From Escherichia phage vB_EcoS_MM-1: DNA of 64,000 nucleotides. Where the stretch lies: sequence record PV577657; one strand, given 5' to 3'. A program made the position numbers and the translations under genes. The notes beneath the pieces are model-generated. The model did no database searches. It was not told the DNA's origin and worked only from the letters and a program-made list of their open reading frames with translations. Positions 1 through 64,000 of this stretch are shown piece after piece (within the stretch, counting starts at the first letter, position 1; the number at the start of each line of letters is the position of its first letter).

Positions 1-123
1 GTCCAGTGGGTCGGGGGAGAATACTTAGTCTGCTAACCGCCACCCCCCGTTACTATTATCATGGTAATTGTTTCACCCTGCAATTAAAATGGTTGCAGGG
101 TGAAACAATTTCAACTTTAATTA

Positions 124-858
124 TTACGCAACTTTTAATTTCTCGATATATTGTTGCGGGCTGCAACTATATTCTGCGCGTTCTTCCTCGGTCATACCTT
201 CCCAACATAATTTCAAACGATCAGCTAGGAATTGATAATCATTATCATCATCGAGGGATTCATCAATAAAGGTTTCACCTATCAATGCCACGCCGATTGA
301 TAGAATATCGTTAACGGCTTGCGCGTCCAGCGTTTTAAATCCGTATGATGCCGCCGCTGATAGTACACCCTTATGATCATCAATCATTGTAAAATCAGCG
401 TTCGGATATAACTGTTTAAATAATTCAAAATAATAAGATTTATAAACTGCGTCTTTGCTGTGGTATATCTCGCTAACTTTATCAGCCTCAAAATATTTAT
501 GCAGTGTATCGCGAGAAAACACGCGGATATTACTATCACCACGACCGCGCAAGCCTTGTTTGCGCAAATAATAATAGTCCGACTTGCTCATTAGTCGAGC
601 GGTACAAATAATGTTTAAAGTATTTGCGTCATTCATGCACTGGCGCATATATGTAACAAGGGGCAATAAAGTATCTTGCATTATTAAATCATGTTTGCAG
701 GCTTCATTTTTATACTTATTTAAATCTAAATTGCCCTCGCTATCAAAGCAAGGCGCTACACGATGGAAAGAATTAATGATAGTGCCGTCCAGATCCCAAA
801 TCATGACGCGGGAAATATGCGGGAAATTACGGGTAATATTCATTTTAACTTGATTCAT
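124..858 (-). CDS. dmp: HAD-superfamily 5'-deoxyribonucleotidase-like (dmp-like)
   Basis: HAD motif I 'MIWDLDGTI' near N-terminus; start moved to ATG after GGAGAA RBS (244 aa); position at left end matches T5 dmp. Confidence 0.6.
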   Translation of the reverse strand: MNQVKMNITRNFPHISRVMIWDLDGTIINSFHRVAPCFDSEGNLDLNKYKNEACKHDLIMQDTLLPLVTYMRQCMNDANTLNIICTARLMSKSDYYYLRKQGLRGRGDSNIRVFSRDTLHKYFEADKVSEIYHSKDAVYKSYYFELFKQLYPNADFTMIDDHKGVLSAAASYGFKTLDAQAVNDILSIGVALIGETFIDESLDDDNDYQFLADRLKLCWEGMTEEERAEYSCSPQQYIEKLKVA

Positions 859-938
859 TTTGTTACGTTCTCCATTAAAGGGATTTAGTTTATCCAGCAT
901 TACCCGCTATTTATAAGCGGGTAATAATAAATCAACTA

Positions 939-1331
939 TTAAAGACCATAAGCCAACGCATCAGCGATAAAACTAACATCCTCACCGGATACGCTAGAAC
1001 GAATCCCCGCGCAGGTGTATACCTTTGCGCTCGCTAGCTGATCATCAAGGCAAGCGGGGCAAGGCGCGACAACTGCAAAGGCTAGACCAGATTTTACCGC
1101 GTCAATAATGATTGTTTCTTGTTTCATCGTGTCAACATAAACGCCTTTTGCTTTAATATGGCTGGTTAGTTTGCCTTGCGTATAGGCAAAGGTAGTAACC
1201 TGTAAAGCGTCATTGAAATCTAATAATTCATCAATAACGTGCCCCGCCTCGACGTGGTAACGTTCACCATTAGAATAAACCAGAACAATGGAAGACTGAG
1301 CGCGATCGAATGGAATATTTTGCTTTTTCAT
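939..1331 (-). CDS. hypothetical pre-early protein with HxE and PCxxC motifs
   Basis: 130-aa ORF; 'HVEAGH' and 'PCPAC' are reminiscent of zinc deaminase ligands but spacing is atypical. Confidence 0.45.
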   Translation of the reverse strand: MKKQNIPFDRAQSSIVLVYSNGERYHVEAGHVIDELLDFNDALQVTTFAYTQGKLTSHIKAKGVYVDTMKQETIIIDAVKSGLAFAVVAPCPACLDDQLASAKVYTCAGIRSSVSGEDVSFIADALAYGL

Positions 1332-1370
1332 ACTTATAAAACTCCAATTAGTTTAATATAGGGATTTAAT

Positions 1371-1661
1371 TTATTTGATAATAATCTGCATCTGGTACGG
1401 CGTTAATTCACCGTTTACGGGTAAATTATTATCGCTTAGCCACTCATAAAAAGCGCCATCATCATCAAAAGGAACAACATCATTATCACGATAATCGATG
1501 GAAATAATGCCATCCGTATTAGTTTTGGCGGCTAGGATAGGCCCAAAGCTGTAAACTTTATCGGATTCCATTTCATCCGGTGAGATGAATGCTTTTTCGT
1601 CCAATGTTTTGGGTAATGTAACTTTCATTTTTTGACTCCTGTAATAGCGGCTATATTTCAA
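1371..1661 (-). CDS. hypothetical protein
   Basis: 96-aa ORF packed between neighbours on same strand. Confidence 0.45.
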   Translation of the reverse strand: MKYSRYYRSQKMKVTLPKTLDEKAFISPDEMESDKVYSFGPILAAKTNTDGIISIDYRDNDVVPFDDDGAFYEWLSDNNLPVNGELTPYQMQIIIK

Positions 1662-1681
1662 GCCGCTAGGGGATAATTTAA

Positions 1682-3346
1682 TTACGCGAAAAATTTACCG
1701 TTTTTAAAGTCAATCAAAGTGCGCTGACCGTTTGCATAGGTAATTAAATGCGTTTGCGTCCAGCTTGACGCGCCAACGTTGTAACCCATATCCAGACTAC
1801 CAGCTACGCCAGCGGTATAAACGCCACCGTAAATGCTAGCGGTATGGGTGTGTCCCGTGTTTAGCTTGCCCAATTTCTTAAACTGTTTAGGATTGCCACG
1901 ACTGCCGTTAATGCCGTTGTGACCGTGTACGCCGCACTCAATGCCTGCAATCTTGAAAGATTGATCAGTGGTTAGGAAAATGGCGTTAAACTCACAACCT
2001 GCAACCTTGCGCAGCGCATAATCTAGCACGTTAAAAGTATCATCATGATCACTGATCGCCGCGTAAATTGCAGCATTCAGGCGGTGATATAGTTCGGCGT
2101 TGGCTGGATCGTCTTTGATGTTAGCATTACGATCATCTAACCAGCGGGATAGCGCCAAATCGTGATTAGATTCAACAATGATTGTTTGAGAGAAATCACG
2201 TTCCATTGATTCCAGCACGCGCCCCGTATCGATAAGATCATCCAGAACTTTATCACGTCCAGCGGCATACTGTTTTGCTAGGAATACACCGGATGCACGG
2301 TTATGATGATTGCGCGATGTAAAATCATGCACGTCATGGATAAACTGATATTTTGGTTTAAGAATATCAAGCAAGCTATTTTCGCCAGCCCATGACGCAA
2401 CGGCACAATCATCATCTAATTTTTCCGCATGAATATCGCCATACTGCAAGCCTAAAACATGCCCCGATGTTTCATAGCATCCGGCAGGAGTAGCGCAAAC
2501 ATTCAGATCATAAAACACCCCGCTTTCGTCCATTGTTTCAAGCTGGCGAACAAAAAATTCCCCGTCCTCGTCGAACTCAACAATCAGCGCGCCGAAGTTA
2601 TGCAGAGCTTCCGCTTTTTGTCCTGCTTTCTGCTGAATATAGTTTTTAAGCGTTGCCGTTCCGGTTGAATACATACGGCGCACTACTTCACCTTTTAAAG
2701 CTGGCACGCTTTCAGCGGTGATTTTAGCGTGACCAATTGCCAGCCCCTCAATATTGAGCGCCGTTGCAGTTTCTGCAAATCCTGAAAGCGGGTAATCTGC
2801 GGTTGGCAAAACATTAATTTCAGCCATGAAAGCAAAACGGCGGTTATTTAAAAACACGTTTTTGCTGCAAATATATTTATCAAATGCGGGATCGTATTTG
2901 ATACCGTCTGCACCTTCTTCATTCTGGAAGCCATTTTTATTATAAATATACTTAGAAACAAGCAAATCAGCACCGATATATTCAGCGAATTTTTCCAGAC
3001 TTGCTAAAAAGTTTTTATGCGGGAAAGTATTATTTTGAATCGACGTAATAATAAAGCGTTTACCCTGTTTTACTTCCCATTGCTCAACCGTACTAGAAAC
3101 AATTCCCGCCGCTTCTGGGCGCTCATCGTTTTTAATGGCTTTTGCTACTTTTGCCGCTTTCGGTTTAGCTGGTTTATTTGCTTCCAGCCAGTCGCAGATA
3201 GCGGTTGAATGCTTCGTTGTATCGTAGACCGCTTTTGATATATCGTCGCAGACTTCCAGTTTAGTAGCGCGCAGACGTTTACCATAGAAATTAAAGTCAG
3301 CGGCCATTTTCAGGATAACGGTTTGTTTTTCTGCGGAAATAATCAT
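1682..3346 (-). CDS. A1: A1-like pre-early protein, calcineurin-like metallophosphoesterase/nuclease fold
   Basis: 554 aa; motifs GDIH, SNHD, GHTH in phosphoesterase order; size and position match T5 A1. Confidence 0.6.
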   Translation of the reverse strand: MIISAEKQTVILKMAADFNFYGKRLRATKLEVCDDISKAVYDTTKHSTAICDWLEANKPAKPKAAKVAKAIKNDERPEAAGIVSSTVEQWEVKQGKRFIITSIQNNTFPHKNFLASLEKFAEYIGADLLVSKYIYNKNGFQNEEGADGIKYDPAFDKYICSKNVFLNNRRFAFMAEINVLPTADYPLSGFAETATALNIEGLAIGHAKITAESVPALKGEVVRRMYSTGTATLKNYIQQKAGQKAEALHNFGALIVEFDEDGEFFVRQLETMDESGVFYDLNVCATPAGCYETSGHVLGLQYGDIHAEKLDDDCAVASWAGENSLLDILKPKYQFIHDVHDFTSRNHHNRASGVFLAKQYAAGRDKVLDDLIDTGRVLESMERDFSQTIIVESNHDLALSRWLDDRNANIKDDPANAELYHRLNAAIYAAISDHDDTFNVLDYALRKVAGCEFNAIFLTTDQSFKIAGIECGVHGHNGINGSRGNPKQFKKLGKLNTGHTHTASIYGGVYTAGVAGSLDMGYNVGASSWTQTHLITYANGQRTLIDFKNGKFFA

Positions 3347-3436
3347 AGTAATAAAACTCCATTAAAGGGATTAGATTAATAACGGCAATATTGCCAAATA
3401 TAACGCCTCAAATAATAGGCGTTATAATTTGCAACA

Positions 3437-3634
3437 TTAATTTAAAGGCACTAGGCTAGAACTAACACCACAAGCAACGGCAGCGATAAAACAAAGCAAG
3501 CCCAAACGTTTTGCTAATTTAGATTTACGTTTAAAATAATATGAATCTAAATCATTTTGAAAATAAGCGAACAATAACGAGGGCGCCATAATAAACAAGC
3601 CTAGAATTAATGATTCAGTAGGATAAAAGATCAT
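3437..3634 (-). CDS. small membrane protein
   Basis: 65 aa with two hydrophobic segments. Confidence 0.4.
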   Translation of the reverse strand: MIFYPTESLILGLFIMAPSLLFAYFQNDLDSYYFKRKSKLAKRLGLLCFIAAVACGVSSSLVPLN

Positions 3635-3728
3635 TTTAAAAACTCCTGATTTAAGGGAAGAAAATAACTATCGCTAAACAGTTATATTATTGCCCCCTCA
3701 CTAAAAAAAGGGGGGCAAGGTATAACTA

Positions 3729-4136
3729 TTATTCGCCTGCGGCTTGTTTTACTTCCTCGGCAACGCCTAACAATTGCGCTACTGCGTCCAGCGTTTCAAG
3801 TTTTGCACTTTCAAGGCTTGCCAGATCATCGGCATCTTTGATAATGCCGGAATCGATAGCGTGTTTTGCAATAACGCGTACATAATGAGCTTTGCGGATT
3901 GAACTACCGCCGCCAACTTTGCGGGGCTTACCGCTTTTTTGATATGCTTTTGCGCTGGTCAATTTTGACCGAACGGATACGGGAGAAGCCGCGCCTACTG
4001 CTTTTGCAATCTCTTTCAGGCCGTCGCTATTTGCGAAATCTAAACCGTTTTCATTAATTAACTGTTGATACATGGAAACAGCTTTCTGAGTGTTTTCTTC
4101 ATTCCATGCGAATTTTGCGGTTTTAGCGTTAGTCAT
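3729..4136 (-). CDS. A2: A2-like pre-early protein
   Basis: 135 aa, immediately downstream of A1-like gene; assignment by size and synteny only. Confidence 0.4.
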   Translation of the reverse strand: MTNAKTAKFAWNEENTQKAVSMYQQLINENGLDFANSDGLKEIAKAVGAASPVSVRSKLTSAKAYQKSGKPRKVGGGSSIRKAHYVRVIAKHAIDSGIIKDADDLASLESAKLETLDAVAQLLGVAEEVKQAAGE

Positions 4137-4232
4137 GATGTAACTCCTATTAGTTTAATTTAAGGGATTAGATTAACTTAATGTTAATCGTTATATCCCC
4201 CTGAAATAAGGGGATATAAAGTTAACACTAAT

Positions 4233-4484
4233 TTACAATACAGCTTCCCATTTTTCGTTGCGTTGAACAACCTTTACAACATCGCCGGATTTAACGCGAA
4301 CGCTAAAAACGGGCTTGCCGTTGTTACTACGTTCATTTTCAGCGTATACCGCGTCGATTGTATCGAACGGCATAAGCGCCGCACCTTTAATACGTTCGGC
4401 CTTTCCGGTTAATTCATCCGTTTTAGTAACGAAAGGAATGAAGACGAATTGACCAACTTTCGGCGCGGTAATAACGTTTTGCAT
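4233..4484 (-). CDS. hypothetical protein
   Basis: 83-aa ORF. Confidence 0.45.
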   Translation of the reverse strand: MQNVITAPKVGQFVFIPFVTKTDELTGKAERIKGAALMPFDTIDAVYAENERSNNGKPVFSVRVKSGDVVKVVQRNEKWEAVL

Positions 4485-4519
4485 AATATAAACTCCTAGT
4501 TATTTGGGGATTGTTCCGC

Positions 4520-4549
4520 ATTACCTGCTAGAAAGTAACAGCAGGTAAT
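4520..4549. other. 10-bp stem hairpin (attacctgct / agcaggtaat)
   Basis: perfect inverted repeat with 10-nt loop; no flanking U-run on either strand. Confidence 0.5.
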
Positions 4550-4714
4550 AAGTAACAATCCGCTCGCCAATATAATCAATTTTAAAGAACTCCACGTAGG
4601 CCGCTATATCCCGTTAGGGGGCGGGATGCATTATGGTAAGCACCGACCGTCAAATTTTATCAAGTTATCGCTCTTATCGAACTGGGTACATCTTAAAACC
4701 TATCGGCTAGGTTG

Positions 4715-4918
4715 TCAAACAATTTTTTGCAATTTTTTATGATTTTCTTTTAGGTCAATCATAATATTTCGCCAGATCATTTCCAGACCTTGCTGGCGAC
4801 CTTTCTTGTACTGCGTGAATCTATATCTTACTGATCTTTGAGCTACTGTCAACAAATTTTTTGTTTTGCTATCTAGTGCCTTAATAGGCTTGCCAGTGAT
4901 CAAAAGCGTTTGTTTCAT
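4715..4918 (-). CDS. small basic protein
   Basis: 67 aa, Lys/Arg-rich; AAGGAA RBS upstream of ATG. Confidence 0.4.
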   Translation of the reverse strand: MKQTLLITGKPIKALDSKTKNLLTVAQRSVRYRFTQYKKGRQQGLEMIWRNIMIDLKENHKKLQKIV

Positions 4919-5365
4919 ATCGTCGATTCCTTATAATGAATAAGTTTACCGCCGATAGGCTTTAAGATGTACCCAATTTTTAAAGAGCGTGGCGGTAAAC
5001 TTCCCGCCGTGTAGTTCGTCATTGCCGCCCTACGAGATAAATAATAGGGGATTCCCGAAAATGGCGCAACCTTATTTTTGTAAAGAAATGTAAAGGTAAA
5101 ACTCACCGGACACCGTGCGGCGACGGCCTAAAATTAAAAGAAACGGGCGCGCGAATACCACAAAATAAAGCAAATAGGCAAGTAATTTTTTCATTTATAT
5201 TTGCTTTGCCCTACTTGACAAAATCTAAAAAGCTCGTGGTAACGATAAACGGCTTATCCCCTTATGATGGGATGGCTAAAAACTTTATTGCGTTCTGGAG
5301 CGTTTTAGGCGCATTCTAGCCTTGTTGATAACTTATCCCCAAAAGCAAAAATGAAATTTTCCTAG

Positions 5366-5398
5366 TTATCCACTTGACTTTTATTTTCCAGTGGATAA
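5366..5398. promoter_or_regulatory. inverted pair of DnaA-box-like 9-mers
   Basis: TTATCCACT and its reverse complement AGTGGATAA separated by 15 bp (consensus TTATCCACA). Confidence 0.5.
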
Positions 5399-5662
5399 CT
5401 ACTTATTTTATGAAATAAATTAATTGACTTTTATTTGTTAGTATGCATCGGAAAGATAGCAGACTAATAATTGCTAGAATGATAATCATGCTGGTGGATT
5501 GTAACGACCTGAATTATTAGCAGACTATTAATCACGGAAAAATCTCATTAGCCAACTAACTATTTCATGATATATAATATACATATAAATTAATGAGAAA
5601 TAATAACTATAAGAAATCATCTAGCTAAGTGAGAACCACTATCATTTAAGTTATACACAAAG

Positions 5663-5671
5663 TTATCCACA
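5663..5671. promoter_or_regulatory. DnaA box, perfect consensus
   Basis: TTATCCACA. Confidence 0.5.
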
Positions 5672-6025
5672 GCACTTTTTGACTTGACACGATAGGCGGC
5701 GATATAAGGACTTTTACACAGACTTATCTACAGGTTATTCCACTGTATAAATATACAGGGTAAAAAGGTAGTGTTAACAACTGCAATCAATTTTAAGCGG
5801 CTTAAATCGCATTCTAACGAGCTAAACGCTGCGGGGTAATATTAAAGTAAAGCCTTAATGCGTCGCCCTGGTGGCTTCGCCGTGGTTTGCTCTTTATTGC
5901 ACCGCTGCGCGGTTAGCATAAAAATAGGCGCTAGGCAAGGAAAATAAAAAGGTAAAATAATATTTGCCTATGCTAGAAATTTACCTTTATCATTCACTCA
6001 CCGATTAACGAGGGAGGCCGAACAA

Positions 6026-6805
6026 ATGAGGCTTTATAAACCTGATAATGCCACCGTTTTAAAAGGTGCATTGCGCAACCTGCTGGATGGTAGCAAGTCA
6101 ACCAGCATTAAACATTTTATTAACAAGATTGAAACTATTCATCAAAACTTTTTTGATGATTATGACGCTTATGATATGGATAGTTTTCTACCCTTATATA
6201 GACAAGGGGCAACGCTAGTTTTATATAATCGGGATTGCCATATCTTTACAGGCAGGGGAGCGGGGCCGGATACCGATTTTATTGTTGCGCAGGGTAATAA
6301 TATTGTTGCGTATCATAGCAATTCAGGCCGTCAATCATTTAATATAAATAGTTTTGAGCTTATTGGACTTGATCTGATAAATGGACTTTCTAGCATTGAG
6401 GGATTTTTAGATGTTATCTGGAAGTATTTACCCGCTGGATGGCATAAGCCGGATAACGACGGATCTCAATATACCGGTATAATGGCTTTTGATGGCGACG
6501 GTAATTTTTTGTTACCACGGGAGCTATACCCATATATTTATGATGGGGATATAGAAAGCGCTGGTTTTTCTTTCTGGAAAGATGAAGATCAGATTATTGA
6601 CAGCGTAGAAAACCATGCTGTAAATTCTAACACTCAAAGCGTTAACACTCAAACTACTGAAAACAAAGGAAAAAACACTATGACCAAGATTGCTAACATC
6701 GTTGCCGCTAATAAATCCGCCGTTGTAAATGCTGCAAAACTGGAAGCGGGTAAAATTGCACTGACTCAAATCACGAAAGTAGCGGCTAAAAAGCACCGTT
6801 CATGA
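6026..6805 (+). CDS. hypothetical protein
   Basis: 259 aa; GAGGGAGG RBS 8 nt upstream. Confidence 0.6.
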   Translation: MRLYKPDNATVLKGALRNLLDGSKSTSIKHFINKIETIHQNFFDDYDAYDMDSFLPLYRQGATLVLYNRDCHIFTGRGAGPDTDFIVAQGNNIVAYHSNSGRQSFNINSFELIGLDLINGLSSIEGFLDVIWKYLPAGWHKPDNDGSQYTGIMAFDGDGNFLLPRELYPYIYDGDIESAGFSFWKDEDQIIDSVENHAVNSNTQSVNTQTTENKGKNTMTKIANIVAANKSAVVNAAKLEAGKIALTQITKVAAKKHRS

Positions 6806-7035
6806 TTAAAGGCTATATTGATACGCCGATTGGTCGAGTAGTGATTGCTAACCTGCTAAGTGTAGCGGTTGACCAGTACGCACCGACTAACCAGAAAGCG
6901 AAAGCGGTAGCAGGGGCGGCTATGGAAGCGGCAATGCTGGAAATGGTGCAAAGTTTTAACATCGCTGAAATGATTGATGAAATGGTGAAAGGTATTGATA
7001 TTTCTACTTTTACCACTAGCACCGAAATCGAGTAA
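6802..7035 (+). CDS. hypothetical protein
   Basis: 77 aa; ATGA start/stop overlap with upstream gene. Confidence 0.45.
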   Translation: MIKGYIDTPIGRVVIANLLSVAVDQYAPTNQKAKAVAGAAMEAAMLEMVQSFNIAEMIDEMVKGIDISTFTTSTEIE

Positions 7036-7100
7036 TAATATTTAGTGGGGATTATTTCCCCACTTTACTACTCCCTTGTTAATTAATAGGAGGCTAACTA

Positions 7101-7595
7101 ATGGCTGAGGAAAAATACGGCTTCTCGCTAGGAGAAGTGAGCACGGCTAAACATGATATGATCATTTTAGTCGATTGTCATACTGGCTATTGCGGAGAAG
7201 GGAACACCGAAGAATACTTTGTTCCTGCTGGTACGGATCTGGACGCTTTCGCTCATGAAATGGCTATTGATAATGCTTCTCGTTTTGGTAGCGATGGCTA
7301 TGAAGACGAAGAAACTGGCGAATGGTATGAAAATGAAAACGTATATGCAAGCCTTTATCATTATCAGCTAAGTAAATCCGGCACATATGTAAACGGCGGC
7401 GATCCTATTAATTCCGTCATGAAATTAATTATTAAATATGGTGGCGTCGAGATAATTGATAACAAAGCGGTAATATACGCAAACCGATTAAAACAGCTTG
7501 TTTATATTCCTGATAGTACCCGATGGGATGAATACGCTGTTTTGCATGACGAATTGAAACGATGTTTCAATATTGAATCCCTGCAAGTAGTCTAA
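7101..7595 (+). CDS. hypothetical acidic protein
   Basis: 164 aa; AGGAGG RBS. Confidence 0.6.
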   Translation: MAEEKYGFSLGEVSTAKHDMIILVDCHTGYCGEGNTEEYFVPAGTDLDAFAHEMAIDNASRFGSDGYEDEETGEWYENENVYASLYHYQLSKSGTYVNGGDPINSVMKLIIKYGGVEIIDNKAVIYANRLKQLVYIPDSTRWDEYAVLHDELKRCFNIESLQVV

Positions 7596-7608
7596 TGTAA
7601 AGTTTTGT

Positions 7609-7638
7609 AAAGGTCGCCTTTTATGGTGGCCTTTTTTG
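7609..7638 (+). terminator. rho-independent terminator
   Basis: 9-bp stem (two G-U pairs) followed by TTTTTTGTT. Confidence 0.55.
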
Positions 7639-7700
7639 TTATAATGCTTTTACACCAAAACGGTGGATTGAAAATTTTCCCAAAAATTTGGAGGCTTAAA

Positions 7701-7931
7701 ATGGTTGCTTATTCTTCTGCTAGTCATCTGTTTACCGCGCAAGGCTGGGTATCTAATCGTGCTGTCATCTATGAAATGGTGCAGGAGTTCGGCATTGCTA
7801 AAACTTATAATACCATTCAGGAACTATATAACGCCGATAAAATCGATCAGCAAACGGCTGGCTTTTTACTGGATACCCTGAAAGCTGAACATTGCACTAA
7901 AAAACAAGCCGCTAAAATTGTTTTAATGTAA
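7701..7931 (+). CDS. hypothetical protein
   Basis: start moved from track 7623 to ATG after GGAGG RBS, because the 7623 extension runs through the upstream terminator. Confidence 0.5.
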   Translation: MVAYSSASHLFTAQGWVSNRAVIYEMVQEFGIAKTYNTIQELYNADKIDQQTAGFLLDTLKAEHCTKKQAAKIVLM

Positions 7932-7980
7932 TTAATAACGGGGCGTTACTTTCGCCCCGATAACTAGGAGGCTATCACAA

Positions 7981-8130
7981 ATGGTTATTTTTCGATCTAT
8001 TTTAGCGGGTATCTTGGGCGCTATTTTATCGTTATTTGCGATAGCTTTCGGCGTTCACGCTGTTATTATTGGCGCTGGCATTGCTGCGTTTTCTTATCTG
8101 CTGGGCTGCATGACTAGTAAAGGAGAATAA
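7981..8130 (+). CDS. small hydrophobic membrane protein
   Basis: 49 aa, below ORF-track cutoff; AGGAGG RBS; Gly/Ala-rich TM segment. Confidence 0.4.
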   Translation: MVIFRSILAGILGAILSLFAIAFGVHAVIIGAGIAAFSYLLGCMTSKGE

Positions 8131-8132
8131 AA

Positions 8133-8345
8133 ATGATCCGCAACGTTTCCCTTGCACGTTCGAAAGGCTTTAAGCTGGTGGATGTTAACACGTTCGAGTG
8201 GGAAGATTGTAAAATCGAATATGTAGCACGTAACAAAAATGCCTTTCGTGTTACCGAGAAAAAATTTGATAAGCGCGGCAACGTGATAGCTGAAACAGTT
8301 AAACATTTTGCCACCTTTTACGCTGCTTTCCGTGGGGTATTATGA
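8133..8345 (+). CDS. hypothetical protein
   Basis: 70 aa; AAGGAGAA RBS. Confidence 0.5.
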   Translation: MIRNVSLARSKGFKLVDVNTFEWEDCKIEYVARNKNAFRVTEKKFDKRGNVIAETVKHFATFYAAFRGVL

Positions 8346-8460
8346 TTCAGCAAATTAAAACGGCTTTTCGTTTTTGGGGCGTCCTGCCTTCAATTGGTTT
8401 TATTCTGATAATTATTAGTCAGCTAATGATCATCGGCGGAACTATTTGGGAGCTATGCAA

Positions 8461-8805
8461 ATGATAATTTATGAAGGCAATCGCTTTGTTGCTAATTGCC
8501 GTCCGGCATTATTAGCAAACTATTTAAACCAGCTTTCCCCAGCTTATAAGGGCGTTATTAATATTTATGAGGGAAAGGCGCATTATAAAATTAATGCGGT
8601 CGTTGCCCGTGAACTAGCATTTCAATTTTTGACCTTTGCATCTTGTGACGTTCAGGTTATGGGTGAGGCATTAATCGCGGAAAATGAAGAGGATTTTATT
8701 AATATTTTCCGTAAGGTATGCACTGAGCGCTTGATAATGAAAGGCGCGTATATTCAATCAACTGCGGAAAGTATTGAAACAGCATTTCGAAAGGTGGCGC
8801 AATGA
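8461..8805 (+). CDS. hypothetical protein
   Basis: ORF track 8446..8805; ATG at 8461 gives ATGA coupling with upstream small ORF. Confidence 0.5.
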   Translation: MIIYEGNRFVANCRPALLANYLNQLSPAYKGVINIYEGKAHYKINAVVARELAFQFLTFASCDVQVMGEALIAENEEDFINIFRKVCTERLIMKGAYIQSTAESIETAFRKVAQ

Positions 8806-9028
8806 GATTATATATTTTCGTTGGTAATGTTAAGGCAGCTAATGATTCCGCTGGTGGCGACAACGTTCGCCACCATTGGCAAAAATATATTTACTAGGAG
8901 TTATTATGTCTGGTTTAATGTTTACCTTATTAGTAGTTTATAGCATAATTACGGCAGGAATAGTAACTTATGTTACTAGTAAAATTTGGCCGGGAATATA
9001 TGGTAATTTTTAATAACGGAGCGTTATT

Positions 9029-9232
9029 ATGAGCAATAAAATTATTGTAACCAAAATCAGTACAATGGTTGATGTTTTTTACGTGCCAGATACGCCGGAG
9101 AATCGGCAAGCGGTCGAGCGGGGCGAATATGATAAAGTGATTTATGATCACGATGGTTATTATCAGTATTTGGTGGATTCCTACGGGGAGGAGGAGAAGA
9201 TCACGCATCGACTACCGGAGGAGGGTTTATGA
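9029..9232 (+). CDS. hypothetical acidic protein
   Basis: 67 aa; GGAG RBS. Confidence 0.5.
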   Translation: MSNKIIVTKISTMVDVFYVPDTPENRQAVERGEYDKVIYDHDGYYQYLVDSYGEEEKITHRLPEEGL

Positions 9233-9381
9233 AACGATGGTTTAATCACTGGTACAAGCGGTTTTTAGTACGCCGTCGCAAGTCTAGGCATCAAGATGAG
9301 TGGCGGGAGTGGGCAAAGCGTAACGGTTGCCCGCTACTATAATAATCACGGGGCGCAACTATCGGGAAGTGCCCCCAATTC

Positions 9382-9406
9382 TCAAATGAGAATCATTCTC
9401 ATTTGA
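9382..9406. repeat. 25-bp perfect palindrome
   Basis: tcaaatgagaat-c-attctcatttga, 12-1-12. Confidence 0.9.
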
Positions 9407-9626
9407 CCGCGCCCGCGATGGTTAGCCTGCTAATGATTAGGGTGTTACGTGTCGCCTTGTGTGATCGTTAGCGAGCTAACTAATTTTCAAGCCTCCTCCA
9501 ATTTTGCCCTTGTTTTAGTATCTCCACCAAAATTAAACGCGTTAGAATGCGATCTAGGACGTTTTAACGCTATATTAGAATTATTCACTGCGTAGGAATA
9601 CTGTATATTTATACAGTAGGATAAGC

Positions 9627-9708
9627 TGTGGATAAGTCTGTTAATAACACCCCAAAATGGCTAGGATTCTGTCAAGTCAAATCGTGCTGTTAATAAGTCT
9701 GTGGATAA
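9627..9708. promoter_or_regulatory. two DnaA boxes in direct orientation
   Basis: TGTGGATAA at 9627-9635 and 9700-9708, each beside a ctgttaataa motif. Confidence 0.5.
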
Positions 9709-9719
9709 CTTAAATAATA

Positions 9720-9910
9720 GTGTTTCTCACTTCCGTTCTTAAATACGAATCACTATCATTTGCGTTCCACTTTCTAAATGAGAATCATTCTGCTTTTTAA
9801 AGGAGAATCGTTTCACTTCCTGAATAATTCTCACTTCCATTCTTAAATGCGAATTATTATCATTCTCATTCCGCTTTTTAAATGAGAATCATTCTCATTA
9901 TCATTCGCAT
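9720..9910. repeat. array of direct and inverted repeats
   Basis: repeated cttccgttcttaaatacgaat and aaatgagaatcattctcatt units; ORF-free. Confidence 0.8.
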
Positions 9911-9941
9911 TCAGGCGAGCAGGGCAATTGCCCTGCGCTTT

Positions 9942-10542
9942 TGTGCAAATCCGACATTGCTCCACGGGTGTTACGTGCGGGCGTGTATGTGCGAATCCGA
10001 CAATTTTTGGTAGTGTGCAAATCCGACCCGAAAAATTTTTATAGTGTGCAAATCCGACAATGAATTTTCCTAAAAACTCCAGCAATCACGAACTGCGTTC
10101 GAATCCTGTGGGGTATGTGCAAATCCGACACGGTTTTTCTAGGATTAAGATGTGCGAATCCGACAAGATTTTTGTGACTTCGATTGGAGGGTGTGTGATT
10201 GTGTGAGTTTGGGGAGAAGTTGAGAGAGCGAGAAAAATTTGAGGGAACTGCGGGAGGGGCGCATGTTTGGTGCGGAGCACCTGATTTGCGGGGATTTTGG
10301 GGAAGAGTTGAGAAGATTTGGGTTAATTTGAGATTAGTGCAGAAAAAGTAAAATTTTATTAGCTAAATGGAGCAAAATAGCTTGACAAGTGAAAATTCTT
10401 GTGGCTCTAAAAACTCAGGCAATCATGGGCCTTCGGCCCGAAATAATGCTGCCATTTTCAGGAGATTATGTGTCCATGAAAACTTAGGCAATTGTGCAAA
10501 TCCGACCAGTTTTTAAACTTATGTCAGTGTGCAAATCCGACA
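9942..10542 (+). repeat. eight direct copies of 15-mer TGTGC(A/G)AATCCGAC(A/C)
   Basis: copies at 9942, 9988, 10014, 10045, 10116, 10151, 10493, 10528; same orientation, irregular spacing, each followed by a T-run. Confidence 0.9.
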
Positions 10543-10564
10543 GTAATTTCTGGAAATGTGTTTT

Positions 10565-10640
10565 GGAAAAATGCCCTCTAGAAATAACCGCCCTCCCAAT
10601 AACCGCCCTGTATTAAACCGCCTAGTATATGTTCCTAGAA
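10565..10640. repeat. AACCGCCCT and CTAGAAA short direct repeats
   Basis: four AACCGCC(C)T copies within 75 bp. Confidence 0.7.
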
Positions 10641-10986
10641 ACTTAAGAGAACCGCCCTAGAAAGAGGGAGTATTTCGTGAGAACTCTGGAGTTTCTAGGA
10701 AAGTGTTGTGCCATCCTAGCAGAAGAGCGGCAACCGGTGTATCATCTTGAACACAAATATTGCCTTTAAATATTTTTAGTTATTTAAAAGTAAATATACC
10801 CCCATTTCATGTGAGATTCCTCGTGGGGCGCGTGAGTATTACGGAAGAACTCTAATATTGGCCCGCGCTAAGACTAGCCGCTATAGCACAGACGCAAATA
10901 GAGTTGTAATAATCATCGCCCCTAGAGTTCACAATAAGAGTTATTGTTAATCTATGAGATTATTATAACATACATTTTTAATAACG

Positions 10987-11742
10987 TCAAGAAGATTTTA
11001 CTAATGTTTTTGGATTCTTCTTGGCTTTGAGATATATCCCTTTAGATGCTAGATAGATATATGTTGCTAGAAATGAAGATTCTGATCCCGATTCCTCATA
11101 GGTTAACGTACCTCTAGGGTATTTATTTGTTTTAGGAGCATAGTTAAGCACAGCCGCAGTTAATGACCCTAATCCTAGAACATCTGCAAGACGTCTAAAG
11201 GTATTCTCTTCATCATGGATAGCATAAAGAATGTTATCTTCAATATCCGTTAATGGAATTTTACGGGTATGAGATACTGCAATCCGTGCTATCATAGCTC
11301 CAATTGTTTTATTAATATCCTCGAAAGAAACACTCTCCATATATTTTAGAGGGGGAAGATGGTCATATTTACATTTCTTAGGTGGAATAAGAAGTTGTTC
11401 AGGATAAGCCTCTAGTGCCTGACGAACGTTTGCTTCTGGATATGTTGGTAAAGGTTCATCTATAATAACATGTAAGAAATTAGCTCTGTGCCCCTTAGCA
11501 GTTGGATCTAAAGACTTCAATATTTTGTTCATATCCACGTATGAATACGCTAGATCTGCTTGAGGAGCATTAATATCAAACTTAATCTTCTTACCTTCCC
11601 ATTTAGCAGGGAACATCTCACAAACAAACATTACTGCATGTTTAACATCTGGCTCTAGCTCTGATAGACATTTGTGATCTGCTGTTACTGCTAAAGCGAG
11701 TATATTCTTAAATTTATTAGCTTCTTCAATCATATATCCCAT
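10987..11742 (-). CDS. hypothetical protein, AT-rich island
   Basis: 251-aa ORF. Confidence 0.55.
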   Translation of the reverse strand: MGYMIEEANKFKNILALAVTADHKCLSELEPDVKHAVMFVCEMFPAKWEGKKIKFDINAPQADLAYSYVDMNKILKSLDPTAKGHRANFLHVIIDEPLPTYPEANVRQALEAYPEQLLIPPKKCKYDHLPPLKYMESVSFEDINKTIGAMIARIAVSHTRKIPLTDIEDNILYAIHDEENTFRRLADVLGLGSLTAAVLNYAPKTNKYPRGTLTYEESGSESSFLATYIYLASKGIYLKAKKNPKTLVKSS

Positions 11743-12071
11743 GCCTGCTGACTATTATCACTAACTTGTGTCTTTTTCTTTCTTTGTGGTTTAAAAGCTC
11801 CTTTAGTATTGCTTCTATTAGGCTCTAATTTATACCACAGCATTCCTAGCTGGTTAACCATATGAGCAACATTTCTAGGAGTCAATGGTGGTAGAAATTC
11901 GCAGTTTGATATTTCCACTAATATATTAAGTAACTCTGTCTCTTTAGCTTTACTGTTTACTACCACCACGTATTCTAATGTTTCTACCTCGGAATCCTCG
12001 TCTTTATAGTAGAGGCTAAGAGTAATTAAATTGTCACCAGCAGGAGTTATTTTTGTTTTACCAAATATCAT
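11730..12071 (-). CDS. hypothetical protein
   Basis: 113 aa. Confidence 0.5.
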   Translation of the reverse strand: MIFGKTKITPAGDNLITLSLYYKDEDSEVETLEYVVVVNSKAKETELLNILVEISNCEFLPPLTPRNVAHMVNQLGMLWYKLEPNRSNTKGAFKPQRKKKTQVSDNSQQAWDI

Positions 12072-12670
12072 TAATTACCTCTCTTATCTTCATTAATAGC
12101 AGCTCCCAACGCCTCCATAATAGCATCCTCTAAACTTCCATGTTTACCAGGATTATTAAAATGAATAGTACAAACAGAACTCCTAGAAACTCCAGCATCC
12201 GCAGGTGCTACGCTTCGCATATCAGATTCAAAAGCTTCTTGAGTATGTTTCAACTGCACAGAAGGGCCGTAATCTTCACCAACTCGATAAGATTGATTAG
12301 ACGACAGCGTACCACCGCATGGAACATTGTGCAAATCCGATGATTTATTTAACAGTGCAATACCGCCTTTTGACCACGGGTCACTAACAGTGGTACTGGG
12401 ACGATTTACCTCAGTCTTCACAAGTTTGTACTCTGCATCGATTAATGCGTTAATTAGATTATCAGCTGGGATGCGAGCCTTACCAAAAATCTTACGAGCG
12501 TCTTCAAGCTTACCTTCAAAATCTTTACACGCTCTAAGGTCGGTGTGTGCAAATGTTAGTTTCATAGACTTGAACTGTACAGTAGCAGTTAAATCTTTAA
12601 AGCTATAATCCCACGTATTCAATTCATGGTCTGGTACTACTTGAATAGATTGTTGCGCATTAAAAGTCAT
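12071..12670 (-). CDS. hypothetical protein
   Basis: 199 aa; contains a 13-nt partial copy of the 15-mer repeat at 12329-12341. Confidence 0.55.
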   Translation of the reverse strand: MTFNAQQSIQVVPDHELNTWDYSFKDLTATVQFKSMKLTFAHTDLRACKDFEGKLEDARKIFGKARIPADNLINALIDAEYKLVKTEVNRPSTTVSDPWSKGGIALLNKSSDLHNVPCGGTLSSNQSYRVGEDYGPSVQLKHTQEAFESDMRSVAPADAGVSRSSVCTIHFNNPGKHGSLEDAIMEALGAAINEDKRGN

Positions 12671-12855
12671 TATTTATTCTCCAGTTTGTCTAACAGTTTA
12701 TGGGCTGCGATGTTATATTGTTTAATTTCACGGTTAAGGATTTGGTTCTCACACTTTAGCTCTAGATTCTTATTATTAAGAATATTGCAGATTAGTAGGA
12801 GTGCTAGTATTAGTAACAGAGAACCTACGAGCATTAAAAGAAAAAGAGTTTCCAT
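12670..12855 (-). CDS. small membrane protein
   Basis: 61 aa, one TM. Confidence 0.4.
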   Translation of the reverse strand: METLFLLMLVGSLLLILALLLICNILNNKNLELKCENQILNREIKQYNIAAHKLLDKLENK

Positions 12856-13088
12856 TATTTTATCTCCATGTAACGTTTGAGATATATGATGAAGTCCTCT
12901 GCTGTATGCTCTACGCTACCTTGAGCTACGAATAGCTTGAGAGCTTCACGTTGTAGTTTGAGAGCAGCCAACTCACCACGCAATTTTATTAGATCTTCTG
13001 CTAGTTCTCTAGCTCTATGCATAATAGCAAAAGATACAAGTACTACGATGAATAACATAACTACTAAGATACTTGCTATGATTTCCAT
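12855..13088 (-). CDS. small membrane protein
   Basis: 77 aa, N-terminal TM and coiled coil. Confidence 0.4.
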   Translation of the reverse strand: MEIIASILVVMLFIVVLVSFAIMHRARELAEDLIKLRGELAALKLQREALKLFVAQGSVEHTAEDFIIYLKRYMEIK

Positions 13089-13366
13089 ATTAACATCCAG
13101 CTTTTATCACACATTTGGGCATGATATATCAGTTCATTCATTGATGTGTTGTTATCATAAATGCACTCTAGTATATACTTTCTGTCAAATTCGTCAACCA
13201 AATATTCTACATTATTTATTACTACTTTATACAGATCTGGGACTAGAGAGCATGTATTTGGTACGGGGCGACTGCTTAAGTCTATTTCATTATAGCCCCA
13301 TGTTGTTTTAAATAGTTTGTTACTAAGTGCTGCTAATGGATTTGACCATATAATATAGCTACTCAC
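13076..13366 (-). CDS. hypothetical protein
   Basis: 96 aa. Confidence 0.45.
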   Translation of the reverse strand: MSSYIIWSNPLAALSNKLFKTTWGYNEIDLSSRPVPNTCSLVPDLYKVVINNVEYLVDEFDRKYILECIYDNNTSMNELIYHAQMCDKSWMLIWKS

Positions 13367-13907
13367 TATTTATCTCCATTCTTAACTTTGAAAACTTATT
13401 ATACCAAACTATATGATTATCGTCAATTACAAATTTATGATAACATGCTGGTACGGTATAAGTTCCATAATCCGTGACACGCTGCACAACCTTGTGTGCA
13501 CACAGTCGACAACCGTGCCCTTCTAAATGAGATCTAGCCGTTTGCCAGTAATAACCATCATGATCCGGACAATAGATCTCGACTTGCTGTTGCATTGTTT
13601 TATAATTTACACGCTCATACCCAAAGAAAGCTCCATGAGCTGCAACAGCTTTCTTGATAAATATAAGGTTTAGTGCTTCTTGCTGAAAGTCGGGATGTAG
13701 CTGCTTAATCTTATTTCTATTAATAGATCCATCAGATTTGATAAACCTATTTATTGGGAAGTTGTTAGCTTCCTCGATTAATAATTCATTTACTTTTTCT
13801 CTCATATTAGATATTCTCACAGCTAAGGTAGAAGCATTCGTAAGCATCACCAGTAAACTCTTTATCTTGTAGTATACACTTAGCCTGGTCTTGTGGTACT
13901 CCGGCAT
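13359..13907 (-). CDS. hypothetical Cys/His-rich protein
   Basis: 182 aa; 'CPDHDGYYW...HLEGHGCRLCAH' looks like a metal-binding cluster. Confidence 0.5.
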   Translation of the reverse strand: MPEYHKTRLSVYYKIKSLLVMLTNASTLAVRISNMREKVNELLIEEANNFPINRFIKSDGSINRNKIKQLHPDFQQEALNLIFIKKAVAAHGAFFGYERVNYKTMQQQVEIYCPDHDGYYWQTARSHLEGHGCRLCAHKVVQRVTDYGTYTVPACYHKFVIDDNHIVWYNKFSKLRMEINSE

Positions 13908-14031
13908 CTAATAATTGTTGTTTACTTGGCTTTTCAGCGAATACTTTTACAAAATATTCGCCATCCTGATTATACTCATTTATATCTCTAGTAAGGACAT
14001 ATACTTGCATTTGAAGTTCCTTGAAACACAA
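13807..14031 (-). CDS. hypothetical protein
   Basis: 74 aa; overlaps upstream ORF, start uncertain. Confidence 0.35.
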   Translation of the reverse strand: MCFKELQMQVYVLTRDINEYNQDGEYFVKVFAEKPSKQQLLDAGVPQDQAKCILQDKEFTGDAYECFYLSCENI

Positions 14032-14048
14032 AAGGCCAGAACAATTAA
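14015..14048 (-). terminator. rho-independent terminator
   Basis: aggccag / ctggcct stem followed by U-run on minus strand. Confidence 0.5.
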
Positions 14049-14064
14049 GTCCTGGCCTCTAGAA

Positions 14065-14502
14065 TTAATGAAGTTGTTTACCACTTCTTAAAATAGTGGC
14101 CGTTTCCATAAGATTTAACGTTGTATCACGCTTTTTGATTTGTTTGTCCAGTTCATCGGTACGTTTGCCAATGTAAGCGTTAATAGCCATATTCATAGCT
14201 GAGGCAAGATCTTCTTTGGTTATCTCTTCATTATCTAAAGCTAATTTAGCTAAAGAATCGAAAGTACTAGAAAGGCCTATAAGATCTGAGGTTTCACTGG
14301 CCAAAATAGGGTTAATATTATCTATTGTTACTTCTAACATAGAGTTAACAATATCTTCTCCGTCTACTAGACCAGATTCAATATTACTCTCCCATTCCTT
14401 CATCTGCTCCAGCAAGGGATTTTTCTTTTCTGTCATGGTAGAGATTTCCTGTGTCAGTTGGTAAGAAGGATGATTGCGTTTTAGGTGGATGTTGTTTAGC
14501 AA
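14065..14502 (-). CDS. hypothetical acidic protein
   Basis: 145 aa; start may be internal. Confidence 0.45.
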   Translation of the reverse strand: MLNNIHLKRNHPSYQLTQEISTMTEKKNPLLEQMKEWESNIESGLVDGEDIVNSMLEVTIDNINPILASETSDLIGLSSTFDSLAKLALDNEEITKEDLASAMNMAINAYIGKRTDELDKQIKKRDTTLNLMETATILRSGKQLH

Positions 14503-14845
14503 TCCAGTTAAGAATCAGCACACGACTAGGAACAATATCAGTGTTGTACCAGAAATCGTGAACCCATTGACGAGCATCCTCAAACTTACCAAATTTATAC
14601 GCTTTCTTAAACAATTCAAACCCAAAACAATCTGGTGTAAAGTCTACTTCACGATACTGAATTACTTTAGAACCAGTTAGGTCTTGGATCGCTGCATTAA
14701 TTTCTGTATGCGAGAATTTTGTTTCGTGAAACTTGTTAAAGAATCGGTAGTTGAAGCGTCCGTTCGTTTCGACAAACAACTGGATGAAGAGATCGTTAAA
14801 TTGGTTATCAAACCAGTAATTCTGTAGTTGTTGTAGTGCTGTCAT
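14384..14845 (-). CDS. hypothetical protein
   Basis: 153 aa, aromatic-rich. Confidence 0.45.
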   Translation of the reverse strand: MTALQQLQNYWFDNQFNDLFIQLFVETNGRFNYRFFNKFHETKFSHTEINAAIQDLTGSKVIQYREVDFTPDCFGFELFKKAYKFGKFEDARQWVHDFWYNTDIVPSRVLILNWIAKQHPPKTQSSFLPTDTGNLYHDRKEKSLAGADEGMGE

Positions 14846-15141
14846 TTACGAACTCCGTTAATCGCCACGATGATGCCTTCGTACATAAAAGGAAGTAGTT
14901 CAGAAGTGTAGAAGATATTTTCCGTTATTCCTAGATGTAGAAAAAGTATATTAAATAATGCTGTTAGAAATACAATCTGAGGCAGTAATACAAAATACTC
15001 AGTTACAATCTTTGGTGCCTGATAAACAAGACGTTTTATCATTGTTTTTAAGTCTCCTTATTACTTTGGCCTGCTCCACAATAATAAAAACTGCGAGCAC
15101 TAATAGTGCTATTAGCCCAGCAGTAATTGGTACTAAATCAA

Positions 15142-15468
15142 TCATGGGAGACGCCATACGTAATTAGCTGTCTGTAGAGTCTTAGGAGTATTACCTTTAT
15201 GCATTACTACAGACTCCGGTGAATAACTATTAGCTAGTTCTTTACGAATCAGCTCACATTCTTCACCAGTATCGATATTTTTAACTATCACTTTCATATT
15301 AAGAGGTGTTAATACAGAAAGTGGCTTCCAGGAGTCCTCAATCTCAATTCCTACCTTTTTATCAATTATCATGAGAACTTCTAATGTATCATCCGGAATA
15401 CTAATATTATTATTCACAAACTGTAATATCTCATGTAAGGTATTTAATTCATTAAAATTAAGCTTCAT
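15142..15468 (-). CDS. hypothetical protein
   Basis: 108 aa. Confidence 0.45.
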   Translation of the reverse strand: MKLNFNELNTLHEILQFVNNNISIPDDTLEVLMIIDKKVGIEIEDSWKPLSVLTPLNMKVIVKNIDTGEECELIRKELANSYSPESVVMHKGNTPKTLQTANYVWRLP

Positions 15469-15703
15469 CTTTAATAATATCCTCTACCATATCACAAGAC
15501 TGTTGCAATTCATCAGCAATACGTTTAACATCGGTTTTTGTTACTTTACCAATTAGCATTACCAGTAACATAGAGAAGATAATAAAAGGTACTGGAATAA
15601 CAAATAAAGCTACCTTAGCTACATTCTTTGGTGTCCATGTGTGGTATTTAGTAACTAGTACACCAACCACAACTAAATAAAATGCGAGAATAAACATCAT
15701 CAT
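15458..15703 (-). CDS. membrane protein
   Basis: 81 aa, two TM. Confidence 0.45.
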   Translation of the reverse strand: MMMFILAFYLVVVGVLVTKYHTWTPKNVAKVALFVIPVPFIIFSMLLVMLIGKVTKTDVKRIADELQQSCDMVEDIIKDEA

Positions 15704-15981
15704 TTTTTAATCTCCGTAATTATCTGCGCACGCATTACTTTAGCAGGTAATTTATTATTTCCAACTATTACTTCAATATTATTTAACTTTTCTTTAAGAA
15801 TATCTGAGCGTCTTTGGGCCAGTTCAATATCTTGTTCTTGCTCTAGTAAACGGTGGTGCAACCCGCTGTTAGTAATGCGCATACCTTCCATATTTTTTCG
15901 TATGCTTACAATACCAATAATTCCACCAATCGCTGCTAGTGTCATAAGCACTAGCAGTCCAATAAGAATTTCTATAATCAT
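15700..15981 (-). CDS. membrane protein
   Basis: 93 aa, N-terminal TM then coiled coil. Confidence 0.45.
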   Translation of the reverse strand: MIIEILIGLLVLMTLAAIGGIIGIVSIRKNMEGMRITNSGLHHRLLEQEQDIELAQRRSDILKEKLNNIEVIVGNNKLPAKVMRAQIITEIKK

Positions 15982-16403
15982 TTGTCCGTTACTCCATTAC
16001 TACACTTAATGTAGGGGCTTACAGTTTCGTAGAATTTAATCTTGACTAAAGATCCGTTAACTGCTCTACAAAATCTCTTACCCTCTTCAATTTGAAGTTT
16101 GGCCTCAATTGAATCTTCCATTTTGTAGGCATCTACTACTTCAACCCCAGAATCTTTAGATAAGGCTTCATCTAGTTTTATTTGCTTGAGCACAAGGTCT
16201 GCTTCTGCAAGCATTATTTTATGTTTTGATAGTAACTTATTGCTTTCTGCCCTAGCTTTAATTTCTGGACTGATATGTTCCTCTATTACAACTTCCTTCA
16301 CTTCGTCACGTTGATTAAGTATATAGTCGGTAACACCAATCGATATTGCTAAAGAAAGCAGCGAGTTAACTGATATAGTATAGAAAAATTGGCCATTAGT
16401 CAT
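15978..16403 (-). CDS. membrane protein
   Basis: 141 aa, N-terminal TM. Confidence 0.45.
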   Translation of the reverse strand: MTNGQFFYTISVNSLLSLAISIGVTDYILNQRDEVKEVVIEEHISPEIKARAESNKLLSKHKIMLAEADLVLKQIKLDEALSKDSGVEVVDAYKMEDSIEAKLQIEEGKRFCRAVNGSLVKIKFYETVSPYIKCSNGVTDK

Positions 16404-16654
16404 TATTTCTTACCTTTCAGTTGCTTAACTTCACGTTCAAAAGATGCTGCACGACGTTCGGCAGTTGCCTGATGCTCTTTAGCAAAACGTGCTTCTTGTT
16501 TTGCAAGGTTGAATGCCATAGCATTCTTGTTAAGAGAATCGTACATCTTTTTCATTGCCGGAATAGACATCTTCATGAGCTGGCCCTCAAAACCCTGCAT
16601 ATCGAGGAGAATTGCCAGAACGTTAGCCATTTCATTTTTAGTCATGTTTTCCAT
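16403..16654 (-). CDS. hypothetical protein
   Basis: track start 16672 lies inside the conserved leader; moved to the ATG after the GAGGA RBS. Confidence 0.45.
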   Translation of the reverse strand: MENMTKNEMANVLAILLDMQGFEGQLMKMSIPAMKKMYDSLNKNAMAFNLAKQEARFAKEHQATAERRAASFEREVKQLKGKK

Positions 16655-16656
16655 TA

Positions 16657-16726
16657 GAATTTCCTCTCTCATTAATTTATGAACTTATTATACAGAATTT
16701 TAAGGCTTAAAGCAACTGAATTTTTT
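16657..16726 (-). promoter_or_regulatory. conserved early promoter plus leader
   Basis: TTGCTT-like -35, TATAAT -10, leader aaattaatgagagagg. Confidence 0.6.
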
Positions 16727-16732
16727 AATTAC

Positions 16733-17164
16733 TTACCAATCGTTAACAACGCCGGAGAACTCAGAAGCAAAAACTTTTTCAAATTTTTCTGCAATTTCAG
16801 GATGATCTTTACAGATTAACTCAATACATGCTTCTGGAGCCATTCCTTCGTCTTCAGGATCACCATAATACTTGTCCCAAAGATCATCTGGGATGATGTG
16901 TTCTGCTAAATCTTGAAAAGAGATTAACTGATAACGTTCTGCTTCCTCGGGGATAAGGATTTCACAAAGATCTTTATCTATATCACTACGATAATCAGCA
17001 ATTAGCAGGGCATTACAAGCATGACACTCCCAGACCATCAAGCGTTCAGAAATAGGATTAGACTTATCCTGAATGTAGGACTGAAACAGGGTTCGGAAAG
17101 TAGCTTTAACTTGTTCAAACTTATCTGCTGCTGCGAAAACTAGAGCTTTATCAACTTTGTTCAT
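16733..17164 (-). CDS. hypothetical acidic protein
   Basis: 143 aa. Confidence 0.5.
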   Translation of the reverse strand: MNKVDKALVFAAADKFEQVKATFRTLFQSYIQDKSNPISERLMVWECHACNALLIADYRSDIDKDLCEILIPEEAERYQLISFQDLAEHIIPDDLWDKYYGDPEDEGMAPEACIELICKDHPEIAEKFEKVFASEFSGVVNDW

Positions 17165-17331
17165 TTTGTCTCCTTCTCATCAATTTATAAAGTAATTATA
17201 CAGAAACTTAGGCATTTTAGCAAATAAAACTTTTAATTAAAATGCCTAGTCCTGTACCAACAGCAATACAAATGATTATAAGTATTGCTACTGTTTGTAT
17301 GATTCGTTTAATAATAGCCTCAGCTATATAC

Positions 17332-17955
17332 TTAGACATTTATATCACCACGCAATACGGCAGCTACATCTTCCCCTATTTGTAATACTTCACCAGTAGT
17401 GCAGTTGACCACTCTATCATAGCTAGTAAACTTACCTGATACAATATCTTCTAGAGGAATAGGAGTTTTGCTCATCTCAAATGAGACATTGATGTAACGA
17501 GGGTCACGTAGAGAAGTAGTATGTACGTGTCCGTGAATATTTAACTTGCCCCGAAGTTCATTGGGGTGCAAAGGACAATGAGATAGCCAAAACTTTTTGC
17601 CACCACCAGTCTGTTTACCTAGAGCCTGAATATCATCGTAAACTTCTACTAAATCTTTAATACAGAGTCCTTGACGTTCCGCATCGTGGTTGCCCATAAT
17701 AAGTTGATTAGGAACATTGTGGATAACCGACTTTAGCTTGGCCAAGCCTTCACGACCTACTGCAATGTCTCCTAACAAGATGAGTTTAGTACGCTTGCCA
17801 ATGTGCTTGGAGAGAGTATCCAGAATGTACTCGTCATGTTCTTTCATATTCTTAAACCACGGACGGAAACGTAATGCCCCAGGATGATCTAAGTGCAAAT
17901 CCGACCAAAATTTAACTTTCATTATTCTTTCCTTTATTCCGAATAATATTATCAA
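17332..17955 (-). CDS. calcineurin-like metallophosphoesterase
   Basis: motifs SDLHLD, GDIAVGR, GNHD, GHVH; likely true start at internal MKVKF; contains a 14-nt partial copy of the 15-mer repeat. Confidence 0.6.
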   Translation of the reverse strand: MIILFGIKERIMKVKFWSDLHLDHPGALRFRPWFKNMKEHDEYILDTLSKHIGKRTKLILLGDIAVGREGLAKLKSVIHNVPNQLIMGNHDAERQGLCIKDLVEVYDDIQALGKQTGGGKKFWLSHCPLHPNELRGKLNIHGHVHTTSLRDPRYINVSFEMSKTPIPLEDIVSGKFTSYDRVVNCTTGEVLQIGEDVAAVLRGDINV

Positions 17956-18202
17956 CCCAAGTAGTTAATACTCTAGCTTTAAACTCTTCGGGAGTTTCTG
18001 TTTTCTTAAAGGCCTCCTCATTAAGGAGGAAAATACTAAGTCTTGTTTCTACCTCTATCTCAGTAGGGGAGTCAAAACAAAAATTGGCTGATACTCCAGA
18101 GTACCATACTCCAGTATCCCCCTTACTGAAGGCATTAACTAGTGCCCTCCAACGAAGGGCATCAAGATGTGTTGAACTTGATTGTTCTTGTTTACTATCC
18201 AT
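17912..18202 (-). CDS. hypothetical protein
   Basis: 96 aa. Confidence 0.4.
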   Translation of the reverse strand: MDSKQEQSSSTHLDALRWRALVNAFSKGDTGVWYSGVSANFCFDSPTEIEVETRLSIFLLNEEAFKKTETPEEFKARVLTTWVDNIIRNKGKNNES

Positions 18203-19077
18203 TAAAGAATCCTCTGTATGCCACAGCTATCTTCTCGAAGCGTGGTAAATGTTGCGATTTTCCCAGTTTCATCATTAACCTGCGCAATCGTCAACTGCCC
18301 ATTGAAAACACCGCCAGTATCAAGATAAACACGGTTTTTATAAAGAAGCGGGTAAGGTACTCCAGTATGTCCGTGAAACACGAAATCTACTCCTTTAACT
18401 TCTGGCACTTCTACCATGTATTTTTCTTTAAACCCAGAATAACGCTGGAAATAGGGGTGTTCCTCACCATTTTTAGACAAGTGGAAGCCTATCTCTTGGA
18501 TTACATCTCGATCCCATAAATATGGTTCAACATAGTATCCAGGATGGTCATGTGGGTCTTCCTTAGCTGCTTCTACTTGTGTAATAAGGTTATCCCATAC
18601 TGGGGTTTCCACTTCGTTACCGCATTCTTTGTACGTAAAAGGTACACCACCATGAACAACACCATATTTCTTGCCACGATGCAGCACAGTCAGAAATACT
18701 GGAAGTTTTTCAGCCATGTCTTCGGCAATATTTTTAATGGTATCTGCATCTAGTTCATTCATAGCCCACATACCACCGTTATACATCCAGTTAGCCCAAT
18801 CTCCTACAATCATAAACTGGTCATGATTTCCACGGACACTGATAAAGCGTGGGTTATACAGGAATTTAGCTAGAACTTGTAGATTCTGCGTGCCTCGGTC
18901 AATTAAATCCCCTACACATACAACGCAATCTTTCTTGCCGTTATATCCAGCTAATTTCAACGCATCTTCTAGCAAATCATTGCATCCATGAATATCACCA
19001 ACGAAAAACAAGTTGGCGTCATCCGGCACTACTAGAGTTTTATGTACATTAAATTCTTTTTTCATAATTATTCCCAA
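18202..19077 (-). CDS. serine/threonine protein phosphatase (PPP family)
   Basis: GDIHGC, GDLIDRG, GNHD motifs. Confidence 0.7.
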   Translation of the reverse strand: MGIIMKKEFNVHKTLVVPDDANLFFVGDIHGCNDLLEDALKLAGYNGKKDCVVCVGDLIDRGTQNLQVLAKFLYNPRFISVRGNHDQFMIVGDWANWMYNGGMWAMNELDADTIKNIAEDMAEKLPVFLTVLHRGKKYGVVHGGVPFTYKECGNEVETPVWDNLITQVEAAKEDPHDHPGYYVEPYLWDRDVIQEIGFHLSKNGEEHPYFQRYSGFKEKYMVEVPEVKGVDFVFHGHTGVPYPLLYKNRVYLDTGGVFNGQLTIAQVNDETGKIATFTTLREDSCGIQRIL

Positions 19078-19313
19078 ATAACAGTTAAAATAGTTGTGCC
19101 ATAATCATTAGATAGTTGGAGAGTATAACCCTCTTTATAGAGGGCTTTTATAGCTTCATAACTAATTTCATCACGATTAAACTGTACAAAAGAACCTCCA
19201 ATCTCCACAGAAGAAACTATTCTCTTTTTAACATACTTATATGGTTTCTTTCTGCTATTAAAAAGTGCAGCTCTGTTTATCCTGGCTAAACGTTTTGCTT
19301 GTTCCGCTAACAT
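19068..19313 (-). CDS. hypothetical protein
   Basis: 81 aa. Confidence 0.4.
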   Translation of the reverse strand: MLAEQAKRLARINRAALFNSRKKPYKYVKKRIVSSVEIGGSFVQFNRDEISYEAIKALYKEGYTLQLSNDYGTTILTVIWE

Positions 19314-19370
19314 TTAATCCTCCAATCAATTTATATAAGTATTATACCAAAATTTTTAGCAAAAAGCAAG

Positions 19371-19402
19371 TAAAATAAAAGCCTGATCAGCTAAGATCAG
19401 GC
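19371..19402 (-). terminator. rho-independent terminator
   Basis: gcctgatc / gatcaggc stem, U-run on minus strand. Confidence 0.55.
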
Positions 19403-19410
19403 TTTGTTTA

Positions 19411-19701
19411 TTAGTCCTCTGGATTATCATCCAGGAAATTTTTAATAGCTTCGTGCATAGTTTCTTTACGAAGCTGACGTCCAATCAAAATATGGTTAGC
19501 TTCTACTCGACCATTAGGTAAGCGATCCGCTAGAACTACTACAGGAACTTGGCGTACACCAAATTTCTGCATTAATTCTGTATTATCAGTCTCTTTATGG
19601 ACTTCCAAATTATAGTCATTGACTACTTTATCAAATACTGGCTCAAACATTTTGCAAGGATTGCAAGTAGAACCTTTCAATAGATATACTAATTTACTCA
19701 T
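19411..19701 (-). CDS. thioredoxin/glutaredoxin-like protein
   Basis: 96 aa with CNPC (CxxC) near N-terminus. Confidence 0.5.
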   Translation of the reverse strand: MSKLVYLLKGSTCNPCKMFEPVFDKVVNDYNLEVHKETDNTELMQKFGVRQVPVVVLADRLPNGRVEANHILIGRQLRKETMHEAIKNFLDDNPED

Positions 19702-20125
19702 AGTTATTAATGGCCTCTAAGAAGTTTTTCATAGTTTTTACGGTTGCGGTGCTCAGATCAAGATTTACACCCAAACACTCGGTTAATGCTTCCTGATAAG
19801 GAGCCTTTAATCTGCCTTCTGGGACTTCAACCTTCTTATATTCTTTATTTTTGACCTTTTTAATCATAGTCTCTAGTACAAGAAGTGGTAATTTAGCACC
19901 TTCAATATCAGTACCCAAAAGTTCAGTTAAAATTTTATTAAGATCAAGACGAGTTAACTTTTTGCCTTTAGACATAGGAGCACCTACCTTTGTATCAATA
20001 GATTTTTCCGCTTTCTTTTCGAGCTTTTTGTACTCAGGAGAGTCATGATCACGGAGTGCAATGTTTAGCTCGTAATGTGGTATACGAAAATGTTCCGCCA
20101 TTTGAGTGTAGAAACGATCAGACAT
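19694..20125 (-). CDS. hypothetical protein
   Basis: 143 aa. Confidence 0.5.
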   Translation of the reverse strand: MSDRFYTQMAEHFRIPHYELNIALRDHDSPEYKKLEKKAEKSIDTKVGAPMSKGKKLTRLDLNKILTELLGTDIEGAKLPLLVLETMIKKVKNKEYKKVEVPEGRLKAPYQEALTECLGVNLDLSTATVKTMKNFLEAINNYE

Positions 20126-20200
20126 AATATATACCTCTCTTAACTAATTTATGTATATATTATATAATAACTAGGGCTAAAAGTCAACTACTTTTTTATC

Positions 20201-20617
20201 TTAATCTACTGCATGTATAAATCTTTTCCTAACTAGATACATAGTTATTGGGTAAATTGAGTACATAAGTATCGGGGAGAAAAGGGTGAAATACGCTGTA
20301 ACTCCCCCAGCTAACATCAAAGGTATTAATGCTAGAGTAAGGGCCATAAGAATCATACCGAATGAAACAGCCAAAGCTATGGATATGGGATTCTCTAGTT
20401 CCATCCATAACCAACAATATTTCGTATTTCTATGGCAATTGCATTTACAAACGCCGAATGAACCCATAATTATATACTCTAGTCCGTGAATAACCTTTAT
20501 TAATAAGCTATTTCGGGTAGTTAATGCAATGATAGTAAAGACTATCATTAAAACGAATACTACTAGACTTATTTTCCAGATACCTAGCAGCATCATAGTG
20601 AATAGTTCTGCAAACAT
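20201..20617 (-). CDS. multi-pass membrane protein
   Basis: 138 aa, about four hydrophobic segments. Confidence 0.45.
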   Translation of the reverse strand: MFAELFTMMLLGIWKISLVVFVLMIVFTIIALTTRNSLLIKVIHGLEYIIMGSFGVCKCNCHRNTKYCWLWMELENPISIALAVSFGMILMALTLALIPLMLAGGVTAYFTLFSPILMYSIYPITMYLVRKRFIHAVD

Positions 20618-20694
20618 GGCTTTCTCCTATCTTCAAAAATTATTAAAGCCCCCTTTGCCTAAAAAGGCGGGAATATTCCCGCCTAAGTTATTAA

Positions 20695-21108
20695 TTAAAC
20701 TAGTTCTACATGACCGCCATCATAGGTACCACGTTTTATTTCATCGTGATAGTCTCCCGAAGCATTCCAATCAGCACCAAAACGAAGTTTAATGCCTAGT
20801 TCTTTACCAGCTTGTTCAAAAGCCTTTTTAACTGCCCAAAATGCTTCTAAGTCATTCCAATCAATTTTGCCATTAATATATGGAGCAAAATCAATAGCAT
20901 CCCCAGTAATATGTTTGCTTTTACTAGGATCTTTTAGAAATGAAGTACCATTAGCAATGTTCTGGGCACTTTGTGCTACTGTACGAATACCTTGCACGAT
21001 TGTGAAATCATACGGAGATAATTCTAAAGCCCTACGAGCTACTTTTTGTAGTTCGGGCTTAACGGTTGCTAATTGTTTTTCGCTATTTTTACCAAATTTA
21101 AAACTCAT
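20695..21108 (-). CDS. lys: endolysin, L-alanyl-D-glutamate peptidase (M15 family)
   Basis: 137 aa; zinc-ligand pattern H...D...H ('DGGHVEL'); same length as T5 endolysin. Confidence 0.7.
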   Translation of the reverse strand: MSFKFGKNSEKQLATVKPELQKVARRALELSPYDFTIVQGIRTVAQSAQNIANGTSFLKDPSKSKHITGDAIDFAPYINGKIDWNDLEAFWAVKKAFEQAGKELGIKLRFGADWNASGDYHDEIKRGTYDGGHVELV

Positions 21109-21815
21109 ATTGACCTACCTAAAGATCTCTGTTGTGGAGAACAGAGCTTTGCTAAATATTCCTTGAACTGTTCAGAATCAGCTGTATCTACCGGATTATC
21201 TTTCCAAGCAATACCAATGTACCCAGCATAGATATTTTTTAGATTGAAGTATGGACAAGTGTATATGTAATTAAAAGTAACGTTTTTAAACGCAGGTATA
21301 TTTAACCCCATATATTTATTTACTTTTACACTTAAATCCGATGCGTAGTTAAAGCCCTCTAAATGACGTCTGTATAATTCAGACGTTTTATTTACCGCTT
21401 TATCGGCCAAGTCAGCCCTATCTAATTGCGCATTACTTTCCCATGCAATAATATTGGAATAATCATTGATAGCATCTGGTTTATACTTGACTACAAAAAC
21501 AGCATCTGCACCCGTCTGAGAGAAGAGAACCATGCTCTTTTCCCTCGCCACATTAGGGAAGTTATCTATCCTCTGGGTTTGTAAATCCTGTAAAACTGCA
21601 GACGTGGAAAAAGTCTTTAAGAATGACATCACTTCACTAGTATTACTAACAAATAAGAAAATAATGACAGCAACTAAGATAGTTAGCAGACGTTTAAGAA
21701 GCGATGCTGGGTCTTTCGCTTCTTGGAGCAGTACTGTTAATAATTGTAAGAACTTTTCCAATTTGTAACCTCCTCTAACCAGTACCATTATACTAATTTT
21801 GGAGGAAAATTTCAA
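21105..21815 (-). CDS. membrane protein, putative holin
   Basis: TM segment; sits immediately upstream of endolysin; start uncertain. Confidence 0.4.
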   Translation of the reverse strand: MKFSSKISIMVLVRGGYKLEKFLQLLTVLLQEAKDPASLLKRLLTILVAVIIFLFVSNTSEVMSFLKTFSTSAVLQDLQTQRIDNFPNVAREKSMVLFSQTGADAVFVVKYKPDAINDYSNIIAWESNAQLDRADLADKAVNKTSELYRRHLEGFNYASDLSVKVNKYMGLNIPAFKNVTFNYIYTCPYFNLKNIYAGYIGIAWKDNPVDTADSEQFKEYLAKLCSPQQRSLGRSI

Positions 21816-21917
21816 TGGGTTTTTAAATGTTACACTTGGAGCACAAAATTATGTCGTTGTCAAGAAGAATTTTAGATAAAAGAAAAGCCAGGGTACTTAA
21901 CCCTGGCTTAAAATTAC

Positions 21918-22517
21918 TTACTCTTCGTTGTGCTCCTCGGATTGAGGTAACTGGGCTTTACTATATTGCTCAGATCGATATTTTGCCAAGATTTCAATAC
22001 GCTTATGGATTTCCTTGCTATCTAGATAGATATTTTTGTTGTCTTTTACCATCTCGTCGATTTCATCTATTGAGAAGAACGGATAGTAGACATCTAGCAT
22101 CATATCTTCTACGAACTTGTTGTAAGATTCATAGGCTTTCTTGATTTCTTGACCTTTCTCACAGAACCCACCAGAGAACGTGTGTCCCATTAGCGTAGCA
22201 TGTGGATGTACTACCCATCCATGACAAGATAGGAAAATCGTGCAATAAGCAGAAGCACTAGGACCAATCAGGTGTCCTATAACTGTTCCACGGCAATTAG
22301 CAATTAAGTTAGATAACTGTGCAGCGGTATCAACATAGCCACCAGGGCCATTAATCATCAGATTAATTTCGTCGTCCTCATTTGCCTGCATAAGTACCAT
22401 TGATAAATCACGGTATTCATCCGGCGGACCAAGTTCTTCATCAAAGAAAAAGGTATACTCGTTAGATTGGCGAATGGAGTGGAACAGGTTAGTCTTTTCT
22501 TCTTTTTTATTAGTCAT
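21918..22517 (-). CDS. ClpP-like serine protease
   Basis: 199 aa; 'NGPGGYVDTA' resembles the ClpP active-site region. Confidence 0.55.
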   Translation of the reverse strand: MTNKKEEKTNLFHSIRQSNEYTFFFDEELGPPDEYRDLSMVLMQANEDDEINLMINGPGGYVDTAAQLSNLIANCRGTVIGHLIGPSASAYCTIFLSCHGWVVHPHATLMGHTFSGGFCEKGQEIKKAYESYNKFVEDMMLDVYYPFFSIDEIDEMVKDNKNIYLDSKEIHKRIEILAKYRSEQYSKAQLPQSEEHNEE

Positions 22518-22529
22518 AGCGATCCTTGA

Positions 22530-23282
22530 TTATCCAACTAGTGGTTCTAGCTCTAAGTCACAGAAGTTATACACTTCTAGTTTAAGGTTATTGATACCCT
22601 CGAATTTATTAACTAATTCGTGAGTGATATATTTTGCAGGAATACCACTTTCAGATGGATGATCTGATTTAATAGTGAACTTCTGCTCAGCGGGTACTAC
22701 ATTTACTATCAAAGAATCCATATCTAAATGATTTGTTTCTCTGAGTAACTCTCCTTCATTGGGGAATCTAACATCTGTTATTACGGCGACATCTGGGTCG
22801 TCTTTAGCGATGGATTGCTCCAGAATTATGAGCCAAATGCGTTCATGCACCAGCTGCCTTCCTAGCTCTGTCCCTACGAGCTGTAACATTTTTCTCGGAG
22901 AAATAAATAAACTATAAAGTCCGTCTTCTTTATTCTCTGAGATAAGTTGTTGAGGATTAAGATATTTTTCCTCAAAAATAGGCCAAACGTACGAGAAGTC
23001 TTCAAACTTATCGATACCATACTTAAACCACACATCTCTGGCTCGCTCCAATTGAGATTGTGTGACCGTAAACCATTGGTCAACCTCTTTTCCCTTGCGC
23101 TCTCCTAGAAACTCTGGAGTTACACCGAGGATTACGGATGCAAGTTCATAAACGGGCTTAGCAAAACTGTAACGACGGGGTAAACACGTTGGATACGTGT
23201 CATTACACCAATCGATAATTAGTTTTGCAACAGTGTCTTTTCCAGAACCAGCCTCACCATGCAGACCTACTAATACTGACAT
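22530..23282 (-). CDS. dnk: deoxynucleoside monophosphate kinase
   Basis: 250 aa; P-loop GEAGSGKDT at N-terminus. Confidence 0.65.
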   Translation of the reverse strand: MSVLVGLHGEAGSGKDTVAKLIIDWCNDTYPTCLPRRYSFAKPVYELASVILGVTPEFLGERKGKEVDQWFTVTQSQLERARDVWFKYGIDKFEDFSYVWPIFEEKYLNPQQLISENKEDGLYSLFISPRKMLQLVGTELGRQLVHERIWLIILEQSIAKDDPDVAVITDVRFPNEGELLRETNHLDMDSLIVNVVPAEQKFTIKSDHPSESGIPAKYITHELVNKFEGINNLKLEVYNFCDLELEPLVG

Positions 23283-23635
23283 TAATCTTTCCTATTGTTA
23301 ATGGGTGGATAGTAAACTAAGCAACGTTTTTCTTGTAAATCTTGGCGATAGAAGCAAACCATACTAGTCAATCGTGAGATATATGAATATTCTGCCTCCC
23401 GGCATTTTGCCAACATATTCCAATCTTTATATGGTACAACAACTACTACGCCATCTTCGCCATTTGTAGCTAATTTCTTTTCGAATTTGAAATCAAAGCT
23501 ACAAGGCTGAAGTCCTTTAGGCCAATCCACATGGGCTGTTGGTAGCTCATGTGTAGGTTCTGGCTTTATTTCTTGTGCACAGCCTGTGATTGTGATTGTG
23601 GCTGCGAGCAGTATTCCAAGTTTCCAGTTAAACAT
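23282..23635 (-). CDS. lipoprotein, possible o-spanin
   Basis: signal peptide with lipobox ITGC; 5' end overlaps the upstream TM/coiled-coil ORF by 70 nt. Confidence 0.45.
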   Translation of the reverse strand: MFNWKLGILLAATITITGCAQEIKPEPTHELPTAHVDWPKGLQPCSFDFKFEKKLATNGEDGVVVVVPYKDWNMLAKCREAEYSYISRLTSMVCFYRQDLQEKRCLVYYPPINNRKD

Positions 23636-24009
23636 GCTAATCTTTCCTCGAACTCCTTACTCTGCTTTTTAGCAATTAATGTAACCAATCCAGGCTTTGC
23701 AGCTATAATATCTTGACGACTAAGTGCTTTATCAAGCTGGGAGATCTTCTTATCAAGATCTTGTTGAGAAATATTATTCATTGTGAAATACTGATTCATT
23801 CTAGTCTCACGAAGTTCACTTTCAGCTTTCACCTTATTAAGGGAAGTCTCTAGAGAAGAAATCTTTTTAGTAGCTACCGCAAGATCTCCCGCTAAAGTCT
23901 CCACTTTATCTACTAAGTGATAAGCACCGAATCCGATGCCTATCGCTAGACCTGCTCCCAGGATATACATCTTGTTATTCCAAACAAAGTCTACAAACCA
24001 TTTTCGCAT
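23566..24009 (-). CDS. TM plus coiled-coil protein, possible i-spanin
   Basis: N-terminal TM then long coiled coil; overlapped-pair architecture with the lipoprotein. Confidence 0.45.
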   Translation of the reverse strand: MRKWFVDFVWNNKMYILGAGLAIGIGFGAYHLVDKVETLAGDLAVATKKISSLETSLNKVKAESELRETRMNQYFTMNNISQQDLDKKISQLDKALSRQDIIAAKPGLVTLIAKKQSKEFEERLACLTGNLEYCSQPQSQSQAVHKK

Positions 24010-24506
24010 TAGCCTGTACTCGCAAACTCACCGTGGAGTTCTTTGAGTTTGGTATCCCGCCATTTTATAGCCTCTTCCAAACTCTTAAGTGTTTTCGAAA
24101 CTTGCTTACCATGTTTGGTAATTCTTACTTGGTAAGTCCCATTTGTTTTTCTATGGATATTTTTAACGCCTAAATGGTTATCACTTCTTACTTTTTGGTT
24201 ACAAGCATTATCAGATCTTGTAGCAGGCCTTAGATTCTCAAATCTATCATTAGTTGAGTCTTTGTCCTTGTGATCAACTATTTCAGGCCATTCTCCAGTA
24301 TGCCATGCATAGATTAATCTATGTGCCCCTATAGCTATGGAACCATTATATAGTTCAACTACTCTATGCCCTGTACTTTGTCTAGATCCTGCTACTGTTC
24401 CGGCGAATATCTTATTAAAATGTTCGTCCCCTTCCCTGGGTTTCCAGATAAGATTACCATCTTCTTGGTAATCGAACATTCTTCTTAGCTCTTCCTTACT
24501 GATCAT
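24009..24506 (-). CDS. HNH homing endonuclease
   Basis: 'HKDKDSTNDRFENL' His-Asn-His motif. Confidence 0.6.
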   Translation of the reverse strand: MISKEELRRMFDYQEDGNLIWKPREGDEHFNKIFAGTVAGSRQSTGHRVVELYNGSIAIGAHRLIYAWHTGEWPEIVDHKDKDSTNDRFENLRPATRSDNACNQKVRSDNHLGVKNIHRKTNGTYQVRITKHGKQVSKTLKSLEEAIKWRDTKLKELHGEFASTG

Positions 24507-25201
24507 CTTTTCATATTCCTAAAAGAAGTAACAGTATCAAATCCATGTGCAGCTAAGCGATCCTTATCGGAAATCGTAATAGTATTTGGTTCACCGGTTC
24601 CTAACACGCCCCAGATATATTGCTCGATCATCTGGTGTAAACGGTATAAGTTACTTTCAATTTCCTGCCACGGAATACCTGACTGATGGAAACGAATGTT
24701 AGTCTGAATCACGAAGTTACGAACATCATCGTTATCGTTCTTTTTAATACCTTTCACATATGCAATCGGTACACGCAGTTCGGATAAGATACGTTCTGCT
24801 TTAGGTTTTGCTTCAGCGAGCAAATCACGCATTGTTTCACGAACATCTCCGCGACTCTTATCCATTAAATAAGAGCGGGCATGCAATCCCATCTCTTCCA
24901 TTTTATCGAACATAGTGTCGAGGTTGAACGTTTTGAAGCTAAATGCCGGATGCCAGCAGTACAGCTCGTGCAACCAGTAAACTTCACCTGCAACAAATAG
25001 TGGATTTACAAAATATTCGAAATCACCACGAAAAGATAGCGAGCCATCACGAAATACCTGGCGAGTATGCACAATGTTCTTTTCTGCATCATCGGTTACT
25101 TTAACCAGCAACTCTTCAGTTTTACGCTCCCAAACACGATCTGGGTCGAACAGACTGTTTTGCAAATCATACACATCGGCGAACTTAGAAATAATCCTCA
25201 T
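24503..25201 (-). CDS. hypothetical protein
   Basis: 232 aa. Confidence 0.5.
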   Translation of the reverse strand: MRIISKFADVYDLQNSLFDPDRVWERKTEELLVKVTDDAEKNIVHTRQVFRDGSLSFRGDFEYFVNPLFVAGEVYWLHELYCWHPAFSFKTFNLDTMFDKMEEMGLHARSYLMDKSRGDVRETMRDLLAEAKPKAERILSELRVPIAYVKGIKKNDNDDVRNFVIQTNIRFHQSGIPWQEIESNLYRLHQMIEQYIWGVLGTGEPNTITISDKDRLAAHGFDTVTSFRNMKR

Positions 25202-25267
25202 ATTTAATCCTCTTGCCTCAATCTATAAACATATTATACAAAAGTTTGGGCATCTAAGCAACTAAAA

Positions 25268-25311
25268 TTTTATTATAAAAATAGCCCAGTCGCAAAAGTG
25301 CAGGCTGGGCT
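25268..25311 (-). terminator. rho-independent terminator
   Basis: agcccag / ctgggct stem, U-run on minus strand. Confidence 0.5.
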
Positions 25312-25355
25312 TTGTCATTATTTGCTTTTGCTAGTAAGTTGATTTAGTATCAATC

Positions 25356-25736
25356 TTATGTAATATTAGTTTCTCTAGCTTTGCGTAGTACCCCTGCATT
25401 TCTCCACAATTTGATGTCAGCAACTGTTTCTTTATATGGAGCAATGGTAGAACCAATTGGGCCAGCAACTAATAGTCCAAAGAACCCTACAATACGCATG
25501 TAGAACAAGCATTCTTTGGCTGTCATATTATTTACTGCTTTTTTCTGCTTTTCATCTTTAAACTTCTGTTCTTGATCATCAATACGTAGATACTTAACAA
25601 ACCATTCAGCAGAATGTTCATCCAAATGTCTAATAATAGCTATCGCATATACAGCACCGATTAAAAACCAAGTTGTAACAAGAATTAGTAATATAGTCAT
25701 ATTATCTCCAGTTAGGGCTGGCAGCCACCTCACCAC
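25356..25736 (-). CDS. membrane protein
   Basis: 126 aa, two TM. Confidence 0.45.
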   Translation of the reverse strand: MVRWLPALTGDNMTILLILVTTWFLIGAVYAIAIIRHLDEHSAEWFVKYLRIDDQEQKFKDEKQKKAVNNMTAKECLFYMRIVGFFGLLVAGPIGSTIAPYKETVADIKLWRNAGVLRKARETNIT

Positions 25737-25810
25737 TTACCGCACTAAGGGGCACGACTCCCTTATCCGTAACAGTTGCAGGTGACGCAACTCGGTCCTA
25801 CGCGAGTTCT

Positions 25811-26095
25811 TTAGGTATTCTGCATTTCAGCTTTAAATTTTTTCATATTACGAGTCTTTCTATAAAAGAAAAACACAGATGTTGGGCCTAGAAGAATATC
25901 CACAATAAATATCATAGATCTAGCACATCTGAGTAATGTTTTATCATCAAGAGGGGGCAGATCTAACGGTCGAGTTTTATGTATAACGTATAATATTACA
26001 TCTTTATTCTTAGAAATATACAGATCATCAACCAAGCTGTAAATAGCTACTATAGATCCAATGACGAACCAAAGAGCAAATGGAGAGATAATCAT
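25811..26095 (-). CDS. membrane protein
   Basis: 94 aa, two TM. Confidence 0.4.
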   Translation of the reverse strand: MIISPFALWFVIGSIVAIYSLVDDLYISKNKDVILYVIHKTRPLDLPPLDDKTLLRCARSMIFIVDILLGPTSVFFFYRKTRNMKKFKAEMQNT

Positions 26096-26388
26096 TTCAG
26101 ATCCTTTTCATTAATTAGAATATTAGTAAACAGTGGAGTAACTCCTAGACTCATAGTAGGTCCAAACGTATTCATGGCTACCCACAATTGCATAGTGATC
26201 ATCCCATCTTTAATCTCTGGATCTTTATATTCTTCGATACGTTTTTTGGCAAAGGCAACTACATCTGGAATACTACCGTTCTTTACAACATGATCATGCC
26301 AAAACTGAGCGTTTTCACTTCGTAGGAATGTTAAAACATCCTTAGTTGCTGGAATCTGCACTGTGCTATTGATGTTTAGTTTTTTCAC
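26092..26388 (-). CDS. hypothetical protein
   Basis: 98 aa. Confidence 0.45.
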   Translation of the reverse strand: MKKLNINSTVQIPATKDVLTFLRSENAQFWHDHVVKNGSIPDVVAFAKKRIEEYKDPEIKDGMITMQLWVAMNTFGPTMSLGVTPLFTNILINEKDLK

Positions 26389-26773
26389 GTTCTTCTCTCC
26401 GACGTTTAGATTCTTTCATCATATGAGCTGCTACAACTTCGTGGTAGTAGTCATTAATGTTATCTTCTGGCAAGAAATGCTTAATAGTCTCTAGCTGACA
26501 AATAACTCGATGAAGATGGTTATTTGGTAGACACAATTTTATACCTGCAACAAATCCAGAGAAGCCTGGAACACTGAACATGGGTTGGGCTTCTACTCTG
26601 CCTTCAGAGTTGATATTAAGCTCAATTGAGATACCCATTTTCATACTATAAAGCTGGCAATATTCTCCATTACCAGACCTTGACCAAACAGTGAAGTCCT
26701 CATCAATTTGATCTTGGATTTCTGTAATTGCAAATTTAATTCTAGGGTCTAAATTATTCATCTTCACCTTCAA
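26366..26773 (-). CDS. hypothetical protein
   Basis: 135 aa. Confidence 0.45.
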   Translation of the reverse strand: MKVKMNNLDPRIKFAITEIQDQIDEDFTVWSRSGNGEYCQLYSMKMGISIELNINSEGRVEAQPMFSVPGFSGFVAGIKLCLPNNHLHRVICQLETIKHFLPEDNINDYYHEVVAAHMMKESKRRREEREKTKHQ

Positions 26774-27086
26774 AGTCGCAATTATAACGACAAGTAAAAG
26801 AACCGGAGCTATTAGTACGTTGAGTGGTTATTTCACCGTGTTTGCTAATAGTAACGGCTGGAGTAGAGAAGTTTTTATTAGTATAGATTTCTACCTTACC
26901 ATTACGTTCTTTAACATCACGAACTTTACCATACTCGGTAATAATGCCGTTCTGTTGGACTTTAACATTACCATTTTTCATAGAAACTTTGGTAGACGCC
27001 AGAGAACCGAAACTAACTGCGGAGATCATCAGTGCAATAATAAACTTATTCATCTTCATCCTCCCCACTACACCACTGATTACCAT
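26754..27086 (-). CDS. secreted protein with signal peptide
   Basis: 110 aa, N-terminal hydrophobic signal. Confidence 0.45.
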   Translation of the reverse strand: MVISGVVGRMKMNKFIIALMISAVSFGSLASTKVSMKNGNVKVQQNGIITEYGKVRDVKERNGKVEIYTNKNFSTPAVTISKHGEITTQRTNSSGSFTCRYNCDFEGEDE

Positions 27087-27146
27087 CCCATGCGGTAATG
27101 ATCATAACACCATTACTCATGATCTTTTCTGTAAAAGTAATCCTCA

Positions 27147-27440
27147 TTATAGCAACTCGTCTAAGCAAGAGGTATATTTAAGTTTACCATCTTTATCTAC
27201 TTTGATTTCGACTTCCGCTCGTGGTACTTGACGAACTACACCATGAATCATCTTATAGCGAATGCCTTTAGCTGGTTCATGCTCTTTTGGAAATACTTGC
27301 TTAACCGTTACTACCTTAAAACCCTCACGCGGTGTTAACACTACTACTTGATCACCTTCTTTGATCTTCCAAGAGCCAGGAAATTCATAGGTATAGCGTT
27401 GACCACCAGTTTGGAACACAACAGAAAGATAACGTTTCAT
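27147..27440 (-). CDS. hypothetical protein
   Basis: 97 aa; conserved promoter/leader directly upstream. Confidence 0.5.
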   Translation of the reverse strand: MKRYLSVVFQTGGQRYTYEFPGSWKIKEGDQVVVLTPREGFKVVTVKQVFPKEHEPAKGIRYKMIHGVVRQVPRAEVEIKVDKDGKLKYTSCLDELL

Positions 27441-27689
27441 TTGGCTTCCCTCTCATTAATTTATATAAATATTATAACAATAAATAAGAGAGAAAGCAAA
27501 TGAATTTTTAATAAAGTTTAGTCACTTCATAAACTATACTACGAGATTCTTTATTACGTTCTATTAAATTAGAATATGCTTTTTCAGCTTCATTTTTAGT
27601 ATTAAAGTCTATAACGTGGGAGGTATTCGCTCTATTTGATTGACTATACCAGATAACTACTAATAATTTAAACATAATAGTCCTTAAGT

Positions 27690-27776
27690 TGGTGCTGGGC
27701 ACAGGATTCGAACCTGTAACGGGATTACTCCTCCTGATTACAAATCAGGTGCATTCAACCATTCTGCCAACCCAGC
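27690..27776 (-). tRNA. tRNA, type II (long variable arm), anticodon loop UUUGUAA (anticodon UGU)
   Basis: 7-bp acceptor GCTGGGT/GCCCAGC, Ser-like D-loop GGTTGAA, T-loop TTCGAAT, encoded CCA; anticodon and body type do not match a standard isotype. Confidence 0.5.
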
Positions 27777-27784
27777 AGAACCCG

Positions 27785-27949
27785 TTATTTCAACGGGATT
27801 TCTTTTTCAATAACAGGAGACTTATCAGTCATAACCGCCATTGCCATTTGTTGTAGAAATTCAAAGGTGAAGGCTACACGTTCTTCACCAATCTCTACTT
27901 CTACACGTTTCTTTTGTTTATCGATCTTGACTTTTAGGTTATCAGCCAT
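27785..27949 (-). CDS. small hypothetical protein
   Basis: 54-aa ORF below track cutoff. Confidence 0.3.
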   Translation of the reverse strand: MADNLKVKIDKQKKRVEVEIGEERVAFTFEFLQQMAMAVMTDKSPVIEKEIPLK

Positions 27950-28193
27950 TAGAGAGTACAGTACTGGTAGTTGGCAATACTACAGATGAAGCAACAGTGT
28001 TTAAATGCTTTCCCCAGTCTAGGTTAAATTGTTTTCGAAACTCTTCATAAGGTTCTTCTGGATAAAAGCTAAAACCTCCTTTCTCATCATTCAGGATAAC
28101 AGAGCCGTCAGTTTGTTCGTATGCTCGGTATGTTTCTCCAATAACAATAACTCGTTTTTCGGTACTTTTATTACGAAACTCAAAAACGTGCAT
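27942..28193 (-). CDS. hypothetical protein
   Basis: 83 aa. Confidence 0.4.
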   Translation of the reverse strand: MHVFEFRNKSTEKRVIVIGETYRAYEQTDGSVILNDEKGGFSFYPEEPYEEFRKQFNLDWGKHLNTVASSVVLPTTSTVLSNG

Positions 28194-28209
28194 AATGTTT
28201 CCTTAAAGT

Positions 28210-28285
28210 TGGAGCGGCTAGAGGGAATCGAACCCTACTCAGCGAGGCTTGGAAGGCCTGCGGCACAACCCGTGTGCTTAACCGC
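28210..28285 (-). tRNA. tRNA-Gly (UCC)
   Basis: acceptor GCGGTTA/TAGCCGC, anticodon loop CUUCCAA, T-loop TTCGATT, discriminator U, CCA encoded. Confidence 0.65.
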
Positions 28286-28293
28286 TTATTGTT

Positions 28294-28369
28294 TGGCTGG
28301 AGAAGGAGGAATCGAACCTACCATTAACGGAGTCAAAGGCCGTTGTGCTAACCGTTACACTACTCTCCA
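28294..28369 (-). tRNA. tRNA-Gln (UUG)
   Basis: U1-A72 acceptor, anticodon loop CUUUGAC, discriminator G. Confidence 0.65.
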
Positions 28370-28375
28370 ATTATT

Positions 28376-28451
28376 TGGCTGGGATGCCACGGATCGAACG
28401 TGGAACCTTCGGAGTCAGAGGCCGACGATCTGCCAATTGATCTACATCCCA
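28376..28451 (-). tRNA. tRNA-Gln (CUG)
   Basis: U1-A72, anticodon loop CUCUGAC, same architecture as the neighbouring Gln. Confidence 0.65.
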
Positions 28452-28463
28452 ATAATTTTTATT

Positions 28464-28658
28464 CTACGGAAAAATTGTTGTTGGCTCAGATTCTTCCAAA
28501 CGTTTGCCTTCATGATCAACACGAATAACGCCGCATCCTTCGCAAATCACAACTGCACCATAACCTTCTTTGACCTCAGCTTCTGTAATCAAACCAGAAA
28601 GATCACCAGTATCTTTACCCCACATATCAATGGAGCATTGTTTGCAGAAATCAGCCAT
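28464..28658 (-). CDS. small Cys-containing protein
   Basis: 64 aa with CxxC pairs. Confidence 0.35.
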   Translation of the reverse strand: MADFCKQCSIDMWGKDTGDLSGLITEAEVKEGYGAVVICEGCGVIRVDHEGKRLEESEPTTIFP

Positions 28659-28683
28659 ATTTTATTTCCTATTTAAGTTAATT

Positions 28684-28760
28684 TGGGGTGGCTAGTGAAA
28701 TTCGAATCCACATAGGCCTGATTCACAATCAGGATCATTAACCAATTATGATATAGCCAC
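28684..28760 (-). tRNA. tRNA-His (GUG)
   Basis: 5' GTGGCTA, anticodon loop UUGUGAA, 3' end AGCCACCCCA. Confidence 0.7.
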
Positions 28761-29126
28761 AATTGAAAACTCGCAGGGTTAGCGAAACCTTCCTCAATTA
28801 GCATGTTCTAGAATACTAATCAAGTTATCTCCTATTGCACGCAGCTCAAGACGAGTACGAATTTTCAATTGTGGCGGCTCTCAGAAACTCTTCTACTCTA
28901 GTCTTAGCAGCTTACTCCCGAACGCATGTCGGGGAAGTCTTACTAAGCGCATCAAATAGCACCGTTACACTTTGAGCCATTGGTGTATCAAGAAGCAGAA
29001 GGACTTGAACCTTCACGAGATAGACCATTTATCTCAGCCGCTTTATGAGGTATGTTGCAGGGAGTGGATGTTCCCTATAAACCTTTTAGGCAGCCCCGTC
29101 TACCGATTCCGGCATACTTCAGGATT

Positions 29127-29221
29127 TGGAGGTAGGTAAGGGGATCGAACCCTTACACCGTATCACTACGATCAACCGATTTCAAGTCGGAGTCCAGCGC
29201 CAGCCATTGGATTGACCTACC
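29127..29221 (-). tRNA. tRNA-Ser (UGA)
   Basis: 95 nt, long variable arm with 6-bp stem, anticodon loop CUUGAAA. Confidence 0.55.
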
Positions 29222-29233
29222 ATATAAATTGTT

Positions 29234-29324
29234 TGGCGGAAGAGGAGAGATTTGAACTCTCAAGCCGTTTTACCAGTCAGCCACTTTCCAAGCGGTTTTC
29301 GTCACCAATTCGATTTGCTCTTCC
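29234..29324 (-). tRNA. tRNA-Ser (GGA)
   Basis: 91 nt type II, anticodon loop UUGGAAA, discriminator G. Confidence 0.6.
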
Positions 29325-29436
29325 AATAACAAGATGATGCCTCTATCACACCAGGCAGTTACGCCTCGCTGGGATTCGAACCCATTAAAACAGCTCAACC
29401 GAGATAGTAGGTTTAATTTACTCTGACCATCAAATT

Positions 29437-29513
29437 TGGTGCGTGACAAGGGATTCGAACCCTCAAAACCCGACTTCTAAGGACGGTATGTATGCCAATT
29501 CCATCAATCACGC
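29437..29513 (-). tRNA. tRNA, anticodon loop CUUAGAA (UAG, Leu-type) with short variable arm
   Basis: good acceptor and T-arm; anticodon stem has one U-U mismatch; type I body is unusual for Leu. Confidence 0.45.
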
Positions 29514-29518
29514 GTATT

Positions 29519-29597
29519 TGGTGGAGAATAACGGAATCGAACCGTTCTGATGTCCTCGGTGCAAGCGAGGTGTCCACTCCATGCAGACCCATTCCCC
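29519..29597 (-). tRNA. tRNA-Ala (UGC)
   Basis: G3-U70 pair in acceptor, anticodon loop CUUGCAC, discriminator A. Confidence 0.65.
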
Positions 29598-29810
29598 AAA
29601 TTATTTAGTTTACTAAGGCTATTAGCTCGGCGTAACTACAGCACCTTCGCTTCGAGCGGAAGGAACCGCGTCATCTCGCAAACCCGATACACTATTCAGT
29701 TGCCACTGAATCTAGTGGACTAATCTAGAACTTCTCCCGAATCGTAGGGATCGTGCTTTTTGGCAGCCAGTCCTAGGTCGAACTAATACCTTAGTGAACT
29801 ATGATGAGGA

Positions 29811-29880
29811 TTTCTCCTCATCAATTTATATAAATATTATAACAAGAAATTAAGCATTAAGCAACTGCGTTTTTCTTGAA
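29811..29880 (-). promoter_or_regulatory. conserved early promoter reading into tRNA genes
   Basis: TTGCTT -35, TATAAT -10, conserved leader; no ORF follows. Confidence 0.55.
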
Positions 29881-29882
29881 AT

Positions 29883-29961
29883 TGGTAGATCGCCTGGGAC
29901 TCGAACCCAGAACCTTCCGATTAAAAGTCGGATGCTACTAAACCTATTGAGCTAGCGATCT
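29883..29961 (-). tRNA. tRNA-Lys (UUU)
   Basis: anticodon loop CUUUUAA, T-loop TTCGAGT. Confidence 0.65.
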
Positions 29962-29962
29962 A

Positions 29963-30130
29963 TTAGTAACCATTATACACTTCTTTAATAGAGTGGACTT
30001 TTAAGTAAGGGTGATTAGTACTAAACTCTACCATTACTTCATCCCAATTTTTACCATAATGAGCGAGTAAGGATTTTGATGTATTCTTACCTAACCGTTT
30101 GTCACTTACTACTAATCGAAATACTTTCAT
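29963..30130 (-). CDS. small hypothetical protein
   Basis: 55-aa ORF with GAGGA RBS, between tRNA genes. Confidence 0.3.
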   Translation of the reverse strand: MKVFRLVVSDKRLGKNTSKSLLAHYGKNWDEVMVEFSTNHPYLKVHSIKEVYNGY

Positions 30131-30150
30131 TTCGAAATCCTCTATTAAAA

Positions 30151-30228
30151 TGGAAGCGGGTGCAGGAATCGAACCTACCTCTTTCTAGCTTATGAGACTA
30201 GCGATCTCTACCAGAGATCTAACCCGCA
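30151..30228 (-). tRNA. tRNA-Met/Ile2-type (CAU)
   Basis: anticodon loop CUCAUAA; position 1-72 reads as U-U mismatch. Confidence 0.5.
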
Positions 30229-30234
30229 ATTGTT

Positions 30235-30310
30235 TGGTCAGTGCGGCAGGACTCGAACCTGCGACCCGAAGCATCCAAGGCTCCCACGCTACCAACTGCG
30301 CTACGCACTG
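30235..30310 (-). tRNA. tRNA-Pro (UGG)
   Basis: C1-G72, anticodon loop CUUGGAU, discriminator A. Confidence 0.65.
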
Positions 30311-30319
30311 TTAATTCTT

Positions 30320-30517
30320 TTATTGTGGAGGAATATTAATAATTCGTCCGTCTACACAATAAACGGTACTAGGAATTGTACTATATATGTAGAAATTCTT
30401 TATATTACTCTCTCCGCCACAGAAATTTTTAGCAAATTCATACTCTTTATTAATGGTTGAGTCAAGTTTAAAACAACCAGTAAGTAGGAATACAGACAGC
30501 AGTAAAACTTTTTTCAT
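30320..30517 (-). CDS. small lipoprotein
   Basis: 65 aa; signal peptide with lipobox LLTGC. Confidence 0.45.
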   Translation of the reverse strand: MKKVLLLSVFLLTGCFKLDSTINKEYEFAKNFCGGESNIKNFYIYSTIPSTVYCVDGRIINIPPQ

Positions 30518-30727
30518 TTTGCTTTCCTTCTCAACACTTTATAAGGTATATTATACAGAGAATTAAGCATAATAGCAAATGAATTTTTAATAAATTTACT
30601 TATTGTGTAGGCCACCTGGAGGCTACCAACCCCACGGCTGACAAAGAAGTTTGCGAGACCTCTCTTAAGTGCCAGAATAGACCCGCCGATCTATCGGAAC
30701 CTACATAATAAGTAAACTTTATAGTGT

Positions 30728-30848
30728 CATTCTAGACAGGACTCGAACCTGTTATCACTTGTGCGGACTTACGAGAACCATTCTTTCACTCGAATCGAAC
30801 GAGCTTCTGCCCTCGCCAAGCTGGTTTCCCCATCAACCACGCTAGAAT
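30728..30848 (-). ncRNA. 121-nt tRNA-like element
   Basis: perfect 7-bp terminal helix (attctag / ctagaat), canonical T-arm and a D-arm-like stem, about 45 nt of extra internal sequence. Confidence 0.3.
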
Positions 30849-30970
30849 GTTTGATTGTTTTCAGTGCAAGAGTCCGAGTCTTGGACACGACCGCTTCGCA
30901 AGTACATAGGCAGCTTATCATGAGTCAGCACTTCCGAATTGCTAGCTCCGTGTTCTGCACTGAAATTTTA

Positions 30971-31318
30971 TTAGTTTAACCGTAAAGTATTATCTACTTC
31001 ACCATTAATTGTTCGGCATTCTTCTGGGATTGCTGGTGTAGCCTTATATTCCCACCATTCAGAACCGTCGTATTCACCACGTTCTAACCAAGTTCCATCA
31101 GTAAACCACACGTTACCATAAAGCAATTGCCCACCGAAACCAGAATCATATTTAAAGTCTAGATTATTTAGAAAATCTTCAATATCTTTTTCTGTATAAC
31201 CTACGGGTAACACCCAAACTTCTTTGTCCCCATAATAACCGAATTCTATCTTAATACACTTAACTTCAGAATTAATATTCTTTAAGGCAAGTAACAATTC
31301 TTCTTTAGCATTAATCAT
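30971..31318 (-). CDS. hypothetical protein
   Basis: 115 aa. Confidence 0.5.
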   Translation of the reverse strand: MINAKEELLLALKNINSEVKCIKIEFGYYGDKEVWVLPVGYTEKDIEDFLNNLDFKYDSGFGGQLLYGNVWFTDGTWLERGEYDGSEWWEYKATPAIPEECRTINGEVDNTLRLN

Positions 31319-31344
31319 AGCATATTTCTCGTACTAGTTTAATT

Positions 31345-31421
31345 TGGCGCGACCGATGGGATTTGAACCCACATTCCCTCCCGTGACAGAGGAGTACCAT
31401 TACCAAGCCAGCCCCGGTCGC
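31345..31421 (-). tRNA. tRNA-Asp (GUC)
   Basis: anticodon loop CUGUCAC, discriminator G. Confidence 0.65.
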
Positions 31422-31430
31422 ATAATTCAT

Positions 31431-31616
31431 TTACTCAGCTTTGAGTTTTTCAATAGCTGCATTAAGTTCTTTAAGAAACTTTTTTCGTACATTAAGACGG
31501 TTGAGACTTACTAGTATATCATGTTTAAGTTCTTCGATGTATTTCTTCTCAACTTCAATATTGTTGATAGTGCTATCACGATGAACTTCTAGCTGTGCAA
31601 TTACATTCTTGGACAT
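31431..31616 (-). CDS. small coiled-coil protein
   Basis: 61 aa. Confidence 0.35.
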   Translation of the reverse strand: MSKNVIAQLEVHRDSTINNIEVEKKYIEELKHDILVSLNRLNVRKKFLKELNAAIEKLKAE

Positions 31617-31718
31617 GCTTGTTTCCTCAGTTATTAATGAAAATGGTATCTGTGACTGAATTCGATGTCAGCAATGATAGCTGGTTGGCTACCGGTTTAC
31701 TTAACTCTACACAGAATT

Positions 31719-31800
31719 TGGCGGGCCGTGTAGGATTCGAACCTACGTTGTCTTTCGACATGGATTAACAGTCCACCGCCAAACCGCTTGGCTAACGACC
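31719..31800 (-). tRNA. tRNA-Asn (GUU)
   Basis: anticodon loop CUGUUAA; variable region about 13 nt. Confidence 0.55.
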
Positions 31801-31953
31801 CTAAATTTATATTGCTGACTAGGATTTTCACCTAGACGGAGTTAGCACCGTAGCGTGTAGCGGCATACCTCTCCAAACCGTGCCTCATCTTTCAATTACG
31901 GAGACAGTGTTCCTACGCGTGCCTGAATTGATTTAACAACTCTTTCAGCAAAT

Positions 31954-32029
31954 TGGACGACCGCATGAGATTTGAACTCACATAAAAAGGATTTGCAATC
32001 CTTCGCCTAAGCCATTCAGCCAACGGTCG
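31954..32029 (-). tRNA. tRNA-Cys (GCA)
   Basis: anticodon loop UUGCAAA, discriminator U. Confidence 0.65.
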
Positions 32030-32098
32030 ATTTATCTTGTTCTGTCATGTTGCTTCTCCAGTTCAATTTATGTAATTATTATACAGAACTTTTGGAAA

Positions 32099-32386
32099 CT
32101 AAGCAACTACATTTTTTAAAAATTTGATGCCTTTCTTTTTCTTCTTATATTTCCACGTTAAGGGATTCTGTCGATTATGAACGCTTGAGATCTTTGTCTC
32201 GTCAAAGTTCTTCAATATCATGTAATCACAGGATAATTGTTCTAATGGAATGTGATCACCGTCAAAAGCGTATACATAAGGCTGTTGACTAGCACGATAA
32301 TGATAGACTTTGTTAATTCTACGTTTCAGCAACTTATCCGCGCAGTAAATAAAGAAGTTTTCAGGATGCATCAGCAGCTCCCTCAA
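32099..32386 (-). CDS. hypothetical protein
   Basis: 95 aa; conserved promoter/leader upstream. Confidence 0.45.
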   Translation of the reverse strand: MRELLMHPENFFIYCADKLLKRRINKVYHYRASQQPYVYAFDGDHIPLEQLSCDYMILKNFDETKISSVHNRQNPLTWKYKKKKKGIKFLKNVVA

Positions 32387-32469
32387 TTTGGTGCACCCTG
32401 TTCGTATCGAACGAACCTCTCAAGCTCTTCAGGCAAGCGCTAATCCATCTCAGCTAAAGGTGCAAATTT

Positions 32470-32546
32470 TGGCAAACCTACTAGGACTTGAACCTAGACC
32501 GTACGGTTTTGGAGACCGACATGCTGTCCAGTAACACTCTAGGAAT
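32470..32546 (-). ncRNA. tRNA-like, Trp-type anticodon arm (CCA); possible pseudo-tRNA
   Basis: T-arm and anticodon loop CUCCAAA present but acceptor stem has two adjacent U-U mismatches. Confidence 0.35.
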
Positions 32547-32553
32547 GCAGGAT

Positions 32554-32630
32554 TGGCGTCCTGTGCGGGGATCGAACCCACAAATCCTACCTTGAAAGGG
32601 TAGTGACTTTACCAGTTTGTCTAACAGGAC
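32554..32630 (-). tRNA. tRNA-Glu (UUC)
   Basis: 5' GTCCTGT, anticodon loop CUUUCAA, 3' ACAGGACGCCA. Confidence 0.65.
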
Positions 32631-32637
32631 TTAAATT

Positions 32638-32728
32638 TGGTGTTGGATGATGGAGTCGAACCACCCGAGACCCTTCCGAGTCGGCAGATTTACAGTCTGC
32701 TTCGCTACCTCTACGATACTAATCCAAC
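32638..32728 (-). tRNA. tRNA-Tyr (GUA)
   Basis: 91 nt type II, anticodon loop CUGUAAA, discriminator A. Confidence 0.65.
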
Positions 32729-32856
32729 ATATTTAAAAGTATTCAAATACTAGTTTAAACACTTTTAGATATGTTTCCAAATTAGATAACTATTATATCA
32801 AGTTTTATGGCACTGAGCAAGTCAAATTTTAAAGAACTTGCTCAGTGCTGTATTAG

Positions 32857-33132
32857 TTAGTCGAACTTAGGAGCGACAGTTAAGGAGAATGGAAGTTCGA
32901 AAACTTCTTCGCCCTCATCACTAACAGTAATTACACGACCTTTAAGTTCAGACATTGAAATATCAATATCAGCTTTTGCATCTGGAGCCATGCCAGCTTC
33001 AATACATTTAGCTTTAACTTCCGGCAGAAGTTCTACATCGTAGAAATAAAGCCATTCAATCTCACCTTCCCAGCCTTCCCAGGATTTACAGATTGCACTT
33101 TCAATACCAGTTGCTATAACACGATTTTGCAT
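32857..33132 (-). CDS. hypothetical acidic protein
   Basis: 91 aa. Confidence 0.5.
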   Translation of the reverse strand: MQNRVIATGIESAICKSWEGWEGEIEWLYFYDVELLPEVKAKCIEAGMAPDAKADIDISMSELKGRVITVSDEGEEVFELPFSLTVAPKFD

Positions 33133-33222
33133 TCGTTAACTCCTTCATCAATTTATATAACTATTATACCAGAAATTTAAAGCAAAAGGCAAGTACATTT
33201 TTAAAAATTCTGTTTGGAGGAG

Positions 33223-33429
33223 CTAAACTCCAGATTCTTCAGCTAAGTCTAGGCTAATAAGAGATATAGCCATAATTGCTGCTCCGTGTTCTCTTTCTCC
33301 TGTCTCTTTAGCTAGGGTTATAATATCAAGAAATTGCTTATGAAAGTCTGCAACCTCTTGAGTCATACCTGCCTCAGCAATCATGCCTTTAAGCATGAAA
33401 CGTTGTGCGGTAATTTCGGGATTAGCCAT
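33223..33429 (-). CDS. hypothetical protein
   Basis: 68 aa. Confidence 0.45.
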   Translation of the reverse strand: MANPEITAQRFMLKGMIAEAGMTQEVADFHKQFLDIITLAKETGEREHGAAIMAISLISLDLAEESGV

Positions 33430-33587
33430 GTTGTTTCTCCAGTTTCATGTTTAATAGTCTACAAATAAAATCAATGTCTTCATCTGTGCCTAGATCTCTA
33501 TCTTCAAGAGTTGCCTTGAAGTTTTTCGTCAATTCCATGAGGATAACTTCTCTAGAACGACGTGTTGGCGGAGGTGGATGTCTATAC
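33423..33587 (-). CDS. small hypothetical protein
   Basis: 54 aa, AAGGA RBS; stop overlaps next start. Confidence 0.3.
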
Positions 33588-33604
33588 ATCTTATTTCCTT
33601 AAGT

Positions 33605-33681
33605 TGGTAGGGGTGGTGGGATTCGAACCCACAAAACCTGAATTTTAAGTCCAGTACCTATGCCAATTCGATTACACCCCC
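33605..33681 (-). tRNA. tRNA, anticodon loop CUUAAAA (UAA, Leu-type) with short variable arm
   Basis: G1-U72 acceptor, T-loop TTCGAAT; type I body is unusual for Leu. Confidence 0.45.
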
Positions 33682-33782
33682 ATGTAATCAGTTTATTAGT
33701 TGATACATATTATAGCCTAGTGAAAATCCTACTACTAGTCCCACAAACCAACCAATATAATAATCTTTTAGTTTCACAGGTA

Positions 33783-33968
33783 TTATCCTCGTTCAATATC
33801 TAGGGAAACACCGCAGTTAGGATTAATACCTGTACCGTTGCAATTTGAACAAATCCAGATATTGCAAAAAGTATCTCCTGCTTCTGCATCAGAACTTTCA
33901 CCAATTCCCCTACACTCAGGGCAGGCACATTCTTCTAGCTCTTGCTTGAGTTCTTGAAACTTGGACAT
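33783..33968 (-). CDS. small Cys-rich zinc-ribbon-like protein
   Basis: 61 aa with CxCPEC and CSNCNGTG clusters. Confidence 0.45.
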   Translation of the reverse strand: MSKFQELKQELEECACPECRGIGESSDAEAGDTFCNIWICSNCNGTGINPNCGVSLDIERG

Positions 33969-33977
33969 ATAGTCTCC

Positions 33978-34166
33978 TTAGTCAATTACTTTTGAGGCTT
34001 CAAGGGAGTCGATATAGTATACGTTTTCTACCATAATCATATAATCTGCCACTTTATCCATAGCTTGGGCCTCAGAGGTAGCTCTGGCTAACCTATATCC
34101 TTTTTTATATTCATCCGGGTATTCTCTATCTTGAATAAATACAACATAAACTATGTATAATTCCAC
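33978..34166 (-). CDS. small hypothetical protein
   Basis: track ORF 33978..34313 overlaps two tRNAs; trimmed to GTG start after AGGGGA RBS. Confidence 0.3.
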   Translation of the reverse strand: MELYIVYVVFIQDREYPDEYKKGYRLARATSEAQAMDKVADYMIMVENVYYIDSLEASKVID

Positions 34167-34186
34167 TTGTAATCCCCTAATTAAGT

Positions 34187-34264
34187 TGGTGGCTCCCCGA
34201 GGATTCGAACCTACGTACCTTCCGGTTATGAGCCGGGTGCTCATACCATATGAGCTTGAGAACC
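34187..34264 (-). tRNA. tRNA-Met (CAU)
   Basis: anticodon loop CUCAUAA with G-C-rich anticodon stem, D-stem GCTC/GAGC, discriminator A. Confidence 0.55.
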
Positions 34265-34270
34265 AGAATT

Positions 34271-34359
34271 TGGCGGAAGAAGTGGGAATCGAACCCACAA
34301 GGCTATATTTCAAACCGACAGATTAGCAATCTGCTGCAATACCGTTATGCTATTCTTCC
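34271..34359 (-). tRNA. tRNA-Ser (GCU)
   Basis: 89 nt type II, anticodon loop UUGCUAA, discriminator G. Confidence 0.6.
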
Positions 34360-34380
34360 GAATTTATAAGATATATTATA

Positions 34381-34899
34381 TTAGAAATTTAGCTTCATAG
34401 CAAGAAAATTTTTCAAGTTTTCGGTAGACATCTCATCCACATCTACGGGAGAAACAAAGCCGTTTAATTTTCTAGCAAATTTTTCACCCGCAGGATCGTT
34501 GTCTCCGACAGCTACCAATTTAAAAGGTAATAATTTCAGTTGCTTTAATAACGCTTTTCCTGGAGAAGAACCTAACATTGCCAGGGCTGGATAACCAGCG
34601 TTATGTAGCGCAACTGCCTTAAATACAGATTCAGCGATCAATACTACTTTTTCATCTCCATTGAGAGTTTCTAGTCCCCATACACACTGGGTAGTAGAAT
34701 AAGTAAAATATTTAGCTTCAAAGGGACACTTACCATGACCTTTTGGAGCAGAAGGATTATACGTCTGATAGCCTCGCAACATCCCGGAGAAGTCATACAA
34801 CGGGACTGTTAGCCATCCTTCCGGACTTAACCAGCAATGATATTTATCTGTATCAAATCCTCTGGATAAGAGGTGCTGTGTTAGCTCATCAACATTCAT
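34381..34899 (-). CDS. Toprim-domain protein
   Basis: 'LIAES' and 'VAVGDNDPAGEKFA' (E and DxD Toprim motifs); start moved to the ATG after the conserved leader. Confidence 0.45.
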   Translation of the reverse strand: MNVDELTQHLLSRGFDTDKYHCWLSPEGWLTVPLYDFSGMLRGYQTYNPSAPKGHGKCPFEAKYFTYSTTQCVWGLETLNGDEKVVLIAESVFKAVALHNAGYPALAMLGSSPGKALLKQLKLLPFKLVAVGDNDPAGEKFARKLNGFVSPVDVDEMSTENLKNFLAMKLNF

Positions 34900-35074
34900 A
34901 TTTGGTTCCTCTCTCAAATTTATAGATATATTATACAGAGAATTTAGCATTCAAGCAATCAAATTTTTTAACTTTTTAGAGGAAAATCATAGGGCACTTA
35001 AGGGTAGCAGATAAGTGGGGAGGACCAAAATTTGTGACCCCACTAAAAATCCGGGGGCAATTTTTAAAGACCCC

Positions 35075-35103
35075 TTGACATTTTCGCTGGGGTAGTGTAA
35101 AGT
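35075..35103 (+). promoter_or_regulatory. sigma70-type promoter
   Basis: TTGACA, 17-bp spacer, TAAAGT; differs from the conserved early promoter motif. Confidence 0.5.
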
Positions 35104-35165
35104 ATATGTTATGGATGAGTGATCAAAGAGACACACATTTTCTATATACTAGGAGGTGTCAAAAT

Positions 35166-36155
35166 ATGACAGAAGAAGTAGCTAAGAGTCCTGAGACCGT
35201 CGCTAGCGTTGCAGCAGAACTGCACCGTCACGAGGAATCAGATAAGAAAAAGTGGGAGAAGGTCAGAGCCTACGAAGAAAAACATCGTGAACACGATGAT
35301 GAAGAAGAAGATGACGATGATGAACATTGTCATAAATATGGAAAACATAAAATGCAAGAACCAGTAAACGTATTCACTAGTGGCTTCCCTGGCCTACTGG
35401 GTGGTTACCCAGCAAACGCAGGTGCTTTCGGTGGTGAAGGTATGGGACTATTCGGAGCTATCCTAATCGGTGCTCTATTAACCGGCGGATTCGGTGGTTT
35501 CGGTGGATTCGGTGGACGTGGTGTAGTTGGTGAAGGTACCGCAGTTGATGCAGTACTTCAGAACCAAGATACCGCTAGTATTCTAGCAGCTATCAACACT
35601 ACTCGTACAGAGGCTAACCAGGGTACTGGAGCTGTTTTAAGCGCAGTTAACAATGGTTTTAGCCAGACAACCCAAAACCAGAGCCGTGATACTCAGTCTG
35701 TACTAACTACGATCTACGGTACAGATGCTAATCTGTCTAATCAGATCTGCCAGGAAACTCGCAACGTTATTCAGGGTCAGTTCGATCTTTCTCGCCAGAT
35801 TGATCAATCTTTCGCAGCTAACCAGATAGCTCGTGCACAAGATAAGTTTGATTCTGCACAGATCGCTTTCCAGCAGACTTTACAAACTAATAACCAGTTT
35901 GCCGCTGTTCAGGCTCAGATGTGTGCTAACCAGAACTCTCTGGAACGTCAGATCGCTGAATGTTGCTGTGAACTTCAGACTGCGATCGCTGGTGTAACTA
36001 CTGCGCGTATCCAGGATGAGTTAGACGCATGTCGCCTACGTGAAGCAATCGCTGCGGGTAGCGGTGCTAACGGTCAGGTAATTAATCAAATCGCTTTAAG
36101 TCTTGGTGCTATCACTCAGACTCTGGCTGGTCTGCAGGCTAAACTGCCGGCTTAA
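35166..36155 (+). CDS. glycine-zipper membrane protein with acidic/His-rich N-terminus and Gln/Asn-rich C-terminus
   Basis: AGGAGG RBS; 'GLFGAILIGALLTGGFGGFGGFGGRG'; low-complexity Q/N/T C-terminal half with Cys. Confidence 0.55.
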   Translation: MTEEVAKSPETVASVAAELHRHEESDKKKWEKVRAYEEKHREHDDEEEDDDDEHCHKYGKHKMQEPVNVFTSGFPGLLGGYPANAGAFGGEGMGLFGAILIGALLTGGFGGFGGFGGRGVVGEGTAVDAVLQNQDTASILAAINTTRTEANQGTGAVLSAVNNGFSQTTQNQSRDTQSVLTTIYGTDANLSNQICQETRNVIQGQFDLSRQIDQSFAANQIARAQDKFDSAQIAFQQTLQTNNQFAAVQAQMCANQNSLERQIAECCCELQTAIAGVTTARIQDELDACRLREAIAAGSGANGQVINQIALSLGAITQTLAGLQAKLPA

Positions 36156-36176
36156 TATTAAGGGGAGGAGCCCATT

Positions 36177-36593
36177 ATGAGTAAATATGGTTTTGTAAAT
36201 AACGGACTTAATCAAAGTATGGGCTCCCAGCAGCCCATTCCGGGTCTGGATAACCCCTACTTACAACAGTTGCAACAGCGTTTAGCAGAAGCGCAACAGA
36301 TGCAGCAACAACTCCAGCAAAACCCTGGAAGTGTGAGTCCTATGCAAATGATGCAGCAAATGAGCGGGCAGTCGCAAATGCCTCAACAAATGCAGCAACA
36401 GGTGCCTCAGCAGCAAGTTCAGCAACAAACCCAACAACCGCAGGTTTCTGCGGAAGGACAGGCAGTACTAGCCCTTTTCGAAGACTTCGCAAAGACAGAG
36501 GATGGGAAACAGCTTGTATCACTTATGGGTAAGTTTAATAGCTTCTGCCAAAGCCAAGTTGCAAAAGCTCAAAATGGGGGTAGTAACTCCTAA
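36177..36593 (+). CDS. glutamine-rich protein
   Basis: 138 aa, long Q runs; GGGAGGAG RBS. Confidence 0.5.
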   Translation: MSKYGFVNNGLNQSMGSQQPIPGLDNPYLQQLQQRLAEAQQMQQQLQQNPGSVSPMQMMQQMSGQSQMPQQMQQQVPQQQVQQQTQQPQVSAEGQAVLALFEDFAKTEDGKQLVSLMGKFNSFCQSQVAKAQNGGSNS

Positions 36594-36602
36594 GGAGGAA
36601 AT

Positions 36603-36797
36603 ATGTGTTGCAGAAAATCTGTTTCGTGCTGCCCAGTGCCTGTAGCACGTTGTTGCTCTCCAGCAATGTTTACGCAAATACCGGCGTTCAATCCCTTTGC
36701 CTTTAAGCCTACTCTTATCCTGCCCCCTAGAGTAGATTTTCAGTCAAGATTGGCCTCCCGTATGGGTGGTTGCTGTACACCGAGAGTATGGTTCTAA
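36603..36797 (+). CDS. small protein with four Cys-Cys doublets
   Basis: 64 aa; AAGGAGGA RBS. Confidence 0.45.
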   Translation: MCCRKSVSCCPVPVARCCSPAMFTQIPAFNPFAFKPTLILPPRVDFQSRLASRMGGCCTPRVWF

Positions 36798-36806
36798 ACC
36801 AAAAAC

Positions 36807-36840
36807 AAAAGCCCCTGCCGAAAGGTAAGGGGCTTTTTCT
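36807..36840 (+). terminator. rho-independent terminator of plus-strand cassette
   Basis: gcccct / aggggc stem then TTTTTCTTTT. Confidence 0.7.
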
Positions 36841-36846
36841 TTTGCC

Positions 36847-36887
36847 TTAAATACAGAAAAGCCCGCGCTCTCGTAGGAAACGCGGGC
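36847..36887 (-). terminator. rho-independent terminator of SPFH gene
   Basis: gcccgcg / cgcgggc stem, U-run on minus strand. Confidence 0.6.
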
Positions 36888-36912
36888 TTGGTTCGAAGAT
36901 TACGTGTAACTA

Positions 36913-37860
36913 TTACTTGTTACGCATATCCATGATCATTTGACCATCGTAGCCAGTACCTACCACAGTCTGAGGTACACCACCTTGATACTTCTGAGCA
37001 CGGATCATTTCAACTTCCAGTTGTTTCCAACGAATCATTTCAGGAGTAATGGTACGTTGCAATGCGGCGTTAGCTTCAGCTTCTTTCTTAGCTGCGTACA
37101 GTTTAGCATCTGCGTCACGTTCATTAGCAATAGCTTGGTTGTTACGAGCTTCACGATCTGCTTCTGCTTGTTTAACTTTTTGCTGTGCTTCCTGTTCAAC
37201 GCGAGCAAGTTCAGCTTTCGCAGCATTAACTTGCTCTTCACGAACTTTGGTATTCTGTACCTGTTCCATGATTACTGGCGGCAAGGTAATATCCTGAAGG
37301 AATACCTGCTTAACTGTGTAACCATATGGGCGCGCATACTCTTCAACTTCCTGTTGAATTGCAGTTTGCAATTGAGCCTGAATTTTAGCATCAAATAAAT
37401 CTTGTGCTTTAGGTACAGACTTACCAAACTCACGAATAGTAGACAGTAATTTTTCAGTTACATACTTGTCTAGTGCCTGATCCTGAGTACCTGCGTTAAT
37501 ACGGTTAATCGGTGCTTTAGAACCATCAAACTGCAACATAACAGTCAGGTCAACAGTGGATTTAAACTTATCCTGGCTAGGAACCTGAAGTTTATCTAAT
37601 TTTACAGCAATATCTTTTGTACTAAAAGTATCGAAAGATGCAAACGGGTTTACAAGATGGAAGCCCGGCAATACTGGATTAGGGTCTACTTTACCCAGGA
37701 ATGTTTGGGTTTTAACCGTACCATCAGAAACAATAGTATATGAATTAAAAGCTAGGATTAAACCTGCTAAACCAACTACAGCACCAATACCCCAACGTTT
37801 AATAGTACGAATTACTTTCTGCTCAGAAGTCAGTTCTTTCATATTTTTAGTAGCAAACAT
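36913..37860 (-). CDS. SPFH/Band-7 (stomatin/prohibitin-like) membrane protein
   Basis: N-terminal TM, SPFH-like core, C-terminal Ala/Glu/Gln-rich coiled coil. Confidence 0.6.
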   Translation of the reverse strand: MFATKNMKELTSEQKVIRTIKRWGIGAVVGLAGLILAFNSYTIVSDGTVKTQTFLGKVDPNPVLPGFHLVNPFASFDTFSTKDIAVKLDKLQVPSQDKFKSTVDLTVMLQFDGSKAPINRINAGTQDQALDKYVTEKLLSTIREFGKSVPKAQDLFDAKIQAQLQTAIQQEVEEYARPYGYTVKQVFLQDITLPPVIMEQVQNTKVREEQVNAAKAELARVEQEAQQKVKQAEADREARNNQAIANERDADAKLYAAKKEAEANAALQRTITPEMIRWKQLEVEMIRAQKYQGGVPQTVVGTGYDGQMIMDMRNK

Positions 37861-37894
37861 ATATTTCCTTTGTTTTAGTTACAGTTAATAAAAT

Positions 37895-37969
37895 TGGCCG
37901 AGGTGACAGGATTCGAACCTGCATAAAGGAATTTAGAAGACTCCTGCCTCTCCCTTAGACTACACCCCG
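37895..37969 (-). tRNA. tRNA-Arg (UCU)
   Basis: anticodon loop CUUCUAA, T-loop TTCGAAT. Confidence 0.6.
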
Positions 37970-38803
37970 TTTAAGTATTTTTAAGAACTCTCGTAAAAAC
38001 TCTTAAAAATACAGACGATACCGGGAGAGTCATAAGTCTCACTCATTAAGTATTTCAAGACAAAATACAGTAACGTCTATTATTTTCCAGTTTAAGTCAG
38101 GGTGACTTAGTGGTTATGTCCTGCGGTATATTGAGGACTCGGTTAGGCTTGGGGTCATGACTTCCCACCTTTTGCTGCTACTCAACAGGAGTTATCGCGA
38201 ATTACCTGTGCTATTGTGCACCATTAGTGACATCTCTCATGTCAGCATTTCCCACTTTGTGGATAGCTTGAAAAACTACTCCGATATGGAGAAAGAACTT
38301 CACTATCCTAGAATACCTTCTAAAGTTCTTCTTTAGCCTGGACATAGTTAAATCGTAATAAAACTATTCAGCAGACTGGTTGGTTAGTCTGGAACCAACT
38401 ACCGCGTGGTTTAGGCAGTGCGCAACTAACCTCGGAAGCTTTTATGTTAAAAGCATCAGTTATCCAGTTCTTACCGACCGTAGGATTCGAACCTACATCT
38501 TCCACCAGTTACGGCTTGATAATACCAATTATACTAGGACGGCAGTGTTACTACATAAGTGATTTCCACACCCCACTATTTATAAATCAGAGAAGAGTTT
38601 AGGGGAGAGGTTTCAGACGCCTCATTTTACACGTTCTAGCCACTAACCGGGATTGCCGCCCCCTGTGTACTAGTTTTACAACTAACCCACCGACTCTATT
38701 CAATGCGCTCCGGTTGGGATTCTGCACTCAGCGTAATCGGCTCGCTGTTCCCTAATTTATGAATATATTATACAGAATTTATAAGCATTTAGCAAATGAA
38801 TTT

Positions 38804-39238
38804 TTAGAAAAATTCACTAGCAATCAAAGCAGTTGTTTTACCGTCATAACGTCCGGGAAATTCTGCCTTAATAGTTTTCATTAATAGAGCTTTGGTAATA
38901 CCTGGGTTTAATTTAACCAGTTCTGCAAAATACTCACGAATCTGAACCTCAGTCAGTTGACTTGGCTGATACTCTTGCAGCATGGAATAAAGCAGTTGCT
39001 CATAGTCTACATCAGTAGGAACTTCCATACCAACTTTAATAGCGCGTTGTTTTGCATTTTCTAGAGCCTTAATCTGAGCTTTCAGATAGGCTACGAACTC
39101 GGTTCGAGTAACAATGTCTTTATCAATACGTTGCAGATCACCAATCATGGTCTGAAGATTAAGTGCCCGTTCCTTATCACCGTGAGTACGTGCTAGACTA
39201 AGTAGTGCACGAAGGGTCATTAGAATATTTTCACCCAT
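38804..39238 (-). CDS. hypothetical protein
   Basis: 144 aa. Confidence 0.45.
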   Translation of the reverse strand: MGENILMTLRALLSLARTHGDKERALNLQTMIGDLQRIDKDIVTRTEFVAYLKAQIKALENAKQRAIKVGMEVPTDVDYEQLLYSMLQEYQPSQLTEVQIREYFAELVKLNPGITKALLMKTIKAEFPGRYDGKTTALIASEFF

Positions 39239-39408
39239 TATTTCATCCCCAATGCTTGGTTAAAAGATTGTTCTGTCATAACTGCTGAGACTTTGGCGAA
39301 ATCAAACTTTTTAGGGTTCGTAGTTATTTCAGCAACGTTAGAAGTTTTAACAGTTTTCGTAGTACGAATACCGCGAGTGTTAACACCAATAATTACAACT
39401 GATTTCAT
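39238..39408 (-). CDS. small basic protein
   Basis: 56-aa ORF after conserved leader; TAATG overlap with downstream gene. Confidence 0.4.
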   Translation of the reverse strand: MKSVVIIGVNTRGIRTTKTVKTSNVAEITTNPKKFDFAKVSAVMTEQSFNQALGMK

Positions 39409-39476
39409 ATTTCGCTTCCTCTCATTAATTTATGAAAGTATTATACAGAAATTTAAGTAGCTAAGCAAGTAAATTT

Positions 39477-39944
39477 TTAAGTTTTAGTGACAACAGGTTT
39501 ATAGAATGTATGTCCCTTAATCTTAGTTGTTTTCTTAAACTTCTTTGTCCAGTAAGGTTTATCTTTACCACTATGGAAGTATAGTGCTCCATATGTAGGA
39601 TCTTGTGGTAAATCAACGTAGTATATCACTCTAGCTAAATTCTTAGCGGTTTGCCAAGCCTCATCAGTTTTATCAACTTTTGGTCTCTTAGATACCCAAG
39701 AGAACTGGTTAGACTGATATACTACTTTACAGTAGGAATCTGGGAATTTACCGGAGTTTACACGGTTTTTAGTAACATGTGCAATCGCCGTCATTCCCTT
39801 TATGCCCTCACCACGACTTTCGAAATAGATATTTTTAGCAATGCAATCTATTTCTTTTGCATCGTGCGATGCCTGACTACTAAAGCTGAAGGTAAGGGCA
39901 GCTACTAAAAGCAAAGCTGCCTTCATTCTTTTTACTCCTGCCAA
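39477..39944 (-). CDS. secreted SleB-like cell-wall hydrolase
   Basis: signal peptide; 'AIAHVTKNRVNSGKFP', 'QFSWVS', 'GALYFH', 'PYW' match SleB/Hydrolase_2 pattern. Confidence 0.55.
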   Translation of the reverse strand: MAGVKRMKAALLLVAALTFSFSSQASHDAKEIDCIAKNIYFESRGEGIKGMTAIAHVTKNRVNSGKFPDSYCKVVYQSNQFSWVSKRPKVDKTDEAWQTAKNLARVIYYVDLPQDPTYGALYFHSGKDKPYWTKKFKKTTKIKGHTFYKPVVTKT

Positions 39945-40249
39945 TCATATTCAACACGATTGGGATTTTCTTTATACCCTAAGTCAAGCAAATCATTACG
40001 CATATTTTGCTTAGCTACTGGGTTCGAGGTTACTAGTACCACTTTCTTTGGTCTCTGCCCAAATTCTAAGAGTAAACGAAGAATTTGATAACCTTCCATA
40101 CCATCTACAGCCAAGTCATTATCCATATAAACGAAATGGCCGGTGGTATCAGTTTTATTCAGAAACTCTACAGCGGCTTCTGGGGTTCGAATGATAATGT
40201 CCATTCCGTGAAGATTACGCACATCATCAATCAAAATATGAAAAGTCAT
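39932..40249 (-). CDS. hypothetical protein, receiver-like fold possible
   Basis: 105 aa. Confidence 0.4.
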   Translation of the reverse strand: MTFHILIDDVRNLHGMDIIIRTPEAAVEFLNKTDTTGHFVYMDNDLAVDGMEGYQILRLLLEFGQRPKKVVLVTSNPVAKQNMRNDLLDLGYKENPNRVEYDWQE

Positions 40250-40691
40250 AATAGCCTCGTTTCATCAATTTAAAAATATATTATACAGATAACTTAGTAA
40301 ATTAGCAAATACATTTTTAAATTGTGAAACTAGTAAACCGATAAACAGCCTAGAGGCGCCACAGGCCATATCTTATGAGCCATGTACCTTTGATCTAGGG
40401 TTTGAATCATCAACGAATACTTTGCATCTTTTAGCTTTAGAAGTTTAGAAGTTTGAGTTCTTTAAACTTTTCAGCTTTCATACTTAAATGTTGATCTTTG
40501 AAGTTGTGTCGGTAATATCAACGACGCTTTGTTCTTACGTGTCAGCTTAAAAGGCTGGTGTAATAAACATAATCTCCAATAGATTATACTTTATAGTATG
40601 GTCAGCGGTCTTATTTAACCTCGTATTTCAACCGCTGCTGCGAGGTAAGATGCTTGGGCTTTCGTCTACCGATTTACTAGCTTTTAAATTA

Positions 40692-41330
40692 TTACTCTAC
40701 TTCAATGAAGGTAGAGGCGTTAGACTCGGACAGAACAAAATCAACATTTGTTGCAAAGTCCTGGTATTCCTCGTCATGCTGCTTAATCAGCTTCTCCAGT
40801 TCCAGCGGATCAATCAAGAATGGAGTATTCTTGAGTTCCAGCAGGTTGAGCTGCATTTTAACTTCATCTTCGGAAGTTTTCTTATCGCGGGTAGCCATGC
40901 TATCCTGCAAACGCTCATATTTAGCATCAAACTGTGCTTTCTGCGTATTAAACTTAACCGTGGCGGCATGGAACTGCTTACGCATGTTAGCCAGCAGTTG
41001 GGCTTTAAGTTCCATAGAACGCTTAGCTTCAATTGCTTCCGCAACAGTCATTTTACGAGAGCCTATCTCAACGATCGTTTCTGCATTGCTCTTAATCAGA
41101 GCAGCTTTGATACGATCACGCTGGGACATCATATCCAGCAGGGACTGGAAATCTGTCTTAATACGCTCAGATAAATCATCTACTTCGATTGCAGCGCCAA
41201 CTACAACCTTATTTTTATCCTTACCTTCACCAACAGCGATCAGAAGCTGTTGTTCAGTAGCTTTACGGATTTTAGCTTCCAGAGATTTGATAGTTGCCAG
41301 AGCGCGAGTTTTAGAGATACGAGTAGTCAT
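40692..41330 (-). CDS. coiled-coil protein
   Basis: 212 aa, heptad-rich. Confidence 0.5.
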   Translation of the reverse strand: MTTRISKTRALATIKSLEAKIRKATEQQLLIAVGEGKDKNKVVVGAAIEVDDLSERIKTDFQSLLDMMSQRDRIKAALIKSNAETIVEIGSRKMTVAEAIEAKRSMELKAQLLANMRKQFHAATVKFNTQKAQFDAKYERLQDSMATRDKKTSEDEVKMQLNLLELKNTPFLIDPLELEKLIKQHDEEYQDFATNVDFVLSESNASTFIEVE

Positions 41331-41383
41331 TATTTGCTTCCTTATATGAAGTTTGAGATTTGAATTTGTTTAAAGTTGGTCTA

Positions 41384-41566
41384 TTACAGACCAATTGCCA
41401 GCAGAGTGCGCAGAACAGTATCGTTACTGTTATCAATTTTAGGATTAGCACGATTTAGCAGATCAAAGATTTTCTGGATACCTGATTGACGTTCAGCCAT
41501 ACGACGGATACCCAGATTACGAGTAGCTTTCTTACCATTTTTACGAACATTTTTAGATACTGGCAT
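41384..41566 (-). CDS. small basic protein
   Basis: 60 aa. Confidence 0.35.
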   Translation of the reverse strand: MPVSKNVRKNGKKATRNLGIRRMAERQSGIQKIFDLLNRANPKIDNSNDTVLRTLLAIGL

Positions 41567-41636
41567 ATTTGTTTTCCTTTTATTGTTTTCTCAAATTTAT
41601 GAATATATTATACAGAATTTTGGAGCCGGAAGCAAA

Positions 41637-42338
41637 TCAAATTTTCATTTTTTCGATCATAGCTGCAACACAATAGCTCTCAACTAAGGCATCAAATGCT
41701 GGGTCGTGCTTAACCGGATAGATCCCATAACGAATGGTGTCCATCTTCTCCATTTTAGCTATTGCCCAGCTAATACCTTCGGTCTCTAGAGCTTTATAAC
41801 TGTATCCAGCTTGCATCCAGAGGTTACGAAGAGATCGAACATTACCCAAATTCCAGAATTTCCACGGAACTACCTCTTCATTGGTTCCAGCATGGAACGT
41901 GTTTGCAGAGTAGATAGTCATATCAAACTCTGGACCGTTTCCATAATACAAAGCATTTTCGCCTAAAGCCAACTCCATAATATTTTTAGCCATAGAGTAG
42001 GCAGCATAGTTAGAGCCGAGTTTATTAGTGCAATGATGTTTACCATTTTGGAAGGCAATCAGTTTTGGATTACGTTCCTTCATAGCTTCCATAATGTGGA
42101 TAGCAGACGGGCTATTTTTAGCTTGATCCATCCAGAATGCTAGAGTAGATGCTGTAACTTTGGCACCAGAATTAAGTTGATCTTGTACATCCAAAGTAAC
42201 AAATATTAGATCAGGGTCTTTATCAATTCCATGCATAGCCACAAAAGCGAAAGAAGGCATTGCGATATGAGTAGTACCACAATCTCCTGGAGTTCCCAGA
42301 GATTCAATATCTAGCATACCAAATGGTTTTACTTTCAT
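41637..42338 (-). CDS. DEDDh-type 3'-5' exonuclease-like protein
   Basis: 'MLDIESLG' (Exo I D-x-E), 'HDPAFD' (H-x4-D). Confidence 0.5.
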   Translation of the reverse strand: MKVKPFGMLDIESLGTPGDCGTTHIAMPSFAFVAMHGIDKDPDLIFVTLDVQDQLNSGAKVTASTLAFWMDQAKNSPSAIHIMEAMKERNPKLIAFQNGKHHCTNKLGSNYAAYSMAKNIMELALGENALYYGNGPEFDMTIYSANTFHAGTNEEVVPWKFWNLGNVRSLRNLWMQAGYSYKALETEGISWAIAKMEKMDTIRYGIYPVKHDPAFDALVESYCVAAMIEKMKI

Positions 42339-42366
42339 AACTTATCCTTTATTGTGTAGAAAACTA

Positions 42367-42603
42367 TTAAAGAGACAGCTCTTTAATAGACTCCCACTTC
42401 TTGGGGTCTTTAAAACCAGGAAGCATATCCTCACTGACATCCCAGTTCTCTTCCATAGAGAAGTCGGGCCACTCATTCCAGCTACCTTCCAGCTCTTCAT
42501 AACAGGTATCCATTACCTCATGACTAGAAAGTCGTGTATAATCTCTAGCGGACTTATGAGTGCTAGCACGGTTAAAATCATTCTTTGCTACAAAATTACG
42601 CAT
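42367..42603 (-). CDS. hypothetical acidic protein
   Basis: 78 aa. Confidence 0.4.
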   Translation of the reverse strand: MRNFVAKNDFNRASTHKSARDYTRLSSHEVMDTCYEELEGSWNEWPDFSMEENWDVSEDMLPGFKDPKKWESIKELSL

Positions 42604-42644
42604 AGTTTCTCCAAATAAGAGGGGCTTTCGCCCCCTGATTTAAA

Positions 42645-42860
42645 TCATTTGCCCAGCAGTTTAAGGATATTTTCCATAATAGTTTGGGCAGATTTTTCAC
42701 TCTTGTTGGTTTCAGTCAACTTTAAAGCGAGTTCTTCCTGCTGTTTCTGAATATCAGCAGCGATTTTTTGATCAGCCTCAATACGAGCTTGAAGCTCATC
42801 AGTGATAGTGGTAAAGGAAGCAACGATTTCAGTAACGGAACGTGGTTTCTTAGAGAACAT
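42645..42860 (-). CDS. hypothetical protein
   Basis: 71 aa; hairpin downstream. Confidence 0.4.
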   Translation of the reverse strand: MFSKKPRSVTEIVASFTTITDELQARIEADQKIAADIQKQQEELALKLTETNKSEKSAQTIMENILKLLGK

Positions 42861-42923
42861 AAAAGTATCCTTGATTAGTTAGAGAATCAGTAGATTGTAG
42901 GGGCTTCTGCCCCTATTTATCTA

Positions 42924-43439
42924 TTACTTCGCTTTACGTTTGCGAGCTGGTTTAGCAGATTTACGAGCGGAATCACCCGTGAACTTAATGCCTACGCCGT
43001 AACACAGAGCACGAACATTATCTTTACTATACTCTACGCCAAAGATATTTGGCTTAACAGAACCAAACTGTCCACGAGTATCACGCAATACATCTGCTGT
43101 TGGTTTACGCTTCTGGTTAACTGCCTTCTCATAGTCTTTCATAGACATACCATTACGAGAGAACAATTCAGCCCCAGCGTTGAAGCTCAGGGAAACTGGG
43201 ACAGATTTGTGGCCGTAATTTTCTACATACATAACCATTTTGTAGGATTTACGGGTGGCATTTTTAGCTTTAGGCTTCTGACGAATCGGAGCCGGATTAT
43301 TCAGTGCTTGCGCAGCCTGAGCATCAGTAGGATGCTTACGCAGGTGACGTTCCAGACGAGCTTTGCGATTAGCCTCAGTCTTCGGGAAAGTTTTAACTGC
43401 CGGAGCTGCTTGAGTTTTTGCGTTTTTCTGCTTAGCCAT
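42924..43439 (-). CDS. basic protein, possibly nucleic-acid binding
   Basis: 171 aa, Lys/Arg-rich termini. Confidence 0.5.
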   Translation of the reverse strand: MAKQKNAKTQAAPAVKTFPKTEANRKARLERHLRKHPTDAQAAQALNNPAPIRQKPKAKNATRKSYKMVMYVENYGHKSVPVSLSFNAGAELFSRNGMSMKDYEKAVNQKRKPTADVLRDTRGQFGSVKPNIFGVEYSKDNVRALCYGVGIKFTGDSARKSAKPARKRKAK

Positions 43440-43514
43440 TATTTGTTTTCCTTTTTGTTTATCAATTTATGAAGTATATTATACGAGAATTTGAAGCGTT
43501 TAGCAAATGAATTT

Positions 43515-43964
43515 TTAATTTATTAACTGTAAGCTTCTTTTAATTTCAGACCTTACTTGCATCAAAAGGACTCCTAAAGTATTATCCCCGATGCCTCGGC
43601 AAACACCCCAATATGTATCTCCCCAGGTATTTCCTTCGATCAAAGTTGCATTTTCTGTTGCTAACAGTTTATCTCTTAAATCAGGAATTGCAAACTTTAA
43701 TCGTAAAAGCTCTAGCATTACATCATCTTTTACTTTATCCCAGTCAGAGCGTAGGGTTAATTTACGTCCTATACGTTTAGCAACTCCTGCATTTAGGGAG
43801 CGAAGTACATGAGCTACATCATCTTTTTGGTCGGATTTCATAGCCTGAAAAGCATGTTCTACAGTATCAGCATGCCATATCTCATTTAGATATTCGAAAG
43901 TAATTGGTGATAAATAAAAGTTAGATAAGAAACTATAAGTACCTTTAAATTCAGTAATCTTCAT
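43515..43964 (-). CDS. NADAR (YbiA-like) domain protein
   Basis: 'SFLSNFY', 'EHAFQAMK', 'LELLRLKF', 'DTYWG', 'GDNTLGVLLMQVR' align with the YbiA/NADAR pattern. Confidence 0.6.
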   Translation of the reverse strand: MKITEFKGTYSFLSNFYLSPITFEYLNEIWHADTVEHAFQAMKSDQKDDVAHVLRSLNAGVAKRIGRKLTLRSDWDKVKDDVMLELLRLKFAIPDLRDKLLATENATLIEGNTWGDTYWGVCRGIGDNTLGVLLMQVRSEIKRSLQLIN

Positions 43965-44245
43965 TTTTTACGCCCCGCATCTTTAGCCTCCTCGGCTGTA
44001 TAGATATACTGATAAGCCCCTTTGGAGTAGGCTGGAGCAGTACACATTTTCTTACGCTCAATCTCTTCTTGAGCTTTTCTTTCGCGTTCCGCTAATTCTT
44101 CGTCCAAATAAACTAAACGTTGTTCTGGAGGAGGTGGAAGACGTGTTTCTGGCTCGCCAATATTAGCCTTTCTTATTTGACGAGGTGATTGTGCACGTTT
44201 TCTCAATGGTTTAAATCCTAATGAATTTGAGTTATAGATCCGCAT
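43961..44245 (-). CDS. hypothetical protein
   Basis: 94 aa. Confidence 0.45.
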   Translation of the reverse strand: MRIYNSNSLGFKPLRKRAQSPRQIRKANIGEPETRLPPPPEQRLVYLDEELAERERKAQEEIERKKMCTAPAYSKGAYQYIYTAEEAKDAGRKK

Positions 44246-44322
44246 AAAGCCCTCCTCACTTTCAATACGAATATTATACTAAATTATAGGGCTTTAAGCA
44301 AGAGAATTTTTTAATTTATTTA

Positions 44323-44799
44323 TCACATCTCAGCCATTTCAGCTTCAGTAATAACTGTATTACATAAGGCGTCTACAGCTTCATTACCACTAATACCAGA
44401 GTGCCCTTTAACCTTAATAAAGGTAGGATTAGTATTATGAAAGTTGATATACTGTTGTGTTAATTTAAATGCTTCCTGCCAAAGTTCTAGATTAAGAGGA
44501 ACTTCACCATCTGCTTTCTTCCAGCCTTTCCTTTGCCAAGAAAACATCCAACTTTCCATGCCATTTTTGCAATAAGCAGAGTCAGTATAGATAGCAATTG
44601 GTCTATTATCTTTTTTAACAGACCAACGTAGAGCTTCTACAATAGCTGTGAGTTCCATCTCATTATTTGTAGTTTTAGGATTATAACCAGATTTAGAACC
44701 TAAACGATCGTCGTTATCATCATAGACAATAAAACCCCAAGCACCCGGACCTGGGTTAGACTTACAAGCACCATCTGTATAAATGTGGAAAACCGACAT
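44323..44799 (-). CDS. rnh: ribonuclease H
   Basis: 'IYTDGAC...GPGAWG' N-terminus; start moved to the ATG after GGGAGG RBS. Confidence 0.7.
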   Translation of the reverse strand: MSVFHIYTDGACKSNPGPGAWGFIVYDDNDDRLGSKSGYNPKTTNNEMELTAIVEALRWSVKKDNRPIAIYTDSAYCKNGMESWMFSWQRKGWKKADGEVPLNLELWQEAFKLTQQYINFHNTNPTFIKVKGHSGISGNEAVDALCNTVITEAEMAEM

Positions 44800-45080
44800 T
44801 ATACCTCCCAACTAATTTTAAGACCCATGTCTACAAAGGCGGCTTCTCGGTAGTATTGTGAGAGATGATACCCCTTATCCGATAAGGTTTTTAGTACTGA
44901 TTTAGCTGCTCCTGGCATTTCTCTAGGATTATATAGCCACCTAGCGTAAGGATTATCTCGAATAATTACTTCTGTATTTCCAGACTTAGCAGCTTCTACA
45001 ATCTTTTCTTCTATAAACTTTAGAAATGCGGGTACTTCTGTTAATCCTGCAAGTTCTTGGGCTTCTTTGGCTGAAATCAT
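44799..45080 (-). CDS. hypothetical protein
   Basis: 93 aa. Confidence 0.45.
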   Translation of the reverse strand: MISAKEAQELAGLTEVPAFLKFIEEKIVEAAKSGNTEVIIRDNPYARWLYNPREMPGAAKSVLKTLSDKGYHLSQYYREAAFVDMGLKISWEV

Positions 45081-45280
45081 GGCTTTTCACCTTCTGCTAC
45101 ACTTCTGGTTTTTGGTGGGATGGGAGGGTTAGGTTTTATAGCCGCTAATTCCCTATCTAAGAATTCCTCTATTGCTCTATCTACAAAGTAGTCATAGGGT
45201 AAATGATAATGTTCTGATAGAGTAAGAAGTTTGTGCTCTTGGCTTTCTGTTAAATAAACTTTCTTTCTAAAGAGTCCCAT
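45077..45280 (-). CDS. hypothetical protein
   Basis: 67 aa. Confidence 0.4.
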   Translation of the reverse strand: MGLFRKKVYLTESQEHKLLTLSEHYHLPYDYFVDRAIEEFLDRELAAIKPNPPIPPKTRSVAEGEKP

Positions 45281-45374
45281 ATGTGTATCTCCAATTTATA
45301 AAATATATTATATTTAAATTTCACTAAATAAGCAAATGAAATTTAAATATAATAGCCCCGAAGGGCTATTTAAA

Positions 45375-46229
45375 TTACACAGTGAATGGATATGCAATAG
45401 CAGGATGGTGTTCGTAACCACGAACAGTAAAATCATCCTTATTTACCCAGGTCAATACATCCTCCAGAGTTCGGATATTTGGATTGATTTCTAGAGTAGG
45501 AGGTGCAAAGGGTTCACGATCAAATTGCTTATGCTCCATCAAAACATTATACTGATCCTCATAGATATGAAGATTGATAATCTTCTGGCGTGCAATCCCT
45601 GGTTTAAGGCCTGTAATCTGTGCCATTAATGCTAGAAGCGTATAGCACTGAACCATGTTAAATACTTGGCCTAACAGGAAGTCATTAGATCTCTGGAAAG
45701 AGTTCAGATATAATGTATCTCCCAAAATAGAGAACTGATGAGTATGCATACATGGACGTAAGCAACCCTTTGAGAACTCCCCCGGATTCCAGAAGGTTAG
45801 AATTTCCCCACGATCATCAATGCCCTTTTTCAGATTATGATAAATCTTGGCTAGTTGGTCAAACATAAGACCATCGGAATTAGTCCACTGACGTCCTTGA
45901 ACACCATAGACTCGTCCCATATCATCCTCACCTTTACGGTATGGATTGTCTAGCCAAGCTAAGTTTTCATTTGCATTAGCATTCCATGTGTTAACACCAA
46001 TAGCGCGGAATTGTGCTGCTGAATCATACCCACGTAGATACCCAATCATTTCCATTATTGCTTGTTTTGCAAACGCCTTACGAGTAGTAATAAGTGGGAA
46101 TTCACCTGCACCTACGTTAAAAGTAAAATCTGCATCAATAATGGTGAGGCAACGAACCCCTGTTCTGGGATTCGTTACCCACTGACCTTCTGATAGAATA
46201 CGTTTTCCAACTTCTATATACTGATCCAT
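45375..46229 (-). CDS. thyA: thymidylate synthase
   Basis: 284 aa; N-terminus and C-terminal 'NLHIYEDQ' region align with ThyA. Confidence 0.8.
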
Positions 46230-46762
46230 TAATAAGTAACCAATTCCTGTACAAATCGCAGGCTGTTATCACTGTTTGCGCCAGTTGCGTAAACTAAACG
46301 AGTAGATTCATAGTTGTAATCTAGAATCGTATTATCCAGATATACATCTGCCTCTAGTTTTTGATTACTAAAGATTGTGGATACAAAAGCACTTTCAATA
46401 TGACCATATTGATACATTTCTAGAAGAAGGTTAGCACCACCTAGAACTACTGTCTGCTGATCTTTCAGAAATGTAGGTAAAGCATCCCCAATCTTAGAAA
46501 TTGGGGTGTAAATATCATGTGTAATATCATCTGGCAGTGGACGATCAGCACGAATAAATAGGTCAGAAGCTCCAATCATACGTTCTCTAACGGCGTATGG
46601 AAGAGCTAAATAAGTACCCGCACCAATGATGATGTTATCTGGATTCAACACGTCCAGTTGAGAATAGAAAGCATCTAGTTCTTCTTTGAAGGAACCCCAT
46701 GGAAGTTTACCGCGGAGGCCGAACTCCCCATTCGGCCCAACTGCATACATTGCTGTAATCAT
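46229..46762 (-). CDS. frd: dihydrofolate reductase
   Basis: 177 aa; 'GLRGKLPW' motif; overlaps thyA start. Confidence 0.7.
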
Positions 46763-47904
46763 AAGAAATCTCCAAATTCATTACCCAGATCTTTCAGAGT
46801 ATCAGTAGAGGTCTCAGTTACCTGACCTACACGGTAGGCTGCACCAATCTGGATTTCTTGTGGAGCAGGCTGTAGAGAAGTAGTATCCAACCAGTTCATA
46901 ATCCACGGAATAGGGTTTTTGGTGATTACTGGTAAATGACTAGGCCATTCTACACCGATGTGCATAAATGCATTACGTCCCACAAAATACAGATATTCTT
47001 CTAGAAGTTCTGCATTCAAGCCAATCAGACTACGACCTTTGAAAATGAAATGACCCCATTCAATTTCAGTTTTCAGAGTTTTCAGGAGCTGTGCTGGTGC
47101 TTTAGCCACTGCTTCATCTACCAGATCTTTGTCAAATTGCTGAAACATAATCTGGATGATTGCTTTGGACATCTGAGTGTGCAGAGCTTCATCTTTAGCG
47201 ATTAATTGCAGATTTTTAGCAATACCTTGCAGAATATCGTTCTCTGCTAATGCAAAGGTACATGCAAAGGATGCGTAAAACTGCATTGCTTCCAGACCAT
47301 AGATCGCAAAGTAAGCGTCTAATAGTTTAGCCTGAGTTTCACGTTTAACTTCAGGGAACTCAGTTTCTGGATATGTATTGTCGCCACGATGATCGCGTAC
47401 TGCGATGAAATACTGACCTAACTGGTACAGTTCATCGAATAGTTCAACAGAATCAGCGATGCGCGCGAATGCTTCTTGGTTTTTGGTTACAGAATCAATA
47501 AATTCTGCTGGATCAGTCAGCACATTACGAATAATATTGCTATAAGCACGACTATGCAGGTCTTCAAAATAGCTCCACTGTTTGAGCATACCTTCCAATT
47601 CTGGACGACTTACAAGCGGCATAATAGCTGCTTCAGGGGCACGACTGATAAAGGAATCAGTTTGAGTTTGCCATGCTAAGTTCAGGAGTGTAATTTCCTG
47701 AATTTCTCGTGGGAGATTAGGCCATTGTTTCTTATCTGCTTCCAGACTGATTTCAGTTTCAGTCCAAAATTGAGAGCGCTGCAGAAGTGCCAGACGTTCT
47801 AGTTCTGGATGTGCTACACGTACATAATCTGCGATACCGAGAGAATCTCCCAGGAAAAGGTCGGCGTTAGTATGATCCCAATTCAGGTTTAGTAAAGTAG
47901 TCAT
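46759..47904 (-). CDS. nrdB: ribonucleotide reductase class I small subunit
   Basis: 381 aa; TTGCTA-N17-TATAAT promoter at 47905-47975. Confidence 0.8.
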   Translation of the reverse strand: MTTLLNLNWDHTNADLFLGDSLGIADYVRVAHPELERLALLQRSQFWTETEISLEADKKQWPNLPREIQEITLLNLAWQTQTDSFISRAPEAAIMPLVSRPELEGMLKQWSYFEDLHSRAYSNIIRNVLTDPAEFIDSVTKNQEAFARIADSVELFDELYQLGQYFIAVRDHRGDNTYPETEFPEVKRETQAKLLDAYFAIYGLEAMQFYASFACTFALAENDILQGIAKNLQLIAKDEALHTQMSKAIIQIMFQQFDKDLVDEAVAKAPAQLLKTLKTEIEWGHFIFKGRSLIGLNAELLEEYLYFVGRNAFMHIGVEWPSHLPVITKNPIPWIMNWLDTTSLQPAPQEIQIGAAYRVGQVTETSTDTLKDLGNEFGDFL

Positions 47905-47975
47905 TGATTTTCCTCTTTCTCACTATTTCAGGAATATTATAGCAAATCTGGTAGCGATTAGCAAGTAAAATTTCA
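47905..47975 (-). promoter_or_regulatory. early promoter of nrdB operon
   Basis: TTGCTA, 17-bp spacer, TATAAT, leader with GAGGAAAA RBS. Confidence 0.6.
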
Positions 47976-48010
47976 AAGAAAAAGGAGACCCGAAGATCTC
48001 CTTGTTTTTA

Positions 48011-50341
48011 TTAAATAGTACAACCGCCTGATGCACAACCAGCTGCTTCTTCTCCAGCACCACCACCATTTGCGGTGTTGAAGTTAGCATAATACCAAGT
48101 TTTCCACCCGTATTTAACAGCAGTCATGAAATCACGAACTACTACTGGGCCAGGAATAATTTCATTCTCAAACTTGGTGTAGTCGTAGTACATATTAGTA
48201 CTAACAGACTGGCTGAAGAATTTCTGCATAGTTGCTACCCATTTGATCCACTCGATACGATCTACATCATAAGCCAATTTATAGCTCATTAACGTTTCCC
48301 AATCGGTTGCACCTGGAGCAATTGCAATTACTTTATTTACTGCACTACCCTTGATAGATACAATCTTACGAGGTGGTTCGATAGAGTTAGTAACACCTAA
48401 CAGAACAGAAGAACTTTCTCCCGGCATCTGAGCAGTCAGAACAGAGTTACGCATACCATATTTCAGAATATCTGCACGCAGAGACTCCCAGTCCATTTCT
48501 AGACCTACGGATACCAGCTCATCAACAGTTTTCTTGTACGTGTCGATTACCAGAATTCCTTTAGATGGTTTAGTACGATCAAACCACTCACATGCACCCT
48601 GTTCCTTAGCCAGGCGTACAGAGGCTTTATGCAGGAAGTAAGACAGTTTTTCAGCCTCACGGTGGATCCAGTTACGAGCTTCAATACCTTCGTAAGCCAG
48701 ACCTTCTGCTGCCATTGCACCTGCTGCGTTCATTAGGCCAATACCGACATTACGACGTTTCTTGGCCGTATATTCCATAGTTGGGAACGGATAATCCTGA
48801 ATTTCAATAATTGTATCAACAAACTTCAGAAGGATGTAGCAAGTTTTTTCCCACTCAGCCAGAGATTCCATGCGTCCAAGTACAACACCACCTAAGTTAC
48901 ACAGAGATACTTCACCAATATCCTCCGGCTTCATTTGATCAAGCTGCTCTTTTGTCTTATACAGCTCTGTGATATGATGGAACGGGCGAGTAGGCTGAGT
49001 AATTTCAACACAAAGGTTTGTCATACGGATCGGATCAAGGAAATTACCGTGACGATTAGATTCCCCGATGTGATGAGCATACATACGTCCTGTTTCCATT
49101 CGGATACGTAGCCAAGTATCTAGAATTTCTTTTGCAGAGACTTTAGGAGCTGCTGGAACTGTTTTTCCTTCATGGTCGATCTTTGTAAGAGATGCCACAC
49201 GTTTCTCCGCTGCCACGTAGATTTCTTCAAATTTAGCCTCGTCATCACTATAAAACGCTTCATGAACTTCTGGAGCATAGAAGTATGACATTAGCGTAAT
49301 ATCTTCATTTTTCAGATAACGTTTTAACAAAAGATTGTTGAAGCTCAGAGAATAATCCATCTTATCGATTTTATTCTCATCTGTAGCACGTTGTTGCTTA
49401 ACCTGCATCAATTGAATGATTTCAGGATCGAAATACGGATAAGACACTGTAGCAGAACCACCACGAGTTTGCTGAGTATTGGCCTTTACTGAGCGGTCAA
49501 TGTGTCGATAATATGGCAGTTTTCCGGAATGCGGGAATGCCCCATTTCGCACCGGATCAGCAATTGATCGGCTTTCAAGATGATACCCGATTCCCGCTCT
49601 GGCTGCGACCATTTTGAAGACGATGTGCTCGGCGGTGTCGATTGAATCCAACGTGTCAGTGGAATCCACGAGGCAGCAACTAGCAAATCCACGGTCACTA
49701 GAGCGCAGGCCAACCAGTGGCGGCGTAGGAACGTTGATTTTGTGGAGCGACATTGCGTTGTAGAGGTCGATTGCATCTAAAATTGTCCAATTAGGTTGAG
49801 ATAACATCGCCATTGCCATACCCATGTAGGCAAACTGCGGGGTTTCATAAATTTCACCAGTGGCTATATTACGACGGGAATACTTATCAAAGAACTGCTT
49901 CAGCCCACCACTAGTAAAAAGACGGTCACGATCATGGTCGATAACCTGATTCAGAGCTTCAAATTGCTCATCGGTAATCCATGCACTCATATCTTCCCAT
50001 GCACCTACACTAACCATGTGGTCATGGAAGAAGCGTAGAGAAGGTGGTTCGAAAGAATCATAAAGACGTTTACGCATTTGCGCAAGACGTAATTCCTTTG
50101 CTGGCACATCGTATGCTGGGTTATCTTTGATAAGACTTTCAGCAGCTTTAATTAATGCGTCCATCAGAGTGTCGGAATCTACAACCCCTTTAGGTAGAGT
50201 TTTTTGAGCAGCCATAGTAATGGCTGACCAGCTTACATCAACTGTTTTGCAACCATACTCTGCCCAACCATTGAGTTTTTCAGGAGCAAAGTCTTCTACA
50301 GTACCGTCACGTTTAATTACTTTTTCAATGCGATGGCTCAT
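48011..50341 (-). CDS. nrdA: ribonucleotide reductase class I large subunit
   Basis: starts 'MSHRIEKVIKRDGT' like NrdA; track's 35-aa N-terminal extension rejected because it spans a terminator hairpin. Confidence 0.8.
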   Translation of the reverse strand: MSHRIEKVIKRDGTVEDFAPEKLNGWAEYGCKTVDVSWSAITMAAQKTLPKGVVDSDTLMDALIKAAESLIKDNPAYDVPAKELRLAQMRKRLYDSFEPPSLRFFHDHMVSVGAWEDMSAWITDEQFEALNQVIDHDRDRLFTSGGLKQFFDKYSRRNIATGEIYETPQFAYMGMAMAMLSQPNWTILDAIDLYNAMSLHKINVPTPPLVGLRSSDRGFASCCLVDSTDTLDSIDTAEHIVFKMVAARAGIGYHLESRSIADPVRNGAFPHSGKLPYYRHIDRSVKANTQQTRGGSATVSYPYFDPEIIQLMQVKQQRATDENKIDKMDYSLSFNNLLLKRYLKNEDITLMSYFYAPEVHEAFYSDDEAKFEEIYVAAEKRVASLTKIDHEGKTVPAAPKVSAKEILDTWLRIRMETGRMYAHHIGESNRHGNFLDPIRMTNLCVEITQPTRPFHHITELYKTKEQLDQMKPEDIGEVSLCNLGGVVLGRMESLAEWEKTCYILLKFVDTIIEIQDYPFPTMEYTAKKRRNVGIGLMNAAGAMAAEGLAYEGIEARNWIHREAEKLSYFLHKASVRLAKEQGACEWFDRTKPSKGILVIDTYKKTVDELVSVGLEMDWESLRADILKYGMRNSVLTAQMPGESSSVLLGVTNSIEPPRKIVSIKGSAVNKVIAIAPGATDWETLMSYKLAYDVDRIEWIKWVATMQKFFSQSVSTNMYYDYTKFENEIIPGPVVVRDFMTAVKYGWKTWYYANFNTANGGGAGEEAAGCASGGCTI

Positions 50342-50410
50342 TTGGCTTTCCTTTTTATAGTTATCAGGATTTAAGGAATATTCTACTTTATTATCGGTCA
50401 TTAGGCAAAT

Positions 50411-50456
50411 AAAATTTTCTGATAGAAAAGGCCCGAGTATTTTCATACCCAGGCCT
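50411..50456 (-). terminator. rho-independent terminator
   Basis: aggcc / ggcct stem, U-run on minus strand. Confidence 0.45.
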
Positions 50457-50482
50457 GTATATTACCAGTCTAGCTTTTTAGC

Positions 50483-50704
50483 TTATTCAATTACTTTAGC
50501 TCTAGCTACTTCTTTTAATAGAATATCTATGGAGGTGCTCAGCTCGTTATAATTGAATGGTTTATTTGGATTTGAGGTTACAATTTTCCACGCTAGGGTT
50601 GTCTTAGGACTTTCTTCCCCTTCCTTACGTGTAATCATATTAGCAGCACTCAGTGAAGTACGATGTATTTTAGTTTTACGGCTCAGATGAACGACGTTTC
50701 CCAT
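50483..50704 (-). CDS. hypothetical protein
   Basis: start trimmed to ATG 1 nt after phoH stop, GGAAGG RBS. Confidence 0.35.
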   Translation of the reverse strand: MGNVVHLSRKTKIHRTSLSAANMITRKEGEESPKTTLAWKIVTSNPNKPFNYNELSTSIDILLKEVARAKVIE

Positions 50705-50705
50705 A

Positions 50706-51467
50706 TTACACCTTCCCCATGTCTTTAAAAATATCATAGAATGCTTTAGACTCAACAGAACGAACGTTATCAATCAATTCGATCATTGAGAATGGGGCAT
50801 TTTCGTATCTCTCATAGACTTCCATAAGGAGTGCTAGACCTGAGTCACCTTTAATGTCTTTCTGAGCTATATCTCCGCAGATAATTAAACGGCAGTCTTG
50901 TCCTACACGAGTTAGGAGACAAATCATTGCCTCAACGGAAATATTCTGAGCTTCATCGACAATTACATAGGAGTTGTTGAAAGTTCTGCCACGAGCATGT
51001 TCGATAGCCAAAAATTTAATTTTCTGACGTTCGACATATCCCTTATAGGCATGTTCGCCGATGGCCCATTTCATACCATCAGCTATTGGCTCCAACCAAG
51101 GCTCTAGCTTTTCTGCTAGATCACCAGGAAGCATACCAAGAGACTTACCTAGAGGTTCATTAGGACGTACGAGAATCACTTGCTCAATATCTGAGTGAAT
51201 GTCTACGAGTTCCTGAGCTGCAAGAACGGACGGAATAAAGGTTTTACCAGTACCTGGCTCACCGATACCCACAGTCACTGTGTTGTTCTTGATCATATTG
51301 ATATATGATTTTTGCTCGCGGTTTTTACCTACTAGGGATTTAGCAACTGGGTTAGCGTAATCATTAGAAAAATCAGCCTGAATTACGTTATTCTCATATT
51401 TGTTGCCACGCTTTCTTGAACCATTGCGGTTCTCTCTTTTTTGACGTGCTTTTCCCATAAATAACAC
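50706..51467 (-). CDS. phoH: PhoH-like ATPase
   Basis: Walker A 'GEPGTGKT', 'VIVDEAQN' Walker B. Confidence 0.7.
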   Translation of the reverse strand: MLFMGKARQKRENRNGSRKRGNKYENNVIQADFSNDYANPVAKSLVGKNREQKSYINMIKNNTVTVGIGEPGTGKTFIPSVLAAQELVDIHSDIEQVILVRPNEPLGKSLGMLPGDLAEKLEPWLEPIADGMKWAIGEHAYKGYVERQKIKFLAIEHARGRTFNNSYVIVDEAQNISVEAMICLLTRVGQDCRLIICGDIAQKDIKGDSGLALLMEVYERYENAPFSMIELIDNVRSVESKAFYDIFKDMGKV

Positions 51468-51752
51468 TCCTATAGTGTACTTCGCTAACAGAGGATCAAC
51501 AAAAAGATCTTGTTTATCAACTTACAAATATATTATACCAATATATACAGTAAAAAGCAACTACAATTTTAAATAAGCCTATGATATTGCATTTAAATAA
51601 AAAATTTGCTTGCTTTTAACGTGAGATGTGTGATACTAGATAATCATTTTATATCGCGTGTACGAGTGCGTGATTATACAATTTTTAATAGAGATTGGCA
51701 AATAAAATTTTTTGACTCAGATCATGTTACAGAACTTTATAGTAAAATATTG

Positions 51753-51781
51753 TTGACATCCGCCCTCGAATGAGTTATAAT
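51753..51781 (+). promoter_or_regulatory. promoter of nrdD
   Basis: TTGACA, 17-bp spacer, TATAAT. Confidence 0.6.
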
Positions 51782-51810
51782 AGTAGTCTTAGTTAGAGAA
51801 GGAGAGTATA

Positions 51811-53685
51811 ATGAATCGCAATGAAGAACTAAAGTATAAAGAAATGCAGGCGTTAATTAGAAACTGCAAAGAGATTATCGAAGGGTCAGCAGATGAAGAG
51901 CTGCTGTTTAATAATGCCAATAAACCCTCAGAACGTTTCCCTACTCAGAGGGATATGCTTGCAGGTGAATTGAGTAAGTATCTGATTCTAGAAGAAATGC
52001 CAATTCAGATTCGAAATGCTCATATGATTGGGGATATTCATTTCCATGATGCTGATTATGCTGCATTAGGCATGACTAATTGTTGTCTGGTAGCTCTGGA
52101 AGATATGTTGAAGAATGGTATGAAGGTTGGTAATGCTGAAATTAGCCCTCCAAACTCTATCACTACTGCAGCGGCTATTACTGCTCAGATTATCACTCAA
52201 GTTAGCTCCCATCAGTATGGTGGCACTTCCGTGGATCGCCTTGATGAAGTATTAGCTCCTTATGTTCGTAAATCCTATGACAAAAATCATGCGTTTGCAA
52301 AACGTTGGACTAAGGATGAGGCCAAAGCATCAGTAATGGCTACGGAGATGACTGAAAAAGAAGTCTATGATGCTTGTCAGGGTCTAGAGTATGAAATCAA
52401 TACGATGTTCAACTCTAATGGTCAGAGTCCATTTATTACCTTTGGTTTTGGTCTAGGAACTTCTTGGGAAGCACGTCTAGTACAGAAAGCAATACTGAAA
52501 GTACGCATGGATGGTTTAGGTATCAATAAACGTACAGCTATCTTCCCGAAACTGGTATTTGTACTTCGTGATGGCGTAAATATGAAACCAGGAGATGTTA
52601 ATTATGACATCAAGAAGTTAGCTATGAAATGTACTGCTGAACGTATGTATCCAGATTATATCAGCTATGACAAGGTTGTAGAAGTTACTGGAGACTATAA
52701 AGTTTCTATGGGCTGTCGTTCATTCCTAGCTGCTACAGAAGATGGTGAAACTGCCGGTCGTAATAACTTAGGTGTTGTTTCTGTAAACTTGCCTAGAATT
52801 GCTATCGAAGCTGAAGGAAATATTGATCTATTCTTTGATTTGCTTGAGCTACGTGTGGATACAGCGTTAAAAGCATTGGAGTGGAGAGTTGATCGCTTAA
52901 AATACATCCAAGCTAAAGCTGCACCTATCCTCTATATGTCAGGAGCCTTTGGTTTACGCTTGGAGCCTGATGAATATGTATTCGATCATTTCTATAACCG
53001 TGCTTCTGTATCTCTAGGGTATATTGGTTGTCATGAAATGCTACAGTTCATGTTTGGCAAAGATGTAGACACAATGTCCGAGACCTGCATCAAGTTTGTT
53101 CAGCGTGTATTGCAGTATATGCGAGATAGAGTCGATCAAAAGAAGGAAGAGACTAAGTTAGGTTATAGCCTATATGCTACACCATCAGAATCCCTATGTG
53201 ACCGGTTTTGTCGTCTAGACCGTGAATATTTTCCAGAGCATGAAGATATTCTGTCCAAAGGATACTATACTAACTCTCACCACCTTGATGTGGAACGTAA
53301 AGTTGCTCCTAACGTGAAATTTGATTATGAATCTAACTTTACTCCGATTGCTTCTGGTGGGTGTATTTCCTATGTAGAACTACCGGATATGAAACGATTC
53401 CCAGATGCACTGGAATGGGTTATTAATTATGCTGCTAGTAAGGTTCACTACTTCGGTATTAATACTCCAGTAGATTCTTGTGGTAAATGTGGATTCTTAG
53501 GTGAAACAATAGCATCCGAAGATGGATTTAAGTGCCCTATCTGTGGCAACCATGACCCCGAAACTCTTGAAGTGACTCGTCGAGTTTGTGGGTATCTTGG
53601 AAATCCAGGTGCTCGTCCATTTAACCCAGGCAAACAGCATGAGGTTATGAGCAGGGTGAAACATCAGGATATTCGAGCTAAATAA
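51811..53685 (+). CDS. nrdD: anaerobic ribonucleoside-triphosphate reductase
   Basis: 624 aa; C-terminal glycyl-radical motif 'RVCGYLG'. Confidence 0.8.
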   Translation: MNRNEELKYKEMQALIRNCKEIIEGSADEELLFNNANKPSERFPTQRDMLAGELSKYLILEEMPIQIRNAHMIGDIHFHDADYAALGMTNCCLVALEDMLKNGMKVGNAEISPPNSITTAAAITAQIITQVSSHQYGGTSVDRLDEVLAPYVRKSYDKNHAFAKRWTKDEAKASVMATEMTEKEVYDACQGLEYEINTMFNSNGQSPFITFGFGLGTSWEARLVQKAILKVRMDGLGINKRTAIFPKLVFVLRDGVNMKPGDVNYDIKKLAMKCTAERMYPDYISYDKVVEVTGDYKVSMGCRSFLAATEDGETAGRNNLGVVSVNLPRIAIEAEGNIDLFFDLLELRVDTALKALEWRVDRLKYIQAKAAPILYMSGAFGLRLEPDEYVFDHFYNRASVSLGYIGCHEMLQFMFGKDVDTMSETCIKFVQRVLQYMRDRVDQKKEETKLGYSLYATPSESLCDRFCRLDREYFPEHEDILSKGYYTNSHHLDVERKVAPNVKFDYESNFTPIASGGCISYVELPDMKRFPDALEWVINYAASKVHYFGINTPVDSCGKCGFLGETIASEDGFKCPICGNHDPETLEVTRRVCGYLGNPGARPFNPGKQHEVMSRVKHQDIRAK

Positions 53686-53727
53686 GCTAATCAGCCGGGT
53701 TGCTAGTCGACCTGGCTTTTATTTTAT

Positions 53728-53756
53728 TTGCTTTCAGCCAAAAATTTATATATAAT
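53728..53756 (+). promoter_or_regulatory. early promoter
   Basis: TTGCTT, 17-bp spacer, TATAAT, conserved leader tttgagaggag. Confidence 0.55.
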
Positions 53757-53784
53757 AGATTTATAAATTTGAGAGGAGAAAGAT

Positions 53785-54165
53785 ATGGAATTAAAGCCCT
53801 ATATAGTTGAATCTACATGTGGTAGTTTCCATCTGGGTGTAGATGATATTGCTGAGGCTGTCTTTGCTGCCACAGGTGATTACTCGCATATAGAGGGTGT
53901 TGCATATCCTACTATTATTGGCGATTGGGTGGGAACAAATCTAGATGTATCACCTTATAATCCATATTGCTTGTTTGATGAAGACAGAGATGAAGTAAAA
54001 TGTAATCTTGAATTTGTGTATAATAGAGTGCTAAAAGTATACCAACGTAGCCCCCATGGGTACGAAGATATTACTTGGAGTATTAAACAATATCTTAAAG
54101 ATGTATACTCTAGTTTTTCTGATGAAGACCTAGAAACAGTTGCAGTGGAGTTTAATAATGACTAA
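53785..54165 (+). CDS. hypothetical acidic protein
   Basis: 126 aa. Confidence 0.5.
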   Translation: MELKPYIVESTCGSFHLGVDDIAEAVFAATGDYSHIEGVAYPTIIGDWVGTNLDVSPYNPYCLFDEDRDEVKCNLEFVYNRVLKVYQRSPHGYEDITWSIKQYLKDVYSSFSDEDLETVAVEFNND

Positions 54166-54364
54166 GAATGTGAAACACCTTAAATATCGCTTAATTTACA
54201 ACGGACGTATGGAAACGGAAGACCTGGCCAAATTAGCTATTAACTCTAATGAGGTTACAGTGCGTGCGCTGGCAATTGAAAAGTTGCGTGCCTCTTATGA
54301 AAATCGTGTTATGGAACTAGAGGAGAAACTTTATGGCATTCTCGAAGCCGATGCTACCAGATAA
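54158..54364 (+). CDS. hypothetical protein
   Basis: ATG after GGAG RBS; overlaps upstream stop. Confidence 0.4.
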   Translation: MTKNVKHLKYRLIYNGRMETEDLAKLAINSNEVTVRALAIEKLRASYENRVMELEEKLYGILEADATR

Positions 54365-54554
54365 GGGTTTAAACGCCGCTTTGGAAAACGCATTAATGCA
54401 GCACTGGGAAACTGGCTATAAGGATGGTGTTGAATCCTGCGCTACTATGCTAGAAGTTATTGCTAATACCTTAATGGAGAAAGGCAATAAAGAATTAGCT
54501 GAGCTATTAGACAGTATTGGGCAAAACTTCAGAGAACAGGTGAAAAATGCGTAG
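54333..54554 (+). CDS. hypothetical protein
   Basis: 73 aa. Confidence 0.4.
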   Translation: MAFSKPMLPDKGLNAALENALMQHWETGYKDGVESCATMLEVIANTLMEKGNKELAELLDSIGQNFREQVKNA

Positions 54555-55383
54555 ATTAATTATTATTAGCGGTGCAGGTTTGAGTGTTGAAAGTGGTGTA
54601 CGAGCTTTTCGTACTGATACTGCTAGTGGTAAAGCATTGTGGGATGACTATGATCTAGAAGAAGTATGTAATATTCATGCCTTTCGTGGTAATTTTTATC
54701 ATAAAACCCACATGTTTTACAACAAGCGTCGTGAAGAGCTAAAAACTGTTGAACCCAATCTTGCGCATTTGCGTATTGGTGAATGGTATAAACAATATCC
54801 AGGTCAAGTAGTAAACTTGACTACCAACGTTGATGACCTTATTGAGCGTGCTGGCGTCCCACATAGTGACATTCTGCACATTCACGGATATTTAAAAGAG
54901 GTTGTTGTAGCTGATAGCTACAATAGTAGCAATAAACGGATTATTGATGTAGGATACAATTCTATTGATCCAGATGATTATAAATGGGTTAAACCTAATG
55001 TAATCTTCTTTGGAGAGCATGCTCCTGCATACGCAGAAATGTATAATGTTTTTGATGGTATTACCAGTCAAGATATGATCATTGTGGTTGGTTGCTCTAA
55101 CCAAGTAATTAACTTCTACTGGGAATTATTTCCTGTTCTTAATTTGACTGCTGCGAAACTTATGGTTGTTAACTACTATGATAGTGCCCTCGCAGCGGAA
55201 CCGGTCTATCAAGGTATGACTCGTAGTGAGATGTACCAGCTGGAGGAACGCGGTATCCCTTACTGGAGTAAAGGTGCGGTAGATGCTTTCAGTGACCCTG
55301 ATTTTATTGCTCGTGTAGAAGCTCATTTAGAGGGTAGACCTTATGTGTCGAGAAGCAAGAGAAACAGGTATGTCCATAGTTAA
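54547..55383 (+). CDS. Sir2-family (sirtuin-like) protein without Zn-ribbon
   Basis: 'GAGLSVESGVRAFR', 'TTNVDDLIERAG', 'HIHG'; no CxxC...CxxC pair. Confidence 0.65.
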   Translation: MRRLIIISGAGLSVESGVRAFRTDTASGKALWDDYDLEEVCNIHAFRGNFYHKTHMFYNKRREELKTVEPNLAHLRIGEWYKQYPGQVVNLTTNVDDLIERAGVPHSDILHIHGYLKEVVVADSYNSSNKRIIDVGYNSIDPDDYKWVKPNVIFFGEHAPAYAEMYNVFDGITSQDMIIVVGCSNQVINFYWELFPVLNLTAAKLMVVNYYDSALAAEPVYQGMTRSEMYQLEERGIPYWSKGAVDAFSDPDFIARVEAHLEGRPYVSRSKRNRYVHS

Positions 55384-55552
55384 ATCTGTATATACACATC
55401 CCGACGATATATTTGTATGGGCAGATGGTAGTTGGTGCTATCGCTGTGAGCTGTGGGAGATGGACTATAAATCCGATGACTATGGTGTTATATATGTTGA
55501 TACGGTTGAGTATGATACGTTCTTAGAAAGGAACAAAAATGGAAATAAGTAA
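55343..55552 (+). CDS. hypothetical protein
   Basis: 69 aa; start uncertain. Confidence 0.35.
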   Translation: MCREARETGMSIVKSVYTHPDDIFVWADGSWCYRCELWEMDYKSDDYGVIYVDTVEYDTFLERNKNGNK

Positions 55553-56045
55553 TACTCCAATTATTTTTCTAGATATTGATGGGGTGCTCAATTCGAGCAT
55601 CTCCCACCATCATGCACCTGATGACGAAAAGATTTTCTTTGGAAGTGACTGGGTTTTCAAGCCGCTTCTCAAGGCTTTTCAGGACTTTATTCGTCCTTCT
55701 CCAATAATGATTGTTGGAGTATCATCTTGGTTCTCTGTCAGAAATGAGATGGAGAACGTTCAGATTATGACCGGATTAGGTCTTATCGATCGTTTTCTTG
55801 GTACAACGGATTTTACTGGGGGTGGGTTATCTAGGGGTAATTCTGTCCTTCGCTTCGTTGAAAAGCATAAGCTCAAACATTGGTGTGTTCTGGATGACGC
55901 TGGTGCTATGATGTATCAGTATCCAACGGTTATAGTCAACGGTAGAACTGGAATAAATCTTCAAGATTTAATGGCTGTTAGCTATATGTTAGAGTTTAGT
56001 CCAGATCTTGAAATGTGTAAATCCTTACAACAATTTAAGGTGTAA
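55539..56045 (+). CDS. HAD-superfamily hydrolase-like protein
   Basis: motif I 'FLDIDGVLN', later 'VLDDAG'. Confidence 0.5.
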   Translation: MEISNTPIIFLDIDGVLNSSISHHHAPDDEKIFFGSDWVFKPLLKAFQDFIRPSPIMIVGVSSWFSVRNEMENVQIMTGLGLIDRFLGTTDFTGGGLSRGNSVLRFVEKHKLKHWCVLDDAGAMMYQYPTVIVNGRTGINLQDLMAVSYMLEFSPDLEMCKSLQQFKV

Positions 56046-56047
56046 AT

Positions 56048-56476
56048 ATGTTCAATAATGTATTCTCTAAAGAAGCTAACCCAATTTTGGTTAACTTTTG
56101 GCGTACTCTCCCAGCTAGCCTGTATAATGAGGCTATTAACTCCTTGAAAATATGGTGTGAGAATAACGAAATCTCCTTTGCTTTTAAAGATGATATTGAT
56201 GAGGCCCCCTGTATTGGTTTAATTGTGCAGGTAGAGGATGGTCTTGAAGAGATTGTCGGCTGGAAAGAGTTAGATGAAATGGGCTTAATTTTTGCGTTAA
56301 ACTATAAGCTGTTTATGCCTGCTAAGCATCGCCTAGTTGTTAACTATAAAACTAGTGAATCTCCTGGTTTTCAGGTTAATGAACGTTATGGTTGGTCTTA
56401 CTCACCGGAAGAAGTAAATGAGGGGATTCAGAAACTTCGACGTTTCGGGTATATGATCCCAGGTTTAACTGCTTAA
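56048..56476 (+). CDS. hypothetical protein, paralog A
   Basis: 142 aa; shares 'PCIG...GWKELDEMGLIFALN...PGL' pattern with the next gene. Confidence 0.5.
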   Translation: MFNNVFSKEANPILVNFWRTLPASLYNEAINSLKIWCENNEISFAFKDDIDEAPCIGLIVQVEDGLEEIVGWKELDEMGLIFALNYKLFMPAKHRLVVNYKTSESPGFQVNERYGWSYSPEEVNEGIQKLRRFGYMIPGLTA

Positions 56477-56485
56477 GGAGGCAGA

Positions 56486-56877
56486 ATGGAACAAGTATAT
56501 TGGCGTCAGATTGACCCTAGTTTGGTGAAACGTGCGGAGAAGCTGCTACAACGTTGGTTGTGGGTAAGACAAGCCTCCTTCACTTTTCCGAGCAGCAAAC
56601 AGATGATCCCTGTATTGGTGTTTTCCTATCCGGCTACGCCGGGGAATGGGAATTGGATTGGAATGAATTGTCTGCTATGGGTTTAATTGTTGCCCTAAAT
56701 TTCTCTTTGTTCCATCCACGTGGGTTGGCCATACGTCGTGTGCCGGGTGATGGTTGTTCGCCCCATTTTTTACAGGTGGAAGATGATATTTGGGAGTACA
56801 CTCCAGATATTCTCGCAGAAGCTAAAGAACAATTAAATCGTGTTGGGATTTATGTTCCAGGCCTAAATGATGAATGA
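56486..56877 (+). pseudogene. paralog B with an internal frameshift
   Basis: N-terminal homology in the frame starting 56486, remainder in the frame starting 56554; switch near 56555-56575. Confidence 0.4.
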
Positions 56878-57016
56878 TTTTTATTAGCTGAAATTTGTAA
56901 TCCGGGCTATTAGTGCTCGGATTATTACATAATCTTTTCAGTCGATTGACAGTCAAAATAAATTGTCGTTGACAATTTGGATGGATTATGTAATAATATA
57001 TGTATTGGAGGTGAGG

Positions 57017-57469
57017 ATGTCATTCACACAGCAAGAACTTTTAGATAACTTCCGATATGAAGATGGTAAGTTATTTAGAACTACAGGAAGAAATGCAGGG
57101 AAAGAATGTTGTGTTTCTACAGGTAACGGATATTATCGTATATCTCTAGGGAATAGGACTATGCTTCGGCATAGAGCAATATTTTTAATGCATCATGGAT
57201 ACTTACCTGATTTAGTAGATCATGTGAATACTATAAAAGGTGATGATCGTATTGAAAATCTTAGAGAGCAGACAGTATCCGGTAATCTAAGAAATATCAA
57301 ATATAAGAAAGGAATGCATGTTTACCCTTCTGGTAGTAAGAACTGGCAAGTGGTATTTACTATTAACCGTAAACGTATAGTTAAAGGAACATATGACAAC
57401 TATGAGGTTGCATGTTCTATGGCCAAGATGTTTAGAGGTCAATTATACGGTAGGGAATCAATCCAGTAA
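57017..57469 (+). CDS. HNH homing endonuclease
   Basis: 'HHGYLPDLVDHVNTIKGDDRIENL'; GGAGGTGAGG RBS. Confidence 0.55.
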   Translation: MSFTQQELLDNFRYEDGKLFRTTGRNAGKECCVSTGNGYYRISLGNRTMLRHRAIFLMHHGYLPDLVDHVNTIKGDDRIENLREQTVSGNLRNIKYKKGMHVYPSGSKNWQVVFTINRKRIVKGTYDNYEVACSMAKMFRGQLYGRESIQ

Positions 57470-57479
57470 AATTTCATTT

Positions 57480-57509
57480 GCAAGGGAGTATTATTTTATA
57501 GTATAATAT
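57480..57509 (+). promoter_or_regulatory. early-type promoter
   Basis: TTGCAA, 18-bp spacer, TATAAT, then conserved leader without an ORF. Confidence 0.45.
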
Positions 57510-58004
57510 TCCCATAAATGAGAGACATTAGTAAAAATTGATTTTGCTAATTTTTCTTGTTTACAATCCGCGATACGGAACAGTTAGGCTGCCCCATTAA
57601 GGGTTGTTTTAACTGTTACGTGTTAGTTTTTAAACAAATAGTTAATAGAATACTTAGCGATCTACATCCCGTAGGAACCCTGGTAAGGCCTCGAAGCAAC
57701 CTAGTGTGAGGTGGTTGTGAAGTGAGACGGGAAGAGTGAAAAACTCTGAGAAGTGATGACGTAAGGTATACTGCATCTAGTATGAGCTAGTACATGAAGC
57801 ATTAGGTGAGCAAATCTGGCTTAGCGGCCATCCTCAAGGATTTGTGCGGTATAGTGAAGCGGCAGTGTAGCGTGAAAGGGGAAGTTGCCACCCCCCTTCA
57901 GTATTTGCGATTAATTTGTTGAGAAATTGACAGTAACAGTTGTTCTATTCTTTCTGAATAGTCCTAAAGAAAACTTATTTCATTTCCAACACAGGAGTAT
58001 TGTT

Positions 58005-60791
58005 GTGTTCTCAATCCTACAAGGTCATGCAGGATTTCATCGCGATTTAGCCACAGGCATTTGGCGAGAAGTTAAAGCAGAAGACTATCTTTTTGCTAAA
58101 AGATTTTCCTCAAAGCATCCTGAAGGTAAACCAGCTTCAATGCCCTTCAAGTTTGATGTAATTGATGAAGTTGATCCTCAAACCCTAGTAGAAATGCTCC
58201 CTCTTATGAGACGTTTAACGTCTGACCCTCATATCGTTGCGGTACGAGGTCGATGTCTTGCACCCAAAAATAATGTGCGGCGTAAGAAGGGCAACTTTAA
58301 TGTATCTAACCCAAGTCATATAATTGCAATGGACGTGGATGGTATTGTAGATACAGGTGGTTGTAACAAGTTTGATCTTGTTGGCATGGCTCGACATATT
58401 ATTAGAATGTTAAATAGTATTAGTGAGGATATGTTTCCTCTTGATGCAGGGTTTATTGCTCATGCATCGTCTTCGGCTGGGCTAAAACCAGGTATCCGAA
58501 TGCACTTAATACTAGAATCTAATGTTAAAGTAACTCAGGGTCAAATCAAATTCTTATTTACATCTATCAATGAAAGTAGTAGACAAAAGTATGGCTTTGA
58601 TATTGCCGACTTAGCTTATTACTCTTCCGTACAGCTCCATTATTTTGCAGATCCGTTATTTACCGATGGTATAGTAGATCCGTTTAAGGCGGAGGGTGCT
58701 TCACGTCTGGTATTTGTTAAGGGTTCTAAAGTAAACTTACCTAATAATCTGGTTGACTATGAAACAACTAGAGGTGAGTTTAAGGAGGAGTTTTACTCTT
58801 TACTCGATCAAATTAAAGGTAAAAAAGCTGCCTCCGATAAAGTAGAGGAAACTATCAGCGAACTAGAAGAAGCTGAGGATGGAGTGTATCTACGTATCAT
58901 ACCTAAACTCTATCACAGAGCTTTAGAGGATGGTGTTGATTTTGCATGGCTAGAAAAAGAAATCCGTCCAGCCTTATCAGAATATATTGCAACCAAAGAT
59001 AATAGTCGTAATATTCAAGATTACTTTAATAACGGTCGTAAACAGGCTCTGAAAGCATTTGTTAATAATTCTAAACGCGATATACCTGATGTTTTAAAAG
59101 GTATTCCACTTAAAAAGCTAGAAACTAACTCTCTAGAAACTGATAACTTCTTGAAATTAAATACTGTACCACCAGAAGGTTATATGACTTTTGTAAAAGC
59201 AAGTCTAGGTACAGGTAAAACTACGGCGGTTGTGCGTTGGTTAGATTCAGGAGTTATTAAAGGTAATTTCTTAGCAATTACCAATACTCGAGCACTGGTA
59301 TCTTCAAATGCTAAGAAATTTAGTGCAGGACAATATGATAAGTCTGTAGATATGCTTAATTTTAAGCGTGGTGCTATTGACCGTATGTCCACAACTATTC
59401 ACTCTTTGCATAAGTTCAAGAGTTTTATTGGTCAAATCGATGCAATCTTTATAGATGAATGTGATGCTGTAATGAATGACCTATTATTCGCCCCGGTTGT
59501 TAAACAACGTCGTGAATGTATTCAGGTTCTTCGGGATATTCTTGCAACTGCAAAAATCATTATATTATCTGATGGGGATATTAGTGCAGAAACAATTGAA
59601 GCATATGGTTCTTTAATTGAGTTTGATAAACCGGTTGCATTTTATAATCATCACCGAAAAATGCTATCAAAAGCTCATGCCTACGAGTTCCCTGATGAAT
59701 CCAGTATTTGGGTTGCACTTCAGACTTCTCTAGAGATGGGTGAGAAATCTATCCTAGTATCTGACTGTGGGCCGGATGAACTGAATGAGAAGGGCATGGC
59801 GTTGCGTCGTAATACGGGTGCGTTAGTTAAGGAAATCCACTCAAACTCTACGTCTGATGTAGATATTCGACGTATTCTGGATTACACAACTAATGAGTTA
59901 ATTGACCAACAAATTGATTGCTTATTATGTAGTCCATCCGTAACGAGTGGTGTTGACTTCAACTATTTTGATAACGTATTCGTTATTACTAGAACCAGTA
60001 ACCAAGCGCCAAACATGCGTTTTCAAGCAATCAGGCGCGACCGTGGTGCTCAGAACATTTATTATTTTATTGATAAATCTACGAGTGGATTCTCCGCAGG
60101 CTCTGAACAATATAATATTGATGAAGGTTGGCTGGAGTTAGCACAGCAATTATACGCACGTCGTAGGGAGCTGGAGTCTAGGAACTATACTAGTACTTTA
60201 CGTTATTACTTGCTTGATCAGGGTGCAACTATTGATATTTTCAGTGAAAGCTGGGGAACTATCGAAGGTGCAGGTAAAGAGTATACAGAAGAGCGAATCA
60301 AAGCCATTTTGTATTCAACTCCTGATTATTGTGCTCCACGCCATGCAGATGCATATGAAGCTAAACTACTTCTTGTTCGCTATTATCATCTTGAGTCTAT
60401 TAAAGATGTAACAGTTGAGCATGTTGAGCAATACATTAAGGATAAACCGAATGATCGAGCGGCATTCTTCCATAAAATGCACGAGATGTTCTGGGAAGAT
60501 ATTAAGAAGTGTTCAAATGTCACTATCAAACCATTCATAGAAGCTCTGAAAGGCAAGAAGAAAGATTTCTTCCTTAAAACAGGTCAGAGTGCTAACCCAA
60601 AATATGCCAGAATGTATCTTGGTATGATGGGTATTGGCAAGGATATGAACACGGAGAATATTGTAGACTGGTACAGAACTTATTGTAAAATCGAGTGTAT
60701 GCCAATTCCTTTCAAATTCATGACAGAGGAAGAGAAGGCTATGGCAGAAGAAGTACTGTCCGAACTTGGAGCAACTAATGAAGACGCATAA
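58005..60791 (+). CDS. P-loop NTPase, helicase-like replication protein
   Basis: Walker A 'GTGKTT' (59208-59225), Walker B 'IDECD' (59454-59465); GTG start after AGGAG RBS preferred over track start 57927. Confidence 0.55.
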   Translation: MFSILQGHAGFHRDLATGIWREVKAEDYLFAKRFSSKHPEGKPASMPFKFDVIDEVDPQTLVEMLPLMRRLTSDPHIVAVRGRCLAPKNNVRRKKGNFNVSNPSHIIAMDVDGIVDTGGCNKFDLVGMARHIIRMLNSISEDMFPLDAGFIAHASSSAGLKPGIRMHLILESNVKVTQGQIKFLFTSINESSRQKYGFDIADLAYYSSVQLHYFADPLFTDGIVDPFKAEGASRLVFVKGSKVNLPNNLVDYETTRGEFKEEFYSLLDQIKGKKAASDKVEETISELEEAEDGVYLRIIPKLYHRALEDGVDFAWLEKEIRPALSEYIATKDNSRNIQDYFNNGRKQALKAFVNNSKRDIPDVLKGIPLKKLETNSLETDNFLKLNTVPPEGYMTFVKASLGTGKTTAVVRWLDSGVIKGNFLAITNTRALVSSNAKKFSAGQYDKSVDMLNFKRGAIDRMSTTIHSLHKFKSFIGQIDAIFIDECDAVMNDLLFAPVVKQRRECIQVLRDILATAKIIILSDGDISAETIEAYGSLIEFDKPVAFYNHHRKMLSKAHAYEFPDESSIWVALQTSLEMGEKSILVSDCGPDELNEKGMALRRNTGALVKEIHSNSTSDVDIRRILDYTTNELIDQQIDCLLCSPSVTSGVDFNYFDNVFVITRTSNQAPNMRFQAIRRDRGAQNIYYFIDKSTSGFSAGSEQYNIDEGWLELAQQLYARRRELESRNYTSTLRYYLLDQGATIDIFSESWGTIEGAGKEYTEERIKAILYSTPDYCAPRHADAYEAKLLLVRYYHLESIKDVTVEHVEQYIKDKPNDRAAFFHKMHEMFWEDIKKCSNVTIKPFIEALKGKKKDFFLKTGQSANPKYARMYLGMMGIGKDMNTENIVDWYRTYCKIECMPIPFKFMTEEEKAMAEEVLSELGATNEDA

Positions 60792-61296
60792 ACCAATGCC
60801 TCCTATGGCATTTATCCTAGAAAAGCTTAGGTATGACGAAAGTACTGGGGACTTAATTTGGTTATCTGGCCCAAGGAAGGGAAAGGTAGCGGGCTCCAAA
60901 ATGAAAACTGGGAGACAGCTAGAGTTTATGATAAATGGGGGGCGGACAGCTTACTTAGCCCATAGAATAATCTGGTTTATAAAGACAGGTGAAGATCCTG
61001 GAGATAAAACTATTGACCATAAAGACGGTGATAGTTTAAACAACTTGTGGGATAATTTACGTAAGGCTACCTATTCCGAAAATGGAAAGAATAAGAAGTG
61101 TTCTACTAATTCTACCGGATTCACTGGAGTTGTAAAACGAGGTAATAGGTATATGGCCTACGCTTACTGCGATGGAAAGCAACATATTTTTGGTAGACGA
61201 GATACCCCGGAAGAAGCCCATCAGCTATACCTTAGGGGAGTTAAAGAGCTGTTTGGTGAATTTAATCCCTCGGAGAGATATGACAGTGAAGAATAA
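60778..61296 (+). CDS. HNH homing endonuclease
   Basis: 'IDHKDGDSLNNLWDNL'; ATG after GGAG RBS. Confidence 0.55.
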   Translation: MKTHKPMPPMAFILEKLRYDESTGDLIWLSGPRKGKVAGSKMKTGRQLEFMINGGRTAYLAHRIIWFIKTGEDPGDKTIDHKDGDSLNNLWDNLRKATYSENGKNKKCSTNSTGFTGVVKRGNRYMAYAYCDGKQHIFGRRDTPEEAHQLYLRGVKELFGEFNPSERYDSEE

Positions 61297-61513
61297 AAAA
61301 TGGGAAACAAGGAAGTTTCCAGTAAAAGAACGTAAAGTTCCTGTTTATGATACTTCGGAGAAGCTATGTAGGGTGGTACCGCACAGATTAGCTGGCATCC
61401 CTAACATATCCGAGTGGTTACTTAAACAACGGAGGACTAGCGTATCCCTTCGCATAGGGTTTGAGTTAGATAAAGTATATGCTGAACTTTCTTCTTTGCT
61501 CAAGGAATCGTAA
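61280..61513 (+). CDS. hypothetical protein
   Basis: 77-aa internal-start version of track ORF 61172..61513. Confidence 0.35.
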   Translation: MTVKNKKWETRKFPVKERKVPVYDTSEKLCRVVPHRLAGIPNISEWLLKQRRTSVSLRIGFELDKVYAELSSLLKES

Positions 61514-61581
61514 AAATTTATTTGCATAGTGCAAAAAATTTCTGTATAATAGATTCATAAATTTGAGAGAGGAGTTTAAAT

Positions 61582-62286
61582 ATGGCTGGTTCTCGTAGAA
61601 AGAAACATATCCATGAAATCCCGGATGAAGTCTTTAAAAAGGTTATAGAGCATCTGGAGAACGGTGGTACTAAGAAAGCAGCATGTGAAATGCTCGGCGT
61701 ATCATCCAATCCAACTATGGAAAGGATGATTGAAGAATGGCAAGACCGCCAGATTCAAGTTGCCGAAATGAAGAAAAAGAAACGTGGCACACTCATTGAA
61801 GGCATTGAGTTAGCTAACGTTATTGAGCAGTATTTATCTGGTGATTCTTTTGAAGAAATTGCCGATCGTAATTACCGCTCTGTAGCAATGGTTAAATCTG
61901 TTCTGGAACGATATGGTGCTCTACTTCGTTTGAACGATATTGTAGATCCATTGAATCCTCCAATTATTCCTGATGATGCTGTAGCAGAAGAATTTGCAGT
62001 TGGTGAGCTTGTTTGGGTTCCTGGATACCAGTGTATCGGTGAAATCAAAAAAGCAATGGATAATCCTGTTGGTTGCTACCGTGTATGGCTTCTATCCGAA
62101 GGCAAACAACAGAACGTTCATTATATGAATTACGAGCTGGCTTCTGTTAAACATCTGGAAAAGTTAGGGGTAGACGTAAAATCTCTAGGGTATAAGTGGA
62201 CTCGTGAAGAAATTATTACGTTGATTAACGAAGCTGTTAAGGCTGCTCTGAAACTTGATAAAGAAAAAGGAAAACGCCGTGAGTAA
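61582..62286 (+). CDS. hypothetical protein
   Basis: 234 aa; conserved promoter/leader upstream. Confidence 0.55.
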   Translation: MAGSRRKKHIHEIPDEVFKKVIEHLENGGTKKAACEMLGVSSNPTMERMIEEWQDRQIQVAEMKKKKRGTLIEGIELANVIEQYLSGDSFEEIADRNYRSVAMVKSVLERYGALLRLNDIVDPLNPPIIPDDAVAEEFAVGELVWVPGYQCIGEIKKAMDNPVGCYRVWLLSEGKQQNVHYMNYELASVKHLEKLGVDVKSLGYKWTREEIITLINEAVKAALKLDKEKGKRRE

Positions 62287-62530
62287 GCTAACAGATTTGC
62301 TTAAGGATGGTGAAACAAAAACCGTGTATCGTAGAAGCTGGGATAATGACAATAATGGCTTAGTGTTACTAACTTTAGACGCTGACTCAGATGTAGCTAC
62401 CCAACATACCTGGGTAGCTGGTAATTATCCCTATAGTGAGGTTGTTACGTTAACAGTATGCGAAGCTATTGCCGACGATTGGGAGATTGCCAGCATTGAT
62501 GATATGCTTGCTGTTGGCCTGGTGGAGTAA
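62278..62530 (+). CDS. hypothetical protein
   Basis: GTG start after AAGGAAAA RBS; track start 62255 also possible. Confidence 0.4.
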
Positions 62531-62633
62531 CTACTGAAAAATTTCAGTTGCTTAATCCTATAATTCTTGATATAATATTCTCATAGTTTGAAAGAACTAT
62601 TCTGTTTAATTCTTAATTAAGGAAATATAAAAT

Positions 62634-63044
62634 ATGACTACTCCAACTCAGTGGACTGATGAACTGTTCGAAAAAATGTCTTCCGAATACGTTGCTCGTA
62701 TGGAGCAATTCCCAGAGGATGAACGTCCGGGTGTTAGCATGGAAATTGTTAGCGAAATTGCCCAGGAAAATGGTGTAACTCCGAACGGTTTTCGTATGAA
62801 GCTGACTAAAGCAGGTTTGTATATCAAGAAAGCTGCTGGCTCTGCTTCTAAATCTAGCGCATCTACTGGAGAAAAGGCTTCTGGTGGTTCTCGTACCTCC
62901 AAAGCTCAAGCTCATGCCGATCTTCGTTCAGCATTCTCTGATGCTGGCTTAGCACCGGATTTTCTGGATGATGCAATTATCGATAAACTGACCGGTAAAG
63001 CGGCTGCTCATCTGGCAGAAGCAATCCGAGCTATCACTAAGTAA
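62634..63044 (+). CDS. hypothetical protein
   Basis: 136 aa. Confidence 0.55.
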   Translation: MTTPTQWTDELFEKMSSEYVARMEQFPEDERPGVSMEIVSEIAQENGVTPNGFRMKLTKAGLYIKKAAGSASKSSASTGEKASGGSRTSKAQAHADLRSAFSDAGLAPDFLDDAIIDKLTGKAAAHLAEAIRAITK

Positions 63045-63080
63045 TTTTTAGATAAATCCACCAACAAAAGGAACACAGTT

Positions 63081-63377
63081 ATGACCAAAGCTGAAATTAT
63101 CGCACAATGTGAAAAATTTGGTGAGTTTTATCTTCATTACGAGAAACTTCGTCAGAAAGGAACCACGTATCTTCAGGGTACGATGGAATTTGATCCAGCC
63201 CAAGATAAATATCTAGCTGAGCGTATTAAACGTGAACGTATTCGTAAAGCGAAAGATGATGAGATCCTTGTCTTCTCTCGTACTAATGATAGCTTCCGTT
63301 TTATTCCTGTCGAAAAAGTCCGTCGTGTGACTAGCCTCCAATCAGAGTTAGATCGTGCTTCTCCAGTAGGCCGATAA
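63081..63377 (+). CDS. hypothetical protein
   Basis: 98 aa; AAAGGAA RBS. Confidence 0.55.
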   Translation: MTKAEIIAQCEKFGEFYLHYEKLRQKGTTYLQGTMEFDPAQDKYLAERIKRERIRKAKDDEILVFSRTNDSFRFIPVEKVRRVTSLQSELDRASPVGR

Positions 63378-63427
63378 GAAACCAATTAGCCCCTATATGG
63401 GGCTTTTTGTGTATTTGGGATATGTAA

Positions 63428-63736
63428 ATGAGCGAACAGGTAAATCAAAACTATGAAGGACACGTTGATGACCAGTCCATCATACTTTGGGAGAAGGAGG
63501 GAGAACAAGTAAGATTAACAGTATCTGAATTTCGTGGGAATCTATACATGGGTATTCGTTACTGGCTTCTTGATATTAATGATGAGTGGTTTCCAACGAA
63601 ATCTGGCTTCTCTTTTCCTTACACCCTAGAAACAACATCACAGCTTTTCTATGCGTTTACACAGATTCTTAGCGAATCTGAGGTTTTACATGAAGTACAG
63701 AAACGAGCTGAAGAACTCAAAGCCAAGAATGCCTAG
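63428..63736 (+). CDS. hypothetical protein
   Basis: 102 aa. Confidence 0.55.
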   Translation: MSEQVNQNYEGHVDDQSIILWEKEGEQVRLTVSEFRGNLYMGIRYWLLDINDEWFPTKSGFSFPYTLETTSQLFYAFTQILSESEVLHEVQKRAEELKAKNA

Positions 63737-63822
63737 TTCTTGGCTTTTTCTTTATAAATGTACTTGCTTTCAACTCAGTTTTGTTATATAATATTTATAT
63801 AAATTAATGAGAGGGTTGCAAA

Positions 63823-64000
63823 GTGAAAAAGATAAGTATAAGTACACTTAAACCTTTCCCGTACATCGGACAGCCTCTTATACTTATGTGGGAGGAGAAG
63901 ATTAATGGGGAAAAGTATACTAAAACTAGAAGTGGGTATAAGCTGACTTCACTTCATTACGAAAAAGAAGTATTAGTAGCTGAAATATACTCTCCGTTGT
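63823..64000 (+). CDS. hypothetical protein, 5' partial at window edge
   Basis: GTG after GAGAGGG RBS; frame stays open to the end of the window. Confidence 0.3.
   Translation, partial: MKKISISTLKPFPYIGQPLILMWEEKINGEKYTKTRSGYKLTSLHYEKEVLVAEIYSPL

What the first reader, a model, noticed from the sequence alone, without database searches (positions are those of the whole stretch)
30600..30970. Two non-canonical structured RNA candidates inside the tRNA cluster
Region 30728-30848 has perfectly complementary 7-nt termini, a canonical T-arm and a D-arm-like stem, but is about 121 nt long with an extra internal hairpin carrying a second T-loop-like sequence. Region 30861-30965 is bracketed by a perfect 8-bp terminal helix (tcagtgca / tgcactga). 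Neither fits a standard tRNA and neither contains a credible ORF. They may be stable small RNAs, processed tRNA-like molecules or degenerate tRNA pairs.
Basis: seen in the sequence. Interest (0 to 1): 0.55.

Follow-up and report, generated by a model that had tools for sequence, protein, structure and literature searches.

The report
Phage T5 stable RNAs, one unannotated
This stretch of a T5-like phage genome holds three small structured non-coding RNAs on the minus strand: two are already annotated in phage T5 (RNA2 and RNA IV, function unknown), and the third is an unannotated module of about 105 bases that is as conserved as a real tRNA.

Summary
The window is a T5-like phage: 100% identical to T5_ev212 and 97% to T5 over this stretch. 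Genes and tRNAs lie on the minus strand.

**Candidate 1 (30728-30848)** is real and already known. It is T5 rna2, annotated "tRNA-like stable RNA with unknown functions" (window 30725-30849). Comparative analysis shows one tRNA cloverleaf, not a tRNA pair. A 48-base insertion fills the anticodon loop and carries its own T-loop hairpin. 24 of 36 pairs show compensatory changes. Relatives occur across T5-like phages and in two ~167-kb Acinetobacter phages.

**Candidate 2** (helix 30861-30868 / 30956-30963) is in the sequence, but the helix alone is not beyond chance. The window has 124 such 8-bp inverted repeats, and the fold z-score is -0.5. What makes it credible:
- It is a discrete module, always 11 bases upstream of RNA2, and its homology boundary sits at the helix.
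- It has no conserved ORF.
- It is 99.3% conserved, like tRNAs; the adjacent ORF is 91.6%.

It is annotated as an RNA in none of the records inspected or sampled, matches no Rfam family and shows no covariation.

Likely mechanism (inferred): all three are cut from the polycistronic tRNA transcript and stabilised by their closing helices. Their functions are unknown.

The parts
30859..30964 (-). Unannotated conserved module ('candidate 2'), about 103-106 bases. Terminal helix 30861-30868 / 30956-30963, extendable to about 10 bp. A 3' hairpin GUCC-AAGACUC-GGAC abuts the helix.
   Evidence: - The covariance model R1 hits 30859-30964 at 131.7 bits, with no second copy anywhere.
- 219 phage records carry it, all >=90% identical and 154 of them >=99%.
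- It is always 11 bases upstream of RNA2.
- Homology starts at the helix, after an AAAU spacer that follows an ORF stop, a tRNA-Lys CCA or a tRNA-like CCA end.
- Mean identity is 99.3%, against 91.6% for the adjacent ORF.
- RNAalifold gives 35 pairs with 0 compensatory changes.
- It is not annotated in T5, BF23 or phage 5.
30850..30860 (-). 11-base A-rich spacer AAACAAUCAAA between candidate 2 and RNA2. It is the 5' leader of RNA2.
   Evidence: The spacer has the same length in all 27 loci that carry both elements.
30725..30849 (-).
   Evidence: - 96.8% identical to T5 rna2 (T5s06), annotated 'tRNA-like stable RNA with unknown functions'.
- The cloverleaf is supported by covariation.
- Model R2 scores it at 149 bits.
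30768..30815 (-). 48-base insertion in the anticodon loop of RNA2. It contains the internal T-loop hairpin (30788-30804). Its 5' GGGC pairs with the GUCC that contains the would-be U33-C34-C35.
   Evidence: - ARAGORN with introns allowed and a relaxed threshold calls tRNA-Arg(CCG) with a 48-base intron between positions 33 and 34.
- RNAalifold predicts the helix GGGC/GUCC, with a C-G to U-A double change in Epseptimavirus sequences.
- The insertion is 83% identical to that of Acinetobacter phage AB1I1M-1, while the scaffold is only 40% identical.
30604..30706 (-). Homologue of T5 RNA IV, a four-way-junction RNA with a conserved GGCG tetraloop and a 7-base CUCGCAA loop.
   Evidence: - 97.1% identical to T5 rnaIV (T5s05), annotated 'stable RNA with unknown functions'.
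- Fold z-score is -2.1.
- 15 of 41 consensus pairs have compensatory changes.
- Epseptimavirus and DU_PP_V versions fold into the same overall shape.
30707..30717 (-). 5' flank GUUUACUUAUU of RNA IV. It pairs with the 3' flank AUAAGUAA (30596-30603) and so extends the terminal stem of RNA IV to about 20 bp.
   Evidence: The flanking 9-bp helix is nearly invariant in the 12 aligned sequences and is present in all 33 variants collected.
30550..30578 (-). Sigma-70 type promoter TTGCTA-17-TATAAT, corresponding to T5 promoter P13a. It starts the next transcription unit downstream of RNA IV.
   Evidence: The promoter scan scores it 10 of 12 matches and finds no terminator-like site in 30200-31700. 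T5 annotates P13a at the corresponding position.

Best explanation
Window 30600-30970 is a run of three co-transcribed, non-coding, structured RNA modules on the minus strand of a T5-like phage's tRNA cluster. In 5' to 3' order they are an unannotated module of about 105 bases (30964-30859), T5 RNA2 (30849-30725) and T5 RNA IV (30706-30604).

**Shown**
- The identity of RNA2 and RNA IV with the annotated T5 stable RNAs.
- RNA2 is a single tRNA cloverleaf (acceptor, D, anticodon stem and T arm all covary). Its anticodon loop is filled by a 48-base domain with its own T-loop hairpin, and the would-be anticodon bases pair with that domain, so it cannot decode.
- RNA IV is a covariation-supported four-way junction.
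- The third module is a discrete, single-copy, non-coding unit conserved as strongly as the neighbouring tRNAs.

**Inferred**
- All three are read through from upstream early promoters as part of the polycistronic tRNA transcript.
- Host tRNA-processing nucleases release them. RNase P would cut at the tRNA-like 5' end of RNA2. RNase E would cut in the A/U-rich AAAU spacers. An RNase III-type cut would fall in the ~20-bp stem that flanks RNA IV.
- The products persist because closing helices protect their ends.
- The most likely role of RNA2 is as a non-decoding tRNA mimic that occupies a tRNA-binding factor, either a host tRNA-targeting nuclease or a processing or modification enzyme.
- The unannotated module is most likely a further stable RNA of the same kind. 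Its function is unknown.
For: - **Identity and annotation:**
- **RNA2 structure:** the RNAalifold cloverleaf has 19 of 25 pairs with double changes. On 27 distinct sequences, 95.2% of cells pair and 24 of 36 pairs have double changes, against 8.4 +/- 2.0 in shuffles. Ordinary tRNAs match the whole RNA2 model at 15-34 bits, which shows the scaffold is tRNA-like.
- **Anticodon occupied:**
- **RNA IV:**
- **Third module:**
  - 219 records, all >=90% identical.
  - Fixed 11-base spacing to RNA2.
  - Boundary at the helix in three different upstream contexts.
  - Mean identity 99.3%, against tRNA-Pro 99.7, tRNA-fMet 99.6, RNA2 98.8, tRNA-Asp 97.3, RNA IV 96.8, ORF067 91.6 and the P13a region 91.4.
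  - The terminal helix and the 3' hairpin stem are invariant, and variable sites have a lower pairing probability (0.47 against 0.64, permutation p = 0.04).
  - ORFs are not conserved.
  - All annotated T5 stable RNAs share the end-closing helix architecture.
- **One transcription unit:** no terminator-like site between 30200 and 31700, and the only strong promoter lies downstream of RNA IV.
Against: - No expression data were available, so nothing shows that the third module accumulates as a discrete RNA. The T5, BF23 and phage 5 annotators, who listed eight stable RNAs, left this 121-base gap blank.
- Its fold is not better than shuffled sequence (z = -0.54).
- There are no compensatory changes.
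- Three substitutions break one predicted inner hairpin.
- All copies are >=90% identical, so structure cannot be tested by covariation.
- The nuclease assignments and the decoy role are inference from sequence and from general knowledge of E. coli tRNA processing.
- Large parts of the T5 tRNA region can be deleted without loss of viability, as cited in PMC11464382. Any function is therefore conditional.
Confidence: 0.6

Rival explanations
1. The unannotated module is not an RNA in its own right. It is a cis-acting part of the RNA2 precursor: a structured 5' leader that guides or insulates processing, or a 3' stabiliser of whatever lies upstream.
For: - It is never seen without RNA2 and always sits exactly 11 bases upstream.
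- The T5 annotators recorded no stable RNA here.
- A closing helix next to an A-rich linker is what a processing insulator would look like.
Against: - RNA2 occurs without it in more than half of the records: about 479 records match the region but only 219 carry the module. RNA2 therefore does not need it.
- It follows three different upstream elements, so it is not a 3' UTR of one gene.
- Conservation of about 100 bases at 99.3% is more than a simple hairpin insulator needs.
Confidence: 0.22
2. The conservation of the unannotated module reflects a DNA-level role, or recent spread by recombination or homing in the mosaic tRNA region (for example a homing-endonuclease target or co-converted tract), not an RNA function.
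For: - The region is mosaic and rich in HNH endonuclease genes.
- The module is present or absent among close relatives.
- In Epseptimavirus it is more similar to T5 (94-98%) than the flanking RNA2 is (~90%), as expected after a recent transfer.
Against: - The boundaries coincide exactly with an RNA-type closing helix and with the AAAU spacer used between tRNAs.
- It lies on a transcribed strand between known stable RNAs.
- Substitutions avoid the helix and the hairpin stem.
- No other copy exists in the window or in the related loci searched with the model, and there is no match in E. coli genomes or plasmids.
Confidence: 0.1
3. RNA2 is an intron-containing tRNA-Arg(CCG) gene. The 48-base insertion is removed to give a decoding tRNA, and the insertion is a small mobile intron.
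For:
- The insertion and the scaffold have discordant similarity. The insertion is 83% identical between T5 and the Acinetobacter phage where the scaffold is 40%. T5 and DU_PP_V share 87% of the scaffold but only 58% of the insertion.
Against: - The insertion is too short for a group I intron, and no intron or ribozyme family matches even at E <= 10.
- It sits at position 32/33, not at the 37/38 site of protein-spliced introns.
- The spliced loop would be aberrant: G32 and C37 in T5, U37 in AB1I1M-1, A33 in W16.
- The 'anticodon' differs between phages (CCG against CCA) and pairs with the insertion.
- T5 annotates the full 125-base form as the stable RNA.
- The ARAGORN intron mode is noisy and calls the DU_PP_V homologue tRNA-SeC instead.
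Confidence: 0.06
4. The two candidates are decaying tRNA genes or fused tRNA pairs with no function.
For: Both lie in a tRNA array. RNA2 has two T-loop hairpins. At very low thresholds ARAGORN splits it into two overlapping weak tRNAs.
Against: - Both elements are conserved at or above the level of true tRNAs.
- RNA2 keeps all four cloverleaf helices through compensatory changes across subfamilies.
- The split reading needs a 5' strand / AGAAUG pairing that is not conserved.
- Candidate 2 has no D arm, anticodon arm or T-loop.
Confidence: 0.02

Closest known systems
Phage T5 RNA2 (gene rna2, locus tag T5s06 in NC_005859; also annotated in BF23 AJ604530 and phage 5 AJ604531)
   Same: Candidate 1 is this RNA. 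It is 96.8% identical, has the same 125-base extent and the same position between the T5.067 homologue and RNA IV.
   Different: Nothing in kind. This work adds three things:
- a covariation-supported cloverleaf;
- the reading of the extra hairpin as part of a 48-base insertion in the anticodon loop;
- relatives in DU_PP_V-like, Sugarland-like and two Acinetobacter phages.
The other annotated T5 stable RNAs (RNA I, RNA III, RNA IV, RNA 2H, RNA1, RNA3, RNA X)
   Same: Candidate 2 shares their setting (minus strand of the tRNA cluster), their size (about 100 bases) and their architecture of a helix closing the two ends. RNA IV itself lies in the finding's span.
   Different: - Candidate 2 has no sequence similarity to any of them.
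- No paralogue was found with its covariance model.
- It is not annotated as an RNA in the T5, BF23 and phage 5 records or in any of the 40 sampled records that carry it.
- It has no evidence of accumulation.
Phage T4 RNA C and RNA D (species 1 and 2 RNAs, T4s001 and T4s002)
   Same: They are small stable RNAs encoded in a phage tRNA cluster, co-transcribed with the tRNAs, and of unknown function after decades (PMC3014915; PMC9697503).
   Different: There is no detectable homology. T4 rnaC scores only 18 bits (E = 0.04) against the RNA2 model, within the range of ordinary tRNAs, and rnaD does not match.
Canonical tRNA (Rfam RF00005)
   Same: RNA2 has acceptor, D, anticodon and T stems and a canonical T-loop. 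True tRNAs align end to end with its model.
   Different: - There is no free 7-base anticodon loop.
- It scores below every Rfam and ARAGORN default threshold.
- No CCA end is encoded in the T5-like copies.
- Candidate 2 shares only a closing helix with a tRNA.

Membership tests
T5 RNA2 (tRNA-like stable RNA) | Sequence homology and synteny with the annotated rna2 of T5, BF23 and phage 5 | tested here: met
   Candidate 1 is 96.8% identical over 125 of 125 bases and has the same neighbours.
T5 RNA2 (tRNA-like stable RNA) | Accumulates as a stable RNA of about 125 bases in infected cells | not testable with these tools
   Only the GenBank note 'stable RNA' is available. The primary papers were not found in the library.
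T5 RNA IV | Sequence homology and synteny with the annotated rnaIV | tested here: met
   97.1% identical over 103 of 103 bases at 30604-30706, immediately upstream of promoter P13a.
Canonical tRNA | Four-arm cloverleaf kept by compensatory changes | tested here: met
   Met for RNA2. Not met for candidate 2, where no such arms are found.
Canonical tRNA | Free 7-base anticodon loop, and a score above the detector thresholds | tested here: not met
   RNA2 has 48 extra bases in the loop, and U33-C34-C35 pair with the insertion. Rfam finds no hit at gathering score or at E <= 10, and ARAGORN with default settings finds none.
Intron-containing tRNA gene (bacterial group I type or protein-spliced type) | Group I core of 200 bases or more, or an intron at 37/38 with a canonical loop after removal | tested here: not met
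   The insertion is 48 bases long and sits at 32/33. No intron or ribozyme family matches. The loop after removal would have G32 and C37, with A33 in W16.
T4 RNA C / RNA D | Sequence or structure homology | tested here: not met
   rnaC scores 18.1 bits (E = 0.037) against model R2 and rnaD gives no hit. MAFFT shows no convincing alignment.
tmRNA and Y-RNA-like tRNA mimics (YrlA) | Match to the family model | tested here: not met
   The ARAGORN tmRNA search and Rfam at E <= 10 find nothing in 30500-31050.
T5-type stable RNA module (for candidate 2) | Lies on the transcribed strand of the tRNA cluster; a discrete unit closed by a terminal helix; conserved like an RNA gene; non-coding | tested here: met
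   with ORF decay shown.
T5-type stable RNA module (for candidate 2) | Secondary structure supported by covariation | tested here: inconclusive
   0 of 35 pairs show compensatory changes, because all copies are >=90% identical. There is only a weak depletion of variable sites from paired positions (p = 0.04).
T5-type stable RNA module (for candidate 2) | Detected as a discrete stable RNA | not testable with these tools
   No expression data were available. It is not annotated in T5, BF23 or phage 5.

The most novel reading that the evidence does not exclude
Two linked readings are not excluded.

1. The module at 30859-30964 is a previously unrecognised phage small RNA with a sequence-specific function. 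That would explain tRNA-grade conservation over about 100 bases in more than 200 genomes.
2. The 48-base domain in the anticodon loop of RNA2 is an exchangeable functional cassette. It is shared at 83% identity between T5-like phages and unrelated ~167-kb Acinetobacter phages whose scaffolds are only 30-40% identical. T5 and DU_PP_V share 87% of the scaffold but carry different cassettes. This fits a cassette that binds a conserved bacterial factor, such as a tRNA-targeting defence nuclease or part of the translation or tRNA-maturation machinery, presented on a tRNA-like scaffold.
Probability: 0.2. Interest if true: 0.65.

Novelty: new member of a known kind. Interest (0 to 1): 0.35.

Why it matters
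T5 and T4 have carried stable RNAs of unknown function in their tRNA clusters for about forty years. T5 tRNAs have recently been shown to neutralise host defences that attack tRNAs: tRNA-Lys against PARIS and tRNA-Tyr against retron Eco7 (PMC11464382, PMC10644984).

The non-decoding tRNA mimic RNA2 is therefore an obvious candidate for a related role, and the results here give three concrete starting points:
- a covariation-backed structure for RNA2;
- a list of RNA2 relatives in other phage groups;
- one extra, unannotated, highly conserved module to include in deletion and small-RNA experiments.

On its own the finding is mostly a rediscovery of annotated T5 features.

Tried and rejected
- **Default detectors find nothing.** ARAGORN, Rfam at gathering score and Rfam at E <= 10 give nothing in the region except a snoRNA chance hit.
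- **Relaxed ARAGORN with introns is noisy.** It gives tRNA-Arg(CCG)+48 for T5 RNA2 but tRNA-SeC+33 for the DU_PP_V homologue, plus many spurious calls. I used it only as a lead, which covariation then tested.
- **The minimum-energy stems CGAG/CUCG and GCUUG/UAAGU in RNA2 are rejected.** G-to-U at the second base is common without compensation, and DU_PP_V cannot form the second stem.
- **The alternative acceptor pairing CAUUCU/AGAAUG (the 'tRNA pair' reading) is rejected.** It is not conserved.
- **Candidate 2 has no relatives beyond its own near-identical copies.**
  - No similarity to the other T5 stable RNAs.
  - No paralogue or divergent copy found with covariance model R1.
  - No match in E. 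coli genomes or plasmids.
- **Inter-RNA duplex prediction gave no meaningful signal.** This covered candidate 2 against the other stable RNAs and a search for complementary 10-12-mers in the window.
- **Collection scans with the RNA2 core pattern added little.** Metagenomes yielded only further T5-like and Sugarland-like copies. Bacterial genomes yielded only chance matches.
- **No tRNA ancestor for RNA2.** The best-matching tRNAs are Lys, Asn, Gln and Met at about 30 bits.
- **The primary T5 stable-RNA papers were not found** in the searchable library.
- **The inner structure of candidate 2 is unresolved.** The MFE and centroid folds disagree, and one MFE hairpin is broken by three substitutions.

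Full report
**Where the window comes from.** The 451 bases around the finding are 100% identical to Escherichia phage T5_ev212 and 97.3% identical to phage T5. ARAGORN finds 19 tRNA genes, all on the minus strand, and Rfam also reports 19 minus-strand tRNA hits, two of which ARAGORN missed. The finding therefore has to be read on the minus strand.

**What is already annotated.**
- The T5 RefSeq record lists eight 'stable RNAs' in its tRNA region: RNA III, RNA I, RNA1, RNA 2H, RNA IV, RNA2, RNA3 and RNA X. All eight map in this window.
- By coordinate transfer, T5 rna2 ('tRNA-like stable RNA with unknown functions') is window 30725-30849.
- T5 rnaIV ('stable RNA with unknown functions') is window 30604-30706.
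- BF23 and phage 5 carry the same annotations.
- The 121 bases between the stop codon of the T5.067 homologue (ORF 30971-31318) and rna2 are unannotated in all three records.

**Candidate 1 (RNA2): the observation.** All described features are present: the terminal helix, the T arm, the D stem and the internal hairpin with a T-loop sequence. Default ARAGORN and Rfam do not call it.

**Candidate 1: relatives.** I collected homologues from several groups:
- Tequintavirus and Epseptimavirus phages;
- Pectobacterium phages DU_PP_V and My1;
- Klebsiella phage Sugarland and metagenomic relatives;
- two ~167-kb Acinetobacter phages, which are unclassified Caudoviricetes.

**Candidate 1: structure.**
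- RNAalifold on nine diverse sequences returns a cloverleaf plus a helix that joins the 5' end of the extra sequence (GGGC) to GUCC in the anticodon-like loop.
- A covariance model with this structure finds every homologue at 76-149 bits. Ordinary tRNAs align to the whole model at 15-34 bits, and T4 rnaC scores only 18 bits.
- On the model alignment of 27 distinct sequences, 95.2% of cells pair. 24 of 36 pairs show changes on both sides, against 8.4 +/- 2.0 in shuffles and 2-9 when partners are slid by 1-3 columns. All pairs of the acceptor and D stems, four of five anticodon-stem pairs and three of five T-stem pairs covary. This alignment was fitted to the model, which favours the structure. 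The independent MAFFT/RNAalifold result agrees.
- ARAGORN with introns allowed reads the RNA as tRNA-Arg(CCG) with 48 extra bases between positions 33 and 34.
- RNA2 is therefore one tRNA-like cloverleaf whose anticodon loop is filled by a structured 48-base domain (30768-30815). It is not a pair of tRNAs.
- The would-be anticodon bases pair with that domain. The sequence differs between phages (CCG in T5-like, CCA in the Acinetobacter copies), and positions 32, 33 and 37 are non-canonical. The RNA should not decode, and splicing to a working tRNA is unlikely.

**Candidate 1: an unexpected pattern.** The insertion and the scaffold have discordant similarity.

| Comparison with the window | Insertion identity | Scaffold identity |
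|---|---|---|
| Acinetobacter phage AB1I1M-1 | 83% | 40% (30% without the T arm) |
| DU_PP_V | 58% | 87% |

BLAST independently aligns the insertion region between the Acinetobacter and T5-like copies. This points to exchange of the anticodon-arm cassette between scaffolds and to a sequence-specific function for the cassette.

**Candidate 2: the observation.**
- The 8-bp helix is at 30861-30868 / 30956-30963.
- The window has 124 perfect 8-bp inverted repeats with similar spacing, against 65-89 in shuffles.
- The fold z-score is -0.54.
- The observation alone is therefore not beyond chance.

**Candidate 2: comparative evidence for a real element.**
- The element is present in 219 phage records, all >=90% identical and 154 of them >=99%.
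- In every locus that has it, it lies exactly 11 bases upstream of RNA2.
- Homology begins at the helix, after an AAAU spacer. That spacer follows the ORF stop in T5-like phages, the CCA end of tRNA-Lys in L010, and the CCA end of a tRNA-like element in four Epseptimavirus loci. This is the junction type used between tRNAs in these arrays.
- Across the 27 loci that carry all three RNAs, its mean identity to the window is tRNA-grade:

| Element | Mean identity to the window |
|---|---|
| tRNA-Pro | 99.7% |
| tRNA-fMet | 99.6% |
| Candidate 2 | 99.3% |
| RNA2 | 98.8% |
| tRNA-Asp | 97.3% |
| RNA IV | 96.8% |
| Adjacent ORF (T5.067 homologue) | 91.6% |
| P13a promoter region | 91.4% |

- The 18 variable alignment columns avoid the terminal helix and the 3' hairpin stem. 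Variable sites have a lower predicted pairing probability (0.47 against 0.64, permutation p = 0.04).
- The small ORFs lose their start or are frameshifted in variants.

**Candidate 2: evidence against, or missing.**
- RNAalifold finds 35 pairs but no compensatory change.
- Substitutions break one hairpin of the minimum-energy fold.
- There is no paralogue or divergent copy in the window or in the related loci searched with the model.
- It has no similarity to the other T5 stable RNAs.
- It has no match in E. coli genomes or plasmids and no Rfam match.
- More than half of the phages that carry RNA2 lack it. They have a tRNA-Lys directly upstream of RNA2, or a different ~55-base hairpin element in the same slot.
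- My conclusion is that it is a real, constrained, non-coding module, most likely one more stable RNA of the T5 type. Its fold and its accumulation as a discrete RNA remain unproven.

**RNA IV.** It folds significantly better than shuffles (z = -2.1). Epseptimavirus and DU_PP_V versions, which differ widely in sequence, keep the same four-way junction. 15 of 41 consensus pairs have compensatory changes. A nearly invariant 9-bp flanking helix (UUACUUAUU/AAUAAGUAA) extends its terminal stem to about 20 bp.

**Mechanism.**
- No terminator-like site lies between 30200 and 31700, and the only strong promoter match (TTGCTA-17-TATAAT at 30578-30550, T5 P13a) is downstream of RNA IV. The three modules should therefore be read through from upstream promoters together with tRNA-Asp and the T5.067 homologue.
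- From established knowledge of E. coli tRNA maturation, I infer three processing events. RNase P cuts at the tRNA-like 5' end of RNA2. RNase E cuts in the A/U-rich spacers. A double-strand-specific cut falls in the long stem around RNA IV. The closing helices would protect the ends from exonucleases. None of these steps was tested here.
- Function is unknown. For the analogous T4 RNAs C and D it is also still unknown (PMC3014915; PMC9697503).
- T5 tRNAs counter host tRNA-targeting defences (PMC11464382; PMC10644984). On that basis, a decoy or sponge role for the non-decoding tRNA mimic RNA2 is the most attractive hypothesis, held at low confidence.
- T5 mutants with large deletions in the tRNA gene region are viable, as cited in PMC11464382. 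Any role is therefore conditional.

**Verdict.**
- Candidate 1 is a rediscovery of an annotated T5 RNA.
- The span also contains the annotated RNA IV.
- Candidate 2 is an unannotated but strongly conserved sibling module.
- The interpretation 'stable or processed tRNA-like RNAs' is broadly right, and 'degenerate tRNA pairs' is not.
- Interest is modest. The most novel points are the tRNA-grade conservation of the unannotated module and the cassette-like behaviour of the RNA2 insertion across unrelated phages.

Noticed in passing
window 30604-30706 (-), flanks 30707-30717 and 30596-30603: The T5 RNA IV homologue lies inside the finding's span but was not described. It is a covariation-supported four-way junction with a conserved GGCG tetraloop and an anticodon-loop-like CUCGCAA loop. 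A nearly invariant flanking helix makes a stem of about 20 bp, suggestive of RNase III-type excision.
   Followed up: partly
window 28762-29116, 29617-29788, 31644-31716, 37970-38599 (all -): Homologues of the other annotated T5 stable RNAs (RNA III, RNA I, RNA1, RNA 2H, RNA3, RNA X) are all present in the window. None has a known function.
   Followed up: partly
window 34190-34264 (-) and 38472-38543 (-): Two Rfam tRNA hits that ARAGORN missed. The first is the homologue of T5 tRNA-Ile2(CAU). The second lies inside the RNA X region.
   Followed up: no
window 30320-30517 (-): A 65-aa ORF starting MKKVLLLSVFLLTGC (signal peptide with a lipobox-like motif) sits where T5 has T5.066. BLAST finds no match in the window for T5.066 or tRNA-Val. 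The short tRNA-His to tRNA-Leu interval, with no tRNA-Ser call, suggests that tRNA-Ser1, tRNA-Ser2 and hegC are missing too.
   Followed up: no
L004 514-600 and L024 (related loci, not in the window): A cloverleaf tRNA-like element with an encoded CCA end and an 11-base GUAACACGUAG loop in place of a T-loop. ARAGORN does not call it even at a relaxed threshold. In Epseptimavirus it sits directly upstream of candidate 2.
   Followed up: partly
L006, L024, L035 (related loci), immediately upstream of RNA2: Phages that lack candidate 2 carry a different ~55-base hairpin element (ACAGAGTAAAGGCTACAGTAGGTGCACCC...ACTCTG) in the same slot.
   Followed up: no
L062 2510-2628 and L063 2492-2612 (Acinetobacter phages AB1I1M-1 and vB_AbaSt_W16): RNA2-like elements occur in ~167-kb Acinetobacter phages. 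Their insertion is 81-83% identical to that of T5, but their scaffold is about 40% identical. In W16 the next gene is annotated 'RF-1 domain peptide chain release factor'.
   Followed up: partly
L002 1793-1866 and L003 1802-1972 (BF23 and phage 5): The RNA2 to RNA IV junction is a hot spot for insertions. BF23 and many Epseptimavirus phages carry a tRNA-Gly(GCC) there, and phage 5 carries a small ORF.
   Followed up: no

What the first reader, a model, noticed from the sequence alone, without database searches (positions are those of the whole stretch)
35060..36900. Plus-strand three-gene cassette of low-complexity proteins embedded in the minus-strand tRNA region
Three plus-strand genes (35166-36797) sit inside an otherwise minus-strand region. 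They have their own sigma70-type promoter (TTGACA-17-TAAAGT) instead of the conserved early promoter, strong RBSs and a dedicated terminator. The products are a 329-aa protein with an acidic/His-rich N-terminus, a GGFGGFGGFGG glycine-zipper membrane segment and a Q/N-rich C-terminus; a 138-aa polyglutamine protein; and a 64-aa peptide with four Cys-Cys doublets. The cassette converges on an SPFH/Band-7 gene (36913-37860). I recognise no characterised phage function with this combination, so it looks like a self-contained accessory module, possibly membrane-targeting.
Basis: partly seen in the sequence, partly recalled or inferred. Interest (0 to 1): 0.75.

Follow-up and report, generated by a model that had tools for sequence, protein, structure and literature searches.

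The report
Mobile three-gene phage accessory operon
A real, self-contained three-gene operon in a T5-like phage, often lost and also found in unrelated phages, encodes a probably membrane-anchored rod-shaped protein with an invariant triple-cysteine motif, a glutamine-rich partner and a small cysteine-doublet peptide that gene finders usually miss; its function is unknown.

Summary
Three plus-strand genes (35166-36155, 36177-36593, 36603-36797) have their own conserved sigma-70 promoter, strong ribosome-binding sites and a terminator, inside a minus-strand tRNA region of a T5-like phage. It is not a new observation: GenBank AJ604531 (2004) already annotates the promoter (P12), the three ORFs and the terminator as hypothetical.

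All three genes are under purifying selection, including the 64-aa ORF that most annotations omit. About half of T5-like genomes have lost the cassette through independent deletions.

The same triplet sits in an N4-like contig, a lambdoid contig (between the Q antiterminator and the lysis genes), a high-GC Pseudomonas phage and further contigs.

The 329-aa protein belongs to a large uncharacterised phage superfamily. Its marks are a Gly-rich hydrophobic anchor, a roughly 190-residue single helix (about 28 nm) and a near-invariant CCC motif.

No characterised family matches in Pfam, NCBIfam, PADLOC, PHROGs or the PDB. It is not the phage's lysis system and is not tied to the neighbouring SPFH gene.

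Best model: a moron-type accessory operon building a membrane-anchored, cysteine/histidine-linked rod complex. The biological role is unresolved. Interest is moderate.

The parts
35059..35103 (+). Promoter (P12 / T5P21): AT-rich upstream element AATTTTTAAAGA, -35 TTGACA (35075-80), 17-nt spacer, -10 TAAAGT (35098-35103)
   Evidence: All three elements are conserved in relatives with only 36-43% protein identity.
35151..35156 (+). Ribosome-binding site AGGAGG of gene 1
   Evidence: annotated in AJ604531.
35166..36155 (+). Gene 1 (329 aa; T5.077-type, PHROG 8119): rod protein with Gly-rich hydrophobic anchor and CCC motif
   Evidence: pN/pS is 0.22. The upstream ATG at 35106 lies at or before the predicted transcription start and is not used by the annotators.
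35199..35297 (+). Gene 1 residues 12-44: N-terminal helix (motif ELxxHExxDKK), found only in versions that also carry genes 2 and 3
   Evidence: AlphaFold2 pLDDT above 90; alignment; co-occurrence.
35298..35438 (+). Gene 1 residues 45-91: variable acidic/His-rich disordered stretch ending in the conserved KMQEPVNVFTNGFPG
35439..35519 (+). Gene 1 residues 92-118: uncharged Gly-rich hydrophobic segment GMGLFGAILIGALLTGGFGGFGGFGG (putative membrane anchor)
   Evidence: Kyte-Doolittle 19-residue maximum 1.72; present in 82 of 107 family members.
35571..36143 (+). Gene 1 residues 136-326: one continuous predicted helix (about 190 aa, about 28 nm). The C-terminal 90 residues are the most constrained part.
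   Evidence: pLDDT above 90 for residues 200-260. pN/pS is 0.13 for residues 241-329.
35961..35969 (+). Codons for the invariant Cys266-Cys267-Cys268 (motif AECCCELQ)
   Evidence: Invariant in A1; present in 81 of 107 superfamily members.
36162..36169 (+). Ribosome-binding site GGGGAGGA of gene 2
36177..36593 (+). Gene 2 (138 aa; PHROG 7894): conserved Q-rich N-terminal helix, variable Q/P linker, conserved C-terminal module (LFE(D/E)FAKTEDGKQLV..GKFN.FCQS)
   Evidence: pN/pS is 0.25.
36592..36598 (+). Ribosome-binding site AAGGAGG of gene 3
   Evidence: A strong Shine-Dalgarno sequence precedes the gene-3 homolog in all 7 lineages.
36603..36797 (+). Gene 3 (64 aa): basic, Pro-rich peptide starting MCC, with four Cys-Cys doublets and no signal peptide
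   Evidence: It is the only stop-free frame. pN/pS is 0.38 against about 1 in the other sense frames, and all 8 Cys are invariant. Positional homologs occur in all 7 lineages.
36807..36843 (+). Intrinsic terminator of the cassette (GC stem 36811-36833 plus U-run), flanked by an A-run so potentially bidirectional ('ter1')
   Evidence: dG -22.8 kcal/mol, z = -4.6; annotated in AJ604531 and BB1.

Best explanation
This is an autonomous accessory ('moron'-type) operon. It is transcribed by host sigma-70 RNA polymerase from its own promoter and ends at its own terminator.

Gene 1 makes a protein that most likely inserts into the cytoplasmic membrane through a Gly-rich hydrophobic segment. It carries a roughly 28-nm alpha-helical rod that must oligomerise. 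The invariant CCC motif would link the chains or bind a metal at the oligomer interface.

Gene 2 (two conserved helical ends joined by a Q/P linker) and gene 3 (a basic Pro-rich peptide with Cys doublets) are obligate partners of the version of gene 1 that has the extra N-terminal helix and His/acidic region. The three together would form a Cys/His-linked complex at the membrane of the infected cell.

The operon is dispensable for growth, is not the lysis machinery, and probably gives a conditional advantage. Envelope-level exclusion of competing phages, or protection against a host response, is the most likely class of role.

Shown: genes real and constrained; own conserved promoter and terminator; repeated loss; transfer as a unit among unrelated phages; superfamily with anchor + rod + CCC; strict co-occurrence of genes 2 and 3 with the N-terminal extension.

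Inferred: membrane insertion, oligomerisation, complex formation, the role of the cysteines, and the biological role.
For: Real, constrained genes: pN/pS is 0.22, 0.25 and 0.38 for genes 1, 2 and 3. A strong Shine-Dalgarno sequence precedes every gene in 7 lineages.

Autonomous unit: the promoter elements are conserved beyond the level of the coding sequence, and the terminator is strong. In the window the cassette is GC-richer than its flanks (0.47 against 0.39).

Accessory: only 215 of 443 related records cover the locus. Deletion end-points differ: rutana keeps the last codons of ORF64, MSP1 keeps its C-terminal half, and AKFV33 keeps only the second hairpin.

Mobile: the same triplet occurs in these backbones.
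- An N4-like contig with a virion RNA polymerase.
- A lambdoid contig, between the Q antiterminator and holin/lysozyme/Rz on the opposite strand.
- Pseudomonas phage RSP, next to its terminase gene.
- Contigs L009, L010 and L027.

Architecture: the AlphaFold2 model from a 107-sequence alignment has pLDDT 74, with a helix at 12-44, a short helix inside the hydrophobic segment, and a single helix at 136-326. The uncharged 26-residue Gly-rich core has a Kyte-Doolittle maximum of 1.72.

Superfamily: 186 clusters match at E <= 1e-3. CCC is present in 81 of 107 members and the anchor in 82 of 107. hhalign to eiAU gp08 gives 97.8% probability, E = 1e-12.

Partner logic: all 7 lineages with the N-terminal extension carry genes 2 and 3. 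None of the relatives with a short N-terminus does.

Cys/His theme: T1-like one-gene versions end in PTPPTPPTGCCGC. His-rich stretches recur either fused to gene 1 or in the next gene.

Not lysis: holin, endolysin and Rz-like spanins are annotated elsewhere in the 100%-identical phage.
Against: - No experiment, and no homology to any characterised protein, supports a role.
- The hydrophobic segment is marginal and very Gly-rich. AlphaFold2 gives it low confidence, and the charge bias around it is weak. Membrane insertion and topology are therefore unproven.
- The rod shows no significant heptad or hendecad hydrophobic periodicity.
- Complex formation among the three proteins rests on co-occurrence alone.
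- Cys parity over the family (24 even, 27 odd) does not settle whether the rod is cytoplasmic or periplasmic.
- Distant relatives sit next to lateral tail-fibre genes. That could point to a virion-related role instead.
Confidence: 0.5

Rival explanations
1. Periplasm-spanning device. Gene 1 protein would be a type II inner-membrane protein (N-terminus in, rod out). Its 28-nm disulfide-stapled coiled coil would reach the outer membrane, as an i-spanin or TonB does. There it would block a receptor or DNA-entry route (superinfection exclusion), or modulate lysis.
For: - The order N-terminal charged domain, hydrophobic segment, long helix matches i-spanin and T4-holin-type layouts. The rod length of about 28 nm is comparable to the width of the periplasm (the periplasm width is from general knowledge).
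- The cysteines are conserved.
- The highly charged 90-residue N-terminus is unlikely to be translocated.
- Distant relatives lie near receptor-binding fibre genes, where exclusion genes often sit (the general principle is from knowledge of llp and cor).
- Two distant relatives lie close to M15-type peptidase genes.
Against: - Genes 2 and 3 have no signal peptide or lipobox, yet they are strictly co-inherited.
- No lipoprotein ORF is embedded in or adjacent to gene 1.
- There is no even-number Cys bias, which would be expected for DsbA substrates.
- Basic residues tend to follow rather than precede the anchor in short-N-terminus members.
- The phage already has Rz-like spanins.
- Cassette-less T5-like phages exist as isolated phages.
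Confidence: 0.2
2. Cytoplasmic metal- or thiol-based host-takeover or counter-defence module. The His-rich region, the CCC motif and the Cys-doublet peptide would bind Zn, Cu, Ni or an Fe-S cluster, or would trap a host thiol-dependent factor. The hydrophobic segment would serve only to tether the complex.
For: - His-rich and acidic stretches, CCC and CC doublets recur across lineages.
- No export signals are present on genes 2 and 3.
- Cys parity is not biased to even numbers.
- The promoter is of the early type.
- The cassette sits in moron slots of several phage types.
Against: There is no match to any metal-binding, anti-defence or defence family. No metal-binding spacing motif (CxxC or HxH arrays) is conserved beyond the doublets. 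This remains purely compositional reasoning.
Confidence: 0.15
3. Virion-associated or fibre-associated component. The rod would be an optional structural fibre, or an ejected membrane-piercing protein, as suggested by distant relatives encoded directly after lateral tail-fibre genes.
For: 132 cultured siphophages (T1-like, Seuratvirus, eiAU-like and others) encode the relative immediately after the lateral tail-fibre gene. A long rod with a hydrophobic Gly-rich end recalls fusogenic tail proteins (general knowledge).
Against: - In the window the cassette lies in the early/tRNA region, under a promoter that T5-family records annotate as early.
- In the lambdoid contig it lies between Q and the lysis genes on the opposite strand. 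In the N4-like contig it lies among minus-strand genes beside the end of the virion RNA polymerase gene.
- About half of T5-like phages lack it and still exist as isolated phages.
- I found no report of it among virion proteins, and no paper in the held library mentions T5.077-T5.080.
Confidence: 0.08
4. Non-functional low-complexity ORFs, or an annotation artefact, at least for the 64-aa ORF.
For: Gene finders rarely call ORF64: one cluster of 15 members, and no feature is annotated under most tblastn hits. The composition is biased in Q, G, C and P.
Against: Purifying selection acts in the annotated frames only. Position, ribosome-binding site and the MCC/CC pattern are kept across lineages with very low sequence identity and very different GC content.
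Confidence: 0.02

Closest known systems
Phage 'morons' (autonomous accessory transcription units, e.g. lambda bor/lom, stx between Q and S in Stx phages)
   Same: - It has its own promoter and terminator and is oriented against the surrounding genes.
- It is GC-richer than its flanks.
- Its presence is variable, and it occurs in unrelated phage backbones.
- One copy sits exactly in the Q-to-lysis slot of a lambdoid contig.
   Different: Most copies are in virulent phages (T5-like, N4-like), so expression from a prophage is not the rule. The products have no relatives among known moron products.
Two-component spanins (Rz/Rz1-type i-spanin and o-spanin)
   Same: - Gene 1 has a hydrophobic segment followed by a long helical, Cys-containing domain.
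- A small Pro-rich, Cys-containing partner is encoded close by.
- The rod length is similar to the width of the periplasm.
   Different: - The small partner has no lipoprotein signal.
- There is no Pfam or PHROG spanin hit.
- The phage has separate Rz-like spanins.
- The cassette is dispensable.
- There is an extra 90-residue N-terminal domain and a third protein.
Superinfection-exclusion membrane proteins of virulent phages (T5 Llp, T1/phi80 Cor, T4 Imm and Sp)
   Same: They are small accessory, non-essential, envelope-located products. They are often encoded near receptor-binding genes, which is where the distant relatives of gene 1 sit.
   Different: There is no sequence similarity. Llp and Cor are lipoproteins, and none of them is a long rod with partner peptides. 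The function was not tested here.
PHROGs 8119, 9288, 16490 and 7894 (uncharacterised phage protein families)
   Same: Gene 1 is a full-length member of PHROG 8119 (E = 1e-203) and gene 2 of PHROG 7894 (E = 1e-79). Distant relatives hit 8119, 9288 and 16490 together.
   Different: These families carry no functional annotation. Their union into one superfamily with anchor + rod + CCC, and the link to genes 2 and 3, is described here.
Cysteine-doublet / proline-rich cross-linking or metal-binding peptides (keratin-associated proteins, protamines, metallothioneins): analogy only
   Same: Gene 3 peptides are basic, Pro-rich and built around CC doublets (CC-P, CC-S-P, CC-T-P). Gene 1 is a long rod with Gly-Phe loops, like an intermediate-filament protein. 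The only fold-search matches are vimentin rods.
   Different: The vimentin matches are not significant (E about 3). There is no homology, and this is a resemblance recalled from general knowledge. The bacterial cytoplasm is reducing.

Membership tests
Moron-type autonomous accessory operon | Own promoter and own terminator, independent of the surrounding transcription units | tested here: met
   The promoter is at 35075-35103 and is conserved across divergent relatives. The terminator has dG -22.8 kcal/mol, z = -4.6. The cassette is on the opposite strand to its neighbours.
Moron-type autonomous accessory operon | Dispensable, with variable presence among close relatives | tested here: met
   Only 215 of 443 related records cover the locus. 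Independent deletions have different end-points.
Moron-type autonomous accessory operon | Occurs in unrelated phage genomes as a unit; composition differs from the flanks | tested here: met
   The triplet occurs in T5-like, N4-like, lambdoid and Pseudomonas RSP-type backbones and in L027. GC content is 0.47 against 0.39 in the window.
Two-component spanin (i-spanin + o-spanin) | i-spanin: N-terminal transmembrane domain with a periplasmic coiled-coil domain | tested here: inconclusive
   A hydrophobic segment followed by a 190-residue helix is present. Topology cannot be decided from charge bias or Cys parity.
Two-component spanin (i-spanin + o-spanin) | o-spanin: small outer-membrane lipoprotein with a signal peptide and lipobox Cys | tested here: not met
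   The gene 3 peptide has no hydrophobic signal sequence (Kyte-Doolittle maximum 0.97) and starts MCC. No lipobox ORF is embedded in gene 1.
Two-component spanin (i-spanin + o-spanin) | Sequence membership or lysis-cassette location; required for lysis | tested here: not met
   There is no Phage_lysis or spanin hit. Rz-like spanins, holin and endolysin are annotated about 11-14 kb away. The cassette is often absent.
Class III (T4 T-type) holin | Match to holin families; adjacency to the endolysin gene | tested here: not met
   There is no Pfam or PHROG holin hit. The phage's holin and endolysin are elsewhere.
SPFH-associated operon partners (e.g. NfeD-SPFH pairs) | Co-transcription and co-occurrence with the SPFH gene; NfeD-type domain | tested here: not met
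   The SPFH gene is convergent, not co-transcribed. It is retained when the cassette is deleted. It is absent beside the cassette in non-T5 contexts. There is no NfeD hit.
Glycine-zipper membrane/lipoprotein families (Pfam Gly-zipper_Omp, Gly-zipper_YMGG, Rick_17kDa_Anti) | Match to the family HMM | tested here: not met
   No such hit appears even at E <= 1. Only a sub-threshold RIFIN match is found: Pfam E = 0.62 and NCBIfam TIGR01477 E = 0.007 at 16.2 bits against a 177-bit cut-off.
Known anti-phage defence or named bacterial families | Match to PADLOC or NCBIfam models | tested here: not met
   No hits for any of the three proteins.
RiPP precursor peptide (for gene 3) | Adjacent modifying enzyme(s) and a leader/core organisation | tested here: not met
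   No enzyme-like gene lies in the cassette or is conserved beside it in any lineage.
Metal-binding Cys/His peptides (metallothionein-like) | Stoichiometric metal binding through clustered Cys/His | not testable with these tools
   Only composition is available: 8 Cys in 64 aa, CCC, and His-rich stretches.
Uncharacterised phage superfamily (PHROG 8119/9288/16490) defined here | Gly-rich hydrophobic segment, then a helical region of about 190 residues, then (A/x)(E/x)CCC(E/D), then a conserved C-terminal helix | tested here: met

The most novel reading that the evidence does not exclude
The triplet is a previously unrecognised kind of phage-encoded membrane machine. A long oligomeric rod would be stapled through an invariant triple cysteine and loaded, through a dedicated adaptor, with a cysteine-doublet peptide. 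Lytic and temperate phages of Gammaproteobacteria would trade it as a cassette, to exclude competitors or to neutralise an envelope-linked host defence by a mechanism unrelated to known exclusion, spanin or anti-defence proteins. The one-gene relatives beside tail-fibre genes would be simpler forms of the same device.
Probability: 0.3. Interest if true: 0.75.

Novelty: new member of a known kind. Interest (0 to 1): 0.5.

Why it matters
T5 is a classical model phage, yet this conserved early operon (by numbering, T5.077-T5.079) has had no function assigned for 20 years. I found no paper in the held library that mentions it.

The analysis changes what can be tested:
- The operon is a mobile unit shared by T5-like, N4-like, lambdoid and Pseudomonas phages.
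- Its large protein anchors a superfamily found in well over a hundred cultured enterobacterial phages and in 186 metagenomic clusters.
- A widely unannotated 64-aa Cys-doublet peptide is a genuine gene.

Together these turn a 'hypothetical protein' block into a defined target. Natural cassette-plus and cassette-minus phage pairs already exist (for example in the BASEL collection) for direct phenotypic comparison.

If the role is competitor exclusion or counter-defence, it would add a new protein class to phage-phage and phage-host conflict. If the cysteines bind metal, it would be an unusual viral metalloprotein assembly.

The work also corrects a propagated mis-annotation of gene 2 as 'cAMP-dependent protein kinase catalytic subunit'.

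Tried and rejected
- HMM libraries: Pfam, PHROGs, NCBIfam and PADLOC scans of all three proteins gave nothing characterised. Only sub-threshold RIFIN and assorted low-complexity hits appeared.
- PDB sequences: a profile search found nothing below E = 0.86.
- Structure prediction with the shallow alignment gave pLDDT 50 and was unusable. The deeper alignment gave a single-helix model.
- Fold search: Foldseek on that model returned only non-significant vimentin rods, so further fold searches were not run.
- Heptad or hendecad periodicity of the rod was not significant against shuffles.
- Lysis hypothesis: rejected as the primary role, because holin, endolysin and spanins are annotated elsewhere and the eiAU relative is not in that phage's lysis cassette. 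The closeness of two distant relatives to M15 peptidase genes did not generalise.
- Link to the SPFH gene: rejected.
- Literature: searches for T5.077-T5.080, T5 tRNA-region deletions, and T5-like accessory or SPFH genes found no functional data.
- Collection scans: the viral-contig scan with the broad alignment failed because it had no conserved stretch. The scan with the close alignment returned only T5-like isolates.
- The lambdoid version was not found in complete E. coli genomes.
- Two long CCC-motif proteins (P0189, P0224) lie on contigs too short to interpret.
- Companion genes of the one-gene relatives have no Pfam assignment apart from DUF7841.


Full report
IDENTITY OF THE WINDOW AND STATUS OF THE OBSERVATION

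The region is 100% identical to Escherichia phage vB_EcoS_MM-2 and 97-99% identical to many Tequintavirus genomes. Eighteen minus-strand tRNA genes lie upstream and tRNA-Arg lies downstream. The flanking protein genes are also on the minus strand: a Toprim/primase-like gene upstream and an SPFH/Band 7 gene downstream (Pfam E = 2e-17).

The cassette is not new to the databases. GenBank AJ604531 ('Bacteriophage 5 tRNA gene region') annotates promoter P12, three ribosome-binding sites, 'ORF 327aa', 'ORF 138aa', 'ORF 64aa' and a bidirectional terminator ter1. The T5 record AY587007 annotates the promoter as early promoter T5P21. Notes in other records tie the flanking genes to T5.076 and T5.080 and gene 1 to YP_006905. 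By numbering, the three genes would then be T5.077-T5.079, which is an inference. No paper in the held library mentions these genes.

REGULATORY ELEMENTS

TTGACA-17-TAAAGT lies at 35075-35103. The scan finds no more promoter-like sites in the region than chance predicts. The site is nevertheless credible. Its -35, its -10 and an upstream AATTTTTAAAGA are invariant or nearly so, even in two contigs whose gene 1 proteins are only 36-43% identical to the window's, while the surrounding DNA has diverged.

The ATG at 35106 that would extend ORF1 lies at or before the expected transcription start, and no annotation uses it.

Each gene has a strong Shine-Dalgarno sequence. A GC-rich hairpin plus U-run follows gene 3 (dG -22.8 kcal/mol, z = -4.6). 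A second hairpin (36859-36889) terminates the convergent SPFH gene.

ARE THE GENES REAL?

Across eight or nine T5-like and Epseptimavirus loci, pN/pS is 0.22 for gene 1, 0.25 for gene 2 and 0.38 for gene 3. Within gene 1 the C-terminal 90 residues are the most constrained, at 0.13.

For gene 3 the annotated frame is the only stop-free one, and the other sense frames give ratios close to 1. All eight cysteines are invariant. Gene finders rarely call this ORF.

Even so, a positional homolog with its own Shine-Dalgarno sequence follows gene 2 in every lineage examined. These homologs are 49-91 aa long, basic, Pro- and aromatic-rich and almost free of acidic residues. Six of the seven start MCC (the lambdoid one starts MSCNCGC), and each has at least one further CC doublet.

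'Polyglutamine' overstates gene 2. It is 28% Gln with a longest run of 3. It has a conserved Q-rich N-terminal helix, a variable Q/P linker and a conserved C-terminal module with one conserved Cys.

ACCESSORY AND MOBILE

A query spanning both flanking genes matches 443 phage records, but only 215 cover at least 80% of it. Cassette-less Tequintavirus and Epseptimavirus genomes keep the flanks. The deletion end-points differ:
- Rutana retains the last codons of ORF64 and both hairpins.
- MSP1 retains the C-terminal half of ORF64 beside a homing endonuclease.
- AKFV33 retains only the second hairpin.

The cassette is therefore ancestral in this subfamily and has been lost repeatedly.

The same three-gene order also occurs elsewhere:
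- On a contig with an N4-type virion RNA polymerase.
- On a lambdoid contig, in reverse orientation between the Q antiterminator and holin-lysozyme-Rz.
- In the high-GC Pseudomonas phage RSP, next to its terminase gene.
- On three further contigs.

In four of these lineages a small, divergently transcribed zinc-ribbon-like gene sits directly upstream. The T5-like phages lack it. The SPFH gene accompanies the cassette only in T5-like genomes and stays when the cassette is lost, so there is no evidence that the two work together.

THE LARGE PROTEIN

Word-indexed searches find only T5-like-sized contigs. An exhaustive profile search finds 186 clusters at E <= 1e-3. Most are 240-290 aa and align from the Gly-rich segment onward.

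In a 107-member alignment, 82 members have the Gly-rich uncharged hydrophobic segment and 81 have a CCC motif, typically AECCCE(L/I)(K/Q), about 190 residues further on.

Profile-profile comparison links the window protein to Edwardsiella phage eiAU gp08 (97.8% probability, E = 1e-12) and to a T1-like protein (96%). Relatives of eiAU gp08 occur in 132 cultured enterobacterial siphophages. In the three annotated records examined (eiAU, DanielBernoulli, CAjan) the gene directly follows the tail or lateral tail-fibre genes, and a similar four-gene block of unknown function follows it there and in Aeromonas phage phiWae15. The T1-like and Seuratvirus proteins end in a Pro-rich tail with a Cys doublet (PTPPTPPTGCCGC). 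The gene that follows often starts with a His-rich stretch.

With the deep alignment, AlphaFold2 (pLDDT 74) predicts four elements:
- a helix at 12-44;
- a disordered acidic/His region;
- a short helix inside the hydrophobic segment;
- one uninterrupted helix from 136 to 326.

A 190-residue helix is about 28 nm long and cannot be stable alone, so it implies an oligomeric rod. The fold search gives only non-significant vimentin rods.

PARTNER LOGIC AND TOPOLOGY

All seven lineages in which gene 1 carries the N-terminal helix and His/acidic extension also carry genes 2 and 3. None of the short-N-terminus relatives examined does. This is the strongest hint that the three products act together, and that genes 2 and 3 engage the N-terminal part or need it.

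Neither small protein has a signal peptide or lipobox. Charge bias around the anchor is weak, with slightly more Lys/Arg after it than before. The number of cysteines after the anchor shows no preference for even values (24 even, 27 odd). Together these lean towards a cytoplasm-facing assembly tethered to the membrane. They do not exclude an N-in/C-out rod crossing the periplasm.

WHAT IT IS NOT

It is not the lysis system. The identical phage has holin, endolysin and Rz-like spanins annotated 11-14 kb away, and gene 3 fails the o-spanin lipoprotein test. It matches no defence, anti-defence or named bacterial family. It is not junk, given the selection data.

VERDICT

As an observation, however, it was already in GenBank.

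What this analysis adds:
- the repeated-loss and horizontal-transfer pattern;
- the superfamily definition (anchor + rod + CCC);
- validation of the 64-aa Cys-doublet gene;
- the co-occurrence rule linking genes 2 and 3 to the N-terminal extension.

The most likely mechanism is a membrane-tethered, cysteine/histidine-linked rod complex that gives a conditional advantage. The actual role is unknown and needs the experiments listed under next steps.

I file it as a new, uncharacterised member of the known class of autonomous phage accessory operons. I put about a 30% chance on its mechanism proving to be of a new kind.

Noticed in passing
L007 3756-3911 (-), L026 4744-4917 (-), L027 4759-4914 (-), L005 about 4302-4445 (-): A small basic zinc-ribbon-like protein of about 50 aa (M.RRYCPxCG....CPECGxWFTK.R..Q.YC.P.CRQRK) is encoded divergently, directly upstream of the cassette, in four non-T5 lineages. 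It may be the cassette's regulator. No homolog is present in the window.
   Followed up: partly
window 36859-36889 (equivalent to L003 4263-4270): The T5 record AY587007 annotates 'major single-stranded nick 3, 32.6%' inside the left arm of the SPFH-gene terminator hairpin (GCCCGCGC in the window), immediately next to the cassette. One of T5's site-specific nicks therefore coincides with this convergent-terminator region.
   Followed up: no
window 36177-36593: Gene 2 is annotated 'cAMP-dependent protein kinase catalytic subunit' (kapc) in AY587007 and in several derived records. There is no kinase domain (Pfam finds nothing significant). This looks like a propagated low-complexity mis-annotation.
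   Followed up: yes
L015 2743-3273 (EscoHU1); L006 4149-4679 (MSP1): An HNH/homing endonuclease gene is inserted between the end of ORF64 and the SPFH gene in some relatives. In MSP1 it accompanies the deletion of most of the cassette, so homing endonucleases may drive the rearrangements at this locus.
   Followed up: no
L021 5572-7426; L047 4321-6166; L048 4306-6270; L022 4494-6441: In T1-like, Seuratvirus, eiAU-like and Aeromonas phages the one-gene relative heads a conserved four-gene block after the tail or lateral tail-fibre genes. The block is: rod protein; a 92-121-aa protein (His-rich N-terminus in eiAU and the T1-like phage); a roughly 170-aa protein; a roughly 85-aa protein. All are unannotated.
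   Followed up: partly
window 34987-35136 (-): A 49-aa minus-strand ORF annotated as a CDS in phage MM-2 overlaps the cassette promoter. It has no family hits and is probably spurious.
   Followed up: partly
window 35036-35093: Short GACCCC direct repeats and inverted repeats (ACCCCACTAAAAAT / ATTTTCGCTGGGGT) bracket the -35 element. They are conserved among T5-likes and could be an operator or an RNA structure.
   Followed up: partly
window about 37970-38750 (-): AJ604531 annotates a 785-nt 'RNAX, stable RNA with unknown functions' directly downstream of tRNA-Arg. ARAGORN finds no tRNA there, while MM-2 annotates a 'tRNA-OTHER'.
   Followed up: no
window 39477-39944 (-): This is a SleB-type cell-wall hydrolase gene with an apparent signal peptide, annotated as a second 'endolysin' or 'spore cortex-lytic enzyme'. 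It is separate from the main lysis cassette, and a Hydrolase_2 gene also lies near the cassette in the divergent contig L010.
   Followed up: no
P0189 (L024 1083-2363), P0224 (L025 515-2572): Two long proteins (426 and 685 aa) lack the Gly-rich anchor but share the extended motif ECCCE(L/V)K..I......(A/T)R(L/I)RDEL near their C-termini. They lie on short metagenomic contigs of unknown origin.
   Followed up: partly

What the first reader, a model, noticed from the sequence alone, without database searches (positions are those of the whole stretch)
37970..38750. 780-bp ORF-free segment with a degenerate tRNA-like element and a DnaA-like box
Segment 38472-38547 has a good T-arm and a near-complementary acceptor but no foldable anticodon arm. 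TGTGGATAG at about 38259 is a near-consensus DnaA box. No credible ORF is present. This may be a tRNA remnant plus a regulatory or origin-like segment.
Basis: seen in the sequence. Interest (0 to 1): 0.4.

Follow-up and report, generated by a model that had tools for sequence, protein, structure and literature searches.

The report
Phage T5 rnaX structured RNA gene
The ORF-free stretch is not an origin or a dead tRNA: it is the phage T5 gene rnaX, which makes a large folded non-coding RNA with a built-in tRNA-shaped branch, is conserved across T5-like phages, and still has no known function.

Summary
The window is phage T5. Bases 37970-38760 on the minus strand are the gene that the T5 reference genome annotates as rnaX, "stable RNA with unknown functions".

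**Observation.** There is no conserved ORF. A tRNA-like element lies at 38472-38543, scoring 35.5 bits against the Rfam tRNA model. A 4-bp stem with a 6-nt loop replaces its anticodon arm. The DnaA-like 9-mer at 38258-38266 is real but at chance level, and it is not conserved even in reference T5.

**What it is.**
- A consensus sigma-70 promoter (38795-38767) drives a transcript of about 790 nt.
- That transcript runs straight into tRNA-Arg.
- 525 phage records carry homologous sequence.
- Versions of 605-1326 nt occur in Tequintavirus, Epseptimavirus, Sugarlandvirus and Hongcheonvirus. A rearranged version occurs in Novosibvirus.
- Invariant sequence islands alternate with hairpins that change by compensatory substitutions: 11/31 and 15/46 pairs changed on both sides, and 0/500 shuffles reached this.

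**Limits.**
- No Rfam family other than tRNA matches.
- The gene is deleted in the viable T5 st0 mutant.
- Function is unknown. The closest analogues in kind are the GOLLD and ROOL phage RNAs.

The locus is already annotated. The family-level structure appears undescribed.

The parts
38767..38795 (-). Promoter (T5 'P16-17'): -35 TTGCTA, 17-nt spacer, -10 TATAAT. The inferred transcription start is about 38760.
   Evidence: Promoter scan. Annotated as promoter P16-17 in NC_005859. The same promoter precedes the RNA in all genera examined.
38748..38760 (-). 5' strand of helix P1 (AUAAAUUAGGGAA). It pairs with 38582-38597.
   Evidence: P1 is predicted in every variant folded, except three where an endonuclease ORF displaced the inferred start. 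Wobble and compensatory variants were read by eye (L025 GAUG/CAUC, DU_PP_V UAAAGAA/UUCUUUA).
38598..38747 (-). Optional 5' domain enclosed by P1. It holds the hairpin CAGCG-AGCCGAUUA-CGCUG (38729-38747), whose loop can pair with GUCGGU inside 38684-38701 (candidate pseudoknot).
   Evidence: Absent from reference T5 and R2, where P1 is a plain hairpin. Present at 150-200 nt in this strain, Epseptimavirus and Sugarlandvirus. DU_PP_V and Proteus phage 1 carry GCAGA/UCUGU in place of GCCGAU/GUCGGU (read by eye).
38582..38597 (-). 3' strand of helix P1 (CUCUUCUCUGAUUUAU).
38544..38578 (-). 5' strand (GUGG within UAGUGG) of the long-range helix P2, followed by the invariant 33-nt block GUGGGGUGUGGAAAUCACUUAUGUAGUAACACU (possible GGUGU/ACACU hairpin).
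   Evidence: The block is nearly invariant across four genera, and its ends are kept in DU_PP_V and Proteus phage 1. The GGUGU/ACACU pairs never vary, so they are untested. P2: T5 GUGG/CCAC, DU_PP_V UACGG/CCGUA, Proteus phage 1 AUGGG/CCCAU (read by eye).
38472..38543 (-). tRNA-like branch. It has a 7-bp acceptor stem (U5-U68 mismatch in this strain), a D arm with G18G19, a T arm with loop UUCGAAU, a 4-bp + 6-nt-loop hairpin in place of the anticodon arm, and no encoded CCA.
   Evidence: Rfam tRNA 35.5 bits. Covariation. ARAGORN gives inconsistent anticodons in relatives. Replaced by other hairpins in EPS7-type, KFSSM, EK80 and Proteus phage 1.
38458..38472 (-). Conserved single-stranded island AAGAACUGGAUAACU.
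38438..38454 (-). Hairpin h1 (GCUUUU-AACAU-AAAAGC).
   Evidence: 3 of 6 pairs change on both sides. Variants are GCUUC/GAAGC, GCUUAU/AUAAGC, GGUUC/GAACC and GCGUA/UACGC.
38405..38414 (-). Island CUAAACCACG. Its CCAC is the 3' strand of the long-range helix P2 that closes domain 1.
38257..38404 (-). Variable middle region (lineage-specific hairpins). It contains the DnaA-like 9-mer at 38258-38266.
   Evidence: Poorly conserved between T5 types and other genera. DnaA-like site.
38108..38256 (-). Domain 2, closed by AGUGG/CCACU. It holds four hairpins:
- Ha, 38228-38244.
- Hb, 38185-38209, with the conserved loop UAAUUCGCGAUAACU.
- Hc, 38145-38170, presenting the invariant palindrome GUCAUGAC.
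- Hd, 38118-38138.
   Evidence: pairs changed on both sides are Ha 5/6, Hb 4/5, Hd 5/5. GGAGUCAUGACC is exact in DU_PP_V, and AAGUCAUGAC is present in Proteus phage 1.
38081..38107 (-). Invariant hairpin He (AGUCA-CCC-UGACU) followed by the island UAAACUGGAAAAUA.
   Evidence: The pairs never vary, so there is no covariation evidence.
38013..38078 (-). Three-way junction Hf. The closing helix is AGACG/CGUCU, with two hairpins separated by the conserved CUUAAU.
   Evidence: Read. Other lineages use CUGACGG/CCGUCGG or CUGGCAGUAG/CUACUGGCGG as the closing helix. Not formally counted.
37975..38012 (-). Terminal 17-bp hairpin Hg with a UACG loop, ending 5 nt before tRNA-Arg.
   Evidence: Nearly identical in Hongcheonvirus DU_PP_V.
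37895..37969 (-). tRNA-Arg(UCU) with encoded CCA, co-transcribed. Its 5' end defines the annotated 3' end of RNAX.
36859..36889 (-). First intrinsic terminator of the transcription unit, after the SPFH/band-7 gene (36913-37860).
   Evidence: Annotated as a bidirectional terminator in NC_005859. SPFH domain.

Best explanation
The segment is the phage T5 gene rnaX on the minus strand.

**Shown**
- A consensus early promoter (38795-38767) lies directly upstream, and no terminator lies before tRNA-Arg.
- The interval encodes no conserved protein.
- It is conserved as an RNA secondary structure in at least four genera of Demerecviridae, with a rearranged form in a fifth. That structure consists of:
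  - an optional 5' domain closed by helix P1;
  - domain 1, closed by a long-range helix and carrying an invariant 33-nt block, a tRNA-shaped branch and hairpin h1;
  - a variable middle region;
  - domain 2, with four hairpins and invariant loops;
  - a three-way junction;
  - a terminal 17-bp hairpin.

**Inferred biogenesis**
- Host RNA polymerase starts at about 38760.
- RNase P cuts at the 5' end of tRNA-Arg and so creates the RNAX 3' end.
- Both ends then sit in helices (P1 and Hg), which would explain a stable RNA.
- The internal tRNA-like branch has no encoded CCA, and a possible hairpin abuts its position -1. It is probably retained as a structural tRNA mimic rather than released.

**Inferred function (least certain)**
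- RNAX is an accessory, trans-acting structured RNA of the early infection programme.
- It would use its tRNA-like elbow and invariant loops to bind a partner that recognises tRNA shape or those loops, acting as a scaffold or decoy in the tRNA, translation or host-defence sphere. It may also bind itself.
- It matters in natural hosts but not in laboratory E. coli.
For: **Identity**
- 100% match to T5-type phages.
- NC_005859 annotates misc_RNA rnaX, 'stable RNA with unknown functions', from promoter P16-17 to tRNA-Arg. The BF23 and DT571/2 records do the same.

**Transcription unit**
- Promoter and terminator scan.

**Non-coding**
-.

**RNA-level selection**
- Alignment A2: 89.9% of cells paired, 11/31 pairs changed on both sides against 4.2 +/- 1.2 in shuffles (0/500), and at most 3 in the slid controls.
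- Alignment A3: 92.2% paired, 15/46 against 6.5 +/- 1.9 (0/500), and at most 9 in the slid controls.
- Conserved G-U pairs fix the strand.

**Breadth**
- 525 phage records hold a match.
- The same layout and islands occur in Sugarlandvirus, Epseptimavirus, Hongcheonvirus and Novosibvirus.
- Islands are exact where the flanking protein T5.081 is only 35-59% identical.

**Dispensability**
- Deleted in T5 st0 and largely lost in phage Ob_P.

**tRNA-like branch**
- It is not a recent tRNA copy, and it lacks the CCA seen at the 3' end of the eight T5 tRNAs printed in that comparison.
Against: - No transcript ends, abundance or processing were measured here. 'Stable RNA' rests on a GenBank note that I could not trace to a paper.
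- Global folding energy is not better than shuffles (z = -0.80).
- Several invariant helices (block hairpin, He, AGUGG/CCACU) carry no covariation, so they are untested.
- Module order differs in Proteus phage 1, and whole modules are gained or lost between strains. That fits a chain of semi-independent modules as well as it fits one globular RNA.
- The sequences fall into a few lineages, so covariation counts are inflated by shared descent.
- Nothing tested here points to a specific partner or target.
Confidence: 0.55

Rival explanations
1. Processing cassette or leader only. The structured region has no trans function. It exists to drive, fold and stabilise the precursor of tRNA-Arg and the downstream SPFH mRNA, with the tRNA-like element acting as an RNase P/RNase Z punctuation mark.
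For: - It is co-transcribed with tRNA-Arg and the SPFH gene, with no terminator in between.
- The terminal hairpin ends 3-6 nt before tRNA-Arg in T5, EPS7 and DU_PP_V.
- The link to tRNA-Arg(UCU) is kept in five genera.
Against: - 600-1300 nt with many invariant loops is far more than the other T5 tRNAs need. They sit 6-10 nt apart.
- In several Epseptimaviruses a 510-nt ORF separates the RNA from tRNA-Arg, and in FZ41 about 200 nt do, yet the RNA is still conserved.
- EPS7-type and Proteus versions lack the tRNA-like fold but keep its flanks.
Confidence: 0.2
2. Array of several independent small stable RNAs, like T5 RNA I/III/IV and T4 species 1/2. These would be cut apart by RNase P, RNase E or RNase III, rather than forming one large RNA.
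For: - Mosaic gain, loss and reordering of modules between strains and genera.
- The T5 tRNA region encodes seven other annotated small stable or tRNA-like RNAs of 73-172 nt.
- A tRNA-like element sits in the middle.
Against: - The long-range helices P1 and P2 enclose 150-170-nt domains and show compensatory change.
- A single promoter and no internal terminators.
- The reference annotation treats it as one 719-nt RNA.
Confidence: 0.15
3. Decaying tRNA-gene debris or a spacer with no function, looking conserved only because the phages are closely related.
For: - It lies in the deletion-prone tRNA region.
- It is dispensable in T5 st0.
- One element is a non-decoding tRNA look-alike.
Against: - Compensatory substitutions in at least 8 helices.
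- Islands are exact between subfamilies whose neighbouring protein is 35-41% identical.
- A consensus promoter is retained everywhere.
- No paralogy to T5 tRNAs.
Confidence: 0.05
4. DNA-level element: a replication origin or DnaA site, or a recognition region for homing endonucleases or recombination.
For: - One DnaA-like 9-mer with 8 of 9 matches.
- The invariant palindromes GTCATGAC and AGTCA-N3-TGACT could bind dimeric proteins.
- HNH endonuclease ORFs are inserted right after the promoter in some relatives.
Against: - The DnaA-like site is at chance frequency and not conserved.
- There is no box cluster here, unlike 5323-5732 and 9627-9700.
- Covariation with G-U pairs is strand-specific and acts at the RNA level.
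- Homing endonucleases target conserved genes, so their presence is equally expected for an RNA gene.
Confidence: 0.05

Closest known systems
T5 rnaX (misc_RNA T5s08 in NC_005859/AY543070; also annotated in BF23 AJ604530 and DT571/2)
   Same: Same locus, strand and limits, from promoter P16-17 to the 5' end of tRNA-Arg. The core is about 93% identical.
   Different: This strain carries a roughly 150-nt 5' domain that reference T5 lacks. It lacks an 82-nt insertion that reference T5 has near He. The annotation gives no structure or function.
GOLLD and ROOL RNAs (large ornate phage/prophage RNAs)
   Same: - Phage-encoded, hundreds of nt long and multi-domain.
- Located in or next to tRNA islands.
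- GOLLD has a universally conserved 3' part and a variable 5' part, and sometimes a tRNA in its linker.
- Unknown function; ROOL is reported as abundant and non-essential.

These properties are taken from bioRxiv 10.1101/2024.12.08.627333, read. RNAX shares the location, the size range, the optional 5' domain, the embedded tRNA-like element and the dispensability.
   Different: No sequence or structure match to either Rfam model at E <= 10. The hosts are Enterobacterales and the carriers are virulent siphoviruses. Multimer or nanocage formation is untested.
tRNA (Rfam RF00005) and tRNA-like stable RNAs of T5 (RNA1, RNA2, RNA3)
   Same: Acceptor, D and T arms, an elbow-forming G18G19 with a T loop, and a score above the Rfam threshold. 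The T5 annotation lists other 'tRNA-like stable RNAs' in the same region.
   Different: No 7-nt anticodon loop, no encoded CCA, and mismatches at 1-72 or 5-68. It is embedded inside a larger helix-closed domain, and other hairpins replace it in some lineages.
Bacterial Y-RNA-like YrlA and mascRNA-type tRNA mimics
   Same: A tRNA-shaped module inside a longer non-coding RNA. 3'-end formation by RNase P at a downstream tRNA is the MALAT1/mascRNA logic (from general knowledge).
   Different: No Rfam Y RNA hit. No recognisable Ro-binding helix was identified. The mimic here is internal and probably not released.
T4 species 1 and species 2 RNAs (rnaC, rnaD)
   Same: Stable RNAs of unknown function encoded within a phage tRNA cluster and co-transcribed with tRNAs (from general knowledge).
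   Different: They are roughly 120-140 nt, while RNAX is 0.6-1.3 kb and multi-domain. No similarity was tested.

Membership tests
T5 rnaX (annotated stable RNA) | Same position and strand between promoter P16-17 and tRNA-Arg, with homologous sequence | tested here: met
   The AY543070 rnaX feature lies under the match, 93% identical over query positions 162-791.
T5 rnaX (annotated stable RNA) | Accumulates as a stable RNA in infected cells | not testable with these tools
   This rests only on the GenBank note. No paper was found.
tRNA | Score at or above the Rfam RF00005 gathering threshold | tested here: met
   35.5 bits against 29.
tRNA | Anticodon arm of 5 bp with a 7-nt loop giving a consistent anticodon | tested here: not met
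   - A 4-bp stem with a 6-nt loop takes its place.
- ARAGORN makes no call in the window and gives Ser(act) or SeC(tca) in relatives.
- DU_PP_V has a 5-bp stem with a 5-nt loop.
tRNA | 3' CCA encoded, as in the bona fide T5 tRNAs | tested here: not met
   The 3' strand GGUCGGU is followed by AAGAAC. All eight T5 tRNAs printed end in CCA.
tRNA | Acceptor and T helices maintained by compensatory change | tested here: met
   Pairs changed on both sides: acceptor 4/7, T stem 2/5.
DnaA-dependent origin / DnaA box cluster | Several DnaA boxes clustered beside an AT-rich unwinding element | tested here: not met
   There is one 1-mismatch site in 780 bp. The window-wide count is 32 against 19.2 expected.
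DnaA-dependent origin / DnaA box cluster | Box conserved in relatives | tested here: not met
   It reads CTACCAACA in reference T5, and the sequence is unrelated in Epseptimavirus and Sugarlandvirus.
GOLLD / ROOL | Match to the family covariance model | tested here: not met
   No hit at E <= 10 in three permissive scans.
GOLLD / ROOL | Phage-encoded large multi-domain RNA beside a tRNA island | tested here: met
GOLLD / ROOL | Self-assembly into a homo-oligomeric cage | not testable with these tools
   The only lead is the invariant palindromic loop GUCAUGAC.
tmRNA / RNase P RNA / group I-II introns / 6S / Y RNA | Match to the family model | tested here: not met
   ARAGORN finds no tmRNA. Rfam gives no hit.
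Protein-coding gene | An ORF kept open in relatives | tested here: not met
   every ORF of 25-60 aa is disrupted in some relative 80-98% identical at the DNA level.

The most novel reading that the evidence does not exclude
RNAX is the founding member of an undescribed class of large 'ornate' phage RNAs in Demerecviridae. It would be functionally analogous to GOLLD/ROOL but unrelated in sequence. It would self-associate through the invariant palindromic loop GUCAUGAC (a kissing dimer or higher multimer). It would display a covalently attached tRNA mimic, and initially tRNA-Arg, to capture a tRNA-recognising host factor or defence nuclease during early infection.
Probability: 0.2. Interest if true: 0.8.

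Novelty: already known. Interest (0 to 1): 0.5.

Why it matters
T5 is a classic model phage. Its tRNA region has recently been shown to counter retron and PARIS defences through phage tRNAs (papers listed).

A promoter-driven structured RNA of 0.6-1.3 kb with a tRNA mimic has been annotated in that same region for about twenty years without structure, family or function. It is conserved across at least five genera and is dispensable in laboratory hosts.

If it belongs to the same functional world as GOLLD and ROOL, it offers a genetically tractable E. coli/T5 system for asking what large phage RNAs next to tRNA islands do. Even if not, it deserves an Rfam family, so that hundreds of genomes stop annotating it as 'tRNA-OTHER', 'tRNA-Sec' or spurious hypothetical proteins.

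Tried and rejected
- **Rfam.** Four scans covered the window, seven relatives and two permissive sub-scans. Only tRNA matched; the other hits are far below their thresholds.
- **tmRNA.** ARAGORN finds none.
- **Thermodynamic stability.** z = -0.80 on the minus strand and -0.65 on the plus strand, which is uninformative.
- **Paralogs in the window.** Only promoter and T-arm repeats turned up.
- **Similarity to E. coli genomes.** None at E <= 10.
- **IMG/VR pattern scans.** They returned the same cultured T5-like genomes.
- **Metagenome scan.** The 16-base degenerate pattern was too loose.
- **Literature.** Nothing on RNAX or T5 stable RNAs in the searchable library. The Rad anti-retron gene is a nearby protein, not this locus.
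- **Start-stop mini-ORF** (AUG UAG UAA inside the invariant block). Rejected because DU_PP_V has ACG UAA there.
- **Internal promoter** from the TATAAT in the D arm. Rejected because there is no -35 element and reference T5 reads TATAAA.
- **Complementarity between the flanks of the tRNA-like branch.** None found by eye.
- **YqeY link.** The Pfam match of T5.081 is sub-threshold (18.1 bits against 27), so it is only a lead.
Full report
**1. Where we are**

The window is a T5-type Tequintavirus. Bases 37800-38900 are 100% identical to several T5-like genomes. The window carries a minus-strand array of about 20 tRNA genes.

The finding lies between tRNA-Arg(UCU) at 37895-37969 and the stop codon (38804-38806) of a 144-aa ORF at 38804-39238, both on the minus strand. 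The reference T5 record NC_005859/AY543070 annotates exactly this interval as misc_RNA rnaX (T5s08), 'stable RNA with unknown functions'. In that record the feature is preceded by 'promoter P16-17' and abuts tRNA-Arg. The BF23 tRNA-region record and DT571/2 carry the same annotation. T5 has seven further annotated small stable or tRNA-like RNAs in this region.

I found no paper describing RNAX in the searchable library.

**2. Checking the observation**

- *ORF-free.* The longest ORFs are 42-60 aa. All are destroyed by frameshifts or stops in relatives that are 80-98% identical.
- *tRNA-like element.* Rfam's tRNA model hits 38472-38543 on the minus strand at 35.5 bits (threshold 29), with the anticodon arm left unaligned. 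ARAGORN does not call it here. In relatives it calls Ser(act) or SeC(tca), an inconsistency typical of a non-decoding element.
- *DnaA-like box.* TGTGGATAG is at 38258-38266, an 8/9 match on the minus strand. Sites with at most 1 mismatch occur 32 times in the window (19.2 +/- 4.8 expected). This one reads CTACCAACA in reference T5 and is absent elsewhere. It is a chance match.

**3. Transcription unit**

- A consensus promoter, TTGCTA-17 nt-TATAAT, lies at 38795-38767 on the minus strand.
- It belongs to the repeated T5 early-promoter family in the window.
- The start is inferred at about 38760.
- The next terminator on that strand is at 36889-36859, after the SPFH/band-7 gene.
- RNAX, tRNA-Arg and that gene are therefore co-transcribed.

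Below, RNA coordinates are r = 38761 minus the window position.

**4. Comparative anatomy**

*Distribution.* BLAST finds homologs in 525 phage records. I extracted the RNA from promoter to terminal hairpin in about 40 loci. Lengths run from 605 nt (phage R2) to 1326 nt (Klebsiella phage EK80); this strain has about 790 nt.

*Pattern.* Universally conserved sequence islands are separated by hairpins whose sequences differ but whose pairing is kept, and whole domains are present or absent.

*Layout in window coordinates*:
- Helix P1: 38760-38748 paired with 38597-38582.
- Optional 150-nt domain enclosed by P1: 38747-38598. It is absent in reference T5.
- 5' strand (GUGG within UAGUGG) of a long-range helix, then an invariant 33-nt block: 38578-38544.
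- tRNA-like branch: 38543-38472.
- Island AAGAACUGGAUAACU.
- Hairpin h1: 38454-38438.
- CUAAACCACG, whose CCAC closes domain 1: 38414-38405.
- Variable middle: 38404-38257.
- Domain 2: 38256-38108, closed by AGUGG/CCACU, with hairpins Ha, Hb, Hc and Hd.
- Invariant hairpin He and island UAAACUGGAAAAUA: 38107-38081.
- Three-way junction Hf: 38078-38013.
- 17-bp terminal hairpin Hg: 38012-37975, ending 5 nt before tRNA-Arg.

**5. Is the structure real?**

| Measure | Alignment A2: block, tRNA-like branch, h1 (18 sequences) | Alignment A3: domain 2 to 3' end (15 sequences) |
|---|---|---|
| Cells that pair | 89.9% | 92.2% |
| Cells that pair in slid controls | 32-50% | 30-47% |
| Pairs changed on both sides | 11 of 31 | 15 of 46 |
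| Same, in shuffles | 4.2 +/- 1.2 (0/500 reach it) | 6.5 +/- 1.9 (0/500 reach it) |
| Same, in slid controls | at most 3 | at most 9 |

In A3 the helices with most support are Ha (5/6 pairs), Hb (4/5) and Hd (5/5).

Conserved G-U pairs would be A-C mismatches on the other strand, so the minus strand is the RNA strand.

The long-range helices are supported by eye only:
- P2 is GUGG/CCAC in T5, UACGG/CCGUA in DU_PP_V and AUGGG/CCCAU in Proteus phage 1.
- The loop-to-downstream pairing in the 5' domain is GCCGAU/GUCGGU in T5 against GCAGA/UCUGU in those two phages.

Caveats:
- The sequences fall into a few lineages, so cell counts overstate independent events.
- The block hairpin, He and AGUGG/CCACU never vary and so carry no covariation evidence.
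- Global folding energy is unremarkable (z = -0.80).

**6. The tRNA-like branch**

- Acceptor and T stems covary, even among close T5 strains: A5-U68 in reference T5, U5-A68 in BF23, U6-A67 in L028. This strain has a U5-U68 mismatch.
- G18G19 and the T loop UUCGAAU are kept, so an L-shaped elbow is likely.
- The anticodon arm is a 4-bp, 6-nt-loop hairpin with compensatory changes: AGCC/GGUG, UGGC/GCCG and GGGC/GCCU.
- It has no close T5 tRNA paralog (best 53 of 72 identities, centred on the T arm). It also lacks the encoded CCA seen in the eight T5 tRNAs printed in the comparison.
- In other lineages the arms are remodelled (Spivey, KFSSM, EK80). In EPS7-type and Proteus phage 1 the whole cloverleaf is replaced by another helix-closed insert, while the flanking islands stay.
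- It therefore behaves as a branch of a larger RNA, not as a free tRNA or a dying one.

**7. Breadth and selection**

- The same layout (promoter, then 0.8-1 kb of ORF-free sequence with these islands, then tRNA-Arg) occurs in two further genera:
  - Hongcheonvirus DU_PP_V, subfamily Mccorquodalevirinae. GGAGUCAUGACC is exact and the terminal hairpin is nearly identical.
  - Novosibvirus Proteus phage 1, in rearranged order.
- A homolog of the upstream gene T5.081 accompanies the RNA:
  - 41% amino-acid identity in DU_PP_V and 35% in Proteus phage 1.
  - Its Pfam YqeY match is sub-threshold.
  - The copies in this strain and in reference T5 are only 59% identical, whereas the RNAX core is about 93% identical in nucleotides.
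- Homing-endonuclease ORFs have inserted just behind the promoter in some Epseptimaviruses, as often happens at conserved genes.
- The gene is nevertheless dispensable. The T5 st0 deletion removes it entirely, and phage Ob_P has lost everything 3' of the T arm.

**8. What it is not**

- No Rfam 15 family other than tRNA matches in the window or in relatives. That includes GOLLD, ROOL, RNase P RNA, tmRNA, introns, 6S and Y RNA.
- There is no similarity to E. coli genomes.

**9. How it most likely works**

*Shown:*
- It is a promoter-driven, non-coding locus under selection for RNA secondary structure.

*Inferred:*
- RNase P cleavage at tRNA-Arg makes the 3' end.
- With P1 sequestering the 5' end and Hg the 3' end, the RNA should be stable.
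- The internal mimic lacks CCA, and a possible hairpin lies directly against its position -1. It is probably not excised.

*Function.* My best guess, at about 0.5, is an accessory trans-acting scaffold or decoy. It would present a tRNA-like elbow and invariant loops to a tRNA-recognising or loop-specific partner. This fits a genomic region whose tRNAs are known to counter host defences. The invariant palindrome GUCAUGAC in the Hc loop is present in all five genera and suggests self-association. That is a hypothesis only.

*Rivals:*
- A pure processing or leader cassette (0.2).
- A chain of separate small RNAs (0.15).
- Junk (0.05).
- A DNA-level site (0.05).

**10. Comparison and novelty**

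As a locus it is already annotated as rnaX.

In kind it most resembles GOLLD and ROOL. Those are phage-borne, lie beside tRNA islands, are large and of unknown function. GOLLD has a variable 5' and a conserved 3' part and sometimes a tRNA in its linker, and ROOL is reported as non-essential. RNAX fails their model-based membership test.

The comparative structure, the family breadth and the tRNA-mimic-as-branch reading appear undescribed in the sources I could search.

Interest is moderate. This is a tractable, long-overlooked RNA in a model phage, but with no functional evidence yet.

Noticed in passing
window 5323-5732; also 9627-9635, 9700-9708, 17718-17726: A dense cluster of DnaA-box-like 9-mers: 7 sites in 410 bp, one of them perfect. 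There are further perfect boxes near 9.6-9.7 kb. The BF23 paper (PMC10644984) describes DnaA boxes in the non-coding region at the first-step/second-step transfer boundary (8.6-10.3 kb) of T5-like genomes. The 5.3-5.7 kb cluster was not examined.
   Followed up: partly
window 38145-38170 (loop of hairpin Hc) and 38095-38107 (hairpin He): The 8-nt palindrome GUCAUGAC is invariant in all five genera and sits in a G-C-closed hairpin loop. He (AGUCA-CCC-UGACU) is built from the same two half-sites. Possible kissing-loop dimerisation, or alternative pairing between Hc and He.
   Followed up: no
window 38804-39238 (minus strand, T5.081 homolog): This strain's protein is only 59% identical to the reference T5 copy, although the adjacent RNA core is about 93% identical. 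The locus is therefore mosaic. Its Pfam YqeY (GatB tail-like) match is below threshold (18.1 bits against 27). Its homologs sit upstream of rnaX in four genera.
   Followed up: partly
L009, L042, L048 (KFSSM 1017-1499), L060 (Ob_P about 4176-4655): An HNH/homing-endonuclease ORF is inserted between the rnaX promoter and the invariant block in some Epseptimaviruses, replacing the P1 domain.
   Followed up: no
L060 (Obesumbacterium phage Ob_P) 4663-4770: The tRNA-like element is fused at its T arm to the 3' end of another tRNA (…GGTTCGAGTCCCAGGCGGTCTACCA), and the rest of rnaX is missing. This looks like a natural deletion by recombination between T-arm repeats.
   Followed up: no
L007 (T5 reference), about 82 nt inserted relative to window ~38095: Reference T5 carries an extra hairpin flanked by a duplication of He plus UAAACUGGAA. 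Conversely, the window has a 150-nt 5' domain that the reference lacks.
   Followed up: partly
window 34190-34264 (minus strand): Rfam calls a tRNA here (40.3 bits) that ARAGORN misses. By position next to tRNA-Ser(GCU), it corresponds to the T5 tRNA-Ile2(CAU) annotation.
   Followed up: no
L009, L010, L049 (Epseptimavirus), between rnaX and tRNA-Arg: A 510-nt hypothetical ORF is inserted between the terminal hairpin of RNAX and tRNA-Arg in several Epseptimaviruses. Its identity was not examined.
   Followed up: no
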